64,000 nucleotides of DNA from Flavobacteriales bacterium. GTDB lineage: Bacteria; Bacteroidota; Bacteroidia; Flavobacteriales_D; CAJJDF01. The stretch covers positions 4,581 through 68,580 of the forward strand of contig CBFHVI010000010.1 in assembly GCA_965658995.1 (NCBI GenBank). Reading direction: 5' to 3'. How positions within the stretch are numbered: the stretch's first letter is position 1; every line of letters begins with the position of its first letter. Below, piece after piece: positions 1 to 64,000 of this stretch. The translations under genes and the position numbers were made by a program. The notes under the pieces were generated by a model. The model saw only the letters and a list, made by a program, of their open reading frames with translations. It was not told the origin of the DNA and searched no databases.

Positions 1-327
1 GGAGCCAAAGAAGTTCTAGTAATTAGAGTTCTAGGTGGTTCTGGAAAGAGATATGCATCGATTGGAGACAAAATTGTCGTGGCGGTGAAATCTGCTGCTC
101 CAAATGGAAACATCAAGAAAGGATCCGTTTCAAAAGCTGTAGTTGTGAGAACCAAAAAGGAAATCAGAAGACCAGATGGATCTTACATAAGATTTGATGA
201 TAACGCGGCTGTAATGCTCAACGAAGGAGGGGAAATGAGAGGAACAAGAATTTTTGGTCCTGTAGCGAGAGAGTTAAGAGATAAGCAGTTCATGAAGATT
301 GTTTCATTGGCACCAGAAGTGCTTTAA
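1..327 (+). CDS. rplN: 50S ribosomal protein uL14, 5'-partial (N-terminus upstream of window)
   Basis: Frame 1 is open from nt 1 and reads [36 protein letters not shown]...VSLAPEVL, the canonical uL14 sequence. Stop TAA at 325-327. It sits directly upstream of L24/L5. Confidence 0.95.
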
Positions 328-339
328 TTGAATAGAATT

Positions 340-711
340 ATGACAAATAAGAAATTACATATCCAAGTAGGAGATTCAGTGTTTGTAAATACAGGTGTTT
401 CTAAAGGGAAAAAGGCTGAAGTTATTTCCATCAACAAGAAAACTTCGAGAGTTACAATCAGAGGAATTGAAGGAGATACTTTACACCCAATAAAGAAACA
501 CGTAAAGCCTAATGCTGACAAGAACTTCCCAGAAGGAGGGATTATTGAGAAAGATCCTACGATTCATATCTCTAACTTGATGTTGTTAGATCCTAAATCA
601 GGAGAACCAACAAAAATTGGAAGAAAAAGAAAGGAAGTTGAGATCAAAGGAAAGAAAAAAACAGTTTCTGTTCGGTTTTCTAAAAAATCACAAGAAGAAA
701 TTAGCAAGTAA
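340..711 (+). CDS. rplX: 50S ribosomal protein uL24
   Basis: [16 protein letters not shown]... (KOW-like) and [19 protein letters not shown], positioned between L14 and L5. ATG 340 is preferred over the in-frame TTG at 328 used by the ORF track. Confidence 0.9.
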
Positions 712-1259
712 TGGAATATAGACCAAGATTAAGACAAGAATACTCAGAAAGAGTAATTGCAGCTTTGACTGAAAAATTCGGTTACAAGAATGTAATGGAA
801 GTGCCAAAACTAACTAAAGTTTGTTTGAGCCAAGGTATTGGAAAGGCAGTTTCAGATAAGAAATTAGTGGATTCGGCCGTAGAGGAAATGACAATCATTT
901 CTGGGCAGAAAGCTATGGCTACATACTCTAAAAAGGATATCTCAAACTTTAAATTAAGAAAAGGGATGCCAATTGGAGCGAAAGTAACATTGAGAGGAGA
1001 GAAAATGTGGGAATTTACGGATAGATTTGTTTCGATATCTTTGCCAAGAACAAGAGATTTTAGAGGAATTGAATCAAAAGGATTTGATGGAAGAGGAAAC
1101 TACACGTTAGGAATCAAAGAGCAGATTATTTTTCCAGAAATCGATATCGATAAAATAAAGAATATTACTGGAATGGACATCACTTTTGTTACAACAGCAA
1201 AAACGGATGAAGAGGCGAGAGAATTGTTAACCCAATTAGGATTCCCTTTTAAAAAATAA
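711..1259 (+). CDS. rplE: 50S ribosomal protein uL5
   Basis: 182 aa with [29 protein letters not shown] and [20 protein letters not shown]. The start overlaps the rplX stop (TAATG). Confidence 0.95.
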
Positions 1260-1266
1260 AAGAAAG

Positions 1267-1536
1267 ATGGCAAAAGAATCAATGAAAGCTAGGGAGCGTA
1301 AAAGAGAAGCAATGGTTGCTAAATATGCTCAGAAAAGAAAAGAATTAATTGAAGCAGGAGATTTCGATGGTTTACAAAAACTACCAAGAAATGCGAATCC
1401 AGTAAGATTACATAATAGATGTCAATTAACTGGAAGACCAAGAGGATACATGAGACAATTCGGTATTTCTCGTGTGACTTTCAGAGAAATGGCTTTGGAA
1501 GGAAAGATACCAGGTGTTAAGAAAGCAAGTTGGTAA
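1267..1536 (+). CDS. rpsN: 30S ribosomal protein uS14 (long, non-zinc form)
   Basis: 89 aa; [13 protein letters not shown]...[39 protein letters not shown]. Confidence 0.95.
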
Positions 1537-1564
1537 TTAATAAATATTTTTAAGAAAAAATAAA

Positions 1565-1963
1565 ATGGTAACAGATCCAATAGCAGATTACTTAACGAGA
1601 ATTAGAAACGGAATCATGGCGAAGCACAGAGTAGTTGAAGTGCCAGCATCTAACATGAAAGTAGCAATTTCTAAAATTTTGTTAGAAAAAGGATATATCT
1701 TGAACTATAAGGTAGTAGAAGATAATAAACAAGGAATTATTAAAATAGCGTTGAAATACGATCCAAGAACAAACTTGAATTCAATTTCGAAACTAATTAG
1801 AGTTAGTAAGCCAGGTTTAAGAAAATACACGGGGGCAGAAAATATGCCAAGAGTATTAAATGGTTTAGGAATTGCAATTCTATCAACTTCAAAAGGGGTA
1901 ATTACCAATAAAGAAGCTGCTGATTTAAATGTTGGTGGAGAAGTATTGTGTCACGTATATTAA
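1565..1963 (+). CDS. rpsH: 30S ribosomal protein uS8
   Basis: 132 aa; [13 protein letters not shown]...GGEVLCHVY. Confidence 0.95.
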
Positions 1964-1972
1964 TAGAAAATT

Positions 1973-2527
1973 ATGTCAAGAATAGGAAACGCAATAATTA
2001 CAGTACCGGAAGGTGTAACAATCTCATTAGATGAGGCAAACGTTGTTACTGTTAAAGGGAAGAACGGTGAGTTAACTCAAACGATGCACCCTGATATTAC
2101 AATGAGGAATGAAGAGGGAGTATTGACTTTTGAGCGAGCTTCGGATCAGAAAGAAGTTAGAGCTGCCCACGGTTTATATAGATCTTTGGTAAACAACATG
2201 ATTATTGGAGTAACAGAAGGGTATAAATTGCAATTGGAATTAGTAGGAGTAGGATTTAGAGCAAGCACAAGTGGTCAGATGTTGGATTTGGCACTTGGAT
2301 TCTCTCACCCGATCATTATGGAAATTCCAAAAGAAGTGAAAGTATCTGCTGAAACAGTGAAAGGAAAGCCACCAGTTATTACATTGGAGTCTCATGACAA
2401 ACAATTAGTAGGGCAGGTAGCCGCAAAAATTAGATCTTTCAGAAAACCTGAGCCATACAAAGGAAAAGGTGTAAGATATGTGGGAGAACAATTAAGAAGA
2501 AAAGCTGGTAAGTCAGCAGCTAAATAA
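1973..2527 (+). CDS. rplF: 50S ribosomal protein uL6
   Basis: 184 aa; MSRIGNAIITVPEGVT...PEPYKGKGVRYVGE. Confidence 0.95.
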   Translation: MSRIGNAIITVPEGVTISLDEANVVTVKGKNGELTQTMHPDITMRNEEGVLTFERASDQKEVRAAHGLYRSLVNNMIIGVTEGYKLQLELVGVGFRASTSGQMLDLALGFSHPIIMEIPKEVKVSAETVKGKPPVITLESHDKQLVGQVAAKIRSFRKPEPYKGKGVRYVGEQLRRKAGKSAAK

Positions 2528-2553
2528 TAGATATTAGTTAAAGTCAACAAAAG

Positions 2554-2904
2554 ATGCCATTAACAAAGGACCAAAGAAGAACCAAAATAAAGAGAAGAAT
2601 CAGAAAGAAATTTTCTGGGACGCCTACTAAACCTAGACTATCTGTTTTCAGAAGTAACAAGGAAATTTACGCTCAAATAATTGATGACGAAAATAATGTT
2701 ACGTTAGCCTCTGCCACTTCCTATGTAAAGGGGTTTGTGACAGGAACAAAAACTGAAAAAGCAAAAGAGGTTGGTGCACAAATAGCTAAAAAAGCAATTG
2801 AAGCAGGAATCGAGACTGTAGTATTTGACCGTAATGGTTATGTATACCACGGTAGAGTAAAAGCTTTAGCGGATGGAGCTAGAGAAAACGGATTAAAATT
2901 TTAA
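2554..2904 (+). CDS. rplR: 50S ribosomal protein uL18
   Basis: 116 aa; [19 protein letters not shown]...[27 protein letters not shown]. Confidence 0.95.
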
Positions 2905-2914
2905 AAAAGATTAT

Positions 2915-3421
2915 ATGTCTAAGTTATTAAGATCGGGAGATTTAGAATTAAAGGATAAAGTTGTTGCTATTAACAGAGTAACAAAAGTAACGAAAGGTGG
3001 ACGACACTTCAGTTTTTCTGCTATCGTTGTGGTAGGGGATGAGAATGGAATTGTAGGGCACGGATTAGGAAAAGCGAATGAAGTAACAGAAGCTATCACG
3101 AAAGCGATAGATAATGCGAAAAAGAACCTAATTAGGGTTCCAATTATCAACGGAACTATTCCTCATTCTCAATTCGAGAAATTTGGAGGGGCTAGAGTTC
3201 TTCTAAAGCCAGCGTCAAATGGTACAGGAGTTATTGCAGGAGGTGCAATGCGTGCTGTTCTTGAAAGTGTTGGTGTACATGATGTACTTGCAAAGTCTCA
3301 AGGTTCTTCAAACCCACACAACTTGGTTAAAGCTACTATCAATGCTTTGGCAGGAATGAGAAGCGCGAAAGAAGTTGCAAAGCAAAGAGGCGTAAGCTTA
3401 GATGTAGTATTTAACGGATAA
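2915..3421 (+). CDS. rpsE: 30S ribosomal protein uS5
   Basis: 168 aa; [41 protein letters not shown]. Confidence 0.95.
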
Positions 3422-3435
3422 AAATAAAGTCGAAG

Positions 3436-3612
3436 ATGGCAACTATTAAAATAAAACAAGTTAGAAGTACAATCAAAAAACCTTTGAGACAAAAAAGAAC
3501 AATTAAAGCCTTAGGTTTTAAAAGGTTAAACCAAGTGATTGAGAAAGAGGCGACTCCTCAAATCTTGGGAATGATTAGAAAAGTGAATCATTTGATTCAA
3601 GTAGTAGATTAA
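3436..3612 (+). CDS. rpmD: 50S ribosomal protein uL30 (58 aa; below the ORF-track length cut-off)
   Basis: Hand translation from ATG 3436 gives MATIKIKQVRSTIKKPLRQKRTIKALGFKRLNQVIEKEATPQILGMIRKVNHLIQVVD, stop TAA 3610-3612. It fills the S5-L15 gap exactly as in other bacteria. Confidence 0.9.
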   Translation: MATIKIKQVRSTIKKPLRQKRTIKALGFKRLNQVIEKEATPQILGMIRKVNHLIQVVD

Positions 3613-3637
3613 TTACTCAGAAAGAATTTTTTATATA

Positions 3638-4093
3638 ATGGAATTACATAATTTAACACCTGCGGAAGGTTCAAACAAGAACAAGAAAGTAAGAATTGGT
3701 AGAGGTCAGGGTTCTGGAAAAGGAGGAACTGCTGCAAGAGGTCATAAAGGAGCTAAATCAAGATCTGGTTATTCAAGAAAAATTGGATTTGAAGGAGGGC
3801 AAATGCCTCTTCAAAGACGTGTGCCAAAGTTTGGTTTTAAAAACATCAACAGAGTAGAATATTTAGGGATTAATTTAGATGTGTTGCAAAGTATTGCGGA
3901 TGCTGACAAAGATGCGAAAGTTATTGATTTGGCGTATTTGGTAGAGAACGGGTATGCACACAAGAATGATAGAATCAAGATTTTAGGAAGAGGTGAGTTG
4001 AAAGCGAAATTGGATGTCACAGTTCATAAATTTACTAAATCCGCTAAAGAAGGAATAGTGGCAAATGGAGGAACTGCTGTAGAATTGGCTTAA
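3638..4093 (+). CDS. rplO: 50S ribosomal protein uL15
   Basis: 151 aa; LHNLTPAEGSNKNKKVRIGRGQGSGKGGTAARGHKGAKSRSG. Confidence 0.95.
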   Translation: MELHNLTPAEGSNKNKKVRIGRGQGSGKGGTAARGHKGAKSRSGYSRKIGFEGGQMPLQRRVPKFGFKNINRVEYLGINLDVLQSIADADKDAKVIDLAYLVENGYAHKNDRIKILGRGELKAKLDVTVHKFTKSAKEGIVANGGTAVELA

Positions 4094-4120
4094 TCTCAAT
4101 AATCACCTTTTAACATTTTT

Positions 4121-5455
4121 ATGAAAGCATTAATTGATAAAATAAAACAAATCTGGAGTATCGAAGAACTAAGGAATAGAATAGTTCTGACTTTATCCTT
4201 GATATTGGTGTACCGTATTGGTTCATTTATTGTTTTGCCAGGAGTTGATCCAGACAAAATTCAAGATGCTGATGGAATTTTTAATTTGATTAACATATTT
4301 GCAGGGGGTGCGTTTTCAAGAGCTTCAATTATGGCACTTGGAATAATGCCTTATATCTCTGCATCTATTATTATGCAGTTAGCGGGTATTGCAATTCCAG
4401 CAATTCAAAAAATGCAAAGTGAAGGGGAAAGTGGTAGAAAGAAAATAAATCAATTTACAAGAATATTGACCATAGCCATCTGTGCGCTACAAGCACCAGG
4501 ATACCTTACTTCTTATGTGCCTTCTGAGGCAATCATGGGAGGTCAGGGTGCCACTTTTATCTGGTGGTTGACTTCGGTAATTTTATTGATTGCAGGATGT
4601 GTATTTGCCATGTGGTTAGGTGAAAAAATAACAGACAAAGGGATTGGAAATGGAATTTCAATTTTAATTATGATTGGAATTATCGCTGGATTACCTGGAG
4701 CTTTCGTAACCGAAGTCTTTGGTAAGCTTGGGAATGGTGGTTTTGTCATTTTACTACTAGAAATTGTGTTCCTAGTTGCAGTAACTATTTTTTCTATCTT
4801 ACTTGTTCAAGGTACAAGAAGGATTCCAATTCAGTCTACCAAGAGAGTAGTAGGTGCAAGAGGAAATTCGAATATGGTAGAAGGAGGTTCTAGGTCTTAC
4901 ATTCCGTTGAAAGTGAACGCTGCGGGAGTAATGCCAATTATCTTTGCCCAAGCATTGATGTTTATTCCAGCTTTGCTTTCACCAAACTCAGCAACCTTTA
5001 GTAACATAAATGGTTTCTGGTATAATTTCTTATTTGCGTTAATGATTATTATCTTTACGTATTTTTACACAGCAATTACAGTTAATCCAAAAAAGATAGC
5101 TGAAGATTTAAATAGAAGTGGTAGCTTTATTCCTGGAGTTAAGCCGGGTGAAAAAACTGCTGACTTCATCGATACATTATTGTCAAGAATTACCTTTCCA
5201 GGTTCTGTTTTCTTGGCATTAATTGCAATTTTGCCGGTATTTGCATACCAGGCAGGAATAAAGCAAGAATTTGCTTTGTTCTATGGTGGAACATCTCTCT
5301 TGATATTAGTAGGAGTTATGTTGGACACTTTGCAGCAGATAGAATCACATTTGTTGAGTCGTCATTACGATGGTTTAATGAAGAATGGAAGATTAAAAGG
5401 AAGAGGAGGAGCTACGGCATTTCAAAGTGCTGGAAACAACACGAGCTCAATATAA
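4121..5455 (+). CDS. secY: preprotein translocase subunit SecY
   Basis: 444 aa polytopic membrane protein; IFAGGAFSRASIMALGIMPYISASIIMQL; position after rplO. Confidence 0.95.
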   Translation: MKALIDKIKQIWSIEELRNRIVLTLSLILVYRIGSFIVLPGVDPDKIQDADGIFNLINIFAGGAFSRASIMALGIMPYISASIIMQLAGIAIPAIQKMQSEGESGRKKINQFTRILTIAICALQAPGYLTSYVPSEAIMGGQGATFIWWLTSVILLIAGCVFAMWLGEKITDKGIGNGISILIMIGIIAGLPGAFVTEVFGKLGNGGFVILLLEIVFLVAVTIFSILLVQGTRRIPIQSTKRVVGARGNSNMVEGGSRSYIPLKVNAAGVMPIIFAQALMFIPALLSPNSATFSNINGFWYNFLFALMIIIFTYFYTAITVNPKKIAEDLNRSGSFIPGVKPGEKTADFIDTLLSRITFPGSVFLALIAILPVFAYQAGIKQEFALFYGGTSLLILVGVMLDTLQQIESHLLSRHYDGLMKNGRLKGRGGATAFQSAGNNTSSI

Positions 5456-5465
5456 TTAGGTACTA

Positions 5466-6245
5466 ATGGGAGTGCACTATAAGACGAAGGAGGAGATAGA
5501 ATTAATAAGACAGAGTTCTTTACTTGTTGGTAAAACTTTAGCGGAAGTAGCTAAGCTAATTAAGCCAGGTGTTAGTTCACTTGAGCTAGATAAAGTGGCA
5601 GAAGAATTCATTAGAGATAATGGAGGTGTTCCAACTTTCTTGGGGTATAATGGTTTTCCAGGTTCCCTTTGCATTTCAATTAATGAATGCGTAGTTCACG
5701 GAATTCCAAATGCAAAACCACTTGAAAATGGAGACATTATTAGTGTGGATTGTGGAGTTTATAAGAATGGGTTCAATGGAGATTCAGCATATACTTTTCA
5801 GGTAGGAGAAGTGGAAAGAGAAACACAGCAATTGTTGCGAGTAACTCATGAATGTCTAGAAAAGGCAATCGAAGCTTGCAGAGTTGGAAACCGGATAGGC
5901 GATATAGGTCATGCTTGTCAAAAGCATGCCGAAAGCTACGGATACGGTGTAGTGAGAGAATTAGTAGGTCATGGTTTAGGAAGGAATCTACATGAAAGTC
6001 CTGAAGTTCCAAATTACGGAAAACCAGGTAGAGGATTAAAGTTGCGAGAAGGATTAGTGTTGGCGATAGAGCCAATGATAAACATGGGAACAAAAGAAAT
6101 TGATCAATTGAATGACGGTTGGTCAATTGTGACACAAGACAGAAAACCTTCAGCTCACTTTGAACACGATGTAGCTATAGTAGATGGGAAACCAGAAGTT
6201 TTGTCGACATTTGAATACATAGAAGAAGCATTAAAGATAAAATAA
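5466..6245 (+). CDS. map: type I methionine aminopeptidase
   Basis: 259 aa; FLGYNGFPGSLCISINECVVHGIP, DCGVYKNGFNGDSAYTF, VGHGLGRNLHE, EPMIN, FEHDV. No adk between secY and map, as I recall is usual in Bacteroidota. Confidence 0.93.
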   Translation: MGVHYKTKEEIELIRQSSLLVGKTLAEVAKLIKPGVSSLELDKVAEEFIRDNGGVPTFLGYNGFPGSLCISINECVVHGIPNAKPLENGDIISVDCGVYKNGFNGDSAYTFQVGEVERETQQLLRVTHECLEKAIEACRVGNRIGDIGHACQKHAESYGYGVVRELVGHGLGRNLHESPEVPNYGKPGRGLKLREGLVLAIEPMINMGTKEIDQLNDGWSIVTQDRKPSAHFEHDVAIVDGKPEVLSTFEYIEEALKIK

Positions 6246-6248
6246 TAC

Positions 6249-6467
6249 ATGGTAAAACAAGCGTCAATAGAACAAGATGGATTAATCATAGAATCATTAT
6301 CCAATGCTAAGTTTAAAGTTGAACTTGAAAATGGGCACGTAATAACTGCTCATATATCTGGAAAGATGAGAATGCACTACATTAAGATTCTTCCAGGAGA
6401 TAAAGTAAAAGTAGTAATGTCACCTTATGATTTGACTCAAGGTAGAATTACTTTAAGATATAAATAA
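6249..6467 (+). CDS. infA: translation initiation factor IF-1
   Basis: 72 aa S1-like protein; [47 protein letters not shown]. Confidence 0.95.
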
Positions 6468-6486
6468 ACAGTTAGTAACATCAGAG

Positions 6487-6603
6487 ATGAAAACAAGAGC
6501 ATCAGTAAAAAAGAGATCTGCAGATTGCAAAATCGTAAGAAGAAAAGGCAGGTTGTACGTGATTAACAAGAAGAATCCAAAATTCAAACAAAGACAAGGA
6601 TAA
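6487..6603 (+). CDS. rpmJ: 50S ribosomal protein bL36 (38 aa; below the ORF-track length cut-off)
   Basis: Hand translation gives [38 protein letters not shown], stop TAA 6601-6603. Classical infA-rpmJ-rpsM position. Confidence 0.9.
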
Positions 6604-6613
6604 ACTATATATT

Positions 6614-6991
6614 ATGGCAAGAATTTCAGGAATAGATCTACCAAAGAACAAAAGAGGGGTAGTAGGATTAACTTACATCTTCGGAATAGGTAGAGGAAGA
6701 GCTAAGGAAATATTGAAGACTGCTGGTGTTGATGAAAACATCAAAGTTCAAGATTGGGATGATGATCAGTTAAGTAAAATCAGAACAGCAATTACGGAAA
6801 CTTACAAAGTGGAAGGTGCGTTGCGTTCAGAAGTACAATTGAACATTAAAAGATTGATGGATATTGGTTGTTACAGAGGAATAAGACACAGAAGTGGACT
6901 TCCGTTGAGAGGACAAAGAACCAAGAACAATTCAAGAACAAGAAAAGGAAGAAAGAAAACTGTTGCAAACAAAAAGAAAGCAACTAAATAA
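6614..6991 (+). CDS. rpsM: 30S ribosomal protein uS13
   Basis: 125 aa; [26 protein letters not shown]...[22 protein letters not shown]. Confidence 0.95.
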
Positions 6992-7004
6992 TAAGTAGTT
7001 TATT

Positions 7005-7391
7005 ATGGCAAAGACAAATGCAAAGAAAAAAAAGAAAGTTGTTGTAGAATCAACTGGACAAGCTCATATCCAAGCTTCGTTCAATAACATCATCATTTCT
7101 TTAACAAACAATAGTGGTCAAGTAATTTCTTGGTCATCTGCTGGAAAGATGGGATTTAGAGGATCTAAAAAGAATACTCCTTACGCTGCACAAATGGCAG
7201 CTGAAGATTGTTCAAAAGAGGCTTTTGAATATGGATTGAGAAAAGTAAAGGTTTTTGTAAAAGGTCCTGGTCAAGGAAGAGAATCAGCAATCAGAACAAT
7301 TCACAATGCAGGAATTACCGTTACAGAAATCGTTGATGTAACTCCAATTCCACACAATGGATGTCGTCCACCAAAAAGAAGAAGAGTTTAA
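7005..7391 (+). CDS. rpsK: 30S ribosomal protein uS11
   Basis: 128 aa; [18 protein letters not shown]...[16 protein letters not shown]. Confidence 0.95.
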
Positions 7392-7432
7392 TCATTAATA
7401 GAGTTATCTAACAAAAGATATAAAAGAGCATT

Positions 7433-8038
7433 ATGGCAAGATATACAGGCCCAAAATCGAGAATTGCAAGAAGATTTAAAGAACCAATCTTTGGACCAGA
7501 CAAAAGTTTGGAGAAAAGAAATTATGGTCCAGGTCAGCATGGTCCAAATAAAAGAAGACCAAAGCAGTCTGAATACGGAATCCAATTGATGGAAAAGCAA
7601 AAAGCAAAATATACTTACGGTATTTTGGAAAAGCAATTCAGAAACTTATACAAAAAAGCGAAAGCTAGTAACGGAATTACAGGTGAAGTGTTGCTTCAGT
7701 TGTGTGAGCAAAGACTCGACAACGTAGTGTATAGATTGGGAATTTCTCCAACTAGAAGTGGAGCGAGACAATTTGTGTCTCACCGTCACATTACGGTAAA
7801 CGGAGAAGTGTTAAACATTCCTTCTTACCAAGTAAAAGAAGGAGATGTGATTGGAGTAAGAGAGAAATCAAAATCGATTCCTGGTATCACTTCGTCTATT
7901 GCTTCAAACAATAAATCTTTTGATTGGATGGAATGGAACCCAAGTGAGATGAGCGGTAAGTTTATCAAAGTTCCAGAAAGAGTTCAGATTCCTGAGAACA
8001 TCAAAGAACAATTAATAGTCGAGTTATACTCTAAATAA
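7433..8038 (+). CDS. rpsD: 30S ribosomal protein uS4
   Basis: 201 aa; [15 protein letters not shown]...[31 protein letters not shown]. Confidence 0.95.
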
Positions 8039-8065
8039 TAACTAGAACAAAAAAATAGTTAAAAA

Positions 8066-9055
8066 ATGGCAATATTAGATTTTCAAAAACCAGATAAGGT
8101 AATCATGCTTGACTCTGACGAATTCGTAGGAAAATTCGAATTCAGACCGTTGGAGCCGGGTTATGGTATTACTGTTGGTAATTCATTAAGAAGAATTCTT
8201 TTGTCTTCATTAGAAGGTTTTGCGATTACTTCTCTTCACATCGAAGGTGTAGATCACGAATTTTCTTCTATTAAAGGAGTTGTTCAAGATGTAACTGAAA
8301 TCATTCTTAACTTGAAGCAAGTTAGATTCAAGAGACAAATTGAAGATACTGAGACAGAAACTGTAAAATTCAAAATTAGCAACCAAACTAAGTTTACAGC
8401 TGCGGATATAGGTAAAGCAACCTCGGCATTCCAAGTGATCAATACAGATATGGTAATCTGTGAATTGGATAAAGGTGTAACTCTTGAAGTAGAGCTAAAC
8501 ATTGGAAAAGGTAGAGGATACAGACCTTCTGAAGAGAACAAAGATGAAAACTCTAAAATCGGAACTATCGCAATTGATTCTATATTTACACCAATCAAAA
8601 ATGTAAAATATACGGTGGAAGATTACCGTGTAGAACAAAGAACGGATTACGAGCAACTCAACTTTGAAATAACTACTGATGGATCAATCGACCCAAAGTC
8701 GGCTTTGAAAGAGGCTGCGAAAATATTGATTCACCATTTTATGTTGTTTTCTGATGAAAGAATCACGCTAGATGTTGATGAGAAGAAGAGTGAGGAAGAG
8801 TTTGATGAGACTTCGTTACACATGAGACAGTTGTTGAAAAACAAACTTGTAGACATGGAGTTGTCAGTGAGAGCACTTAATTGCTTGAAATCTGCAGACG
8901 TAGAAACACTAGGTGAGCTAGTATCTTACCACAAAAGTGACTTATTAAAATTCAGAAACTTCGGAAAGAAATCTCTTACTGAATTGGAAGAATTGATCGA
9001 GTCAAAAGGATTGGCATTTGGGATGGATGTTTCAAAATACAATCTAGAGAGCTAA
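8066..9055 (+). CDS. rpoA: DNA-directed RNA polymerase subunit alpha
   Basis: 329 aa; [28 protein letters not shown]; C-terminal domain [22 protein letters not shown]. Confidence 0.95.
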
Positions 9056-9085
9056 AATTTATATCACGAGAGATAATAGGAAGAA

Positions 9086-9631
9086 ATGAAACACGGAAAA
9101 AAGTTTAAAAGTTTAAGTAGAACTAAATCACACAGAAAAGCACTAATGGGTAACCTTGCTTCTGAGTTGGTTAAGCACAAGAGAATTAAAACTACTTTAA
9201 CTAAAGGAAAGGAGCTAAGAAAATACATTGAGCCAGTTTTGACTAAGTGTAAAGAAGATACTACTCACAACAGAAGATTAGTCTTTAAAGCTTTGTTGAA
9301 CAATGAACAAGCGAAAGGATTAGTTACTGAATTGTTTAGAGAAGTTGCTCCAAAAATCATGGACAGACCAGGGGGATATACAAGAATTATTAAGTTGCCA
9401 CCAAGACAAGGAGATAATGCACCTATGTGTTATATCGAGTTGGTAGACTACAACGAGTTGTACTCATCAGAAGGAACTACAGAAAAGAAAACTACAAGAA
9501 GAAGTAGAAGAGGAGGAGCTAAAAAAGCTGCTGAGACTACTGAAGCTGTAGCAGACAAAGCTGTGGAGGCTAAACCAAAAGAAGAGCCAAAAGCTGAGGA
9601 TCCTAAACCAGCAGACTCTGAAGAAGAATAA
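9086..9631 (+). CDS. rplQ: 50S ribosomal protein bL17 with K/E/A-rich C-terminal extension
   Basis: 181 aa; [25 protein letters not shown]...[25 protein letters not shown], then a charged tail. Confidence 0.93.
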
Positions 9632-9659
9632 ATGAATTGTTATTAATTATTTATAAAAA

Positions 9660-9692
9660 GGATGTAATTTAAGAATTACATCCTTTTTTTTT
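9660..9692 (+). terminator. rho-independent terminator closing the ribosomal-protein/rpoA operon
   Basis: GGATGTAATT (9660-9669), loop TAAG, AATTACATCC (9674-9683), then a 9-T run (9684-9692). Confidence 0.8.
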
Positions 9693-9696
9693 AACT

Positions 9697-9704
9697 TATT
9701 TTTG
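9697..9704 (+). promoter_or_regulatory. candidate Bacteroidota -7 promoter box (TAnnTTTG) for carA-eno
   Basis: TATTTTTG, 33 nt upstream of the carA ATG and just after the terminator. No clear -33 TTTG seen. Confidence 0.35.
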
Positions 9705-9736
9705 CATAAATCAATCAATTTTAAACCGATTTAAAC

Positions 9737-10849
9737 ATGACAGAAAAGAAAAAAGCAATCTTATTGCTAGCAGATGGAACTGTTTTTGAAGGAAATGCAA
9801 TTGGGAAACCTGGAACTTATTCAGGTGAAATTGCATTTAATACGGGGATGACGGGATACCAAGAAATTTTTACAGATCCTTCTTATTACGAGCAAATATT
9901 AGTGATGACAACAGCTCATATTGGGAATTACGGAACGATACAATCGGAAATCGAGAGTGACTCAATAAAAATTGCAGGTTTGATAGTGAAGAAATTTTCG
10001 GAAACTCATTCGCGTGATGGAGAAGTTACTTCACTCAATGATTTATTAATTGAGAATAAGAGAGGGGGTATTAGTGACATTGATACCAGAGCCCTGGTAA
10101 GACATATTAGAAGTAAGGGAGCGATGAATGTAATAATTTCCTCTGAGATACATGATATCGATCAGTTAAATGAACTTTTATCGAAAACACCTTCGATGGA
10201 TGGACTTGAGTTGTCGTCAAAAGTATCAACAGAAGTGGCTTTTACGGTAGGAGAAGAAAACTCAACTCACAAAGTTGCTTTGCTAGATTATGGAGTAAAA
10301 AAGAATATTGTAAGATGTTTGGTTGATAGAGGGTGTTATGTTAAGGTCTTTCCATATAACACAAGTGCAGAGGAAATATTGGCATTTAGTCCAGATGGAA
10401 TTATGTTGTCCAATGGTCCCGGTGACCCTTCGGCTATGCCCAATGAAATAAAAACGGTACAAGAATTGTCAGAAGCTGGTATTCCGATTTTCGGAATTTG
10501 TTTAGGTCATCAAATATTGGCTTTGAGTCAAGGTCTTTCCACTTCTAAGATGCACAATGGACACAGAGGAGTCAATCATCCAGTAAAGAATTTGAAAACA
10601 GGTAAAGGAGAAATAACCTCTCAAAACCATGGTTTTGTTGTGAATAGAGAAGAAGCTGAGGCTCATTCAAATATAGAAATTACTCATGTCCATTTAAATG
10701 ACAACACATTGGCCGGAATGAAATTACTAGATAGAAAAATATTCTCGGTTCAATACCACCCTGAGTCGTCACCAGGACCTAACGATTCTAGATATTTATT
10801 CGATGATTTCGTTGAAAACATCAAAGAATCCAAAGCACAATTAGTATAA
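9737..10849 (+). CDS. carA: carbamoyl-phosphate synthase small (glutaminase) subunit
   Basis: 370 aa; FNTGMTGYQEIFTDPSYYEQILVMT; GATase triad region FGICLGHQILAL...QYHPESSPGPND. Confidence 0.93.
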   Translation: MTEKKKAILLLADGTVFEGNAIGKPGTYSGEIAFNTGMTGYQEIFTDPSYYEQILVMTTAHIGNYGTIQSEIESDSIKIAGLIVKKFSETHSRDGEVTSLNDLLIENKRGGISDIDTRALVRHIRSKGAMNVIISSEIHDIDQLNELLSKTPSMDGLELSSKVSTEVAFTVGEENSTHKVALLDYGVKKNIVRCLVDRGCYVKVFPYNTSAEEILAFSPDGIMLSNGPGDPSAMPNEIKTVQELSEAGIPIFGICLGHQILALSQGLSTSKMHNGHRGVNHPVKNLKTGKGEITSQNHGFVVNREEAEAHSNIEITHVHLNDNTLAGMKLLDRKIFSVQYHPESSPGPNDSRYLFDDFVENIKESKAQLV

Positions 10850-10867
10850 GTATAAGTCAAAGAATAA

Positions 10868-12160
<1,293 letters not shown>

Positions 12161-12185
12161 GTTATAGGAAGTTAATTTTATCTAA

Positions 12186-12218
12186 ATCCTTGTTAAGCAA
12201 TTAACAAGGATTTTTTTT
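12186..12218 (+). terminator. rho-independent terminator after eno
   Basis: ATCCTTGTTAA / TTAACAAGGAT stem around loop GCAA, followed by TTTTTTTT. Confidence 0.8.
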
Positions 12219-12388
12219 ACTCTTTTATTTTTATTGATCGAGATAATAATGTCAGTTTTTAATTTTGTAATTATCTTTCAATAAATAAATTACACACATT
12301 TTAAGTGTAATTTTTGTCAAGTTTGTCTTATTTCATAAGTAAAAATACTGTTGAATGGTCATCTTTGATAAATCAAATTCCAAATGCC

Positions 12389-13023
12389 ATGAATAATTAC
12401 CTCAAACTAGTTTCTACATTTTGTGTCTTTCTTTTGTTTCTTGTTGGATGCGAGAACCTACATTCGCAATCAAGGTTTGATCACAATCACTCTGTAAGTA
12501 TCGGAACAGGGCTTTTTTCTTTGGCGGGTGCTACTTATTACTCTAATTTAAATCAAACCGAGAATTTTGAGGTTCTTATTGATGGTGTATTTCATCTTAA
12601 ATAAGAATATCAGTTGAGCGAGAAATTCTCGATGGGAATAACTTACGGTTATATGGAAGTTCAGGGAAGTTGGACGGGAACAGAAGCGAACTATATTTAT
12701 CAATTGGGTTCTGTGGCAGATCCAAATTCTGGTAGTTTTTCGGTTTACTCCACTTCCATAGTAGGTCGATTTAATTGGAGTTTGATGAAAAAGGAGAAAG
12801 TAGAGGTTTATGTAGGAGCTGGTGCAGGATGCAGGATTGAAAATATTTCAGAGAACATTGTTGACGAAGAATTGTATGGAGTAAACAAAAGTGAATTAGG
12901 ACCACCTATTTCTGTAGAGGTAGTTTTGGTTGTAGATATTACGTAATCCCTTCACTTGGATTTTATACCGAAGTGGGAATTGCTAAATCTTTTTTTCAAG
13001 TGGGTTTAGTTTTTGGGTTTTAA
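12389..13023 (+). pseudogene. small beta-barrel outer-membrane protein (OMP_b-brl/porin-like), disrupted by an in-frame TAA and a frameshift
   Basis: ATG 12389 gives signal/lipobox-like MNNYLKLVSTFCVFLLFLVGC. An in-frame TAA at 12602-12604 separates ...VFHLK from EYQLSEKFSMGITYGY in the same frame. Reading then stops at 12946. Shifting frame at the GG run 12928-12929 restores ...RYYVIPSLGFYTEVGIAKSFFQVGLVFGF*, a typical barrel C-terminus ending in Phe (stop 13021-13023). Confidence 0.7.
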
Positions 13024-13063
13024 CATCCCGATTTTCTTTCCAAAAAATACTATCTTTAGAGCT

Positions 13064-13576
13064 ATGAAAAAAAATAACCTTTTCATTCTGCTCTCAGTGT
13101 GTGTGTTGACTCTGTTTTATAGTTTTGAGGCATTGCACGAGTACTATATTTCAATTACCAATATAGAGTACAACTCATTATCCAAAACCATCGAGATTTC
13201 TCAACAATACATCGCGCATGATGTGGAGAAGGCTATTTTTACTAAACACAATGTAAATCTTCATTTGGCGGAGCCTAATGAACATCCTAAGGCCGATAGT
13301 ATTCTCGAAGTTTATTTTCGCGATAATTTTGAATTGTCTGTAGATTCGGCAATTCATTTGAATTGGGTGGGTAGAGAGGTGAAGTTGGATGAGTCACTAC
13401 TCATTTATCTTCAATCTTATGAGATGAAGAGCCCCGAGAAAATAACAGTTAAAAACACAAGCCTTACAGAGGTTTTTCCAGCTCAATCGAATATTACACA
13501 CGTAAAAATTGGGAGCCAACAGCATACCAAATCAATCAATAAAATAACTAACACGCATACTTTTATTTCAGAATAA
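13064..13576 (+). CDS. secreted hypothetical protein upstream of the M1 peptidase; I recall similar partners being annotated DUF6702 (unverified)
   Basis: ATG 13064 gives MKKNNLFILLSVCVLTLFYSF (signal-like). The track's TTG 13013 extension overlaps the pseudogene end. Stop lies 2 nt before the peptidase start. Confidence 0.6.
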   Translation: MKKNNLFILLSVCVLTLFYSFEALHEYYISITNIEYNSLSKTIEISQQYIAHDVEKAIFTKHNVNLHLAEPNEHPKADSILEVYFRDNFELSVDSAIHLNWVGREVKLDESLLIYLQSYEMKSPEKITVKNTSLTEVFPAQSNITHVKIGSQQHTKSINKITNTHTFISE

Positions 13577-13578
13577 AC

Positions 13579-15903
13579 ATGAAGAATATAATCTTATTGG
13601 CTCTAGCGGGTCTTATTTCGGTTTCTGTTGTTGCACAGGAATACAACAAAAACAAGTTTAGGCAATTGAAACAAGAATTGCCTACACCTAATGTATATAG
13701 AACTGCCTCAGGTGCTCCAGGACATGAGTATTATCAGCAAAAGGCTGATTATTTTCTGGACATTACCTTGAATGATGAAAATCAAAAATTGTTTGGTGAA
13801 GGTACTGTAACCTACTACAATAATTCACCAGATAAGTTGGAGTATTTGTGGGTCCAGCTGGATCAAAATGTGAGGGCATTGGATTCGGATTCAAAGAAAA
13901 TTGCAACAAGTTCTATTTCAGGAGGTACCGGAATGTGGGCTATGAATTCTTTGTTGAGTGATTTTGATGGAGGTTTTAAAATTGAGTACTTAACAAAAAT
14001 GGACGGAAAAGATCAATCTTTCACCATTAACAAAACCATGCTTCGTATCAATTTAGAAACTCCATTGGCTCCAGGAAAATCATTTAGTTTCAAAATGAAA
14101 TGGCATTATAACATTAACGACAGAGATAAAGTTGGAGGAAGATCAGGAATGGAGTATTTTCCTGAGGAAGATAACTATTTATACACCATCGCACAGTTTT
14201 ACCCAAGAATGTGTGTGTACAATGATGTAGAAGGCTGGCAAAACAAACAATTCCTTGGAAGAGGGGAATTTGCCTTAGTATTTGGAGATTACAAAGTAAA
14301 TATTACCATTCCAAGTGATCACGTGGTGGGCGCTACAGGAGAGTTGACAAATATTAAGGAAGTACTAACGGGAGCTCAATACAATAGATTTAAACAAGCA
14401 AAAAAGTCGTATGATTCTCCAGTAATTGTCGTTACACAAAAGGAAGCGGAAGAAGCCGAAAAAAATAAAGCCACAGGAACAAAAACGTGGAAATTTCATG
14501 CAAAAAATGTAAGAGACTTTGCTTTTGCGAGCTCCAGAAAATTTATTTGGGATGTAATGGCAGTAAAACAAGAAGGAGCTCCCGATGTTTTGGCGATGAG
14601 TTATTATCCTAAAGAAGGAAACCCCTTGTGGGAACAATATTCAACCAAAGCGGTTGCTCAAACTTTAAGAACGTACTCTAAATTCACTATTCCTTACCCT
14701 TATTCTAAAGCAATTTCAGTTCATTCCAAAAGTATTGGAATGGAATATCCAATGATTTGTTTCAATTTTGGACGTCCGGAGAAAGACGGAACCTACTCAG
14801 ATAGAACTAAATACGGAATGATTGGTGTTATTATTCATGAAGTAGGTCACAACTATTTTCCAATGATTATTAATTCTGATGAGCGCCAGTGGACATGGAT
14901 GGATGAGGGACTTAATACATTTCTCCAGTATTTAACCGAGCAAGAGTTTGAACGTGGATTTCCTTCAAGACGAGGTCCTGCATACAAAATTACAGAGTAC
15001 ATGAAGGGAGAGAAATCGAGAATTTCTCCAATTATGACAAACTCGGAATCTATCTTTCAGTTTGGAAATAATGCCTATGGAAAGCCAGCCACAGCCCTTA
15101 ATATATTGAGAGAAACTGTAATGGGACGAGAATTGTTTGACTATGCGTTTAAGACTTACGCGGAAAGATGGGCTTTCAAACACCCAACGCCTGCAGACTT
15201 TTTTAGAACTATGGAAGATGCCTCAGGGGTAGATTTAGATTGGTTTTGGAGAGGTTGGTTTTATACCACGGATCACGTAGATATATCAATGGACGAGGTA
15301 AAGTGGTTAAAAATTGATACGAAGAATCCAGAAATTGAAAAAGCCATAGTAAAAAAGAATAAAGAAGCAGAGGAAAATAGATTTATTGGAAACATAAGAA
15401 ATAAAACTGCTATTGAAACTACTTACAACGAAAGAGATAAAAGCCTGAATGATTTTTACACCTCTTACGATGAGTTTGTAGTAACTGACTTTGATAAAGA
15501 AAACTATCAGAAATACTTGTCGAACTTAACTGAGAAGGAAAAGGAATTGATAGAAGGTGAAACTAATTTTTATGAAATTACGTTCACAAATGTAGGAGGA
15601 CTCGTAATGCCTATCATTTTAGAGTTTCAATATAAAGATGGAACGAAAGAAAAAATTCATATTCCTGCCGAAATTTGGAAAATGACGTCTGAAGGTGGTG
15701 AAAATCAATCCGTCACTAAGGTGTTTATTAAAAAGAAGGAAGTTGCAAATATAGTGTTAGATCCTAATCTCGAAACAGCGGATTGCGATGTAAGCAACAA
15801 CTACTGGCCACACAGAACCATACCTTCAAAGTTTAAGTTGTTTACGGAAGGTAAAAAGAAGAAACCTACTAGAAAGAATCCTATGCAGGAGGCAGGTAAA
15901 TAG
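13579..15903 (+). CDS. M1-family zinc metallopeptidase, secreted
   Basis: 774 aa; signal peptide; HEVGHNYF (HExxH) followed by WMDEGLNTF (distal Glu), the gluzincin arrangement. Confidence 0.85.
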   Translation: MKNIILLALAGLISVSVVAQEYNKNKFRQLKQELPTPNVYRTASGAPGHEYYQQKADYFLDITLNDENQKLFGEGTVTYYNNSPDKLEYLWVQLDQNVRALDSDSKKIATSSISGGTGMWAMNSLLSDFDGGFKIEYLTKMDGKDQSFTINKTMLRINLETPLAPGKSFSFKMKWHYNINDRDKVGGRSGMEYFPEEDNYLYTIAQFYPRMCVYNDVEGWQNKQFLGRGEFALVFGDYKVNITIPSDHVVGATGELTNIKEVLTGAQYNRFKQAKKSYDSPVIVVTQKEAEEAEKNKATGTKTWKFHAKNVRDFAFASSRKFIWDVMAVKQEGAPDVLAMSYYPKEGNPLWEQYSTKAVAQTLRTYSKFTIPYPYSKAISVHSKSIGMEYPMICFNFGRPEKDGTYSDRTKYGMIGVIIHEVGHNYFPMIINSDERQWTWMDEGLNTFLQYLTEQEFERGFPSRRGPAYKITEYMKGEKSRISPIMTNSESIFQFGNNAYGKPATALNILRETVMGRELFDYAFKTYAERWAFKHPTPADFFRTMEDASGVDLDWFWRGWFYTTDHVDISMDEVKWLKIDTKNPEIEKAIVKKNKEAEENRFIGNIRNKTAIETTYNERDKSLNDFYTSYDEFVVTDFDKENYQKYLSNLTEKEKELIEGETNFYEITFTNVGGLVMPIILEFQYKDGTKEKIHIPAEIWKMTSEGGENQSVTKVFIKKKEVANIVLDPNLETADCDVSNNYWPHRTIPSKFKLFTEGKKKKPTRKNPMQEAGK

Positions 15904-15926
15904 AAGAATCAAAGACTAGTTTCATG

Positions 15927-15956
15927 AGCCGATTAAAGTATTAATCGGCTTTTTTA
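15927..15956 (+). terminator. rho-independent terminator after the M1 peptidase
   Basis: AGCCGATTAA, loop AGTA, TTAATCGGCT, then TTTTT. Confidence 0.8.
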
Positions 15957-16005
15957 TTTTCAAAATCTTACTTTAAATTTATACTTTCAATCAAAATCTA
16001 AAAAT

Positions 16006-17067
16006 ATGACTTTACTTATCGCATTTTTCCTTTTATCCATTTTGTTTTCTTTTCTGTGTTCTATATGGGAAGCTGTGTTGTTAAGCATTACTCCGAGTTT
16101 TGTGGCTGCTACAGAAGAAAGAGGAGGAGCAATGGCAGAAAATCTAGTACAGTTTAAACTCAATATCGACAGACCACTTTCAGCGATATTAACGTTAAAT
16201 ACGATTGCACATACGGTAGGGGCGATAGGTGTGGGAGCACAAGCAGGTGAAGTGTTTGGTCAGAATTATTTTTCTGTTTTTGGGTTTCAATTAAGTTATG
16301 AATCAGTAATTGCTACAGTGATGACTTTAGCAATATTAATTCTATCAGAAATTATTCCTAAAACAATTGGAGCGAATAATTGGAGAAAATTGGCTCCATT
16401 TACGATTACTTCACTAAGTATTTTGCTAAAGATTTTAATGCCCTTTGTTTGGTTAAGTCAGCTGATTACAAAAAAACTTAAAAAGAACAAAGGTGAGAGT
16501 GTTTTGTCTCGTTCGGATTTTAGTTTGATGGCTAGAAAAACTGCAGAAGGCGGAAGCATCGAGGAAAACGAACATTTAATCATTGAAAACCTGCTTAAAC
16601 TTAACCAGTTTAAAGTAGAAGACGTAATGACTCCTAGGTCCGTTATGTTTTTGGTTTCAGAGGTATTAACGGTTCAAGAATTTTATAATAAACACAAAGA
16701 AAATACTTTTTCGAGAATTCCAGTTTTCAGCAAGGACAAAGATTTTGTAACAGGTTTTGTTTTGAAAGATGAGATTTTAGCGCAATTAGCAAATAACCAA
16801 ACAGAAGTAAAACTAGCTGATCTTAAAAGAGAAATAATTTCCGTTGATAATGGTATTCACTTAAGAGCTTGTATGAAAAAACTCTTAGCAAATAATGCTC
16901 ATTTGGCATTAGTTAATGACAAACATGGAAGTTTAGTAGGAGTTGTTTCACTGGAGGATTTAATAGAAACTCTACTCGGAATTGAAATCGTTGATGAAAC
17001 TGATATCGTTGCAGATTTGCAAGCTCTAGCCCAAAGAAAATGGGAGGCTAGGAGTAAGGGTAAGTAA
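16006..17067 (+). CDS. CNNM/CorC-type (DUF21 + CBS pair) membrane protein, putative divalent-cation efflux/hemolysin family
   Basis: 353 aa; N-terminal TM block with LLSITPSF and SEIIPKTIGANNW; then VEDVMTPRSVMF...SRIPVF and ALVNDKHGSLVGVVSLEDLIETLLGIEIVDETD. Confidence 0.85.
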   Translation: MTLLIAFFLLSILFSFLCSIWEAVLLSITPSFVAATEERGGAMAENLVQFKLNIDRPLSAILTLNTIAHTVGAIGVGAQAGEVFGQNYFSVFGFQLSYESVIATVMTLAILILSEIIPKTIGANNWRKLAPFTITSLSILLKILMPFVWLSQLITKKLKKNKGESVLSRSDFSLMARKTAEGGSIEENEHLIIENLLKLNQFKVEDVMTPRSVMFLVSEVLTVQEFYNKHKENTFSRIPVFSKDKDFVTGFVLKDEILAQLANNQTEVKLADLKREIISVDNGIHLRACMKKLLANNAHLALVNDKHGSLVGVVSLEDLIETLLGIEIVDETDIVADLQALAQRKWEARSKGK

Positions 17068-17202
17068 GATCTAAAGATTTTTGAATAATAGTTAAATCCA
17101 TATAGTGTTTAGTATTTAGATGAAAGTCTTGCTATAATCTAAAAAAGACTGGATTATTTTAGTTTTGGCAGGAACTTCAAAAAGAATAAGTTTTATTCCT
17201 TT

Positions 17203-17652
17203 TTAATTTATTCTTAATCTAATCAATTCGTCAAATTCAAAAATCTTCATTTTATTTAGTATTGTGAATGTTTTTTCATCATTGTAACTGATGAGATAGT
17301 TATGTAACTCTTTATTAAATTTTAAGAGCTTGATTAATCTATTCCAAAAACGGTTTTTTCTTATCCTTAAATAATGTGCCTGCGAATTAATCGGAGTTTC
17401 AAAAATGACGGTTAATTTTTCAGAAACTTGATTCATAGTTGGAAAAATTGAACCAACATTACTATTCTGTCTAATTCCAGAAATTTTTAGTTTTCGATTT
17501 CTTATTTTAAAGGTTAGAATTGTAGCATTGTAGAATCCACTAACATTGATATTATTTTGAGAGGCAAACATGTTCCAAGCCATTGCTTTTTCTTCCATAA
17601 GATCATACCATGGTGAATTATCAATTTTTGGCTGATTTTGAATGATTGGCAT
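17203..17652 (-). CDS. hypothetical protein (orphan, no recognisable motif)
   Basis: ORF 17203-17676. The first ATG (17676) lies inside the upstream terminator hairpin, so I prefer the ATG at 17652 (MPIIQNQPKIDNS...). The region looks very AT-rich. Confidence 0.4.
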   Translation of the reverse strand: MPIIQNQPKIDNSPWYDLMEEKAMAWNMFASQNNINVSGFYNATILTFKIRNRKLKISGIRQNSNVGSIFPTMNQVSEKLTVIFETPINSQAHYLRIRKNRFWNRLIKLLKFNKELHNYLISYNDEKTFTILNKMKIFEFDELIRLRIN

Positions 17653-17664
17653 AGGGTAAAATAT

Positions 17665-17692
17665 AAAAAACCTCATTAGATATCTAATGAGG
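17665..17692 (-). terminator. rho-independent terminator after the POT transporter gene (minus strand)
   Basis: Perfect palindrome CCTCATTAGATATCTAATGAGG (17671-17692), followed on the minus strand by TTTTTT (17665-17670). Confidence 0.7.
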
Positions 17693-17715
17693 TTTATAAT
17701 TGTTGAGTTTAGAAT

Positions 17716-19356
17716 TTATTTAATTCCGTGCATCATCTTTTTAATTAATGGAGATAATATAATAGCAATGGCCGCAAATATGAAAGAAATAATTGCAATT
17801 TGACCAAATATAGTAGTATAGTTAAATAAGGCTAGTGCACTATCGCTAGCTCCTTCAGCTGGTGTTCCAGAAAGGGATTCGGCAGCACTTGTTAACCAGT
17901 TTTTTGTTGGCTCTGCAACTGTTTCTGAACCTTCGACAGAATGACTGTCACCTCCAATGGTTAACTTAGAAATAATTCCAGATATGTGGTGAGCAAAAGC
18001 AGAAGATAAAAACCATACACCCATCATAAATGAAACAAGTTTAGCTGGAGATAATTCAGTTACTTTTGATAATCCAACTGGCGAAACAAATAGTTCCCCT
18101 GTTGTAATGAACAGATAACCTCCCATTAAGAAAATCATGCCTACCATTCCATTTGCATCCATGTATCTACTACTTATTGCGAAGATTAAAAATCCTAAAC
18201 CAAGTTGAGCAATACCCAATCCAAATTTCATAGGCGTGTTTGGATTTAACCTTTTTTTATCTAGCCACACCCACATCATTGAAAACGGAATTGCGAAAAG
18301 CATAATATATCCTGGGTTAATTGCATTTGTTTGAGAAGCATTAAGACCAACGAGGTTAACATGATCTTGAGCAAAAACTGTAAGCGAACTTCCAGCTTGT
18401 TCAAAAAATGACCAGAAAATAGTGATAAAGAAGGTAAGTATTGCAATTACTATAAGTCTTTCTCTGGTTACTTTATCAGAAATTATACAGACGTAGACTA
18501 GATAAATAATCACCAAGATCAATAATGAAAAAAGTAAAAATGACATAAGTCCGTTTTCTAAAATTGAACCAGGAAAAATAATGTAACTATTTTGTTTTAC
18601 CAAAAATGCGAAAAGCGGAGCAGAAGCAAAGGCCAAAATGTAAATAACGTGCTTGATATTTAACAAACCAAAATATTTTTTATCCTGAAATTCAGCAGGT
18701 TGATTTCCTTGGTTTCCATAAATATTATTCTTACTTCCATTCCAAAACACCAATAGCCCTGCTAACATACCTACCCCTGCGGCTCCAAAACCATAATGCC
18801 ATCCGTATGTTTCTCCTAGCCATCCACAAATCAATGGAGCTAGGAAAGCACCAATGTTAATTCCCATGTAAAAGATTGTGAAACCACCATCTCTTTTCGG
18901 ATCACCTTGTTTATATAAACCTCCCACAAGAGATGATATATTTGGTTTGAAAAAACCATTTCCAATAATCAATAATCCTAGAGATAAAAAGAAAACTGTT
19001 TGGTTTTCAAATGCCATCGTAAAATGTCCTAAAGTCATAAGAATTGCGCCCAACATAATTGAATTTTTATGACCAATTAGTCTATCCGCTATCATACCTC
19101 CTATTGCAGGGGTGAAATAGACTAAAGAACCATAAGCTGCATAAATTCCGTATGCAACTTCTTTTCCATCAGCAATGTCAGAAAATAACTCGTTTATCAA
19201 ATAAAGAGTAAGAAGGGCTCTCATTCCATAGAAACTAAATCGTTCCCATAGTTCTGCGAAAAATAAATAAAAAAGTCCTTTCGGGTGACCTAACATAGTT
19301 TCCTGACCTTGCCATTCATCCGCTTGGTCAATAATTTCTTCCATTCTATCTGCCAT
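17716..19356 (-). CDS. proton-dependent oligopeptide transporter (POT/PTR2 family, DtpT-like)
   Basis: 546 aa; GHPKGLFYLFFAELWERFSFYGMRALLTLYL and GGMIADRLIGHKNSIMLGAILMTLGH, followed by FYMGINIGAF. Confidence 0.9.
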   Translation of the reverse strand: MADRMEEIIDQADEWQGQETMLGHPKGLFYLFFAELWERFSFYGMRALLTLYLINELFSDIADGKEVAYGIYAAYGSLVYFTPAIGGMIADRLIGHKNSIMLGAILMTLGHFTMAFENQTVFFLSLGLLIIGNGFFKPNISSLVGGLYKQGDPKRDGGFTIFYMGINIGAFLAPLICGWLGETYGWHYGFGAAGVGMLAGLLVFWNGSKNNIYGNQGNQPAEFQDKKYFGLLNIKHVIYILAFASAPLFAFLVKQNSYIIFPGSILENGLMSFLLFSLLILVIIYLVYVCIISDKVTRERLIVIAILTFFITIFWSFFEQAGSSLTVFAQDHVNLVGLNASQTNAINPGYIMLFAIPFSMMWVWLDKKRLNPNTPMKFGLGIAQLGLGFLIFAISSRYMDANGMVGMIFLMGGYLFITTGELFVSPVGLSKVTELSPAKLVSFMMGVWFLSSAFAHHISGIISKLTIGGDSHSVEGSETVAEPTKNWLTSAAESLSGTPAEGASDSALALFNYTTIFGQIAIISFIFAAIAIILSPLIKKMMHGIK

Positions 19357-19478
19357 AGTTTTTAGATATTTTTTTGTTAAGTCCCTAAATTAAGACAATT
19401 TTTTAATTTCGGAAGATGAATACTGAAATAAATAAAGTTTCTATTCCATAAACATAAATAATCTTGTATTTTTAAAAT

Positions 19479-21323
19479 ATGAAAAAATTCAAATACTTAC
19501 TCGCTTGTTGCTCACTGTTAGTTGGGTGTACAAACCAATATGAATCCAATACTATGGAAAAACAAAACTCAGAGGTATCTACTATGCTAGATGTTCATTC
19601 ATATGCTGATTTCAGTAAAGCGTATACCACCCATTTATTTTTAGATTTGACAGCTGATTTTGACAAAAAAATATTGTCGGGGATTGCAGCTCACACCATT
19701 CAAAATAATAAGGCTAATGAAATTATCTTTGATACCAAAGAATTGACAATTCTCAAAGTAGTTACAAACGACAAGGGAGAAGAAGTAGAGTTTTCCTTGG
19801 GAGAGGAAGATGAATTTAAAGGAACACCGCTAAAAGTGGCAATTACTCCCAACACTACCAGAGTAGAAATTCATTACTCCACAAGCCCACATTCTGAGGC
19901 AGTTCAATGGCTTTCTCCTCAACAAACAGCAGATAAAACAGATCCATTTCTTTTTACTCAAGGAGAAGCAATATTAACCCGTTCTTGGATTCCAACTCAG
20001 GATTCTCCGGGTAATAAAATTACTTATTCTGCAAGAATAAAAGTGCCCGATTCGTTGACTGCCGTAATGAGTGCAAACACCACTGTATCCAAAAATGGAT
20101 TGTTTGAATTTGAAATGAAACAACCCATACCTAGTTACTTAATAGCCTTGGCGATAGGAAAGTTGGAGTACAAATCTTTAGGAAAGAGATCGGGTGTGTA
20201 CGCAGAACCAAGCATGATGCAGGCTTGTTACAACGAGTTTGAAGAATTGGAAGCTATGATTGATGCAGCGGAGAACTTGTACGGACCCTACGCATGGGAA
20301 CAGTATGACGTGATTGTTCTTCCTCCAAGTTTTCCATTTGGTGGAATGGAAAACCCTCGATTAACTTTTGCAACCCCCACCATTATTGCGGGAGATAAAT
20401 CTCTTACTTCACTCATTGCTCACGAATTGGCTCACTCTTGGTCGGGAAATTTGGCCACCAATGCTACTTGGGATGATTTTTGGCTCAATGAAGGGTTTAC
20501 CGTATATTTTGAACGAAGAATTGCCGAAGCGCTCTATGGTAGAGACTATTCAGAAATGCTGGCTTTGTTAGGATTTCAGGATTTGACTCATACTTTGGCT
20601 GATTTGCCCGCAGAAGATACGCGATTAAAACTAGATTTGGAAGGAAGAAGTCCCGATGATGGAATGTCTGACATTGCCTACGAAAAAGGCTATTTTATGT
20701 TGAGAATGATAGAAGAGACTGTGGGTAGAGACAAATTTGATTCTTTTCTTAAGACTTATTTTGAACAATTTAAGTTTAAAAACCTCACTACCGAAGTATT
20801 TTTAGACTACATACATGCAGAGCTGCCCGCTACGCAAAACATGAATCTCAAAGATTGGATTTACAAACCCGGTTTGCCAGAAAATTGTCCTGTTGTGGTT
20901 TCCAATAAATTCGAAAAAGTGGATGAAGTGAGGATTTCGTATACATATGTCATAAACCCTGCTGTGACAAATGATTGGACTACGCACGAGTGGCTTCACT
21001 TTTTAAGAGGGATTGATACTTCTTGGACTTTAGAGAATTATGCCAAAGCGGATGAATTGTTTTCATTCACCACTTCCACCAACTCAGAAATTGCCGCAGT
21101 GTGGTTCGAGAAATCTATTAGAGCTTCCTATCAGCAGGCCTATGAGGCTCTTGAAGCTTTTTTAATCAAAGTGGGAAGAAGAAAATTCTTGACACCGCTT
21201 TACAGAGCCATGATCGAATCAGGAAAGAAAAATATGGCAAAAAAGATTTATCAAAAAGCGAGGCCGAACTATCATTTTGTGTCCACCAACACAATGGATG
21301 CCTTAATGGGATATAGCCAATAA
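19479..21323 (+). CDS. M1-family aminopeptidase, leukotriene-A4-hydrolase-like lipoprotein
   Basis: 614 aa; lipobox LLACCSLLVGC; GGMENPRLTF, HELAHSWSGNL (HExxH) and WLNEGFTVYFE. Confidence 0.88.
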   Translation: MKKFKYLLACCSLLVGCTNQYESNTMEKQNSEVSTMLDVHSYADFSKAYTTHLFLDLTADFDKKILSGIAAHTIQNNKANEIIFDTKELTILKVVTNDKGEEVEFSLGEEDEFKGTPLKVAITPNTTRVEIHYSTSPHSEAVQWLSPQQTADKTDPFLFTQGEAILTRSWIPTQDSPGNKITYSARIKVPDSLTAVMSANTTVSKNGLFEFEMKQPIPSYLIALAIGKLEYKSLGKRSGVYAEPSMMQACYNEFEELEAMIDAAENLYGPYAWEQYDVIVLPPSFPFGGMENPRLTFATPTIIAGDKSLTSLIAHELAHSWSGNLATNATWDDFWLNEGFTVYFERRIAEALYGRDYSEMLALLGFQDLTHTLADLPAEDTRLKLDLEGRSPDDGMSDIAYEKGYFMLRMIEETVGRDKFDSFLKTYFEQFKFKNLTTEVFLDYIHAELPATQNMNLKDWIYKPGLPENCPVVVSNKFEKVDEVRISYTYVINPAVTNDWTTHEWLHFLRGIDTSWTLENYAKADELFSFTTSTNSEIAAVWFEKSIRASYQQAYEALEAFLIKVGRRKFLTPLYRAMIESGKKNMAKKIYQKARPNYHFVSTNTMDALMGYSQ

Positions 21324-21389
21324 ATAGTGAGAGTTGAATCTACCTAGAATCAATATTGGAATAATCCATCTATCAAATCCATTTATTAC

Positions 21390-24300
21390 ATGAAGCATTT
21401 TTTTATTCTAGTTACTTTAATCTGGTCTGTGCACATAACCGCACAAACTGATACTAAACAGAATGTACACAAAGGTTTGCTTTGGGAAATAACTGGAAAC
21501 GGACTCACCAAAACTTCTTACTTGTATGGTACAATGCATGTTAGCGGTCGAATTGCCTTTCATTTAGGAGAAGAGTTTTTTAATGGCTTGTCTTCGGTAG
21601 ATGCGGTAGCGTTGGAATCGAACCCTATTATTTGGCTAGATGAGATTGTAGAATCTCCTTTTGCCAATAATTATTTAGGACGCTATGCAATTGAAAGTCA
21701 AGTGTACAAGGGGTTTTATCAAGAAGCATTTAAAATAGAGCCACCTGAGAATAAAGATTTTGCACAGGCACTTTCGGCAAATCACTTTTTGGCCAATTGG
21801 ATGTTGTACCGAGAAAGCGCTCAAAACAAAGAGTTTGAGGAGGATACTTTTCTCGACATGTTTATTTATCAAGCTGGCAGCAAGCAAAATAAACCCGTAT
21901 ATAGTTTAGAAAACTTTACTCAAACCAGTGCCTTTTCCATGATGGCTCGGATTCCGGATTCTGAACCTAAAGAAACCTCCGAATGGTACAGAAAACTAAC
22001 CAAAGAAAAGAGTTACTATGAAATTTTAGAAGATTCGTACAGGAATCAAGATTTGGATATGTTGGATTCGTTGCAAAAAGAAACCTCATCGCGAAACAAC
22101 ATGAAGTATATGTTGTACTTGAGAAATAAAATTATGGCTCAAAATATTGATTCAATCATTCAGTCGGGTACAAGTTTATTTATTGGAATTGGGGCAGCTC
22201 ATTTAGCGAAAGAAAAGGGTGTTATAGGTTTACTGCGTGCAAAAGGGTATCAAGTTAAGCCTGTATCGCGCACGTTCTCCCAACAAGCAAAACTTCAGAA
22301 AGAAAAACTAAGTAAATCAAAAAAATCGGTTCCTTTTTCTTATTCTTATTCTACAGAGTTATTTTCTATAAAAACACCAGGGAAAGTATATGAAACTCCG
22401 GCACGAAACTTTGAAAGACAATTTTTTTCTCCTGAATTAACCAACGGTACATTTTATACGGTGAAAGTTTTGAGCAAATACAATCACTTGAATGGGAACG
22501 CTCATCGAAGTTACTTAATGAAAATCGATAGTTTATTATTTGAGAATATTCCGGGAAAAATAGAATCTAAAAAGCAGATTGTGTTACACGGCTACCCAGG
22601 GTTAGATATCGTTAATAGAACAAAAACTGGAGATGTTCAGAGGTACCAAATAATAGAGACTCCTTTGCAAGTAATGATTATAAAGATGGGAGGAAAGCAC
22701 GATTTTGTGCAAAAAGAAAGTGATCAATTCTTCCGAACGGTAGAGTTAGCAAAACCCTCAAAAGACTGGCAAGAGGTTTCAACTATTAAAAAAGATTTTA
22801 TCGTTCGAATACCTTCCTATTTTCACATAAAAGGGAATACGAAAGCTACTTCGATGTACACACATCCTGAGATAGAAGCATTTGACTTGACCGACTCCGC
22901 CTATTATTTGCTCAAAAGAGCTTCCCTGCATGATTTTGAATTCATTGAGGAAGATTCTTTTGAATTGAAGAGGCTGGCAGAGAAGTTTTTCTCAGAACTG
23001 GATGCCGACTCAGTACAGATAGGCAAGGAAATTAAAGGAGATTATCCCTCAAATATGAGTCAAGCTAAAACCAAAGATGGAAGTGAGTTAAGGGTAAAAA
23101 TAATCATCAAAGGGGCTTTTTACTACCTCATGGCCACTACGAGTACTAATCAACAGAAGTTTAAAGAATTCTTTGATTCTTTTCAATTTACCGAACAAGA
23201 GTATGGATTTGAGTTTGAAAATAGAGTAGACTCTTCTTTGCATTTTACGGTGAATTCAAATTACGTATCTCCTAATCCTTATACACAAATGATACGAAAA
23301 GGATACGAACGGAAAAGGGAGCGAAAACAGAAAGAGGATAAATCCTATCTCTCAAGTAAAATGAAACAAACTTATTACTCTGAGAATTATGAGAGAATTT
23401 TGGTAGAATACGATAAGTTTCATAGGTATCAATCGTTCAAGCATCTTGATACAGTTTTTAATCGCGAGATTCGTTATTTTTTACGAAAAGAAAAACTCGT
23501 ACTGTCTTCCCAAACAAATGGAAAAACCGGTTCTATTTCTTTTGTAGAGGCACTGTTTACCGATACTAATACAAGCCGTGTAATAAGAAAGAAATACCTT
23601 GTAAACAAAGGAACTCTGTACACGCTCACGGCAAATTTGGACTCGACAGGAAACAACTCACAATTTATCGAGTCATTTTTCTCAACCTTCACACCTTACG
23701 ACTCTTCCAGTCAATTGGCATTGACAGAAAGTAAATCCGCTCTGTTTTTTGAGGCAATATTTACTCAGGATAGCACAGAGAAAGAACGAGCACTAAAGTC
23801 CGTTGTGACCACAATAGAGTTTGAGGAGAAAGATGTGAATAAAATAATAGAGGTGATTGATTCTTATGCTTTTCCAACCAAACATATTGAAGCAAAAGCA
23901 AAATTAATAGAAGCATTAGGGGGGTTAAAAAGCCCTAAAATACTTCCTTTTTTGACAGAGTTGTATGAAAGAGTAGAGGATACGGCTATGTTTCAATTGG
24001 CAATATTGAGAGCCTTATCTGCGCAACAAACAAAGGAATCTTCTAAAACCTTGGTGGAGCTGATAGAGAAAGACATTCCATTAAGTTCCTCAGGGTGGGG
24101 AACTTCGGCAGTTTTTTACTCCTATTACGATTCGTTGGAGCTCACAAAATATTTATATCCAGAGTTGTTTAACTTCACATTTGTGGAGGAATATCAACGA
24201 CCTATCTACGAGTTGATGTTAAAGGCCATCGATAGTAATGAACTCAAAACAACTATTCTGAAGAAAGAGTACAAACAGATTTTGAGAGAGGCAAAAATTG

Positions 24301-25007
24301 AATTGAAATCACAAATTAGTTCGGAGCAAACGGCAAAAGCCAAGGAGGAAAAGAGGAGGTATTACTACAGAAGTTATAAAAATCAAGGGAATTATAAACT
24401 TATTCGATACTGCAGAATGTTACTTCCATACTACTCCAAAACGGAAGTGAAGGAGTTTTTTGTCAAATTGGAGAAAGTACAAGATTACCAAATTCAAACA
24501 GACGTGGCTTGCCTACTCCTGAGGCACAACTTGGAAGTTCCTCAAGAAAAATGGGAGAGATTGGCAGCTGACATCATTAACAAAGAGCATTTGTATAAGT
24601 CTCTCAAAAAAATAGGAAGACTTGAGTTGTTTCCTCCCGATGAGTTGACTCAAGAGGGGATATGTAAATCTTTGTTGTATGAAAGGGGATTTAACTTCGA
24701 GAAGGATTCTTTATTATTTCTTGCCAAAGAAGAGGCAGAAGTTAAAGGAGAGAAAGGATACGTGTATTTTTTTCAATCAAAAGGTGAAAATGACGACAAT
24801 TGGGAGTTAGATTATATTGGACTTCAGCCTATGGATTCAAGTCAAGTGAATGTATTGAATCTCTTTAAAAAGAAAGGTGTAAAAATTGGAAAAGACAAAG
24901 ATGTGAGAGAGATGATAGAGGAAAAAATGAAGGAAATACGAGTAAAAGATCATCCGAGAGCGGATGAATCGGAAAATAGTTTTGGCGGTGGATATGACTA
25001 TTTTTAA
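21390..25007 (+). CDS. secreted TraB/GumN-family domain protein with roughly 900-aa uncharacterised extension
   Basis: 1205 aa; signal peptide; N-terminus GLLWEITGNGLTKTSYLYGTMHV...FIGIGAAHL resembles TraB/GumN. The C-terminal third has HEAT-like ALGGLKSPKILPFLTELY. Confidence 0.7.
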   Translation: MKHFFILVTLIWSVHITAQTDTKQNVHKGLLWEITGNGLTKTSYLYGTMHVSGRIAFHLGEEFFNGLSSVDAVALESNPIIWLDEIVESPFANNYLGRYAIESQVYKGFYQEAFKIEPPENKDFAQALSANHFLANWMLYRESAQNKEFEEDTFLDMFIYQAGSKQNKPVYSLENFTQTSAFSMMARIPDSEPKETSEWYRKLTKEKSYYEILEDSYRNQDLDMLDSLQKETSSRNNMKYMLYLRNKIMAQNIDSIIQSGTSLFIGIGAAHLAKEKGVIGLLRAKGYQVKPVSRTFSQQAKLQKEKLSKSKKSVPFSYSYSTELFSIKTPGKVYETPARNFERQFFSPELTNGTFYTVKVLSKYNHLNGNAHRSYLMKIDSLLFENIPGKIESKKQIVLHGYPGLDIVNRTKTGDVQRYQIIETPLQVMIIKMGGKHDFVQKESDQFFRTVELAKPSKDWQEVSTIKKDFIVRIPSYFHIKGNTKATSMYTHPEIEAFDLTDSAYYLLKRASLHDFEFIEEDSFELKRLAEKFFSELDADSVQIGKEIKGDYPSNMSQAKTKDGSELRVKIIIKGAFYYLMATTSTNQQKFKEFFDSFQFTEQEYGFEFENRVDSSLHFTVNSNYVSPNPYTQMIRKGYERKRERKQKEDKSYLSSKMKQTYYSENYERILVEYDKFHRYQSFKHLDTVFNREIRYFLRKEKLVLSSQTNGKTGSISFVEALFTDTNTSRVIRKKYLVNKGTLYTLTANLDSTGNNSQFIESFFSTFTPYDSSSQLALTESKSALFFEAIFTQDSTEKERALKSVVTTIEFEEKDVNKIIEVIDSYAFPTKHIEAKAKLIEALGGLKSPKILPFLTELYERVEDTAMFQLAILRALSAQQTKESSKTLVELIEKDIPLSSSGWGTSAVFYSYYDSLELTKYLYPELFNFTFVEEYQRPIYELMLKAIDSNELKTTILKKEYKQILREAKIELKSQISSEQTAKAKEEKRRYYYRSYKNQGNYKLIRYCRMLLPYYSKTEVKEFFVKLEKVQDYQIQTDVACLLLRHNLEVPQEKWERLAADIINKEHLYKSLKKIGRLELFPPDELTQEGICKSLLYERGFNFEKDSLLFLAKEEAEVKGEKGYVYFFQSKGENDDNWELDYIGLQPMDSSQVNVLNLFKKKGVKIGKDKDVREMIEEKMKEIRVKDHPRADESENSFGGGYDYF

Positions 25008-25045
25008 TACCTTAGTTCCACAAAAAAAATAAATTACCACGCGAA

Positions 25046-26914
25046 TTGAAGTTTCCTGAGAATAATATAAAAAGATGGGCGATTTTTGCTTTTGACTTGC
25101 TGGCTTCGCTTTTTGCGTTGTTTTTAGCTTATGCATTACGGTTCGATTTTTTTAGCGCTCAGCAAGGATTCGATGAGGAATTTAAAGTTCTGTGGTCGGC
25201 ATTGCCGTTTTTTGTCTTGGTGAGAGCCTTGTTTTTTTACTTTGGAAAAACCTATGTTGGAATAATTCGATATACCAGCACAGAAGACGCAAAACGAATT
25301 TTCTATGTGGTTACTGGCGGAACGCTGGCTTTCATCTTGTTTAGTGTGCTGAGGTATTACCTATTGGATGAAAAATTCTTTCTTCCTCGGCCTATTATTG
25401 CGATCGAATATCTGCTCACTTTGTTCTTCATGGTGGCAGCAAGAATTGCAGTAAAATTGAGTTACCACGAAGGACGAAAAGATACCGAGGACATGGATAA
25501 TGTCATTATTTACGGAGCCGGTGAGATGGGAAGTATTGTATGTCGAACTCTCACGGAGTCCGCCAATATAAGACAACGAGTTGTGGCATTTATTGATGAT
25601 AACCCTAAAAAATCGGGCAACACGCTGTTGGGAATAAAAGTATTTCATTCCAGTAAACTGAAAGAAATTGTGGAAAAGCAACAAGTAAAAATTTTGTTAG
25701 TTGCCTTTCAATCTCCGGATATTGAAAAGAAAAATCAGTTGCTCGATACCGCGCTTAATCTGTCTTTAGAAATCTTGAATACACCGAGAGTAGAAAACTG
25801 GATTGATGGAAGGCTGAATGTAAATCAAATAAAAAAGATAAACATTGAGGATTTACTGGGCAGGAAAGAGATAGAACTAGATCGAAAGAAGATTGCGCAA
25901 GATATTGAAAACAAAATTGTGCTGGTGACTGGAGCTGCCGGTTCAATAGGAAGTGAAATGGTGCGCCAACTCTTACATTTTTCTCCAAAAAAAATTATTT
26001 TGCTCGATCAAGCCGAGTCGGGGTTGTACGATTTGGAACAAGAATTAATTGACTTTTCTGAAAAATTAGAAATGGTGGTTGGCGATATTTCTAATCATCA
26101 CCGTTTAGAGCGGGTTTTTTCTCATTTTAGGCCTTCTATGGTTTTTCATGCGGCCGCCTACAAACATGTACCTCTGATGGAGGACAATCCTTGTGAGGCC
26201 ATAGAAACCAATGTGCAAGGAACCAGAAACTTAGTGAATCTTGCGGATTCTTACAAAGTTGAGAAGTTTGTCATGATTTCTACAGACAAGGCAGTAAATC
26301 CAACTAATGTAATGGGTGCTTCTAAGCGAATAGCTGAGATTATCGCTCAAAAAAAGAGTGAAACTTCAACCACAGCCTTTATCACCACTCGTTTTGGAAA
26401 TGTATTAGGATCCAATGGCTCCGTAATTCCACTCTTTAAAAGACAGATTGAAAAAGGAGGTCCTATCACTGTAACTCACGAGGAAGTGACTCGGTTTTTT
26501 ATGACAATTCCAGAAGCTTGTCAATTGGTTTTGGAGGCGGGAACATTAGGAAAAGGAGGTGAGATTTTTGTGTTTGATATGGGAGAATCTGTTAAAATTA
26601 TTGATTTGGCTCGAAGAATGATTAAGTTATCAGGTTTTGAACCCGAGAAAGAAATAAAGATAAAAATTACCGGATTGCGGCCAGGTGAAAAATTGTACGA
26701 AGAAGTATTGAGCGATTTAGAATCAAGTTTGCCTACTCATCACCCTCAAATTTTGATTGGAAAAATAAGAGAGATAAATCCTGAGGTAGATGACCAGATA
26801 TCTCGACTTATTCAATTAGCTGGAGATCAGCAAAACGAAGAAGCAGTAAAAGAGATGAAAAAGATCATCCCTGAATTTTTGAGTAACAATTCTGTTTTCA
26901 ATAAATTAGATTAA
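25046..26914 (+). CDS. polysaccharide biosynthesis protein, CapD/WbpM-like NDP-sugar 4,6-dehydratase/epimerase with N-terminal TM domain
   Basis: 622 aa; VLVTGAAGSIGSE Rossmann motif, FHAAAYKHVP, ISTDKAVNPTNVMGASKR. The only in-frame start near the 5' end is TTG 25046, so the start is uncertain. Confidence 0.85.
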   Translation: MKFPENNIKRWAIFAFDLLASLFALFLAYALRFDFFSAQQGFDEEFKVLWSALPFFVLVRALFFYFGKTYVGIIRYTSTEDAKRIFYVVTGGTLAFILFSVLRYYLLDEKFFLPRPIIAIEYLLTLFFMVAARIAVKLSYHEGRKDTEDMDNVIIYGAGEMGSIVCRTLTESANIRQRVVAFIDDNPKKSGNTLLGIKVFHSSKLKEIVEKQQVKILLVAFQSPDIEKKNQLLDTALNLSLEILNTPRVENWIDGRLNVNQIKKINIEDLLGRKEIELDRKKIAQDIENKIVLVTGAAGSIGSEMVRQLLHFSPKKIILLDQAESGLYDLEQELIDFSEKLEMVVGDISNHHRLERVFSHFRPSMVFHAAAYKHVPLMEDNPCEAIETNVQGTRNLVNLADSYKVEKFVMISTDKAVNPTNVMGASKRIAEIIAQKKSETSTTAFITTRFGNVLGSNGSVIPLFKRQIEKGGPITVTHEEVTRFFMTIPEACQLVLEAGTLGKGGEIFVFDMGESVKIIDLARRMIKLSGFEPEKEIKIKITGLRPGEKLYEEVLSDLESSLPTHHPQILIGKIREINPEVDDQISRLIQLAGDQQNEEAVKEMKKIIPEFLSNNSVFNKLD

Positions 26915-26932
26915 TCCAAATCCATAGTCAGA

Positions 26933-27325
26933 ATGAATCAAGAAGTAGAAGAATTAGAAAAGAAAATAGAAAATTACATCGGTGCTGCCAGTAATATTGA
27001 GCTTAAGTTTCAGTATCTAGAACTAGAAAAAGAGGTAAAACTGGATTTAATTACTTTCAACCCCAAACATAACCAGTCTTTTTTGTTTCATTCGGTAATA
27101 GGTTTTGGAAAAATAGATGCGTTGTATAAAATGCTCGATTACCTAAAGAATTACAAAGAAAAAGAGAGTTCCTATACTATTCAATGGTCGCTAAAAGAAA
27201 GTACCGAATTAAATACTTCGTATTTTAGAGCCTCAAATTTGCTTTCAGCTATAGAAAAATTTTACTTTGAACGAGACGTAAATTCCACCGTTGTATTTAG
27301 TGTTGTATTAAACCCAATATCATGA
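26933..27325 (+). CDS. hypothetical protein
   Basis: 130-aa ORF with no recognisable motif. Its stop overlaps the next gene's start (ATGA). Confidence 0.5.
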   Translation: MNQEVEELEKKIENYIGAASNIELKFQYLELEKEVKLDLITFNPKHNQSFLFHSVIGFGKIDALYKMLDYLKNYKEKESSYTIQWSLKESTELNTSYFRASNLLSAIEKFYFERDVNSTVVFSVVLNPIS

Positions 27326-27735
27326 AAAAGGAGACGAAAAGAAGTCAAACTAAATTACAAGTACGATTTAATGATTTAGACATGGCAGGTCATGTTCATA
27401 ATTCAGAATATTTGAATTACTTCGAAATTGGAAGAATCGACTTTTTCAATAAAGTAATTGCTCCAGAGTGGGACTGGAAGAAAAGAGGGGTTTTGGTGGC
27501 CCGAAATGAGCTAGATTACGTGCAAGCTACTCATTTTTATGATGAGCTTTTTGTAGAAACTTCCTGCGAAGATTTAGGTAAAAAAAGCATAACGCTGGAG
27601 TATAAAATCTTTAAAGAAAAAGACGGGGTAAAACTCCTGTGCACGAAAGGACGTAGTATTTTGGTTTGTTATGATTTTGAACTCAATGAATCCGTGGAAG
27701 TATTTGATGAGTGGCGAGAAGCCATAGAAAATTAG
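27322..27735 (+). CDS. acyl-CoA thioesterase, 4HBT/YbgC-like hot-dog fold
   Basis: 137 aa; QVRFNDLDMAGHVHNSEYLNYFEIGRIDFF. Confidence 0.8.
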   Translation: MKKETKRSQTKLQVRFNDLDMAGHVHNSEYLNYFEIGRIDFFNKVIAPEWDWKKRGVLVARNELDYVQATHFYDELFVETSCEDLGKKSITLEYKIFKEKDGVKLLCTKGRSILVCYDFELNESVEVFDEWREAIEN

Positions 27736-27780
27736 GAGCTAGCTTTGATGAAACAAAGTTAGACCCAAAATTAGTTCAAC

Positions 27781-28386
27781 TTATGCTTCAACCGAAGAGG
27801 AAGAATGCGCTAAATTCATAAAATCTTCGAACAAGTTCTCGTTTTTGTTTTTATTGTACCAAATTTGCAACTCTTTTTTGAATTCTGCATCCACAGATCC
27901 ATGTTTGGCTTTGTATTCTTGTACCATTTGTGTGGCAATACTTGGTCTTGGTCCCCAAGTTCCAGTCACTTTATTGCTCTGAATTTGAATCAATTTAGGA
28001 ATAGCTTGAGCCCCATTGGTCAAGTATTCATTCATAAGTTCTGGTTGTTGATCTCTCAAAACAATTCTCAAGGTGATGGTTGGATTTAGTTCAGCCATTT
28101 TATTGATTGCAGGCAAGTTTTGAGCGGCATCGCCACACCATCCTTCGCTAATCACTGTCCAAGTAGTGGGCTCATCAATAGATAGGATTTCAGCAACCAC
28201 GTTTTCGGGAATTTCGGTCGTTTTATCCAATCTTTTCATCCTACTATGATTTAGTTTGCTGTACCCAACCAAAGATTCAGGTCCATTGGCAGTTGTCGAT
28301 TTGTTTTCGGCTAACAAATCTTCCACTAATTTTCTGTATTCACTGTATGAGTAACTATTTTGTAAGGCTTTTACTAGGTAATACAT
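27781..28386 (-). CDS. thioredoxin-fold family protein
   Basis: 201 aa; WTVISEGWCGDAAQNLP (WCxD-type thioredoxin-like motif). Confidence 0.75.
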   Translation of the reverse strand: MYYLVKALQNSYSYSEYRKLVEDLLAENKSTTANGPESLVGYSKLNHSRMKRLDKTTEIPENVVAEILSIDEPTTWTVISEGWCGDAAQNLPAINKMAELNPTITLRIVLRDQQPELMNEYLTNGAQAIPKLIQIQSNKVTGTWGPRPSIATQMVQEYKAKHGSVDAEFKKELQIWYNKNKNENLFEDFMNLAHSSSSVEA

Positions 28387-28531
28387 AATGCTGTTTTTTT
28401 AGTTAAACGGTAAAAACAAGAACTTCTTACACAGATCAATTTTAAACTCTGTTAAGACTTCTTTAAAAAATCAAAAACACTTGGCAACATACTAACTTTA
28501 AAGTAAATTCGTTTTAACAAATCTAACTGTT

Positions 28532-31468
28532 ATGTCACGTAAATTTCACGAATCAAAAGTAAAAAAGAAGAGTATAATGAAGAAAATATTAAAATGGGTA
28601 GGAATTACTTTTCTTCTCTTACTTATCGCCCTGGTTTCTCTGCCGTTTATTTTCAAAGGAAAATTAATCGAGGTAGTAAAAGAAGAAGTAAATAATTCCG
28701 TAAATGCTCAAGTAGATTGGGGCGATTTTGATCTCACTATTTTCAGTTCGTTTCCAAATTTTACTTTTGAAATAGACGATGTAAAAGTCTTGGGAGTGGA
28801 GGAGTTTGAGGGAGTAACCTTGGCAGACATCAAACACACGGCCATAGAATTGGATGTGATGAGCGTAATTAGTGGTGGCAAAATTAAGATTAACAGTATT
28901 TTGATTAAAGAACCTGAAATAAATATATGGGTAAATAAAGATACTATGGCCAATTATGATATTGCCAAGACTTCTGAAGAAAAATTGGAGGAATCAATTG
29001 ATACATCTGCTACACAGTATGAAATTGGGCTCAAAAAACTAATCATCTCTGGAGCTAATCTTACCTACAAAGATGAAGTTGCCAATATGGGTTCCCAGAT
29101 AAAGAATATGGATTTTGAATTGTCTGGTGATTTCACACAAGATGTCTTTGATGTATTAATTGCTTCGTCCATTGATGAGTTAACTGTGACTGATGGTCCA
29201 GTATCCTATTTGAGTAAGACCCACGTATCTTTAGATGCAGGGATAACCATTGATAAATTTGAAAAATATACATTGAAAGAAAATGTGCTGAAGCTGAATG
29301 AACTGGAGGTAGAGTGTGATGGATTTTTAGAAATGTTAGCCGATAGAATGACAATGGATTTAACATTTGGATCCAAGCAAACTGAATTCAAACATATTTT
29401 ATCACTTATTCCTGCCGTTTACATGACTGATTTTGAATCTGTAAAAACCAAAGGAAAATTTGCCTTGAATGGAATGATGAAGGGAGAAATGAAAGGAGAG
29501 GACTACCCTCAATTTGATATTTCTATGGCCATAGAGGAAGGGTATTTTAAATATCCCGATTTGCCAAATTCCGCAACAAATATTGGGCTGAAAACAAAAA
29601 TTACTCATCCACAAGGAGAGTTAGATCTGATGGTGATTAATTTGAGTAAGTTTTCGATGAAATTGGCAGAAAACCCCATAAATGGAAATTTGAAAATTTC
29701 GAACCCCATGACCGATCCACTTATTTCTTCTGAAATACTGGTAGAACTAGATTTAGCTAATCTAGGAACGGTAATACCCATGGAGGAGAACGAAAAGTTG
29801 AATGGAACAATCTCAGCGGACATCGTTTTGGCAGGAAGAATGTCTTCCATTGAGAAAGAGGAGTATCAAAACTTTAAAGCCGAAGGAAATGTCGTAGTTG
29901 CTGGTATGCAATATGCTTCGAAAGAGTTGCCTTACGAGATTTTTGTTAATGCTATGGAAATGAAGTTTTCACCACAATATGTGGACTTAAAAAAAATGGA
30001 TACAAAAATTGGAAAAAGTGATCTTCAGGCAAAAGGAAAAATAGATAATATTCTCCCTTATTTGTTCAACAATGAAATTCTGAAAGCAGACATGCACGTA
30101 ACCTCGACTTTACTAGATGTAGACGACCTGATGAGAACTGTAGAGGAGGAAACCACAACTGAAACTGCGGAGCAAGACTCATCTGTGGCTTACGAAGTGA
30201 TTAAAGTCCCTACGATGTACAATTTGAATCTGACGACAGACATCAAAGAAATGATTTATGACGGCACTTCTATCAAAAACATTAGAGGAGGATTAAGCGT
30301 GAAAGAAGAAATAGCAAAGTTCAATTCTGTGAATTTAGATATGTTAGATGGAAACGTGGTACTTAATGGAAGTTATAATACTCAAACCACAAATCCAGTT
30401 GTGAACTTTGATTATGAAGTGAAAGGAGTAGACATTGAGCAAACAGCCACATTTTTTGGAGCGGTAGAAACCATTGCGCCCATTGTAAAAAATTGCAAAG
30501 GGAAAATTTCTACTAATTTAAAAGTAAAGACAGAATTGGATCAAAATATGGAACCAATTTACACTACCATGAACGGAAAAGGAGGTTTGTTTGCAAATAA
30601 CCTGACTGTGGAAGGAGTAAAATCGCTCCAAAAAATTGCAACTATTTTAAAATTGCAAGAACTTGCCACTCAGAGCGTGGATAAACTTAAATTTGCGTTT
30701 GAATTTAAAGAAGGAAGAGCTTTTGTCAATCCTTTCGATATTAAATTATCCGGCATAAATTCAACAATTTCTGGTTCTACAGGTTTTGACCAAACCATTG
30801 CGTATGATGTGACCATGCAAGTACCTAAAGCAAAACTGGGAAATAAAGCCAACGAAGTAGCAGAATCGCTGCTTGGAAAAGCAAAAATTGCAGGTCAGCA
30901 ACTTACCATCCCTGATGTGATTCCAGTTAAGTTTAAGATTGGTGGTACGGTAACTTCTCCTCAAGTATCGGGAGGTTTGAAAAACAAAGCAACCAGCTTA
31001 GTAACCGGCCTCAAAGATAAGGTGGTAGATACGGTGAAGAAAACATACAATGCCCAAATAGATAAAATAATGAAGGAGGCAAGAGAGCAGGGAGATAAAT
31101 TAAAACAAGAGGCTAAAATACAAGCAGATAAACTGAGAAAAGAAGGAGAAAAAGCAACTTTAGAAGCAAAAAAGAAAGCAGATGAAATTGCTGAAGAGGC
31201 AAGGAAAAAAGCGAAAGAAGAGGCAGAGAAATTGGCGAACAAAGGAGCGACTCCATTTGAAAAACTGGCAAACAAAAAAATTGCCGAATCAGGACAGAAA
31301 AAGGCTTTTGAACAAATTGAAAAAACTAAACAAAAGGCCTATTCTCAATCCGAAACCCTTACGAATCAAGCGAAGGATAAAGCCGATAAAATTGAAGAAG
31401 AGGCTGACAAACAAGCTCAGAGACTATTAGAGTCGGCACAAAATAAGGTAGACGCCTTGAAAAAATAA
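28532..31468 (+). CDS. AsmA-family outer-membrane biogenesis protein with K/E/A-rich coiled-coil tail
   Basis: 978 aa; N-terminal TM anchor (an alternative start MKKILKWVGITF lies about nt 28577), long beta-rich body, C-terminal charged repeats (ADKL/ADEI/ADKI). Confidence 0.7.
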   Translation: MSRKFHESKVKKKSIMKKILKWVGITFLLLLIALVSLPFIFKGKLIEVVKEEVNNSVNAQVDWGDFDLTIFSSFPNFTFEIDDVKVLGVEEFEGVTLADIKHTAIELDVMSVISGGKIKINSILIKEPEINIWVNKDTMANYDIAKTSEEKLEESIDTSATQYEIGLKKLIISGANLTYKDEVANMGSQIKNMDFELSGDFTQDVFDVLIASSIDELTVTDGPVSYLSKTHVSLDAGITIDKFEKYTLKENVLKLNELEVECDGFLEMLADRMTMDLTFGSKQTEFKHILSLIPAVYMTDFESVKTKGKFALNGMMKGEMKGEDYPQFDISMAIEEGYFKYPDLPNSATNIGLKTKITHPQGELDLMVINLSKFSMKLAENPINGNLKISNPMTDPLISSEILVELDLANLGTVIPMEENEKLNGTISADIVLAGRMSSIEKEEYQNFKAEGNVVVAGMQYASKELPYEIFVNAMEMKFSPQYVDLKKMDTKIGKSDLQAKGKIDNILPYLFNNEILKADMHVTSTLLDVDDLMRTVEEETTTETAEQDSSVAYEVIKVPTMYNLNLTTDIKEMIYDGTSIKNIRGGLSVKEEIAKFNSVNLDMLDGNVVLNGSYNTQTTNPVVNFDYEVKGVDIEQTATFFGAVETIAPIVKNCKGKISTNLKVKTELDQNMEPIYTTMNGKGGLFANNLTVEGVKSLQKIATILKLQELATQSVDKLKFAFEFKEGRAFVNPFDIKLSGINSTISGSTGFDQTIAYDVTMQVPKAKLGNKANEVAESLLGKAKIAGQQLTIPDVIPVKFKIGGTVTSPQVSGGLKNKATSLVTGLKDKVVDTVKKTYNAQIDKIMKEAREQGDKLKQEAKIQADKLRKEGEKATLEAKKKADEIAEEARKKAKEEAEKLANKGATPFEKLANKKIAESGQKKAFEQIEKTKQKAYSQSETLTNQAKDKADKIEEEADKQAQRLLESAQNKVDALKK

Positions 31469-31497
31469 AAACAATACTCGTTTGTAGAGAGACTATT

Positions 31498-33513
31498 ATG
31501 ACAAAATATGTAATACTACTTTTTCCTTTTTTATCCTTTTCACTTCTTGCTCAAGAACAGTGTGAACTTCCCGATAATGGGAAAGTGAAAAAATTGTACG
31601 AAAAGGCATTAGATAGAAAAAAAACAAAAGACCCAAAGAAAAGACTGGAGCTCATAAAAGAGGCAATTGAGGAGGAAGAAACCTGTGTACCTTGCTATTG
31701 GGAATTGGCAAAACGGAGCTATTCTGAGGCGAAATACAACAAGACTTCGTACGTCAAAGCAATAGAGTATTACAAGGAAGTTGAGGAGTTGTGTCCGAAT
31801 TTTCATTCGGATATTTATTACTATCTCGGACTGATGAATTATCAGGAGTCAAATTCAAAAGAGGCTGAAAAGTATTTCAAGAAGTTTGTTGAATTCAAAG
31901 ATAAAGATGACAGAAAGTTTGATAAATACTACCTAGACAAAAAGAAAGCTGCGGAAAGAGTCCTTCCAGAGCTTAATTTCAACAATACATTTTTCAACAA
32001 TCCTGTTCCGTTTTCTCCTGCAATAGTTGAAAATGTTTCAACGTCCGGTGAGGAATATTTACCAATGATTTCGGCCGATGATGAAAATTTGTTTTTTACT
32101 AGAGTTTATTCAAAAAAAGGACTCGGTGATATCGTTTCTACACGCATCGAGGAATTAGTTGTAGCAACAAGAAATGCACCGGATGAAAGTTTTGATGGTG
32201 GAGAGGCATTGCCCAAGCCATTCAATGTAGGGCAAAATTACGGGGGAGTTTCTATTTCGCTAAACAACAAAGAATTGTACTTGTGTGCTTGTAGCCAAGT
32301 TAATAACTACAACAATTGCGATATTTTTGTTTCCAATTATGAGTACAAAAAAAATGAGAAGACCGGAAAATATGAATATCACTGGAGTGAGTTACAGAAT
32401 TTGGGAGAGGAGATAAATGGTGAAACTACTTGGGAGGCTCAACCCTCTATCTCGGCTGACGGAAAAACACTTTACTTTGCCACGAGCCGACCCACTTCTG
32501 AGGGGATTGATATTTATTACTCTGAAAAACAAGAAAATGGAGAATGGGGAAAGGCCAAAACCATAGGGAGTATTATCAATACACCAGGAAATGACAAAGC
32601 GCCCTTTATGCATACCGACAGTAGAACGATTTACTTTGCCTCTCAAATTTCGGGAGACAGAAGAGGAGCAGGGGATTACGATATTTTCTTTTCTAAACAA
32701 GATGAAAATGGAACTTGGAGCGAACCAAAGAATCTGGGTTATCCTATAAATACCGCTCAAGCAGAAGATGGTCTTATTGTAAATATCACGGGTTCGACCG
32801 CTTATTTTTCTTCGGGGAGAATAAAAAATGGAGCTGGAGGAAAAGACATTTATTCCTTTGAATTACCCAAACAAGCCAAGCCAGACAAAGTAGTATTGAT
32901 GAAAGGTAACCTAGAAAATGAAAAAGGAGGAATAGTGAACGAGGCAACATTATCATTGAATTACCAGGATGAGTCAAAAAATAAAGAAATAGATATCGTG
33001 ACCGATGATGGAAGTTTTGCAGTAGCGATAAACATGGAAGAGGAAGAAAAAGTAGTGGTGACTTTAGAAAAGGAAGGAACGGCCTATCAATCCAGACTAA
33101 TAAGAAGCGAGGAAGCCAAAGGAGGAGTGATTAAGGGTCGTAACATTGAGGTGAAGTCTCTTACAAAAGGTCAGAGCTTCGATATTAAGGACATTGTGTT
33201 TGCGACCAACTCTTTTGAATTGAACGAAGATGCTCAATTTATTCTTACCAATTTTTTAGCTTATTTAAAAAAAAATCCAAGTATCTCGTTCCGTGTTGTG
33301 GGTCATACCGATGATATAGGTGATGCGAAAAAAAATCGAGTTTTGTCTGCAAACAGAGCCAATGCAGTAAAACAATTTTTAGAAAAAGGAGGAATCAGCT
33401 CCTTACGAATTTCTTCAATGGGAAAGGGTGAATCCACACCCAAAGTTCCCAATAATTCGGACGAAAACAGGCAAATAAACAGAAGAACTGAAATAATCGT
33501 TTTAAGTTTGTAG
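31498..33513 (+). CDS. OmpA-family protein with TolB-like PD40 beta-propeller repeats
   Basis: 671 aa; signal peptide; repeated PMISADDENLFFT / PSISADGKTLYFAT / APFMHTDSRTIYFAS; C-terminal OmpA domain VVGHTDDIGDAKKNRVLSANRANAV...NRRTEIIVL. Confidence 0.88.
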   Translation: MTKYVILLFPFLSFSLLAQEQCELPDNGKVKKLYEKALDRKKTKDPKKRLELIKEAIEEEETCVPCYWELAKRSYSEAKYNKTSYVKAIEYYKEVEELCPNFHSDIYYYLGLMNYQESNSKEAEKYFKKFVEFKDKDDRKFDKYYLDKKKAAERVLPELNFNNTFFNNPVPFSPAIVENVSTSGEEYLPMISADDENLFFTRVYSKKGLGDIVSTRIEELVVATRNAPDESFDGGEALPKPFNVGQNYGGVSISLNNKELYLCACSQVNNYNNCDIFVSNYEYKKNEKTGKYEYHWSELQNLGEEINGETTWEAQPSISADGKTLYFATSRPTSEGIDIYYSEKQENGEWGKAKTIGSIINTPGNDKAPFMHTDSRTIYFASQISGDRRGAGDYDIFFSKQDENGTWSEPKNLGYPINTAQAEDGLIVNITGSTAYFSSGRIKNGAGGKDIYSFELPKQAKPDKVVLMKGNLENEKGGIVNEATLSLNYQDESKNKEIDIVTDDGSFAVAINMEEEEKVVVTLEKEGTAYQSRLIRSEEAKGGVIKGRNIEVKSLTKGQSFDIKDIVFATNSFELNEDAQFILTNFLAYLKKNPSISFRVVGHTDDIGDAKKNRVLSANRANAVKQFLEKGGISSLRISSMGKGESTPKVPNNSDENRQINRRTEIIVLSL

Positions 33514-34290
33514 ATGAACGAAAATGAATTGTCCGATTTTTTGAATGCCAAAACGATGGAATACAACAATCCTCGTTTTATCGAAAGTGACCCTATTAGT
33601 ATTCCGCATCAATTTTCCAAAAAAGAAGATATTGAAATAGCTGGGCTTTTGGCAGCAACTATCGCTTGGGGACAAAGAAAAACAATCATAACTAATGCGA
33701 ATAAAATGATTGAGCTAATGGATTTTTCCCCTCATGAATTTGTCATGAATCATGAGAAATCTGATTTAGTTCGTTTTGATTCATTTAAGCACAGAACATT
33801 TAATTCCGATGATTTAATATATTTTATCACCGCTCTGCGGCATATTTACTTAATTCATGGAGGAATAGAAAAAGGATTTTCTAAAGGGTTGACGGAGCAC
33901 TCCACAGATTGTTCAGGAGCTATCGAACATTTTCGATTACTATTTTTTGAACTCGCTTTAGAAAAAAATCATCGAACCCAGAAACATGTGTCTAGCCCTA
34001 AAAAAGGATCTGCTTCCAAGCGGTTGGTTATGTATTTGAGATGGATGACACGAAAAGACAATTGCGGAGTAGATTTTGGATTATGGAAATCCATTTCGCC
34101 TGGCATACTGTCGTGCCCTCTTGATGTTCACTCTGGAAATGTTGCAAGAAAACTAGGTCTACTGTCAAGAACTCAAAATGACTGGAAAGCCGTAAGAGAA
34201 TTGGACAAAATTTTAAGAAAAATGGACCCTAACGATCCAGCAAAATATGATTTTGCCTTATTTGGATTAGGTGTTTTCGAAGGTTTTTAG
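33514..34290 (+). CDS. TIGR02757 (DUF2400) family protein
   Basis: 258 aa; FIESDPISIPHQF, IAGLLAATIAWGQRKTII, LDVHSGNVARKLGLL. Start abuts the previous stop. Confidence 0.75.
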   Translation: MNENELSDFLNAKTMEYNNPRFIESDPISIPHQFSKKEDIEIAGLLAATIAWGQRKTIITNANKMIELMDFSPHEFVMNHEKSDLVRFDSFKHRTFNSDDLIYFITALRHIYLIHGGIEKGFSKGLTEHSTDCSGAIEHFRLLFFELALEKNHRTQKHVSSPKKGSASKRLVMYLRWMTRKDNCGVDFGLWKSISPGILSCPLDVHSGNVARKLGLLSRTQNDWKAVRELDKILRKMDPNDPAKYDFALFGLGVFEGF

Positions 34291-34353
34291 AATTACGGGT
34301 ATTTTAATACAAAAATCAATTTATTCCGATTGATTTTATAAGGGTGTATAAAT

Positions 34354-34386
34354 AAAACAAACCGATATCAAGCATCGGTTTGTTTT
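34354..34386. terminator. bidirectional terminator between convergent genes
   Basis: AAAACAAACCGAT (34354-34366), loop ATCAAGC, ATCGGTTTGTTTT (34374-34386). The A/T-rich arms give a U-tract on either strand. Confidence 0.7.
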
Positions 34387-34405
34387 AAGAATTAGAAGTA
34401 ATTAA

Positions 34406-34804
34406 TTATTTCTTTTGAAAATGAGTTTGGTAATTATCAGAATCTTTCACCCACATTTCTTTGTTCTTTAATTTTAAGATTGTTTCAGCTTGTGTATCAA
34501 ATCCATCAATAGAAATCTGAATTTTCTCTTTATTATCGATCAATTCCCATGAAAATTGAATATCACCAGTGAAAGAAGAAGATGAAATCTTTCCGGTATT
34601 ATCCTTTTCAAAAGTATAAACCAGATCGTAATCGGTGTCAATTGTTCCATCAGGTTCAATTGTTTTTTCTATCGTCCATTCTCCTGTGATTCTTGCTTTT
34701 TTGGTTAATAATGATATTGCTGGTCCTTCTTCATATTTACATGATGTAGATCCCAAGACCATTACTACTGCTAATAACAGTGTTGTTAGTTTTAATGCTT
34801 TCAT
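34406..34804 (-). CDS. small lipoprotein, lipocalin-like (hypothetical)
   Basis: 132 aa; lipobox VLGSTSC; the ITGEWTIEKT motif resembles lipocalin-like domains of Bacteroidota. Confidence 0.6.
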   Translation of the reverse strand: MKALKLTTLLLAVVMVLGSTSCKYEEGPAISLLTKKARITGEWTIEKTIEPDGTIDTDYDLVYTFEKDNTGKISSSSFTGDIQFSWELIDNKEKIQISIDGFDTQAETILKLKNKEMWVKDSDNYQTHFQKK

Positions 34805-35013
34805 TTATTTTAATTTAAGGTTTGTTAAAGTTAGTTAGAATTTAATAATCACCCAAATATTTCAAAATAATTCAATAAATCTATCTGCAGCAAATTGTCT
34901 TACAATGAGTATATTTTATTCTGAAGAACTAATTTTCTCTATGTATTCTCAAGAAGATGGTGATAAATAAATACTAATTCCAAAATGGAATTTAAAATAA
35001 TTGTTAAAAAATG

Positions 35014-35021
35014 TACCTTTG
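35014..35021 (+). promoter_or_regulatory. candidate -7 box (TACCTTTG) immediately upstream of priA
   Basis: Matches TAnnTTTG and ends 7 nt before the ATG. If used, it would give a very short or absent leader. Confidence 0.25.
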
Positions 35022-35028
35022 AATTCCT

Positions 35029-37488
35029 ATGACAACACGTTTAACCTTATTTGTGGATGTAATTTTACCGTTGCCCATACCTTATTTGTTTACCTACCGA
35101 GTTCCGGTAAAACTGAATGAAAAGGTTGAGGTGGGGAAAAGGGCTGTTGTTCAATTTGGTAAGAAAAAATTATATTCAGGTCTCATTTCGGCAATTCATT
35201 CTACCCCTCCTCAAGCATATCAGGCAAAATATCTTGACTCCATTTTGGATGACGAGCCAGTTGTGAATAACTCACAATTAACATTTTGGGACTGGATAAG
35301 CAATTATTATCTGTGTACGATAGGTGAGGTAATGAATGCTGCTCTTCCTACGGGTTTAAAATTGGTGAGTAAAACTAAAATAATTAGAAACGAGGAGATT
35401 TCCATTTCACCCGAAGAACTGACCGACATAGAGTACTTGGTTCTAGAAGCCCTTGATATTAGAAACATACTGGAAATGAGCGAGGTAGATTCTATTGTCT
35501 CAAGTAGTTCGAGTTATACAGTGATTAAATCGTTGCTGGAGAAAAATGCAGTAATTGTAGCTGAGCAGCTCAAAGAAAAATACAAGCCGAAGGTAGAAAA
35601 GTATGTTCAACTTCCTTCTCATTTTACAGATCACAAGGTGAGAGAAGCTTTTGACTCTTTAGAAAAAGCCCCTAAGCAGTTGGAGGCTTTTATGATCTTT
35701 TTGCAGCTAAAGAAAGAGTCAGATAGTATCCCCAAAAAAAAACTTATTCGATTGGCCAACACAAGTTCCTCTATCGTAAAACAACTCATCTTGAAGGGGT
35801 TTTTGGATGAAGTATCTAAAGAGGAATCCAGAATCGAGTCGAAACTAATTGAAGAAGAAATAGATTCGCTTTCGTCAGCACAAGAAGTAGCATTGAGAGA
35901 AATAAAAAGTTTTTTTGAAAAGGACAAAACAGTGTTGCTTCACGGAGTGACAGGAAGCGGAAAAACTGAAATATACATTCAACTAATCCAAGAGGAACTT
36001 GAAAAAGGAAATCAAGTCCTGTATTTGTTGCCAGAAATTGCTTTGACAACCCAAATTATCTCCAGGTTAAGAAAGAAATTTGGAGACAAAGTTGGAATCT
36101 ATCATTCGAAATACAATTCTCAAGAACGAGTGGAAGTCTGGAATGAATTATTGAAAAAAGAAAAGAGCAGATTTCAGATCATTATTGGAGCACGTTCTGC
36201 CATTTTTCTGCCATTTTATCGATTAGGGCTTACGATAGTAGATGAAGAGCATGATGCTTCTTACAAGCAGCAAGATCCTGCTCCTCGATATCAAGGTCGT
36301 GATGCTTCTTTGTACTTATCGAGTATTCATGGGGCTCGGGTATTGCTCGGTTCGGCTACTCCATCTATCGAGTCCTACTGGAACGCAACCGAAGACAAAT
36401 TCGGATTAGTAGAAGTGACAGAGCGATTTGGAGAGGTGAAACTTCCAGAGATTATGCTATCGGACTTGAAAGAGGCGACCAAGAAAAAAAAGATGAAATC
36501 TCATTTTTCTCAATTCCTTATCGATCAAATGCAACATTATTTGACTAACAAAGAACAAATCATTCTGTTTCAAAATAGAAGAGGGTATAATCCTTCGTGG
36601 TTGTGCGAGAGTTGTGGGTGGGTACCTCAGTGCAAGAATTGCGACATAAGTTTGACGTATCATAAATATACCCACTACCAAAAATGTCATTACTGCGGAT
36701 ATACAGAAAAACCCATTACCAAATGCAAAGCTTGTGGAAGCAATACGTTAAAAATGCAAGGTTTTGGGACAGAGAAAATTGAGGAAGATTTGTCGCTTTA
36801 TTTTCCAACAAGTGCTGTCAAAAGGATGGATTATGATACCACACGTAACAAAAATGGCTACCAGCACATAATTGACGACTTTGAACAAGGAGCAATCGAT
36901 ATTTTGGTTGGAACCCAAATGGTAACCAAAGGTCTTGACTTTGATAATGTAGGGATGGTTGGAGTGCTTAATGCAGATAGTTTGTTGCATTACCCTGATT
37001 TCAGATCGTTTGAGCGTTCATTTCAGTTGCTTACTCAAGTTGCGGGGAGAGCAGGAAGAAAGACGAAGCAAGGAAAAGTAATCATTCAAACTTATTCGAC
37101 AGATCACCCAGTAATTGAACGGGTAATCGAAAACGACTATGTAGGAATGTACCATCAAGAAATTGAAGAAAGGGAGAAATATGGGTACCCTCCGTTTTAT
37201 AGATTAATAAAACTCACCGTGAAACACAGAGAACGCAATCGTTCTGCCGAAGCTGCCAAAGAGTTAGGTAAGCTACTGAGAAAGCAACTTGGCGGAAGGG
37301 TGTTGGGACCAGAAACTCCAGCAATTTCCCGAATAAAAAACTTATACATCAATCAGCTTATGGTCAAGTTTGAAAGGAAGATTTCCCCGGTAAAACTCAA
37401 AGAGTTTATCCGCGAAACGGTGGGTAAATTCTCCAATCAACCTCATTTCAAATCTGTGAGGATTGTAGTGGACGTGGATTTTTATTAA
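35029..37488 (+). CDS. priA: primosomal replication-restart helicase PriA
   Basis: 819 aa; FVDVILPLPIPYLFTYRVP, Walker A LHGVTGSGKTE, DEEHD box, Cys-rich zinc region CESCGWVPQCKNCDISLTYH...CHYCGY...CKACGS. Confidence 0.95.
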   Translation: MTTRLTLFVDVILPLPIPYLFTYRVPVKLNEKVEVGKRAVVQFGKKKLYSGLISAIHSTPPQAYQAKYLDSILDDEPVVNNSQLTFWDWISNYYLCTIGEVMNAALPTGLKLVSKTKIIRNEEISISPEELTDIEYLVLEALDIRNILEMSEVDSIVSSSSSYTVIKSLLEKNAVIVAEQLKEKYKPKVEKYVQLPSHFTDHKVREAFDSLEKAPKQLEAFMIFLQLKKESDSIPKKKLIRLANTSSSIVKQLILKGFLDEVSKEESRIESKLIEEEIDSLSSAQEVALREIKSFFEKDKTVLLHGVTGSGKTEIYIQLIQEELEKGNQVLYLLPEIALTTQIISRLRKKFGDKVGIYHSKYNSQERVEVWNELLKKEKSRFQIIIGARSAIFLPFYRLGLTIVDEEHDASYKQQDPAPRYQGRDASLYLSSIHGARVLLGSATPSIESYWNATEDKFGLVEVTERFGEVKLPEIMLSDLKEATKKKKMKSHFSQFLIDQMQHYLTNKEQIILFQNRRGYNPSWLCESCGWVPQCKNCDISLTYHKYTHYQKCHYCGYTEKPITKCKACGSNTLKMQGFGTEKIEEDLSLYFPTSAVKRMDYDTTRNKNGYQHIIDDFEQGAIDILVGTQMVTKGLDFDNVGMVGVLNADSLLHYPDFRSFERSFQLLTQVAGRAGRKTKQGKVIIQTYSTDHPVIERVIENDYVGMYHQEIEEREKYGYPPFYRLIKLTVKHRERNRSAEAAKELGKLLRKQLGGRVLGPETPAISRIKNLYINQLMVKFERKISPVKLKEFIRETVGKFSNQPHFKSVRIVVDVDFY

Positions 37489-37593
37489 GGAATTAGTAAT
37501 CGGGTAGTCAATCAGTGCGGATAATGTTGGTTTTAAAAGTCATTAATTGTAATTTCATGAATCATAATTCGTCCAAAAGAAAAACAACATTAC

Positions 37594-38382
37594 ATGAATT
37601 TTCACATAAAAAAAATGAATACCTCATACCAAAATGAGGTGGTAGATTATTACTTAGGAGAAGAGCAACTTCATGTAAATGAGATGATTGGAAGGGAAGT
37701 AGAATTCAATTATTTGGGCGAGATTAATTGCATCGTTTGCGGTAAGCGAACTAAAACAAGTTTTGGTCAGGGATTTTGTTACAACCATTTCATGAACGCT
37801 CCACAAGCATCTCCGTGTATTATTCGTCCAGAATTGTGCGAAGCTCACTTAGGAAAAGGAAGAGATGCAGAATGGGAAGAAAAACATCACAATGTGCCGC
37901 ATTATGTGTATTTGGCGGTTTCGAGTGCAGTAAAAGTAGGAATTACCAATGGTAAAAATTTACCTTACCGATGGATTGACCAAGGAGCCAGTTCGGGAAT
38001 TATTTTGGCTGAGGTTCCTTACCGAAGATTGGCAGGAGAAATGGAGGTAGCACTCAAGGAGCATTTTACCGACAAAACAAATTGGCGAAAAATGCTGACC
38101 AACCAAGTGATAACGGACATAGATTTAGAAGAGATAAAATGGGAATTAGAAGAGTCATTGCCGAGTGATTTGAGCCAATATTTATCCGAAGAAGATGAAG
38201 TCACGAAGATTAACTATCCTGTATTGAAATATCCTACGAAGGTAACGAGCATAAACCTCGAGAAAGTTCCTCAATTTAGAAAAAAGCTGATGGGTGTGAA
38301 GGGACAATACTTTTTGTTTGATGACAATTCGGTGATTAACATCAGAAAATATACGGGTTACAACCTTGAAATAAACTTTTAG
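37594..38382 (+). CDS. DUF2797-family protein (Cys-rich)
   Basis: 262 aa; CIVCGKRTKTSFGQGFCYNHF...SPCIIRPELCEAH, HYVYLAVSSAVKVGIT. An alternative ATG lies 21 nt downstream. Confidence 0.7.
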   Translation: MNFHIKKMNTSYQNEVVDYYLGEEQLHVNEMIGREVEFNYLGEINCIVCGKRTKTSFGQGFCYNHFMNAPQASPCIIRPELCEAHLGKGRDAEWEEKHHNVPHYVYLAVSSAVKVGITNGKNLPYRWIDQGASSGIILAEVPYRRLAGEMEVALKEHFTDKTNWRKMLTNQVITDIDLEEIKWELEESLPSDLSQYLSEEDEVTKINYPVLKYPTKVTSINLEKVPQFRKKLMGVKGQYFLFDDNSVINIRKYTGYNLEINF

Positions 38383-38384
38383 GA

Positions 38385-38615
38385 ATGCCAAAACTAGAAA
38401 TCTCTATTGATGTACAGAACCCAGATGAGATAATTGCAAAAGAAAAAGGGGCTCTTATTGGGTTTGCCTCCAAATTGTTTTCGAAAGAAAAAAGAAGAGA
38501 AAAGGTAGAGCAAGAAATCTATTTGGCTCTGCAAGAAGAGCTTGGAACCAGTTTGGCAAAACAATTGAAAGAGCGAGGAATTGAATCTGAGGTAAAAGTA
38601 GAATTAAAAGATTAG
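38385..38615 (+). CDS. small charged hypothetical protein
   Basis: 76-aa K/E-rich ORF starting 2 nt after the DUF2797 stop. Confidence 0.45.
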   Translation: MPKLEISIDVQNPDEIIAKEKGALIGFASKLFSKEKRREKVEQEIYLALQEELGTSLAKQLKERGIESEVKVELKD

Positions 38616-38752
38616 AAAGAAATTAACCCTGCGAAACAATCCGATAAAAAATCGGAATACTTAGGGTACAGATATAAGAGTACAAATTGCGGTCTGAGGA
38701 ATTTTACAAAATAAAATTGCCTTGAAGACCCATTCATGAAATTCAAGACATT

Positions 38753-39430
38753 ATGCCACATTTATCTCCAGATTTTTTAGAATTCTTTAAGGAATTAGCT
38801 CCAAACAACAACAAAGATTGGTTTGATGAAAACCGAGCGCGCTACCACGAAAGCGTAAAAAAACCTTTTGAAGATTTCGTAACTGCGGTGATTAACGAAA
38901 TGCGCAAAATGGATAATTCGTTAACTATCACTTACAAAGACTGTATTTTCAGAATTAATCGGGATATCCGATTTTCGAAAGACAAATCGCCCTATAAATT
39001 AAACCGTTCGGCCTTTATTTCTAACAAAGGGAAAAAAGAAAAAGCTGTGCCAGGATTGTATTTTGAATTAACCCCAGAACACGCCAGAGTTTACACAGGC
39101 GTTTATCAGCCCGACAAAGATCAATTGTATGCAGTTCGCGAAGAAATAGCAGAAAATCTAAAGAAATTTCAAACGATCATTTCTGAGAAAAAATTCAAGA
39201 AAACCTTTGGTGACATTTTGGGAGATAAAAATGCAAGAATCCCCAAGAAATTTCACGAAGCAGCCGAGAAACAACCGTTGATCTACAACAAACAATTTTA
39301 TGTGTACACCACTTTTGAACCAGAGGAAATGTTGAAAGAAGGTTTTGAAAAGAAGATAGTGGAAGCGTATAAAATTGCCGAACCCTTGGCCGGTTTTTTA
39401 AAGAAGCCTATTGAGAATTTGAGAGGATAA
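38753..39430 (+). CDS. DUF2461 (TIGR02453) family protein
   Basis: 225 aa; FFKELAPNNNKDWFDENRARY, RINRDIRFSKDKSPYK, PGLYFELTPE. Confidence 0.8.
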   Translation: MPHLSPDFLEFFKELAPNNNKDWFDENRARYHESVKKPFEDFVTAVINEMRKMDNSLTITYKDCIFRINRDIRFSKDKSPYKLNRSAFISNKGKKEKAVPGLYFELTPEHARVYTGVYQPDKDQLYAVREEIAENLKKFQTIISEKKFKKTFGDILGDKNARIPKKFHEAAEKQPLIYNKQFYVYTTFEPEEMLKEGFEKKIVEAYKIAEPLAGFLKKPIENLRG

Positions 39431-39436
39431 GTTATG

Positions 39437-39518
39437 AAAGAATATCATTCCTGCGAAGGCAGGAATCTGCGAGTTGGAATGATTCTTTAGTGAAGACTCC
39501 TGCCTTCGCAGGAATGAC
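39437..39518. repeat. composite palindromic element: two inverted copies of a GC-rich hairpin unit plus an outer imperfect inverted repeat
   Basis: Copy 1 is CATTCCTGCGAAGGCAGGA (39446-39464), itself a hairpin ATTCCTGC-GAAG-GCAGGAAT. Copy 2 (39498-39516) is its exact reverse complement over 19 nt. In addition, AAAGAATATCATTCC (39437-39451) pairs with GGAATGATTCTTT (39476-39488). Confidence 0.75.
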
Positions 39519-39574
39519 AAAATAGAGGTGTTTAATTAAATAAATCGTAAATTCGCACAACAAAAAGAAATAAA

Positions 39575-40786
39575 ATGAACGCATACATACTAGACGCAAT
39601 ACGTACTCCAATTGGAAATTTTACAGGAACACTTTCTACCATTCGCCCAGACGATATGGGAGCTTTGGTGATTGAAGAATTAATGAACAGAAATTCTTCT
39701 ATCCCCAAAGAAGATGTGGAAGACGTAATTTTTGGCTGTGCCAACCAAGCAGGAGAAGACAACCGAAATGTAGCTCGAATGAGCGGTTTGTTGGCTGGCT
39801 TGCCTTTTTCGGTGCCAGGCGAAACTGTGAATAGATTGTGTGCCTCAGGAATGAGTGCGGTTGTCCATGCCCAAAGAGCCATAAACAACGGAGAAGGAGA
39901 TTTGTATGTAACAGGTGGAGTAGAAAACATGACTCGAGGACCTTGGGTAATTTCCAAAGTATCGCAACCCTTTGGAAGAGATGCACAAATGCACGATTCT
40001 AGTTTTGGATGGAGATTTGTAAATCCAAAAATGAAAGAACTATATGGAACTCACGGAATGGGTGAAACTGCCGAAAACTTGGTAGAGAAATACAACATTT
40101 CTCGTGAAGACCAAGATAAATTTGCCTTGTGGTCGCAACAGAAAGCAACTAAAGCACAAGAAAATGGTAGATTTGCACAAGAGATTGTGACAGTTGAAAT
40201 TCCTCAAAGAAAAAAAGACCCTATCCAATTTGCGAAAGATGAATTTGTAAAACCAAATTCTTCGGCTGAGGTATTGGCAAAACTGAGACCTGCTTTCAAA
40301 AAAGAAGGAGGTTCGGTTACTGCCGGAAACTCGTCTGGATTGAATGATGGAGCTGCGGCTTTGTTAGTTGTTTCGGAGGAGTATGTAAAAAAGAATAACC
40401 TAAAACCCTTGACAAGAATTGTTTCTTCAGCAGTAGTTGGGGTAGAACCAAGAATCATGGGGATTGGTCCTGTGGGCGCAACCCACAAAGCACTAAAAAG
40501 AGCTGGACTAACCTTAGAGGATATGGATATTATAGAGCTAAACGAAGCATTTGCAGCACAAGCTTTGGCTTGCACACGCGAGCTAGGACTTGCTGATAAC
40601 GACCCAAGAATTAACCCAAACGGAGGAGCGATTGCCATAGGTCATCCATTAGGAATGACTGGAGCAAGATTGCTACAAACTGCCTCCATCGAATTGAATA
40701 AAACTGGCAAGAAATACGCCTTGTGCACGATGTGCATTGGAGTAGGACAGGGGTACGCAACCATTATAGAAAACGTAAATTTGTAA
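39575..40786 (+). CDS. acetyl-CoA C-acyltransferase (thiolase)
   Basis: 403 aa; NRLCASGMSAV (active-site Cys), GNSSGLNDGAAA, NPNGGAIAIGHPLGMTGAR, CIGVGQG. Confidence 0.93.
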   Translation: MNAYILDAIRTPIGNFTGTLSTIRPDDMGALVIEELMNRNSSIPKEDVEDVIFGCANQAGEDNRNVARMSGLLAGLPFSVPGETVNRLCASGMSAVVHAQRAINNGEGDLYVTGGVENMTRGPWVISKVSQPFGRDAQMHDSSFGWRFVNPKMKELYGTHGMGETAENLVEKYNISREDQDKFALWSQQKATKAQENGRFAQEIVTVEIPQRKKDPIQFAKDEFVKPNSSAEVLAKLRPAFKKEGGSVTAGNSSGLNDGAAALLVVSEEYVKKNNLKPLTRIVSSAVVGVEPRIMGIGPVGATHKALKRAGLTLEDMDIIELNEAFAAQALACTRELGLADNDPRINPNGGAIAIGHPLGMTGARLLQTASIELNKTGKKYALCTMCIGVGQGYATIIENVNL

Positions 40787-41053
40787 AACCTTTTTTTTCA
40801 AATACATACTTTTTGCAGAAATGAGGACTGAAGGTTTTTAAGAATTAGCAATAAGGTGCGGAGTTGTGGCAGGAGCGAGTATGGGTAAAAACTTATTGTG
40901 GTTTGTCCTTCTTCAGGACAAAATTTCCCAAAAAGCTTCTTGATTTTTTTGTTCTTTTGTATCAAGACAAAGGGACAAGGAGAATAAGCTCAGAGATTTG
41001 ACTATGACAATTTAGAATTAAATAAAAAACAGAATACTTAGAAATAGTTAACA

Positions 41054-41632
41054 ATGTTCACAGGAATTATAGAAGAATTAGCAGAGGTAGTAGCCGTTAC
41101 TCCCAAAGGTGGAAATGTAGATTTAACAGTAAAATCGAACCTTACCAAAGAACTAAAGATAGACCAAAGTGTAGCTCACAATGGAGTGTGCCTCACTGTG
41201 GTAGAAATAGAAAACGATACGTACACCGTGACTGCTATCGAAGAAACACTAAATCGAACCAATATCGGGCAACTAAAATCGGGTGATTTTATTAATCTTG
41301 AACGTTGTACACAAATTGGCGCAAGGCTCGATGGACACATTGTACAAGGCCATGTAGACACACTGGGTAATTGCACCAAAATTGTTGAGTTGGACGGAAG
41401 CTGGGAGTATTATTTTACTTACAATTCGGATGATGTAACGGTAGAAAAAGGGTCTATTACCGTAAACGGAACAAGCCTTACCGTGTGCGAATCGGGAGAG
41501 AATAATTTCTCTGTGGCTATTATTCCTTACACATACAACAATACCTTTTTCAAATACTTGAAAGTAGGCGACAAAGTAAACCTAGAATTTGATATCGTAG
41601 GGAAATACGTTGCGAAATTGATGAATCGATAA
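41054..41632 (+). CDS. ribE: riboflavin synthase alpha chain
   Basis: 192 aa; MFTGIIEE..., duplicated lumazine-binding halves (SVAHNGVCLTVVE / SITVNGTSLTV). Confidence 0.93.
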   Translation: MFTGIIEELAEVVAVTPKGGNVDLTVKSNLTKELKIDQSVAHNGVCLTVVEIENDTYTVTAIEETLNRTNIGQLKSGDFINLERCTQIGARLDGHIVQGHVDTLGNCTKIVELDGSWEYYFTYNSDDVTVEKGSITVNGTSLTVCESGENNFSVAIIPYTYNNTFFKYLKVGDKVNLEFDIVGKYVAKLMNR

Positions 41633-41653
41633 GTCGACCACCAAAAAAGTAAT

Positions 41654-41680
41654 GGGAGCATGGGTTAGCTCCCTTGTTTT
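41654..41680 (+). terminator. rho-independent terminator after ribE
   Basis: GGGAGC (41654-41659), 8-nt loop, GCTCCC (41668-41673), then TTGTTTT. Confidence 0.7.
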
Positions 41681-41747
41681 ATTTCTTTATGAATTTACTC
41701 ACTAACTTTTAGCTTTGTAACAAACCTTTTATTTATTCATGTTCTTT

Positions 41748-41775
41748 CGATTTAGCGATGAAATCGTTATTTTTT
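41748..41775 (+). terminator. second terminator-like hairpin in the long intergenic region
   Basis: CGATTT, loop AGCGATG, AAATCG, then TTATTTTTT. Confidence 0.4.
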
Positions 41776-42247
41776 ATATTCTTTGTTGAAAACAGTAAGT
41801 ATCTCTTTCAATAGGTATAAATCCACATCAACATAAATCTAAATCTCTACTGTTCAAATTCAAGGAATAGAGTTTCGAGATTAAGAACGAGTGCTTAAGT
41901 TGGACTCTTATTTCATTTCCAACTAGGTACAAACATCAAAATAAAACAAAATGGTCACCTGGGTACATAGTAGAATTTAGATCATGGAAACCAAGCTTTT
42001 TAGAGTTGTTTTATAATGGTGAAAAGAGTCAAAATCCACCACAATTCTCAGTTCTATTTCACTTTCTCAACTCGCTCAAAAAGAATCAATTGAAAATTTA
42101 CTTTTATTTAAATGCAGGTTTAAAGGCTTGAGATGCAGGTCGCACCCTTTGTGAATAAAAAGGGGAGTTCTTATTTTCACTCCAACGAAAAATCTCCCAT
42201 TGTCATATTTCCTAATTAATCCTATCTTAGTATCCTAAACCAACCCT

Positions 42248-45200
42248 ATGGCTCAAGGAAAAAAATTTGGAACATTTGCTGGTGTATTTACTCCCTCCAT
42301 CCTCACGATTTTGGGGGTAATCATGTACATGCGTTTGAGTTGGGTAGTGGGAAATGCTGGGCTAGGTTTGGCAATTGCCATCATACTTATTGCTCACGTA
42401 GTGTCTATTTCCACCGGGCTCAGTGTCTCGTCTGTCGCTACCGACAGAAAAATAAAAGCAGGTGGAATTTATTACATGCTATCAAGGAGTCTGGGGTTGC
42501 CAATTGGAGGTTCCATCGGAATTACCCTGTTTGTGGCAACTGCCCTAAGTATTGCTCTCTATTTAATTGGTTTTGCTGAGAGTGCTTTGGTGGTTCTCCA
42601 AGAACCCTTGGGTCTTCAAGAAGTGGGCATCAATCACATCAGGTTGTTTGGGTCTATTGCGCTGTTCCTTATTGTTACGCTTGCCTATATCAGTACCAGT
42701 ATCGCTATCAAGTCTCAGTTTTTTATTCTCGGTGCCATTATTTTGTCTGTTCTTTCCATTTTGTTGGGAACGCAAGAGGGAAAGACCTTTGATGTGTCTC
42801 GGACAGGAGAAATAGAATCTAGTTTTTTTGTGTTATTTGGAATATTTTTCCCAGCAGTTACTGGATTTACAGCGGGCGTTGCCATGTCGGGCGATTTAAA
42901 AGATCCAAAAAGATCTATTCCTTGGGGAACGATGTTGGCCGTTGGTGTAGGGCTTTTGGTATATCTTGGGTTGGCGGTTTTTATTTATTATTCCATTGAT
43001 TTAGATATCCTAATTTCCGATAAAAACGCCTTAATAAAATTTGGATTTGTTCCCGTGTTAGTCATTGCAGGAATTTGGGGAGCAACGCTTTCTTCTGCCT
43101 TGGGTGGAATATTGGGAGCACCTAGGATTTTACAAGCAATGTCTGTTGATAGCATAACGCCAAAATTGTTTGCCAAAGGAAAAGGGGAGGACAACGAACC
43201 AAGAAATGCACTCATTCTCACTTTCTTAATTGCGGAAGCAGGAATATTAATTGGAGAATTAGATGTTATTGCTGAGGTGGTTGCTATGTTTTACCTTTCG
43301 GCTTATTTGTTTATCAATGTTTCGTGTTTTTTGGAGCAGTGGGCGAGTCCAGATTTCAGGCCGAGTTTCAAGATTCCGTTACCTGTTTCGTTAGTCGGTG
43401 CCATTGTGACTTTTGTTCTCATGATTCAGCTCAATCTTCTTGCTGCAGTAGTGGCAATTTTGGTGATGATGTTAATCTTTATTTGGCTCACAAGGAAACA
43501 ATTGGTCTTAGGTTCGGGAGATGTATGGCAAAGCGTTTGGTCTTCTATCGTGAAAGTGGGCTTGAAGAATTTGGATAAGAAATCGACTCACAAAAGAAAT
43601 TGGAACCCAAATATTTTGCTGTTTAGTGGAGGAACTTCCACACGGAATAAATTAATTGAGTTCAGTAAAACAGTAGCTGGAGCCAAGGGGATGATTTCGA
43701 ATTTTGATTTGATTGAAAATAAAACTGCCCAAGTCTTATTCCCAAAACACAAACAATCCATCAAAGACGAGGAGTTGTTTAGCCAAGGGATTTTTGCACG
43801 AAAACAAGAATGTAAAGATGTGTATGAAGGAATAGAAGTGATATCTAGTACTTACGGGTTTTCGGGAGTAGAACCCAATACCATCCTAATGAGTTGGGAG
43901 CAAAGTTCGGATGAGCCCACAAGATTTGCAAAGCTAACCAATAAACTGTGTCAGCTCGACTACAACGTGTTGTACCTCGACTATGACCAACAAAGAGGAT
44001 TTGGAAGAAAAAAATCAATTGATATTTGGTGGAATGATTTTAGCAACACAACGGAACTTACCTTGAATCTTGCCAAATTCATGAATACTTCCATGGACTG
44101 GAGGCATGCAGAAATACGAGTGTTGTACGTAAATGACAACAATGACCACAAGCCCCAGCTGGAAGAAGTAATAGATGAATTATTGGCTAACTACCGAATA
44201 ACTGCCAAATCAAAAATCATTAATAATGAAATAGAAAACAAAGATCTCTACGAAATAATGAAAGTAGAGTCTTATCAATCAGATTTGGTGATTGTGGGAA
44301 TACCCGATGAGTTGGAAAATGAATCGGATTTTGTACGAAATACCGATGAACTTGTGGGTATATTGGGAACTACACTATTGGTTCGAGCTTCTTCCCATTT
44401 CGAAAAAACTGAGGTAGTGCTCACCACCGAAACGGAAATAGGTTTGCCGACCGTAACAGAAGAAGAGGAAGAAGAATTGGAATTGTCGCAAGAATTTTAT
44501 GCGTACCCGCTTTTGAATAACCTATTTGTCTTTAATGCAAGAAACACGACTCATTTAACCGAAACAGTGTTTTCGAAAGTATACGCGAATTACCAGTTTT
44601 TGCTAGATGAAATGGAGCGATTGCTGATTGAGAACGGAGAGAACTTGACCAAGCAGTTTTCTTCTAATAAGGATCAAAACAAAGAAGCTCTGAATCTTTC
44701 CTTTATTGAGTATGTTCAAGGAATGTCTCAGCACTTAAATCGGTACAATTCGGAGTTTTTGCCAAAGACAGAAAACAGTTTTTATTCTGGTATTGAAATG
44801 ATTTTGATTCAAAATGAAACCTATTTGTCGCGTCTTCCAAAACGATTAAAACGGGTGATTCAGGAAGAAGACTTGGCAATACAAGCCACTGATTCGAAAG
44901 CTGAAAAAAGGGCAAAGAAATGGTTGAGATTTATAAATAATAGGCTAGGATTGAGGCCCAAACGGTCGGTAAATTACCGGGAAAATGTCACGTATTATTA
45001 TCAAAATTTTTACCTGAAAGCATTTATGAATACCTTGATGAAATCAGGGATATTTGTCTACCAAAACACTACGCTTATCAATGAAATAGCGGATGAGATT
45101 AAAAATAAATATTCTGAACTGCGGCAAAAGCAACACATGAGCAAAGAGGGGATTCAATCCATGATAAACCAAATGTCTGCTGAGATTGCTTCTCAACGAA

Positions 45201-47326
45201 ATCAGTTGGAATGCAACTACAAAGAGTTACTCATTCATTTTGGTAAAATGAACAAGGATTACGTGTACTCGTTGAGCAAAAAACTGGAACTGGTCTCGAT
45301 AAACGCGGAAGTGGAAGAAGCTATCGAAGAAAAAGGAACACGGCAATTCAAGAAACAAGTGAAAGAATTGAAAGCGTATCCTAGTTTTTTTGTGAGAAAC
45401 AATAGGTTGATTCACAACGCGATACTTCTTGATATTTCGCTCCATGAGATTCATCCAGAAATAGACTCGGTTATTCGTGAGACTATTTCCTCTATCAGTC
45501 GATTGAGCATAAAACCTGAGCTAAATAAGGTGAAACAATTAAAAGAAATTGATAAATCTTTGGTAGAGAATGATGGCCTAACCAAAATGGAATTGATCCG
45601 TTACCTCAATCGTTTGCCCCTGTTTTCTTTTGATATAGAAGAGTTAATCAACACCACTATTCGCAAGGTAGAAAAGATTGTGTACAAACTAAAAAGCTCA
45701 CTCGAAATTATGGACATTGATTCGGTCAATAATTTGAACGAGGAGCAGCAGTCTGGGGTAAAAACCAATACTATTCAGTTGCAACGATTGATTCTGTTCT
45801 CGGTGGAAAACAAACTGATAAAAGCCCTAAACTCGGAGACAGATACGCTCGAAAAAGAATTGAATGATTTGATTACTCAATTCAAAAACAAAACGCTGAC
45901 GATTGAAACCATTGATTTTGAAAAAGAGCAAGAAACGGCTAAAGAAATTAGAAGTGAATTACTAAAATCTAGCCTACGGCTTGAAGACGATATCGAGACT
46001 CGATTCAAGAAATATATCTCTAAAATAAATGACGAACTGGAGGAGACTTACAAATTATTGGATTACGATTTTATCGCTGGAAATAGCGCGGTAATCAATC
46101 AATACATTAACAAAACTGGTGTAGCCACGTCTCGTTTTAAACGAGTATTCAATCAAACCAAAAGAGAAATAAAAAAGCGAATTTCACAAACCTTATCTTT
46201 TGTAGATCAGCAAAGAGATGAATACTTGGTAACCGAGTACAAACTGAAAAACAAAGGGATTGAGAACCTGAGTTCGGTGGTTTCAGGGTTTGTAGAGAAA
46301 GTGAAGATGCCAAAATCTACCAAAGAAAAACTTCCGTTTTTTTACAAAAAACTGTTCTTAGGAGGTCATTCTTCCCCGGTAAAAATAGAACACCGAGAGG
46401 ACGAAATTGAGCAAGCCAATACTGCTATTCGATTGTTGAACAGAAAGTCAGGTGGAGCTATTCTGATTCTAGGAGAGCAACTTTCTGGAAAAAAATATTT
46501 TTCTGATTACTTGGCATCTCGAATGTTGAAAAGAACGGTGGTGACCATTGATCCCATTATTGAAAATCGATCTGTTTTGGATTCTTTTAGAAAAACTGTT
46601 TCCAATGCATTTGGGAATGAGTTGTCGTTGGAAGAAAATCTAAAACACCACAAAGCCTCTACCATTGTGCTCAACAATATTGAGAAATGGGGAGTGAATA
46701 CCGAGGTGATTTTACTTATCAAGAAAGCGGTAGAACAGTTTGGAAAAAAACATCATTTTATTTTGACAAGCTCCACCACATTTTACAACTATCAGCAACC
46801 AATTACTCACCTGGATAACTGTGTAATTTCCTCTATTTTGCTCTTACCCATCCGCAAGGAGGGATTTGTTGAAACGCTTCGCTTAAAACACCAAGCGGGA
46901 GGAATGAAATATATCCTCAACGGCAAGAGAGAAGTGGATTTGACGGATAGAAAACAAGAGTATTTGTATCAAAAATATCACTCGGTGTACAAGGGCAATT
47001 TAGGTCGAGCCTTTTCTGGATGGATCAATAATATAGAATCTATTGACGGGAATGAACTCGTCATAAGAGAGCCAAAAAATGTTTTCTTTCCCGATATTTC
47101 AAATCCAGAATGGATGGTCATGCTGAAGGCATTTGCACTGTTCAAAGAGGTGAGTAAAAAAGATTTTACTACGTTGTTGTCGAGTGATTTTAATTTTCAA
47201 TCGGTCTTGAGTCAAATGAAACGAATTCGACTAATTCAAGAAACAAAAAGTAACGTATTTGAACTTTCGGACGAAGCGTACTTTGCTGTAAAACACTATT
47301 TAAAAGACAAAAAAATAATCCAATAA
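42248..47326 (+). CDS. giant fusion protein: cation-chloride cotransporter (CCC/SLC12-like, APC superfamily) core plus about 960-aa coiled-coil and degenerate P-loop NTPase-like C-terminal extension
   Basis: 1692 aa. Residues 1 to about 460: KFGTFAGVFTPSILTILGVIMYMRLSWVVGNAGL and a 12-TM permease. Residues about 460-720: CCC cytoplasmic domain motifs NWNPNILLFSGG and SIDIWWNDFSNTTELTLNLAKF...WRHAEIRVLYV. Acidic linker TEEEEEELEL (about nt 44457-44490). Then a long helical K/E/N-rich region. The tail has REDEIEQ...GGAILILGEQLSGKKYF (Walker-A-like) and STIVLNNIEKW (Walker-B-like). Confidence 0.8.
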   Translation: MAQGKKFGTFAGVFTPSILTILGVIMYMRLSWVVGNAGLGLAIAIILIAHVVSISTGLSVSSVATDRKIKAGGIYYMLSRSLGLPIGGSIGITLFVATALSIALYLIGFAESALVVLQEPLGLQEVGINHIRLFGSIALFLIVTLAYISTSIAIKSQFFILGAIILSVLSILLGTQEGKTFDVSRTGEIESSFFVLFGIFFPAVTGFTAGVAMSGDLKDPKRSIPWGTMLAVGVGLLVYLGLAVFIYYSIDLDILISDKNALIKFGFVPVLVIAGIWGATLSSALGGILGAPRILQAMSVDSITPKLFAKGKGEDNEPRNALILTFLIAEAGILIGELDVIAEVVAMFYLSAYLFINVSCFLEQWASPDFRPSFKIPLPVSLVGAIVTFVLMIQLNLLAAVVAILVMMLIFIWLTRKQLVLGSGDVWQSVWSSIVKVGLKNLDKKSTHKRNWNPNILLFSGGTSTRNKLIEFSKTVAGAKGMISNFDLIENKTAQVLFPKHKQSIKDEELFSQGIFARKQECKDVYEGIEVISSTYGFSGVEPNTILMSWEQSSDEPTRFAKLTNKLCQLDYNVLYLDYDQQRGFGRKKSIDIWWNDFSNTTELTLNLAKFMNTSMDWRHAEIRVLYVNDNNDHKPQLEEVIDELLANYRITAKSKIINNEIENKDLYEIMKVESYQSDLVIVGIPDELENESDFVRNTDELVGILGTTLLVRASSHFEKTEVVLTTETEIGLPTVTEEEEEELELSQEFYAYPLLNNLFVFNARNTTHLTETVFSKVYANYQFLLDEMERLLIENGENLTKQFSSNKDQNKEALNLSFIEYVQGMSQHLNRYNSEFLPKTENSFYSGIEMILIQNETYLSRLPKRLKRVIQEEDLAIQATDSKAEKRAKKWLRFINNRLGLRPKRSVNYRENVTYYYQNFYLKAFMNTLMKSGIFVYQNTTLINEIADEIKNKYSELRQKQHMSKEGIQSMINQMSAEIASQRNQLECNYKELLIHFGKMNKDYVYSLSKKLELVSINAEVEEAIEEKGTRQFKKQVKELKAYPSFFVRNNRLIHNAILLDISLHEIHPEIDSVIRETISSISRLSIKPELNKVKQLKEIDKSLVENDGLTKMELIRYLNRLPLFSFDIEELINTTIRKVEKIVYKLKSSLEIMDIDSVNNLNEEQQSGVKTNTIQLQRLILFSVENKLIKALNSETDTLEKELNDLITQFKNKTLTIETIDFEKEQETAKEIRSELLKSSLRLEDDIETRFKKYISKINDELEETYKLLDYDFIAGNSAVINQYINKTGVATSRFKRVFNQTKREIKKRISQTLSFVDQQRDEYLVTEYKLKNKGIENLSSVVSGFVEKVKMPKSTKEKLPFFYKKLFLGGHSSPVKIEHREDEIEQANTAIRLLNRKSGGAILILGEQLSGKKYFSDYLASRMLKRTVVTIDPIIENRSVLDSFRKTVSNAFGNELSLEENLKHHKASTIVLNNIEKWGVNTEVILLIKKAVEQFGKKHHFILTSSTTFYNYQQPITHLDNCVISSILLLPIRKEGFVETLRLKHQAGGMKYILNGKREVDLTDRKQEYLYQKYHSVYKGNLGRAFSGWINNIESIDGNELVIREPKNVFFPDISNPEWMVMLKAFALFKEVSKKDFTTLLSSDFNFQSVLSQMKRIRLIQETKSNVFELSDEAYFAVKHYLKDKKIIQ

Positions 47327-48051
47327 TGAACGATTTTTTCACTATCGATTTATCACTCATCTCCATTTTTTCCTTAGTAGGAATGGGAGTTTTGGGAGTG
47401 GTAATTTATTTCCTCACTTGGTTTATCCAGCAGTATGGGTTGATTTTATTGGTAAAATCTCCCGTAAAAAGAAAACGAGTCAGTTCACTTCTACCAGCTG
47501 TATTTACCATTGGATGGATAGTGTTTGGGTTGTATTGTTTTTATACCTTGATTGTACCGTTTCCATTTATGGGGATTATTTTGTCAGCCGTCTTTATCTA
47601 TCTAGGCAAAGGATATTTTGTCAATTTAATCCACGGATTATTCTTCCGACTCAAAGGAGACATCTCTATCGGGCAAAAAATTGCCATGAAAAATTATGCT
47701 GGCGAAGTAGTAGAGCTAAATACCTTTGATGTGGCGATTCAGAACGAAGAAGGAGAAATAATTCTAATTCCCTACAGCAATATGGCGAGTATGGAGATTG
47801 TGAAAAAGGATTTTTCGGCAGATTTCTCTTCTCATAAATTTGTGATTACAACTAGTAGCTCAATCAATGAATCAACTCTTAAGAATTCTCTGCTCTCTCA
47901 GCCCTGGGTGTCTTCGGTTATTTTACCCAAAATAACTCGCCTCAAAGAGGAGGACGAAACCATTACCTATTCGGTTTTGGCTTACCCCATTGATGAGAAA
48001 TATAATTCTTTTGTAGAAAGAGATTTGAGATTAGCCTCGCGCTCTAGTTAA
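47326..48051 (+). CDS. small MscS-family mechanosensitive-channel-like protein
   Basis: 241 aa; three N-terminal TM helices, then [41 protein letters not shown], resembling the MscS beta-domain signature. The ATG overlaps the upstream TAA (TAATG). Confidence 0.7.
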
Positions 48052-48908
48052 TCTAATATAGAACCCGTTACAAATAACAGAGCCAGCAGAGGAATGCCAA
48101 TTACCGCAGTATTTAGCACAGCGTAATAAAAGGGCGTTGGATTTTTGAATGCTACAGTTAGTACAACCAGTATGATAAAAAAAAGACCGATAGGGTAGTG
48201 GAAGGCTCTTTTTTGATTGATATCTCGGAAATATAAATCTTCGATTTGGTAGCCCAAATCAATATCAAAAATGAAAGTTGAGACTACTTCTATGTGGTCG
48301 CTCGTGTAAAAATAACCCGCCAATTCGCCCTGAACAAAGGCGGTATGTTCTTTTCCGTTTTTGTCTTTTGTGATAATTTCTGAAAGGATGTATCCCGGCT
48401 GGGCGGTACCAACTAACATTCCCTCTACTAAACTTATTCTGTTGGTTTCCAGGTATTCTACTGAGTTGTGTTGTGGATTTAGGTGAAAGTCAAGAAAGAG
48501 CAAAATGGAAAAAAGAAGTCCGAAAATAGCCACCACTGGAAAAGCTTTGTACACCCAAGATTTTTTCAGGTTTTCAAAATCTCTCAGGGCTTCCATTTCT
48601 TCTTGTTCCTCTTTTTTCTTTCGATATTCCGTTGTTTGCTTTTTTAATTGAGATAATTCCTCTCTTGTCATCCATCTATTGTGTCTGCGACTAAACACTT
48701 TTTCTTTTTGACTGGAGTAGGAGGCAGCGGCATTGCTTTCTTGATTGATCAAAACCTGATAAGCCTCTTTTATTTCGATAAATTTGTCGCTCGTATCTTT
48801 CTCATTGGTATCTGGATGGTACCGCAGAGCAAGTTTTCTGTAAGCTCTTTTAATCTCTTCGTCAGTTGCTCCCTCTGATAAGCCTAGTATGTGATAGTAA
48901 TTTTTCAA
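48048..48908 (-). CDS. J-domain (DnaJ-like) membrane protein
   Basis: 286 aa; [32 protein letters not shown] (HPD motif), charged linker, then several TM helices. Confidence 0.85.
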
Positions 48909-49251
48909 AAGTAACTTAGGAATAAGAATGTACAGTGAATGAAAAAAAGAGTTGTAATAAAGTCAAATTTAGTAAAAGAAATAGAACGATGAATCTGACA
49001 AGACATTTTTAGGTTAGTTGTAGAGGTAAATAGATTGATTTTTTTTACTGATACGAGAGCGAATGAGGTAGTAAAGATAGGCTGCAAGTGATTGTTAGGA
49101 TTAATGAATGTTGTACATTAGAGGAATAAAATTGGATGCGAAATCTCTTTCCTTCTCGAACGAATACGAGGGTTTGGCGGAGTGAATAGGAGAGAAAGTG
49201 TAAAACCATTTATTTTTTCTTCAAAAAAAGTAGAAATTCGGGAATATTTAT

Positions 49252-49259
49252 TAATTTTG
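49252..49259 (+). promoter_or_regulatory. candidate Bacteroidota -7 promoter box for yceD-rpmF-plsX
   Basis: TAATTTTG matches TAnnTTTG, 21 nt upstream of the ATG at 49280. Confidence 0.35.
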
Positions 49260-49279
49260 CAGTCCTTAAACCCTTAACT

Positions 49280-49783
49280 ATGGAAACGAAACATCAGTAC
49301 AAGATTCCTTTTGTTGGGCTAAAAGAAGGGAAACACAAGTTTGAGTTTTCCGCCGGGAAAGCGTTCTTTGAAGAGTATCAATATATATTAGTAGACAACG
49401 TAAGTTTGGAGGCTACAGTGGAGTTGGAGAAGCTATCGACCATGATGGTAATGGTAATCAAAACCGAGGCACATTACACCACTCAGTGTGATATGTGCGG
49501 AGACGATATCGAGTCCGTGGCAAACTCCGAAAATAAGTTGTTTATTAAGTTTGGCGAGGGTGAAAGCACAGATGAAAATATTCTGTTGTTGGATCAATCG
49601 GAGTATGAAATTGACGTTGCAGAATTGCTTTTCGAATTTTTTGTCACTTCAGTACCTGCCAAGCACAGACATCCAGCAGGTGAGTGTAACCAAGAAGTAT
49701 TGGCCAAGCTTGAGACCTACAAGGTGAATGGAACTCCCGAAGAAACCAACCCAATGTGGGATAAATTAAAAGAATTAAAATAA
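49280..49783 (+). CDS. yceD: YceD/DUF177 family protein
   Basis: 167 aa; position upstream of rpmF-plsX; CDMCGDD motif and acidic C-terminal half. Confidence 0.8.
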   Translation: METKHQYKIPFVGLKEGKHKFEFSAGKAFFEEYQYILVDNVSLEATVELEKLSTMMVMVIKTEAHYTTQCDMCGDDIESVANSENKLFIKFGEGESTDENILLLDQSEYEIDVAELLFEFFVTSVPAKHRHPAGECNQEVLAKLETYKVNGTPEETNPMWDKLKELK

Positions 49784-49795
49784 TAATACAATAAA

Positions 49796-49993
49796 ATGGC
49801 ACATCCAAAGAGAAGACAGTCAAAACAAAGACAGAGAAAGAGAAGGACGCATTACAAGGCTGCAAGTCAACAATTAACTCAATGTCCTACTACTGGAGAG
49901 TTTCACTTAACTCACAGAGCTTACTGGCACGAGGAAAAATTATACTGGAAAGGACAAGTCGTAATTGACAAAACTGAAATAGCTGAAGCTTAA
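49796..49993 (+). CDS. rpmF: 50S ribosomal protein bL32
   Basis: 65 aa; [22 protein letters not shown]. Confidence 0.92.
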
Positions 49994-49995
49994 TT

Positions 49996-50970
49996 TTGGC
50001 TAAAGCACCCTTTAACATTGGGATTGATATGTGGGGAGGAGATAATTCTCCCGCATGTAACTTAGATGGAGTACAAAGTTTTATAGAAAATCACCCTGAT
50101 TTACTAGATTCTGTGTCTCTTTTTTTGTTTGGAGATAGTGTGTCTATTTCTGAGCATTTGGGAGAGGAACTTTGTGCAAAAAAATATATCCAGTTGATTG
50201 ATTGTCAGGAGGTAATTGAATATAACGACCATCCTGTTAAATCTTTTTTACAAAAAACAGAATCAAGCATTACCAAAGGGTTTCACTATTTGAAAGAAGG
50301 AAAAATTGACGTTTTTGCTTCGGCCGGAAATACGGGAGCCATGATGGTAGGAGCAACCCAAGCTATTGGAGTTGTGGAAGGTATTTCGAGACCAGTAATC
50401 GCAAGTGTGTTGCCGCGAGAAAGCGGAAATGACGGCATTATTATGGATGTGGGAATCAATGCGGATTGTAAACCCGAAATGCTCGACAAATTTGCTGTAA
50501 TCGGTTCGATTTACGCAGAGTATGTGTACCGCATCGAGTCACCAAAAGTAGGTCTTCTTAATATTGGAGAAGAGGAAGAGAAAGGAAGTATCTTGACGAA
50601 AGCTGCTCACAAACTTCTGAAAGAAAACAAGCGAATTAATTTCCTAGGAAACATAGAAAGTAGAGGTATTTTGAACGAAGGAGCGGACGTAATTGTGTGT
50701 GATGGTTTCACAGGGAATGTCATCCTGAAGCAAGCGGAATCGTTTTACGAGATTATCGAAAGAAGAGGGATAAAAGATGAGTATTTTGACCGATTCAATT
50801 ACGAAAATTATGGGGGTACTCCCGTATTAGGAATCAATTCGAACGTGATAATCGCCCACGGTATATCTAATGCGAAAGCGATTTGTAACATGATAAAATT
50901 ATCCCACGATGTAGTGGAATCTGATATAACTTCCAAAATATCAGAAGCGATGAATTCTACCTTGGTGTAA
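49996..50970 (+). CDS. plsX: phosphate acyltransferase PlsX
   Basis: 324 aa; IGIDMWGGDNSP, SAGNTGAMM, DGFTGNVILK. The apparent start is TTG 49996, 2 nt after the rpmF stop. Confidence 0.9.
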   Translation: MAKAPFNIGIDMWGGDNSPACNLDGVQSFIENHPDLLDSVSLFLFGDSVSISEHLGEELCAKKYIQLIDCQEVIEYNDHPVKSFLQKTESSITKGFHYLKEGKIDVFASAGNTGAMMVGATQAIGVVEGISRPVIASVLPRESGNDGIIMDVGINADCKPEMLDKFAVIGSIYAEYVYRIESPKVGLLNIGEEEEKGSILTKAAHKLLKENKRINFLGNIESRGILNEGADVIVCDGFTGNVILKQAESFYEIIERRGIKDEYFDRFNYENYGGTPVLGINSNVIIAHGISNAKAICNMIKLSHDVVESDITSKISEAMNSTLV

Positions 50971-51031
50971 ATCCTTTTGGATTTCAAACTTTATGTGTAA
51001 ATTTATCTATTATAAACCTTAATTTATTCAC

Positions 51032-51664
51032 ATGAAAAAACTGGTAAGTGTAGCACTTGGTGCTCTATTGATTGCAGGATGTTCTACTTCGAATGAAGTA
51101 GCGTCAAACAAATTATTTCAAAAAAGAAAATATCAAAAAGGTTGGCATGTAAATGCTTCGCCACGATTTGATAAGAATTCGGTTCATACAGAGGAAGAAT
51201 TAGTTGAGGCTAGAGAAGTGCTTGTAGAAACGGAAAAAGAAGAAAAAGTTCTTGTTGCGAGTCAGAGCATTAATGCTTCTCAAAACGAGACGATTGAGTT
51301 TTCTGAGGAATTGGTGGAAGAAATGAATGTAATTTTTTTCCAGAAATTTCAGAGCGAGAACACCGAAAACGTAACAAAACTTGACCTTCCTTCAACTGCT
51401 CTGGAGATTGAGCCAATTGAATTGAATGAGGTCGAGATTGAACCAAGTAATCAACAAATTTCGCCATCCAATACCGAGTCAAATTCGACTGATGACGACA
51501 TGCTTCTTCTTCTTTATTTGTGTGCAATTTTTATTCCTTTTGTGGCAGTAGGAATCGCAACAGATTGGGAATTAGATAAAGTGCTAATTGCTGTTCTCTT
51601 GTCATTCTTGTGTTGGATTCCTGGAGTAATTTATGCTTTTATTATCATCCGAGATTATTACTAA
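51032..51664 (+). CDS. lipoprotein with C-terminal YqaE/Pmp3 (UPF0057) proteolipid domain
   Basis: 210 aa; lipobox LIAGCSTSNEVASNKLFQKRKYQKGW; acidic linker; C-terminus LCAIFIPFVAVGIATDWELDKVLIAVLLSFLCWIPGVIYAFIII. Confidence 0.7.
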   Translation: MKKLVSVALGALLIAGCSTSNEVASNKLFQKRKYQKGWHVNASPRFDKNSVHTEEELVEAREVLVETEKEEKVLVASQSINASQNETIEFSEELVEEMNVIFFQKFQSENTENVTKLDLPSTALEIEPIELNEVEIEPSNQQISPSNTESNSTDDDMLLLLYLCAIFIPFVAVGIATDWELDKVLIAVLLSFLCWIPGVIYAFIIIRDYY

Positions 51665-51694
51665 CCGTTTTACAATTCATCGAATTTTTAAGGA

Positions 51695-51985
51695 ATGTTC
51701 AACAAAGTAAAATTAGTACTGTGGTTGAGCATTCCTTTTTTGTTGCTCATTCTGCCCGCAGATTTTTTTGATTCAGGGACTTCTATTTGTCCTTCGCAAT
51801 TGCTATTGGGAAGAGAATGTCCTGGTTGTGGTATTACTAGAAGTGTACAGCATGCTATTCATTTTGATTTTGAAAATTCCTGGCGTTTCAATAAGTTGAT
51901 TGTTCTTGTTTTACCCTTTTTAGTGTATATTTGGTATAAAGTGGCTCAGAATTTGTTCCTAGAAATAAAAAATAACAACTCGTAG
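51695..51985 (+). CDS. DUF2752 family membrane protein
   Basis: 96 aa; CPSQLLLGRECPGCGITRS motif plus TM helices. Confidence 0.7.
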   Translation: MFNKVKLVLWLSIPFLLLILPADFFDSGTSICPSQLLLGRECPGCGITRSVQHAIHFDFENSWRFNKLIVLVLPFLVYIWYKVAQNLFLEIKNNNS

Positions 51986-51986
51986 T

Positions 51987-52772
51987 ATGGAAAGAAGGTT
52001 GCTTAAAAATAGTGTCAGTGTTCTGATTTGTTTGTCTCTTCTTTTGTCGTGTTCTACATTCAATCAAGTTGCTTCTAACAAACTTTTTCAAAAAAGAAAG
52101 TACACCAAAGGATGGTATTCTAGTGTATCTAGGAGTATAGAAGATAGAGCTCAAGTTGCTCAACAAAAATCAGTTATTGTCAATAAAGACATCTCATTTT
52201 CGGATTCAACTTCACTTGTTAGGACCACTACAACTGCAACTTCGTCCACGGTGAGCGCTTCCAATTCACTCGTACAGAAAAGGAAGGAAAGGATGCCAAG
52301 TATTCGTTCTACTTTGTTGAAAACAGAACGAGCTGAGTCTTCAATTCCACGCTACATCGATGAAACGACAATCGATCCTGTATTCAAATCCTCTAAGGAA
52401 AAAACGTCAATTTATCCTACCTCTCAGAGTGAAAATGTTAGATTTCAAGATCCTTGGCTAAGTGATAAAGTGGTGAATATATTACTTGCCATTTTTGCCA
52501 TTTTGGTACTTCTATTTACCGGAATTGCCCCATTGGCGGTATGGATTGCCAATGGTCCCGGGCCCTCTCTTAAAATGAGTGTTCTACTTTATGTAGCCTT
52601 TTTGTTTTTTGCTTTGATTTTTGTCATGACAATCTTGTACATTACAGTGTTTGCTGGAGGTGCTGCTACAGTCAGTAGTATTGGTCTCGCGGTAACATTT
52701 GGAATCTTAACCGTTGTTACCAGCATAGTGTCTTTCTTTCATGCCTTGGTTTCGATTATAAAAGGGTTCTAG
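51987..52772 (+). CDS. lipoprotein/multi-TM hypothetical protein, N-terminal paralog of 51032-51664
   Basis: 261 aa; LLLSCSTFNQVASNKLFQKRKYTKGW, the same motif as the gene two positions upstream. S/T-rich linker and a C-terminal block of about 4 TM helices. Confidence 0.6.
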   Translation: MERRLLKNSVSVLICLSLLLSCSTFNQVASNKLFQKRKYTKGWYSSVSRSIEDRAQVAQQKSVIVNKDISFSDSTSLVRTTTTATSSTVSASNSLVQKRKERMPSIRSTLLKTERAESSIPRYIDETTIDPVFKSSKEKTSIYPTSQSENVRFQDPWLSDKVVNILLAIFAILVLLFTGIAPLAVWIANGPGPSLKMSVLLYVAFLFFALIFVMTILYITVFAGGAATVSSIGLAVTFGILTVVTSIVSFFHALVSIIKGF

Positions 52773-53794
52773 AATTTTTCTCTTTTTATCTTTCCTGTTT
52801 GAGTCAATTCTATTTTGCGAACGAGTTGTTCTTTGGGTATTTCGTATTTTTCTACCGCTATCTTTTCCCATTCAATTTCCATCTTTTCTTGGCTCACAAG
52901 TATTACTTTTTCACCCAGTTGTTCGTCTTGTTGCGAAGTGATATAAAAAAGAGTGGAAGGAAAGAGTTTGGCTATTTGTTCTTCAATTCTTTCGGGAGAT
53001 ACTTTGACTCCTCCAGAGTTTATTACGTTGTCTTTTCTACCGAGCCATTCAAAACCGCCCTTACCAAGTCTTACAATATCATTTGTTTCGATAAGTTGAG
53101 TGAATAGAGTGGGACAGTGAATAACGAGACAATTGTCGTCATTTACATGAATAGAGTAAGCGGGTAAGGTTTCGAACAGAGTTGAATTTTCTGGACCATT
53201 TAGTTTTTTTAACGCAATATGACTCACAGTTTCGGTCATTCCATAAGTAGAATAAAATTGAGTTGAAAATGATTGAATTTGATTGACAAAAGATTGTTTT
53301 ACCGCACCACCACCAATAAGAATGTGTTTTATTTGTTCTACTTCTTGGGGCGAATCATTCAAACAATTGGTGGCTTGCATAGGAGTAATGGCAACAAAGT
53401 CGATGTGTCTTGTGTTGTTTTTGAGAGGTGAGGAAGAAGGATCATCTACCCACAAGTTATAACCGCCTACCATAGCACGAATAACCATCATTTTTCCACC
53501 AATGTATTTGACAGGAATACACAGTAGAGCATTCGTTTCTGGCTCAAGCGAAAGATACTCGCATGTGTTTTTTGCACTTTCTACAAAGCTTTGTTTTGGT
53601 ATAGGAATTTGTTTGGGAGTTCCCGTAGATCCCGAAGTTTGCACAACCACTTCCTTGGAGCTAGAAAACCATTCTTTCAGAAATGCCAAAACTTCTCCCA
53701 AGTGATTGTTAGGCAAATCTAGTTGAGCGAGAACATCCTTTTTCGTGATTTTTTGTTCGTTTATCCAGATATGTGTCAATGAGTTATACTCCAC
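52769..53794 (-). CDS. menE: o-succinylbenzoate-CoA ligase, short form (AMP-binding superfamily)
   Basis: 341 aa; QTSGSTGTPKQIPI (AMP-binding motif) already at about residue 52, YGMTET, SGGVKVSPERIE, GKIKR. Lies in the men cluster. Confidence 0.8.
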   Translation of the reverse strand: MEYNSLTHIWINEQKITKKDVLAQLDLPNNHLGEVLAFLKEWFSSSKEVVVQTSGSTGTPKQIPIPKQSFVESAKNTCEYLSLEPETNALLCIPVKYIGGKMMVIRAMVGGYNLWVDDPSSSPLKNNTRHIDFVAITPMQATNCLNDSPQEVEQIKHILIGGGAVKQSFVNQIQSFSTQFYSTYGMTETVSHIALKKLNGPENSTLFETLPAYSIHVNDDNCLVIHCPTLFTQLIETNDIVRLGKGGFEWLGRKDNVINSGGVKVSPERIEEQIAKLFPSTLFYITSQQDEQLGEKVILVSQEKMEIEWEKIAVEKYEIPKEQLVRKIELTQTGKIKREKF

Positions 53795-54827
53795 TTAGGT
53801 TCCAAATTAAGTCTTGCTTATAAAAAATTTTGTCTCCCTCTACACTTAATGGAGAATCTATGTTATTCGTGTATAATTTTCCTGTTCCCAATCCCTGAAA
53901 CATTGTGTTGCTGGTGGTCGCGACAAATTGAGAAATTGCGTTGAGCCCTATATTAGACTCCAAAGCTGAGGTTATCCACCAGTTGATTCCTCTTTCTTCG
54001 GCAAGTTCTATCCACTCTTTACTTCCTTTTATTCCTCCAATCAAAGAAGGTTTGAGGATAATGTAAGGAGGTTGTATTGTTTCCAATGTTTCGATTTTTT
54101 CTTCTCTGGTGAATTTTCCTATCAGTTCTTCATCAAGCGCTATTGGCAAGGGACTTTCCTTGCACAATTGATTCATGGTGGCGGGCATTCCTTGTTTTAT
54201 TGGTTGTTCTATCGAGTGCAGGTTAAATTCAGCGAGTTTTTTTAATTTTTCTAGCGCTTCAGCTGGCGCAAAGGCTCCATTGGCATCCACTCGTATTTCT
54301 ATTTTATCGCTTTTTTCTCGAATGGATTGTAAAATATGGAGCTCTTTCTCAAAATCAATAGCTCCAATTTTTAGTTTGATGCACCGAAAGCCTAAAGCTA
54401 TTTTTTCGTCCACTTGTTGCATCATGTTTTCAAAAGTTCCCATCCATATCAACCCATTGATTGGAGTTGGTTGCTCTGCTAAGGAAAAAGGCGAATCAAA
54501 CAAAATTTTTGATCCCTTGTTTTCCAAATCAAGCAAAGCTACTTCCAGCCCGAAATGTATGGAAGGATATTCCGTCAGACCTGTGTTGAGCCAAAATTCT
54601 GTTTCATTGATTCTGCTGCAAACTTCGGCTACTCGAGATTCGTAGGTTTCCAATTTTTCTGGATTCAAACCGGTTAAATAACTGCATTCGCCTATCCCTA
54701 CAATCTCGGGGTTCTTTACATTCCATACTTTAATAAACCAAGAATCTTTGGTTTGCAACCAGCCTCTCGAAGTACCTCGTTCTTCGGTAAATTGAAGGGT
54801 GTATTTGGTGTAACTTGCTTTTAACAT
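53784..54827 (-). CDS. menC: o-succinylbenzoate synthase (enolase superfamily)
   Basis: Start taken at ATG 54827 (MLKASYTKYTLQF). FRCIKLKIG, RVDANGAF, SIEQP. Overlaps menA by 7 nt and menE by 11 nt. Confidence 0.85.
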   Translation of the reverse strand: MLKASYTKYTLQFTEERGTSRGWLQTKDSWFIKVWNVKNPEIVGIGECSYLTGLNPEKLETYESRVAEVCSRINETEFWLNTGLTEYPSIHFGLEVALLDLENKGSKILFDSPFSLAEQPTPINGLIWMGTFENMMQQVDEKIALGFRCIKLKIGAIDFEKELHILQSIREKSDKIEIRVDANGAFAPAEALEKLKKLAEFNLHSIEQPIKQGMPATMNQLCKESPLPIALDEELIGKFTREEKIETLETIQPPYIILKPSLIGGIKGSKEWIELAEERGINWWITSALESNIGLNAISQFVATTSNTMFQGLGTGKLYTNNIDSPLSVEGDKIFYKQDLIWNLSGV

Positions 54828-55714
54828 GATAGATAGATTCCTAAAAAGTACAACAAAGAACAAAAGAAAGTAGCTAACGCAACTTTTTTTAGTTCAGAAT
54901 CAAGCTCTTTATTTACTGTAGTTTGTTGAACTATTTTCAGGTGTTTGATAAGAAAAGAAATGGGTAGTAAAAACAATAACTGCCAATAAGAGCAAAAAGT
55001 AAATAACGTGTGAATCAATAAGAATGACACTCCGGAAGAAATGAGAAAGTAATGATATGTTTTTGCTTTGTTCAACCCAATTTTTACCACCAACGTGTTT
55101 TTGTTGTTGGCTTTGTCGTTTTGTTCGTCTCTCATGTTATTCAAATTCAGCACTCCCACCGAGAACAACCCGATGCTTAGTGCGGGGAGAATTTCAATCC
55201 AGTTCAAACCTCCCGCAATAAGAAATTTTGAACCCAATACACCTACTAAACCGAAAAAAACAAAAACGAATATATCGCCAAGACCCGAGTAACCATAGGC
55301 ATTTTTTCCTACCGTGTAGTTGATTGCTGCAATCACACTCGCCATTCCCAGAACAATAAATAACACGAGGTACTTTGTTTCCATCAACTGTGTTCCGAGA
55401 TACGATAGGTAACCTCCCAAAGCTAAAGAAATAATAGAAGCAATAACAAGTGCAGTGAGCATTTCGTTTTTCGAAATCAATCCGGCTTGCATCGTTCTTG
55501 TTGGGCCAATTCGGTTGTCGTTGTCGGTGCCTTTTGCAAAATCTCCGTAATCATTTGCAAAGTTTGATAATACCTGAAAAGAGGTGGCTGTTGCTATACA
55601 TAACCAGAAAATAAGCGGATTAAATTCATTGGTATTACTTAAGGCACCTCCCATGATAATTCCGGCAAGGGAAAGTGGCAGTGTTCTTAGTCGAGCAGCT
55701 TTAATCCATTTCAT
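54821..55714 (-). CDS. menA: 1,4-dihydroxy-2-naphthoate polyprenyltransferase (UbiA family)
   Basis: 297 aa; WIKAARLRTLPLSLAGIIMG, NDYGDFAKGTD, polytopic membrane protein. Confidence 0.9.
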   Translation of the reverse strand: MKWIKAARLRTLPLSLAGIIMGGALSNTNEFNPLIFWLCIATATSFQVLSNFANDYGDFAKGTDNDNRIGPTRTMQAGLISKNEMLTALVIASIISLALGGYLSYLGTQLMETKYLVLFIVLGMASVIAAINYTVGKNAYGYSGLGDIFVFVFFGLVGVLGSKFLIAGGLNWIEILPALSIGLFSVGVLNLNNMRDEQNDKANNKNTLVVKIGLNKAKTYHYFLISSGVSFLLIHTLFTFCSYWQLLFLLPISFLIKHLKIVQQTTVNKELDSELKKVALATFFCSLLYFLGIYLSC

Positions 55715-56071
55715 TATCTATATTCAATTTGAGTTGTTTGTTTTTTTGTATATCAAAATTTTCTCTTGAGTTGAAAAGGCACGTCTAGTTGATCTGTTTC
55801 TATACTCTCTTGCTTGTTATTTACGTAAAGTTAACACAAATCCTTGTTTGATGATGAAATAAGCTAGAACTATCAGGCTTCCTATTCAATGAGCGAAGAA
55901 GGTGAGGTGCTTTGGTTGAAATTGACTGAGATTTTTTTGCCGAAAAAATAATCCTATCCACATCTACCAATTCACCTATTCAAGTGTGTCAATTATCCGT
56001 TGGTTTGTCCCAATATTACTAAAATAACCGTATATTTACAAAAAATATTAAACTTTCAATCATTTCTGAAA

Positions 56072-56806
56072 ATGAGTAGCGAAAAAATAAACCCCTACAA
56101 AGAAAAAGAGGCTCCAAAGACAGAGCAAGTAGCCGAAATGTTCGATAATATTTCGGGGAAATATGATTTTTTGAACCACTTTTTCTCTTTGGGAATTGAT
56201 AAAATTTGGAGAAACAAAGTAAGAAACATTGTCAAGAATATTCCGAATAGTCAAATTTTAGATGTCGCAACCGGGACTGGAGATTTGGCGATAGCATTAT
56301 CCAAAATTCCAGGAACGAACATAATAGGTGTTGATATTTCGAACAAAATGTTGGAAGTAGGAAGGCAAAAAGTGTTGAGGAAAAAATTGGAAGGAAGAGT
56401 AGACTTAAGAAACGGAGATTCTTTGCGATTGCCTTTTGATGAGAACCAATTCGATTTAGTTACAGTAGCTTTTGGGGTGAGGAACTTCGAAAACATCCGC
56501 CAGGGATTAAGTGAAATTAGTCGTGTCTTGAAACCAAACGGAAAGATTATTGTGTTGGAATTTTCAAATCCAATAAAGTTTCCAATCAAACAATTATTTA
56601 ATTTTTATTCGCGCAAGTTAATGCCTTCGGTAGGTAAGTTAGTTTCAAAAGATAGCAGAGCGTATTCTTATCTTCCGGAGTCTGTTCAAGCCTTTCCCAC
56701 AGAAGATAAGTTTGCTAAGATTATAGAGGAAAGTGGTTTTGAAGATGTGACTTACGAAAACGTATCGGGCGGAATTGCTGCAATCCATGTAGCGACAAAG
56801 AACTAA
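56072..56806 (+). CDS. menG: demethylmenaquinone methyltransferase (UbiE/MenG)
   Basis: Start at ATG 56072 (MSSEKINPYKEK...); VAEMFDNISGKYDFLNHFFSLGIDKIWR, LDVATGTGD SAM motif. The track's 56000 extension uses a non-ATG start. Confidence 0.9.
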   Translation: MSSEKINPYKEKEAPKTEQVAEMFDNISGKYDFLNHFFSLGIDKIWRNKVRNIVKNIPNSQILDVATGTGDLAIALSKIPGTNIIGVDISNKMLEVGRQKVLRKKLEGRVDLRNGDSLRLPFDENQFDLVTVAFGVRNFENIRQGLSEISRVLKPNGKIIVLEFSNPIKFPIKQLFNFYSRKLMPSVGKLVSKDSRAYSYLPESVQAFPTEDKFAKIIEESGFEDVTYENVSGGIAAIHVATKN

Positions 56807-56830
56807 GGAAAGAAAAGTAGGGTTGTTTTT

Positions 56831-58519
56831 ATGAAAATAAGTAACAAAATATCTGTGCAGAAAATCGTTGAGCAATGCGAGCTTAATGGAATTTCGAATA
56901 TTGTTATTTCTCCAGGATCTCGAAATGCTCCATTTACTCTTTCGTTTACAAATAATCCTTTTTTTAAGTGCTACAGCATCGTAGATGAAAGGTCTGCCGC
57001 TCATTTTGCTCTAGGAATGGCTCAGCAAAAAAGTAGTCCTGTAGCCTTGGTATCAACTTCTGGAACGGCCGTTTTGAATTACGCACCAGCAATTGCTGAG
57101 GCTCACATGCAGTCTATTCCGCTCTTAGTAATTACAGCCGATAGGCAAAGCAATGGATTATCCATTGGAGACGGACAAGCGATTAACCAACAGGGAGTTT
57201 ATCAAAATTATTGCCATAATAATTACAACCTTATCGAAGATGAAAAGGATGGTCAGCAAATAAATTTGGCTCTTATTCAAGAAGGATTCTACGAATTAAT
57301 TAAAAATAAAATTTTGGTTCACTTCAATGTACAGTTGTCTGAACCACTCTACGATACTATTGAGGCAGTTCGCCCTAAGGAAGTAAAGATTCAGCAAGGG
57401 TCAGAGTCGTTCTTACGTATTTCTAAAAAATCTAAAAGCTTGATTTCTTCCTGGAATTCGCACAATAAGAAACTTATTTTGGTTTCTCAGCATAATTATG
57501 AGAATTTACAAGCAGGCATAGAAAAACTGCTGGAAATAGATAAAAACACGGTGGTGCTTACTGAGACTACGGGCGACATAGTTGCTGATGGATTTGTCTC
57601 ATGTATTGATAGAACCCTCGAGTTAATCGACAAAAATAATCCGGTTGATTTTGTTCCTGACCTAGTTGTGGCGATAGGTCACTCAGTAATTTCGAAAAAA
57701 ATAAAACACTTATTTAGAGCTCATAAGCCTAAGGAGTTTTGGAATGTTTCTGAGGGTAAAAATGAAAATCTTTTTGACCTAGATTCTTACGAAAAAATGA
57801 AGGACGAAAAGGAGTTTTTGGCATTGATTAGTTCACAAGGTGTTACTCCTGTTTCCGAGAATGATTTTGCAATTAATTGGCTCAGAATCAATCAATTGGC
57901 AGAGGATGCGCACACTGAATTTTTACGAACAGCACCGTTTTCAGACCTAAAGACCTTTGAGTTTTTGACCGAGAATTTGCCTAGTTGCAACTTGCAGATG
58001 GGAAATAGTTCGGTGGTGCGCTACATTCAATTATTCAATCAACGAAAGGATATTCGCTACAATGGAAATAGAGGAGTAAGCGGAATTGAAGGGTGTACTT
58101 CTACCGCTTTGGGGGCGCACATTGTAACAAACAACTCTATCTTAATTTCTGGTGATATTAGTTTTTTTTATGATTCTAATGCTTTTTGGAATGGACATGT
58201 ATTACCAAATTTCAAGGTGATTGTGCTCAGCAACGGGGAGGGAAACATTTTTAAGATAATTCCTCACCCAAAGAAAGATGAGGTTTCTTTGCCATACTTT
58301 ACCACTCCTCACAAAACATCAATAAGAAAATTTTGCGACCTTTATAACCTCAAGCATTACAAAGCAACCAATTTAAAAGAATTGAGTGATAATTTCGCTC
58401 CATTTATAGAAGAAAACAACCAACCTTCCGTGCTTGAAATAGACACAAGTAAAGAAGAAAACGATACAATACTAACAAATTATTTCACTTATATAAACCA
58501 CTATAAACATGGAAAATAA
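56831..58519 (+). CDS. menD: 2-succinyl-5-enolpyruvyl-6-hydroxy-3-cyclohexene-1-carboxylate synthase
   Basis: 562 aa ThDP enzyme; [38 protein letters not shown]. Confidence 0.9.
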
Positions 58520-59336
58520 GACAGTAAAATGGGAAACTATGAAGCAGTTTTCTGACATAAACTTTGAGTTTTACAATGGAATTGCAAAAATAACGATTAA
58601 TCGTCCAGAAGTGTATAACGCATTTAGACCTGAAACAACTATTCAAATGCTGGAGGCAATAGATTTGTGCAGAGAAGAGGCGAGAATAAAAGTATTGGTT
58701 CTTACAGGAATTGGAGACAAAGCATTTTGCGCTGGGGGAGATCAAAACGTAAAAGGAAAAGGAGGATATATTGGAGAAGATGGAGTGCCTAGACTAAATA
58801 TTTTGGACTTGCACAAGAAGATTCGTTCTATTCCCAAACCTGTAATTGCCATGGTAAATGGATATGCAATTGGAGGAGGTCATGTACTACATGTGGTTTG
58901 TGACATTACGATTGCTTCTGACAATGCCAAATTTGGACAAACCGGACCTAAAGTAGGAAGTTTTGATGCTGGATTTGGATCTTCTTACCTCGCACGACAT
59001 GTTGGTCAGAAGAAGGCGAGAGAAATTTGGTTTTTGTGTGAGCAATATACCGCGAAAGAAGCAGAAGAAATGGGTATGGTGAACAAAGTGGTTTCGCTTG
59101 ATGAGTTAGAATCCACCACCATTCAGTGGGCAGAAACAATGATGAAGAGAAGTCCGCTAGCCCTTAGAATGATCAAGAGGGGATTGAATGCCGAATTGGA
59201 TGGACAAACCGGTATCATGGAGTTTGCGGGAGACGCAACTCTTATGTACTACCTCATGGACGAGGCACACGAAGGTAAAAATGCATTTTTGGAGAAAAGA
59301 GATCCAGATTTCTCGAAGTTTCCAACATTCCCTTAA
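58509..59336 (+). CDS. menB: 1,4-dihydroxy-2-naphthoyl-CoA synthase
   Basis: 275 aa crotonase fold; [50 protein letters not shown]. Overlaps menD by 11 nt. Confidence 0.93.
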
Positions 59337-59365
59337 TTAGATCAAACTACAAAAACCCAAAAGCT

Positions 59366-60343
59366 ATGATAGCAATGGATGTAACAAATAATATAACAGA
59401 AGTACTGGCTGAAGATTTAAAGCAAATTGATGCCCTAAAAAGAGAAATATTTTTTCAAGATAAAAAGGAAACATCACCTTTAATTGCTACTTTTTTGGAG
59501 TTCGTTTTCAATAAACAGGGTAAAAATTTACGACCCAAATTAACGTTGCTCTCGTCCAAAGTGGTGGGAGAAACAAACCGCTCTACTTATCTATCAGCTA
59601 TCTTAATAGATATTTTACATGAAGCAACATTACTGCATGATGATGTCGTAGATGCGGCCGAATTGAGAAGAGGTGCCACCTCGGCTAATGTGGTTTTTGG
59701 AAACAAAGCCACCGTATTGATGGGTGATTATTTATTGTCCAAAATGATTGAAGTGTGTACCAAGCAACAGGAATTTAAGTTATTAGAGATTATTTCAACC
59801 ACTTTGGTGTCGCTCTCTAAAGGGGAGTTGATTCAGCTAAATGCCACCAAAGACAATGAGTTTTCGGTTTCTCAACTCACAAAAATTGCCGCACTCAAGA
59901 CGGGTAGTTTGTTGAAAGCAAGCTGTCTGGCTGGTGCCTATTCGGCTGGATTGGTGCAAAATAAAATATCTGTTTGGAATGACTACGCGGAGTATTTGGG
60001 AGTTTCTTATCAGATAAAAGATGACATTATCGATTATGTTGAGAACGGAAAAGAACGATACAAGGATATCAAGGAAGGAAAAGTGAACATCCCAATGGCA
60101 TTGGCACTCGAAGAAGCTGATGAGCGTGAAGCAGAGCATATGTTGGGATTGATAAGGGATAAGGAAAATTTTGAATCAAATATCCAAGAAATTGAATCAT
60201 TTTTGGAGAAAAAAGGTGGTTTGCAATTAGCGGAGAATCTTCAAGTTACCTATCTGAATAAAGCTATAGATGAACTCAAAAAAATGCCTAATTCAGAGGA
60301 TTTAATTCACTTTACAGATACGATTGGTAAACGAACTTTTTAA
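59366..60343 (+). CDS. polyprenyl diphosphate synthase (likely the menaquinone side-chain synthase)
   Basis: 325 aa; first DDxxD motif LLHDDVVD, second KDDIIDY. Confidence 0.88.
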   Translation: MIAMDVTNNITEVLAEDLKQIDALKREIFFQDKKETSPLIATFLEFVFNKQGKNLRPKLTLLSSKVVGETNRSTYLSAILIDILHEATLLHDDVVDAAELRRGATSANVVFGNKATVLMGDYLLSKMIEVCTKQQEFKLLEIISTTLVSLSKGELIQLNATKDNEFSVSQLTKIAALKTGSLLKASCLAGAYSAGLVQNKISVWNDYAEYLGVSYQIKDDIIDYVENGKERYKDIKEGKVNIPMALALEEADEREAEHMLGLIRDKENFESNIQEIESFLEKKGGLQLAENLQVTYLNKAIDELKKMPNSEDLIHFTDTIGKRTF

Positions 60344-60345
60344 GT

Positions 60346-60753
60346 TTGAAAAAAGCTCTAGACTATATTACCAATAGTTCGATTGCTATTATTGGCCTGT
60401 ATTTATTTGCTTTTGCTGTATTGGGTGCCTATCTCAGTGTATCTGTATTATTGATCGATACATGGAAAGCGACCATGTTTTTATTGGTTTCAACACTTGG
60501 AATAATGGGCTTCGGTGGAATTGCCTTGTTATTCTTTTATCCAAGCGAAAAGTACCTACGACTTACTTTTTATCTGCTTTGCTGCGGATTATTGTCTTTC
60601 GTCTGTTTGATTTTTATTTCAGGTTATTCTGTCGAAAGCCTGATAGATTTGCTTACAGATAAATACGAGTATCCAGAGAATGCTATTTTTCTTTGGTTTA
60701 TTTCCCTTTCTATATTTTATACCATTAAAGTAGGGATAAAATCCTATCGTTAA
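60346..60753 (+). CDS. hypothetical 4-TM membrane protein
   Basis: 135-aa hydrophobic ORF. The apparent start is TTG 60346; no motif recognised. Confidence 0.45.
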   Translation: MKKALDYITNSSIAIIGLYLFAFAVLGAYLSVSVLLIDTWKATMFLLVSTLGIMGFGGIALLFFYPSEKYLRLTFYLLCCGLLSFVCLIFISGYSVESLIDLLTDKYEYPENAIFLWFISLSIFYTIKVGIKSYR

Positions 60754-61826
60754 GAGGTTTGAGTAAGCATTATTCGACTTGCTTCAAAAGGCGAAATTTC
60801 CCCATTCAGAACTAATTCCTCTAACTCTTTCAATTTATTGCTTGTTTCTTTTCCTTGGTAAAAGGAGGTAAGAATCTGATGATGTAGGAATTTGTAGAAC
60901 CAATCCTTGGTTTGTCTCTTTCTATTACGGTCAAAATAACCAGTAGTTTTGGTTTTAATTACGTAAGAATTAATAATATCCCAAGCCTCTTTTATCCCAG
61001 TTTCTTCTAGAGCAGAACATAGTTCAACTTTCGGGATCCAGTCACTTTCTTTGGCAGGAAATAAATGAAGCGCATTTGCATACTCTCTTTTGGCTTGTTT
61101 GGCTTTCACCAAATTGTCTCCTTCCGCTTTGTTGATGAGGATGGCATCCGCCATTTCCATGATTCCCCTTTTTATTCCTTGCAATTCATCGCCTGCTCCA
61201 GCAATCATCAAGAGCAAGAAAAAGTCTGTCATGGAATATACTTCTGTTTCAGATTGGCCAACCCCCACAGTCTCTACTAGAATAATATCAAAACCAGCAG
61301 CTTCACACAAAATAATGGTTTCTTGTGTTTTTTGTCCCACGCCACCCAAAGTTTTGCCTGAGGCAGAAGGGCGAATGTATGCCTGGTTATTTACCGCCAA
61401 CTTAGCCATTCTTGTCTTGTCTCCTAAGATGCTTCCACGAGATTGTTGCGAGGTAGGATCTATAGCTAATACTGCTACTTTCTTTCCAAGAGAAGTGAGG
61501 AAAGTCCCAAAAGTTTCAATGAATGTGCTCTTTCCAACACCTGGAACCCCAGTAATCCCAATACGAACGGATTGACCACTCTTTGGTAAACATTCATTAA
61601 TGATTTGTTGGCCTAGGCTTTGATGTTCCGTCTTGCTACTCTCTATCAATGTGATAGCTTGGCTCAGAACAATTGTATTACCTTGGTCAATTCCTTCTTT
61701 GTAATAGTTGAGTGGTTGAAGTTTCAGAGTAAAAGGTTTTTTATTGTAGGACCAATTTACGAGTTTTCTTTCCTTTTTTTGAAATAACAGTAACGAAATA
61801 AACTCCTTTTTTGAAATTTGAGACAT
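60750..61826 (-). CDS. meaB: methylmalonyl-CoA-mutase-associated G3E GTPase MeaB/ArgK
   Basis: ITLIESSK, P-loop GITGVPGVGKSTFIE, VETVGVGQSE, INKAEGDN. The start is uncertain: ATG 61826 or 61877, and both overlap the upstream gene. Confidence 0.85.
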   Translation of the reverse strand: MSQISKKEFISLLLFQKKERKLVNWSYNKKPFTLKLQPLNYYKEGIDQGNTIVLSQAITLIESSKTEHQSLGQQIINECLPKSGQSVRIGITGVPGVGKSTFIETFGTFLTSLGKKVAVLAIDPTSQQSRGSILGDKTRMAKLAVNNQAYIRPSASGKTLGGVGQKTQETIILCEAAGFDIILVETVGVGQSETEVYSMTDFFLLLMIAGAGDELQGIKRGIMEMADAILINKAEGDNLVKAKQAKREYANALHLFPAKESDWIPKVELCSALEETGIKEAWDIINSYVIKTKTTGYFDRNRKRQTKDWFYKFLHHQILTSFYQGKETSNKLKELEELVLNGEISPFEASRIMLTQTS

Positions 61827-64000
61827 CAAGCGAAGTGGAGTAGGAGTCCGATACAATATCTTGGACAATTTTTCCAAATATATCAGAAACTACAATTCTA
61901 CTTGGATTTTCTATTTCGTTTGTTTGCACAGTCACTAGTTGGTCGGCAGGGTTGGGATATAAGTGAAAATCAATATCAACTTTTTCTTCGCCAAGGGACA
62001 ATGTTCCAATTCCTTCCGTAAAAAACGTTAGTCCTCCTTTGAGGTTACCAATTAGCAAATCTAATTTCCCATCATTTTTATAATCATACACGGTAGGAGA
62101 TGAAAACAACCCATAGGTGTAATTATCAATAACTGTATCAATAATAAAGGTTTGTCTCGGATTGGCAGGATTTATTCCGGTAAATTTAAAAATCCCACCT
62201 GATTGTCCACCGCAGTATAAATAGGTTGTTCCGCTTTCTCTATAAAATTTTGGAGTTGCATATCCGGTCGAGGCACCATAAATATCCCAAATTTCATGAA
62301 TTTCTACTCGTCCCATCGTGTCAGTAATTTTCTTGAAGCTATAAGATGAGGGAGTCCCTATATTTTCGTAATAACGAATGCCACCATTTACTTTTCCAAT
62401 GATTAAATCTAAATCTGAATCATTGTCATAATCGAAGAGTTGCGGGGACGAAAACTGACCAACATCAATGGTATCGCCCAGATGGTCTTGGAATCTAGCA
62501 CTTGTCAATACGAAGTTGGCTACATTTCCGGCACCTGCTGTGTTCGTAAAAAAATGAAGGTAACCTTCACTGTTTCCCAAAATCATATCTTGATCTCCAT
62601 CATTATCTATGTCTCCAAAAGTTGGTTCTAGAGATTTTCCTAGTCTCAATGTATCCAAAGAATGATAGTTATCTGTCACAAACTCAAAACTTGGGGCGGT
62701 AGCCGTACCAATATTTTTGTACAGAGAAATTTTACAATCATACACAATACTATCTCTATTGAAGTAGCCGTAATTGGAAACGATAATATCCATCAATCCA
62801 TCGGAATTGTAATCAAAAAACTCAGGAATTGCTTTGTCTCCCAAGTCAATATACTGATCTTGAAAAAGATTTTTTCGCTGAAAGTTAAAGATTGGAGATC
62901 GATTGGTTCCGGAATTCTTATAAAACCAAATTTGGTTATAGTTCTCGGCAAGCTCTGTTGTGTTGGGCGCAACTATTAAATCATTCAGTCCATCATTGTC
63001 TACATCTTCTATGTAGGAAGCGGGAAATAACATCACATCAACAGACGTGTCGTAAGAGGGATAGGCTGTGTCCTGAAGGGTGATACAAGAATTTTGATCT
63101 GGCAATATCCCGCCATTTTGAGCCAATACAAGATTGTTAAACGTTACGTCACCTAATAGCAAATCTGTCACGCTATCACCATTGTTGTCAAAAGCGGTAA
63201 TTGTAGAACCAATATGTCTTGAATTTCCCCCCATAGGTCTGCTCCCTGTTCCTATTGCTGGTTGGGTTCCTAGTTCTGCTCCTGGAACGTTGAAATTGCA
63301 AGTGTCAAATAATTCTAGCTTGTTGGTACTGATCCCAATTTCTAAGAAACATCCCCAGCAATAATTTCTTAGTTCAAAATCCAAAGAATCACTGTTTCCT
63401 GTTCTTTCTACCGCCAAGTTTTTGTGATATTCGATAGAAACCCCCAATACTCCGAAAGTCAATATATCTAGATCTCCATCTCCATTGACATCATAAATGG
63501 CAGGAATGTCTTCATTTGGTATATACAAAGGAATAATACCTCCCGGATATTGGGGTCCAGCCACAGCATTCGAATAGAGTGAAAACTCCAATGATGAACT
63601 CGAAATATTGGTTGAGACACTCAAGTTTCCACCAGATAAACAATAAAACACGTCTTTCTTTCCGTCATTGTTATAGTCTCTCATCAACATCCAGCCTCTT
63701 GATTCGGGAAATTTTTGTTTGTAAACAGGAGCATATTTGTAGAAGACAATTCCTGTACCTCCCATATTTACTAATGGTGTTACTTGTTTGTCGGCTCTGT
63801 CAAAAGCTATCAAGTCCTCTTTTCCGTCTAAATTTAAATCCACGCGCGAGAATTGAGGAGCATTAAATCCACCACACCAGGGCATTTCCATAACTTGAGA
63901 GTTTTTCGTTACTGTAAATTCTGAATTTGGTAAAAATGTAACTTGACTCAATAAGCTAGTGGAAAGAAACAACAATAAAAGTGGTGTTTTTAGGATAGTT
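61741..64000 (-). CDS. FG-GAP/VCBS-repeat protein with T9SS C-terminal sorting domain, 5'-partial
   Basis: Repeated DxNxDGxxD Ca-binding-like motifs (DLNLDGKEDL, DYNNDGKKDV, DVNGDGDLDI, DIDNDGDQDM, DYDNDSDLDL). C-terminus LYPNPADQLVTVQ...GVYFVTVISKKGKKTRKLVLQ. The frame stays open to nt 64000 (..ILKTPLLLLLFLSTSLL looks like the signal peptide), so the true start is beyond the window. Confidence 0.85.
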   Translation of the reverse strand, partial: TILKTPLLLLFLSTSLLSQVTFLPNSEFTVTKNSQVMEMPWCGGFNAPQFSRVDLNLDGKEDLIAFDRADKQVTPLVNMGGTGIVFYKYAPVYKQKFPESRGWMLMRDYNNDGKKDVFYCLSGGNLSVSTNISSSSLEFSLYSNAVAGPQYPGGIIPLYIPNEDIPAIYDVNGDGDLDILTFGVLGVSIEYHKNLAVERTGNSDSLDFELRNYCWGCFLEIGISTNKLELFDTCNFNVPGAELGTQPAIGTGSRPMGGNSRHIGSTITAFDNNGDSVTDLLLGDVTFNNLVLAQNGGILPDQNSCITLQDTAYPSYDTSVDVMLFPASYIEDVDNDGLNDLIVAPNTTELAENYNQIWFYKNSGTNRSPIFNFQRKNLFQDQYIDLGDKAIPEFFDYNSDGLMDIIVSNYGYFNRDSIVYDCKISLYKNIGTATAPSFEFVTDNYHSLDTLRLGKSLEPTFGDIDNDGDQDMILGNSEGYLHFFTNTAGAGNVANFVLTSARFQDHLGDTIDVGQFSSPQLFDYDNDSDLDLIIGKVNGGIRYYENIGTPSSYSFKKITDTMGRVEIHEIWDIYGASTGYATPKFYRESGTTYLYCGGQSGGIFKFTGINPANPRQTFIIDTVIDNYTYGLFSSPTVYDYKNDGKLDLLIGNLKGGLTFFTEGIGTLSLGEEKVDIDFHLYPNPADQLVTVQTNEIENPSRIVVSDIFGKIVQDIVSDSYSTSLDVSNFKKGVYFVTVISKKGKKTRKLVLQ

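Follow-up and report, generated by a model that had tools for sequence, protein, structure and literature searches.

A bacterial cation-chloride cotransporter fused to a helical linker and an AAA+-winged-helix module, with an MscS-family partner gene

Background

Cation-chloride cotransporters (CCC; SLC12, TC 2.A.30) include the eukaryotic NKCC1, NCC and KCC1-4 proteins and the archaeal MaCCC, which have in common an APC-fold core and a cytoplasmic C-terminal domain. Sensing of cell volume and ionic state by CCCs is central in eukaryotic physiology; in prokaryotes, where the WNK-SPAK pathway is absent, it is essentially unexplored. The sole prokaryotic CCC structure cited in the CCC literature retrieved is that of the MaCCC C-terminal domain (Warmuth 2009, via PMC4301019). 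The CCC reviews and structure papers retrieved do not report a helical-AAA+-winged-helix extension or an MscS-like partner for any CCC.

Bacterial cation transporters are regulated through cytoplasmic modules such as the RCK/KTN domains, CBS domains and c-di-AMP receptors. Nucleotide-binding modules of this kind are fused to, or encoded in operons with, K+ and Na+ transporters (Trk/Ktr/KefC), a logic that the locus described here may share by analogy. The fold of the module is unrelated, being AAA+ rather than Rossmann/RCK or CBS, and the module is far larger, with a long helical arm and an MscS-like partner.

The sequence analyzed (the window) is a stretch of 64,000 nucleotides from a Flavobacteriales bacterium. 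It encodes a CCC with a long additional tail, followed by a gene for a small MscS-family protein.

Results

The fusion ORF and its distribution

A single ORF of 1692 aa occupies 42248..47326 on the forward strand, with an ATG start and no internal stops. It encodes, in order, a CCC transporter, an all-helical linker of ca. 560 aa, an Orc1/Cdc6-like AAA+ domain and a C-terminal winged helix. The features of the ORF and of the gene that follows it are listed here, with the evidence for each.

42248..43567, forward strand: CCC (SLC12-like) transmembrane core, aa 1-440 (PF00324 at aa 13-415; alignment with NKCC1 7smp)
43568..44404, forward strand: CCC cytoplasmic C-terminal domain, aa 441-719, where stand-alone CCCs end (TIGR00930, KCC structures, CCC-only relatives)
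44405..46072, forward strand: all-helical linker, aa 720-1275, opening with a disordered acidic hinge (AF2, Foldseek, linker HMM)
44456-44485, forward strand: acidic hinge TEEEEEELEL, aa 737-746 (sequence)
44891..44980, forward strand: polybasic/aromatic patch DSKAEKRAKKWLRFINNRLGLRPKRSVNYR, aa 882-911, net charge +9, inside a small beta-hairpin insertion (charge scan, AF2)
46073..46396, forward strand: helical segment joining the linker to the AAA+ base, aa 1276-1383 (AF2, alignment with the standalone family)
aa 1383-1389, forward strand: R-E-x-E pre-motif REDEIEQ (sequence)
46397..47029, forward strand: AAA+ base and lid, aa 1384-1594 (AF2, Foldseek, family alignments)
46460-46501, forward strand: P-loop segment ILILGEQLSGKKYF, aa 1405-1418 (sequence)
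46472-46495, forward strand: degenerate Walker A GEQLSGKK (family alignment)
46658-46690, forward strand: STIVLNNIEKW, aa 1471-1481 (sequence)
46667-46690, forward strand: degenerate Walker B VLNNIEKW (family alignment)
46877-46903, forward strand: KH in place of the RH dyad of the family (family alignment)
47033..47323, forward strand: C-terminal winged-helix-like domain, aa 1596-1692 (AF2, Foldseek)
47326..48051, forward strand: partner gene, 241-aa MscS-family protein with three TM segments and a beta-domain (PF00924, profile comparison with MscS)

The original prediction, made from the DNA alone, was that a complete CCC runs on into a long tail, and the fusion is genuine, with a tail of ca. 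970 aa. The motifs quoted in that prediction were all found within a few nucleotides of the positions given for them. It had also named a frameshift or stop near nt 44450 as the result that would reduce the ORF to two ordinary genes, merged by an assembly or frameshift artefact. The points in favor of such an artefact are the unusual length of the ORF and one relative, L045, in which the CCC and the tail are in two overlapping ORFs. Against these, the cluster of the exact protein at 90% identity or above has 18 members, drawn from several collections and from contigs of up to 1.8 Mb, and 16 of them are full-length at 1692 aa. When relatives were sought among GTDB species representatives, 58 of 80 were found to carry the CCC, the linker and the AAA+ domain as one ORF, of 1651-1834 aa; P0219 and P0242 are examples of full-length fusions. 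Because of the 16 full-length copies and the 58 single-ORF relatives, an artefact near nt 44450 is excluded, its remaining probability being negligible. The 1692-aa fusion is a real and reproducible architecture.

The single-ORF fusions carry the labels of at least six phyla, and their carriers include three cultured strains (Mangrovivirga halotolerans M17, Agaribacillus aureus BMA12 and Rapidithrix thailandica JCM 23209). Other arrangements also occur. Four ORFs have the CCC and the helical region only, with neither the AAA+ domain nor the MscS-like partner, and CCC-only relatives of 731-755 aa align to fusion residues 1 to ~720. A word-indexed search with the tail recovered only 5 proteins, a large underestimate, as an exhaustive profile search gave 2152 matches.

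The CCC portion

Residues 1-719 are a complete NKCC-like CCC, as judged by profile and structure-based alignments, and electroneutral cation-Cl- cotransport is the predicted activity. The PF00324 match has an E-value of 5.5e-42. TIGR00930 matches with an E-value of 8.5e-125 and 418 bits, a score under the subfamily cut-off of 953, with model positions 386-826 of 936 corresponding to aa 268-673. Human NKCC1 is matched at E 7e-82, and the NKCC1, KCC and NCC structures at E 7e-82 to 5e-67; the match of 7smp to the transmembrane core has an E-value of 8.9e-75, and the KCC structures align to aa ~172-667.

Compared to NKCC1 7smp, the signature segments are retained – GV..RLSW in TM1, GG.YY..SRSLG in TM3, FFPA.TG..AG..SGDL in TM6 and the NKCC-type ATLSSAL in TM8. 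The segments that form the cation and Cl- sites (TM1 GVI, the TM3 Tyr, TM6 FFPxxTG, TM8 and the TM10 Tyr) are conserved, the single residues being those that we take to be ion-site residues in the NKCC1 and KCC structures. The alignment to NKCC1 begins at aa 6, and the protein is without the N-terminal phospho-regulatory domain of the eukaryotic CCCs. Relative to known CCCs it adds the ~970-aa helical-AAA+-winged-helix extension, and it has a dedicated partner of MscS type. Conservation of the transporter core is high (pN 0.085-0.107), under strong purifying selection.

The helical linker

The linker is rich in L, E, K, I and N (12, 12, 9, 8 and 8%), with P and G each under 2%. AF2 predicts seven helices, each between 36 and 65 residues long and in five cases of about 50-65 (linker model residues 35-83, 89-143, 191-241, 247-295, 301-365, 459-494 and 509-570), with a mean pLDDT of 71.5 and a pTM of 0.59; model residues 1-32 are under pLDDT 50. 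The polybasic patch lies within a beta-hairpin whose predicted strands are at model residues 148-151 and 186-189. The position of this patch recurs – the 30-aa window with the highest positive charge falls 120-220 aa past the CCC domain in 50 of 59 fusions, with a median charge of +8. The linker is collinear between two fusion lineages, and the linker HMM matches most fusions. Foldseek against the PDB returned only generic helical bundles (best E-value 0.39), and none was assigned as the fold of the linker.

This region had been described as coiled coil from its composition, a claim that the seven-helix model and the Foldseek result do not establish. Judged by the AF2 model, the helices are no less likely to pack against one another within the chain than to form a classical coiled coil.

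Between the linker and the AAA+ base, aa 1276-1383 are also predicted to be helical, at a mean pLDDT of 56-73. The helices are at residues 2-17, 22-63, 66-79, 83-88, 91-102 and 104-109 of the model of the C-terminal module, in which residue 1 is aa 1274.

The AAA+ and winged-helix domains

The C-terminal ~310 aa form an AAA+ domain and then a winged helix, in agreement with the NTPase order and winged-helix-like end suggested originally. The AAA+ core was modeled at pLDDT 84-92 as five parallel strands and a helical lid. Its top Foldseek match is the archaeal Orc1/Cdc6 protein 1w5t (E 3.1e-8), followed by RFC (1iqp, 3e-7), RuvB and DnaA, with a probability of 1.00. The winged helix has the topology H-E-H-H-E-E-H in the AF2 model (residues 347-414, or aa ~1620-1687) and is conserved with the standalone family described below, and the best fold matches of the module are Orc1/Cdc6 proteins that themselves have a C-terminal winged helix.

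Of the two affiliations first proposed, AAA+ and STAND, the fold favors the former: the module is nearer to Orc1/Cdc6-type AAA+ proteins than to STAND proteins, which are absent from the top 50 Foldseek matches; the nSTAND3 profile (PF20720) gave a faint match (E 0.012, 15.7 bits vs a cut-off of 27.2). Searches of the tail against Pfam, NCBIfam, PADLOC and PDB sequences found nothing significant, and no Pfam AAA family reached threshold. The module shares the order of base, lid and C-terminal winged helix with the Orc1/Cdc6 type (ORC2 1w5t and Cdc6 1fnn, as well as clamp-loader, DnaA and RuvB proteins; Foldseek E 3e-8 to 1e-5), and also the R-E-x-E helix motif before Walker A. The identity, however, is about 12%, and the module is tied to membrane transport proteins, not DNA replication factors. 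Its family also has a Walker B of the form x-D-h-E-x-W, and GN[IV]G instead of the GDAR-type sensor-2 arginine of Cdc6.

Both nucleotide-binding motifs had been noted as degenerate, and the family alignment bears this out. Walker A is a canonical GK[ST] in 55 of 64 family members and GKK in the window; Walker B has x-D in 54 of the 64 and NN in the window, where the E at +2 is kept. A third change, of the RH dyad (58 of the 64) to KH, was not part of the original prediction. GKK, a Walker B without its acidic residues and KH are combined only in the lineage of the window. The AAA+ domain encoded here is therefore, going by its motifs, probably a non-hydrolysing form. The idea of a pseudo-enzyme holds for this lineage and not for the family, in which a canonical Walker A is the rule and is found in further CCC fusions too, for example P0242. 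Because most relatives keep this motif, the ancestral mechanism was presumably nucleotide-dependent.

The tail in the window is under purifying selection despite the motif loss. Its pN is 0.15-0.32 vs a saturated pS of 0.78-0.87; with synonymous sites saturated, dN/dS could not be computed and only the contrast of pN and pS was used. Within the lineage the P-loop glycine and lysine (GEQLSGKK) are strictly conserved, and GEQLSGKKYFSDY is identical in the window, P0001 and P0219.

The MscS-like partner gene

The ATG of the partner gene overlaps the TAA stop of the fusion (TAATG). The 241-aa product matches PF00924 (E 3.6e-8), and its profile matches E. coli MscS (2oau and 6rld, E ~3-5e-7) over residues 31-213, which cover TM1-3 and the beta-domain; hydropathy likewise gives three TM segments. 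The three TM helices and the MscS beta-domain are shared with E. coli MscS, YnaI and MscM. The partner is shorter than E. coli MscS (241 vs 286 aa) and belongs to a separate subfamily, whose members score 203-339 bits among themselves vs ~47 for generic MscS. Unlike other MscS proteins, those of this subfamily are encoded almost exclusively right after the AAA+ module. This gene was missed in the original prediction.

An MscS-like gene is directly 3' of 52 of 58 fusions and of none of 10 CCC genes without the AAA+ domain. Among loci with at least 1 kb of downstream sequence, the difference between AAA+-bearing fusions (52 of 57) and CCC or CCC-plus-helical-only genes (0 of 10) has a Fisher p of 1.2e-8, a value that overstates independence, as the loci are related. 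Three of three divergent members of the partner subfamily are also encoded immediately after a CCC-tail gene. In four fusions (L021, L061, L067 and L077) the MscS-like gene is not adjacent, so the partner is not strictly obligatory, and in L041 there is only a remnant. These counts tie the dedicated MscS subfamily to the AAA+ module and not to the CCC; the partner is a putative tension-gated channel. An apparent AAA+-MscS-like Rosetta-stone fusion, P0109, was set aside, as it would clash with the N-out topology of MscS and an indel in the MAG could explain it.

The standalone module and its link to Na+/H+ exchangers

The helical-AAA+ module also occurs as a standalone protein of ~800 aa in Saprospiraceae and Chitinophagales, beside a Na+/H+ exchanger. 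The operon order AAA+, MscS-like, Na_H_Exchanger was found in five of five sampled. The fusion tail and the standalone family are related overall (hhalign Prob 99.9%, E 2.3e-32) and in the C-terminal ~400 aa (tail 540-956 vs standalone 406-804, Prob 97.3%, E 2.3e-11); for the linker, homology to the N-terminal half of these proteins is weak and was not established (Prob 13%, E 0.002). In six Cytophagales loci a CCC-tail fusion has an exchanger of the same CPA subfamily (50-52% identity) beside it, and in two of the six the order is CCC-tail, MscS-like, CPA. The standalone form and its exchanger were not noticed in the first reading of the locus. Together, the partner gene and the standalone/exchanger linkage are the strongest functional clues.

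P0113, considered as an N-truncated fusion, has in-frame stops upstream and is thus a separate tail gene on that contig; the gene upstream of it lies past the contig edge.

Locus context

The fusion is found in a housekeeping, syntenic context with genes for riboflavin synthase, thiolase, a DnaJ-domain protein, YceD, L32 and PlsX. Further neighbors belong to ion homeostasis, namely CPA, MgtE and additional genes of MscS type. A terminator-like hairpin is at 41654-41673, after the upstream riboflavin synthase gene. A promoter scan was uninformative (15 promoter-like sites vs 19 expected), and no Rfam family was found in nt 41000-49500. No third neighbor was strongly recurrent across the neighborhoods.

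Discussion

The module is proposed to be a portable regulatory unit for monovalent-cation transporters that works with the MscS-like partner and is present here in a probably non-hydrolysing form, a reading drawn from sequence comparisons on which we consider the balance to be even. The locus would then be a two-gene ion-homeostasis unit. The first gene would supply a NKCC-like cotransporter of Na+/K+/Cl- type with a helical arm, its polybasic patch and the AAA+-winged-helix end, and the second a translationally coupled small MscS-family membrane protein. The module would be used in cis, fused to a CCC, here and in many phyla, and as a free ~800-aa protein elsewhere. The partner may report membrane tension or osmotic state, which the AAA+ domain would convert to a conformational change, through nucleotide binding or hydrolysis and oligomerisation in most members; the helical arm would pass this change to the cytoplasmic domain of the transporter and so turn transport on or off. 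In the Flavobacteriales lineage of the window, the AAA+ domain most likely does not hydrolyse nucleotide, possibly still binds it, and would serve as a scaffold or switch.

We infer that the module is regulatory, that the partner senses tension and that the linker relays the signal. Any physical contact among tail, partner and transporter is putative. The adjacency of the genes and their translational coupling are evidence of co-function but not of a mechanism. The solved MscS structures matched by the partner are all heptamers, CCCs are dimers, and AAA+ rings are usually hexamers. These stoichiometries do not obviously match, which counts against the proposal.

Two other readings give the module a different role. 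Close to the original suggestion, the helical arm and a dead AAA+ domain could be a pure scaffold that clusters, dimerises or localises the transporters and senses nothing, with the MscS-like protein a co-expressed but independent emergency valve. The loss of Walker A, Walker B and the RH dyad in this lineage fits such a role, as do the long helices, which would suit self-association, and the four CCC-plus-helical ORFs that have neither AAA+ domain nor partner. The canonical Walker A of most relatives, however, argues for nucleotide-dependent activity in the family, and co-expression alone hardly explains why a dedicated MscS subfamily accompanies the AAA+ module in two unrelated transporter classes. 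This reading is unlikely. Alternatively, the AAA+ domain may bind ATP or ADP and gate the CCC by energy charge, by a logic like that of RCK or CBS regulatory domains and of the nucleotide binding reported for the C-terminal domains of eukaryotic KCCs, with the MscS-like protein as a parallel efflux route. This is plainly unlikely. The conserved P-loop glycine and lysine are consistent with it, and nucleotide binding in KCCs is reported in PMC8280820, but Mg-nucleotide binding should be weakened by the loss of the Ser/Thr, of both acidic positions of Walker B and of the arginine of the RH dyad, and the dedicated partner is left unexplained.

The remaining readings follow from what the module resembles. 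The initiators that are its best structural matches contact DNA with their winged helix, and the fusion might be a membrane-tethered transcriptional regulator (a 'trigger transporter') through which ion flux acts on gene expression. Winged helices are often used for contacts between proteins as well, and the standalone form is invariably linked to membrane proteins too, both MscS-like and CPA; there is no conserved regulator target or third gene in the neighborhoods and no Rfam match in the region searched. This reading is quite improbable. An anti-phage or abortive-infection system, in which an AAA+/STAND-like sensor triggers the CCC and the MscS-like protein to collapse ion gradients, is extremely improbable. 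Many defence systems do pair NTPase sensors with membrane effectors, and the faint nSTAND3 match points the same way. PADLOC, however, gave a single chance-level match of ZorA to the tail (E 0.047) and none for P0005, P0113 or the partner; the housekeeping context with ion-homeostasis neighbors, outside defence islands, and the strong purifying selection on the transporter core also argue against defence.

A broader form of the preferred reading, a portable module acting with an MscS-family partner, is less likely than not. The two could make up a widespread, previously unrecognised prokaryotic osmosensing and regulatory complex that directly controls CCCs in cis and CPA Na+/H+ exchangers in trans. 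The MscS-like protein would then sense tension, either instead of serving as a valve or in addition to it, and the lineage of the window would be a natural non-hydrolysing variant.

Conclusions

The fusion architecture is widespread across several phyla and is undescribed in the papers and domain libraries searched. No paper on a CCC-helical-AAA+ fusion was found in this literature, and the tail matches no known sequence family in Pfam, NCBIfam or the PDB, in line with the original view that no described CCC or APC transporter has such a tail. The public labels of these 1700-aa proteins ('amino acid transporter', 'amino acid permease', 'Na-K-Cl cotransporter') are corrected by these results. 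In very many bacteria the CCC carries a long helical arm with an AAA+ module and is paired with a private MscS-type protein, a candidate new class of transporter regulator that is genetically tractable, and in which MscS-family proteins may have a new role as signalling partners. The natural motif-intact and motif-dead variants allow mechanistic comparison. The architecture may give bacteria a new means of keeping their ion and volume balance under control. If the proposed osmosensing complex is real, it would correspond in bacteria to the WNK-SPAK volume-sensing control of eukaryotic CCCs, with components that are wholly different.

Transporter portion of the fusion

The open reading frame at 42248-47326 (+) begins with ATG and runs for 1692 codons with no internal stops. 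Its parts, and the gene directly downstream, are:

fusion residues 1-719, +: complete cation-chloride cotransporter (CCC; PF00324, TIGR00930 and solved-structure matches)
fusion residues 720-1275, +: all-helical linker, ~560 aa (AlphaFold2 pLDDT 71.5, pTM 0.59)
fusion residues 882-911, +: polybasic/aromatic patch in the linker (net charge +9, position conserved)
47326-48051, +: MscS-like partner, 241 aa (PF00924, E 3.6e-8)

The transporter portion is a member of the CCC family. PF00324 matches residues 13-415 (E 5.5e-42), the K-Cl cotransporter subfamily model TIGR00930 matches at E 8.5e-125, reaching model position 826 of 936, and E values against the solved human NKCC1, KCC1-4 and NCC run from 7e-82 to 5e-67. 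Aligned with NKCC1 at residue level, the fusion retains TM1 (GV..RLSW), TM3 (GG.YY..SRSLG), TM6 (FFPA.TG..AG..SGDL), TM8 (ATLSSAL) and TM10. Because this alignment begins at fusion residue 6, the N-terminal phospho-regulatory domain of eukaryotic CCCs is absent. Stand-alone CCC relatives (731-755 aa) span exactly fusion residues 1-~720 and, with the family and structure matches, bear out the original prediction that the first ~720 residues are a whole transporter; the motifs quoted in it were all found, within a few nucleotides of their given positions.

Fold of the tail

The tail (residues 720-1692) had no sequence match in Pfam, NCBIfam or PDB beyond a faint one to the Pfam nSTAND3 model (E 0.012). 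An AlphaFold2 model of its C-terminal 419 residues, built on a 10-sequence alignment, had a mean pLDDT of 75 (84-92 in the alpha/beta core); it has five strands with helices between them, a lid of helices and, at the end, an H-E-H-H-E-E-H winged helix, as predicted. Foldseek against PDB gave 421 matches at E <= 1e-3, led by archaeal Orc1/Cdc6 (1w5t, E 3.1e-8; also 1fnn and 2qby), RFC clamp-loader subunits, RuvB and DnaA, with no STAND proteins among the top 50. Of the two types named in the AAA+/STAND order originally proposed, the module is closer to AAA+, in its Orc1/Cdc6 form, than to STAND. The REDEIEQ segment upstream of the P-loop is the R-E-x-E helix found ahead of Walker A in AAA+ proteins of this type; in alignment A3, R110 is nearly invariant and E113 invariant. 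By its model, the module has a predicted Orc1/Cdc6-like AAA+ fold, but the window protein's own catalytic motifs are noncanonical.

The linker model starts at the acidic hinge, which is disordered, and goes on with seven helices (36-65 residues each) and a small beta-hairpin insertion. Foldseek found no structural match (best E 0.39). The linker is therefore described here as a predicted all-helical arm with no assigned fold; the helical character first proposed for it is retained, and the coiled coil is not demonstrated. The most basic 30-residue window lies 120-220 residues beyond the CCC domain in 50 of 59 fusions (median charge +8). Fusions of the window type and of the type of relative P0242, two divergent lineages with ~17% linker identity, are collinear across the entire tail.

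Occurrence of the fusion

The 90%-identity cluster of the exact window protein has 18 members, 16 of them full-length at 1692 aa and drawn from NCBI, JGI, ENA and Logan assemblies, on contigs of up to 1.8 Mb. Scanning a single genome for each GTDB species gave 595 CCC relatives, and architectures were scored in the best 80 of these loci. CCC, linker and AAA+ domain lie within a single ORF (1651-1834 aa) in 58, so relatives do carry the same fusion; 11 loci have the CCC only, four the CCC and helical region only (ORFs of ~1230-1318 aa), six are cut by a contig end and one is split. The four (L040, L049, L057 and L060; Bacteroidales/Bacteroidota) have no MscS-like gene in the locus, and may be a third architecture or decay products. 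In the split locus (L045:2165-7415, Lentimicrobiaceae MAG), CCC and helical-AAA+ tail are two overlapping ORFs, either by natural fission or by frameshift, with an MscS-like gene 1.3 kb farther downstream.

Carriers are labeled Flavobacteriales, Bacteroidales, Cytophagales families, Saprospiraceae/Lewinellaceae, Sphingobacteriia, Calditrichota, Chlorobiota, Marinimicrobia, Gemmatimonadetes, SAR324 and Nannocystaceae, though MAG labels may be imprecise. Among the carriers are the cultured strains Agaribacillus aureus BMA12, Mangrovivirga halotolerans M17 and Rapidithrix thailandica JCM 23209. The window itself belongs to an uncultured Flavobacteriales group, whose closest relatives are L008 (69% identity), P0001 (75% over the tail; locus L006) and L093 (syntenic).

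MscS-like partner gene

The partner gene, which the original prediction did not mention, starts on the fusion stop codon (TAATG) and encodes three hydrophobic segments and an MscS beta-domain (PF00924). A five-sequence partner profile matches residues 31-213 of solved E. coli MscS (E ~3-5e-7), as well as YnaI and MscM; all matched structures are heptamers, and the 241-aa partner shares their TM segments and beta-domain by profile match. Its KRKR-rich TM1-TM2 loop is compatible with an N-out MscS topology. Subfamily members score 203-339 bits vs ~47 bits for generic MscS proteins, placing the partner, by sequence, in a distinct MscS subfamily.

The distribution of the partner follows the AAA+ module rather than the transporter. 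The gene begins about -12 to +215 nt from the stop in 52 of 58 complete fusions (of the others, one has no room, one a remnant and four no partner) and is missing from 11/11 CCC-only and 4/4 CCC-plus-helical loci. Among loci with at least 1 kb downstream, it is present in 52/57 AAA+ fusions vs 0/10 without AAA+ (Fisher p 1.2e-8, with loci not phylogenetically independent). It also follows the standalone AAA+ gene, which encodes a ~800-aa helical-AAA+ protein, in 5/5 diverse sampled loci and at the P0113 locus, and divergent subfamily members lie directly after a CCC-tail gene in 3/3 sampled cases.

In P0109 (907 aa, Saprospiraceae MAG), a standalone AAA+ protein is apparently joined at its C-terminus to an MscS-like protein. 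The joint is topologically odd, because a cytoplasmic domain would run straight into an N-out TM1, and may stem from an indel artefact that merged neighboring genes.

Cation exchangers and gene neighborhoods

In 5/5 standalone loci the gene order is AAA+ protein, MscS-like, Na_H_Exchanger (CPA; PF00999, 428-435 aa). The same CPA subfamily (50-52% identity; L039 vs L004, pairwise BLASTP E 1e-104) occurs beside CCC-tail fusions at six loci in Cytophagales, and at two of these the order is CCC-tail, MscS-like, CPA; the 64-kb window has no copy. The module is thus linked to two unrelated classes of monovalent-cation transporters. No other gene families were found to recur strongly around the fusions.

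A TPR-PD40-OmpA protein (~660-860 aa) recurs in 11/60 fusion loci, and in the Saprospiraceae loci its gene precedes the standalone AAA+ gene in divergent orientation; ordinary Bacteroidota synteny or a weak functional link might account for this. Its genes are at:

L001/L002 2839-4827, -
L004/L005 152-2743, -
L011:3019-5148, -
10 other fusion loci

Downstream of the CCC-tail/MscS-like pair in L091 and L092 (7737-13800) are MgtE, an MgtE_N/CBS protein and three more MscS-type genes (PF05552/PF00924), which suggests an ion-homeostasis island. In the window, a convergent 286-aa gene at 48048-48908 (-) encodes an N-terminal DnaJ domain (PF00226, E 3.4e-21) and then, by eye, hydrophobic membrane-like segments; L006 has a DnaJ-domain gene at the equivalent position. 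Upstream of the fusion gene, the 615-nt intergenic stretch at 41633-42247 contains two hairpins, one terminator-like at 41654-41673 that follows the riboflavin synthase gene and another at 42145-42164, and matches no Rfam family. The neighboring ORFs 51032-51664 and 51987-52772 (+) look like a paralogous pair, with a common N-terminal lipoprotein-like signal, the motif 'VASNKLFQKRKY.KGW' and hydrophobic membrane-like ends; one has a PF01679 Pmp3 counterpart in L006.

Family and motif state of the module

Searching exhaustively with a profile of the C-terminal module turned up 2152 cluster representatives at E <= 1e-3 (666 at E <= 1e-30). The top matches were mostly ~800-aa standalone proteins of Saprospiraceae and Chitinophagales, labeled 'ATP-binding protein' or 'hypothetical' at NCBI. 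The tail is homologous to these by BLASTP (3e-14 over 256 aa) and by hhalign, both over its C-terminal ~400 aa (Prob 97.3%, E 2.3e-11) and overall with an eight-sequence tail profile (Prob 99.9%, E 2.3e-32); the helical N-terminal parts alone are collinear but weakly similar (Prob 13%).

Among 64 non-redundant family members, 55 have Walker A GxxxxGK[ST] and 58 an Arg-His dyad at the lid start. The family Walker B is hhhh-x-D-h-E-x-W, with D in 54/64 and E/D at +2 in 62/64. The window protein has GEQLSGKK, VLNNIEKW and KH at these sites. GKK and KH are confined to the window's lineage (window, L006/P0001, L008, also P0219), and both Walker B positions are non-acidic only in the window, L006, L019 and L026. 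The degenerate motifs originally predicted are thus real in the window protein but are not a family trait: most members are canonical, including other CCC fusions such as P0242 (1701 aa, GERFSGKS, HDLELWW). The degeneracy is a lineage-specific derived state, and the rest of the family looks catalytically competent.

When the window is compared with L006 or L008, pS is at saturation (0.78-0.87), while pN is 0.15-0.32 for the tail and 0.085-0.107 for the CCC core; GEQLSGKKYFSDY is identical across the window, P0001 and P0219. The degenerate AAA+ domain is not decaying, with purifying selection continuing.

Possible function

We infer a regulatory role for the module in ion and volume homeostasis. 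That it is a regulatory module acting with the MscS-like partner has about an even chance of being right; the tension-sensing version is a more tentative proposal. The partner would supply membrane-tension or osmotic input, the AAA+ domain would serve as an oligomerisation hub or nucleotide-dependent switch, whose state would reach the cytoplasmic domain of the transporter through the helical arm and its polybasic patch. The switch has probably turned non-hydrolysing in the window lineage.

The alternatives weighed were a pure scaffold, an energy-charge sensor, a DNA-binding regulator, a defence system and an artefact. An assembly or frameshift artefact is refuted by the 16 full-length copies across collections and the 58 single-ORF fusions. 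A defence role for the fusion and partner is unlikely, since the surroundings are housekeeping and syntenic and the only PADLOC match, to ZorA for the tail, is at chance level (E 0.047).

These proteins carry the labels 'amino acid transporter', 'amino acid permease' and 'Na-K-Cl cotransporter' in their sources, and the tail lies outside all Pfam and NCBIfam models. As first suggested, no CCC with such an extension is described in the literature searched, nor is the AAA+/MscS-like pairing; the wider literature may differ. The novelty lies in a CCC bearing an undescribed accessory apparatus, and the regulatory module itself could prove to be a categorically new system.
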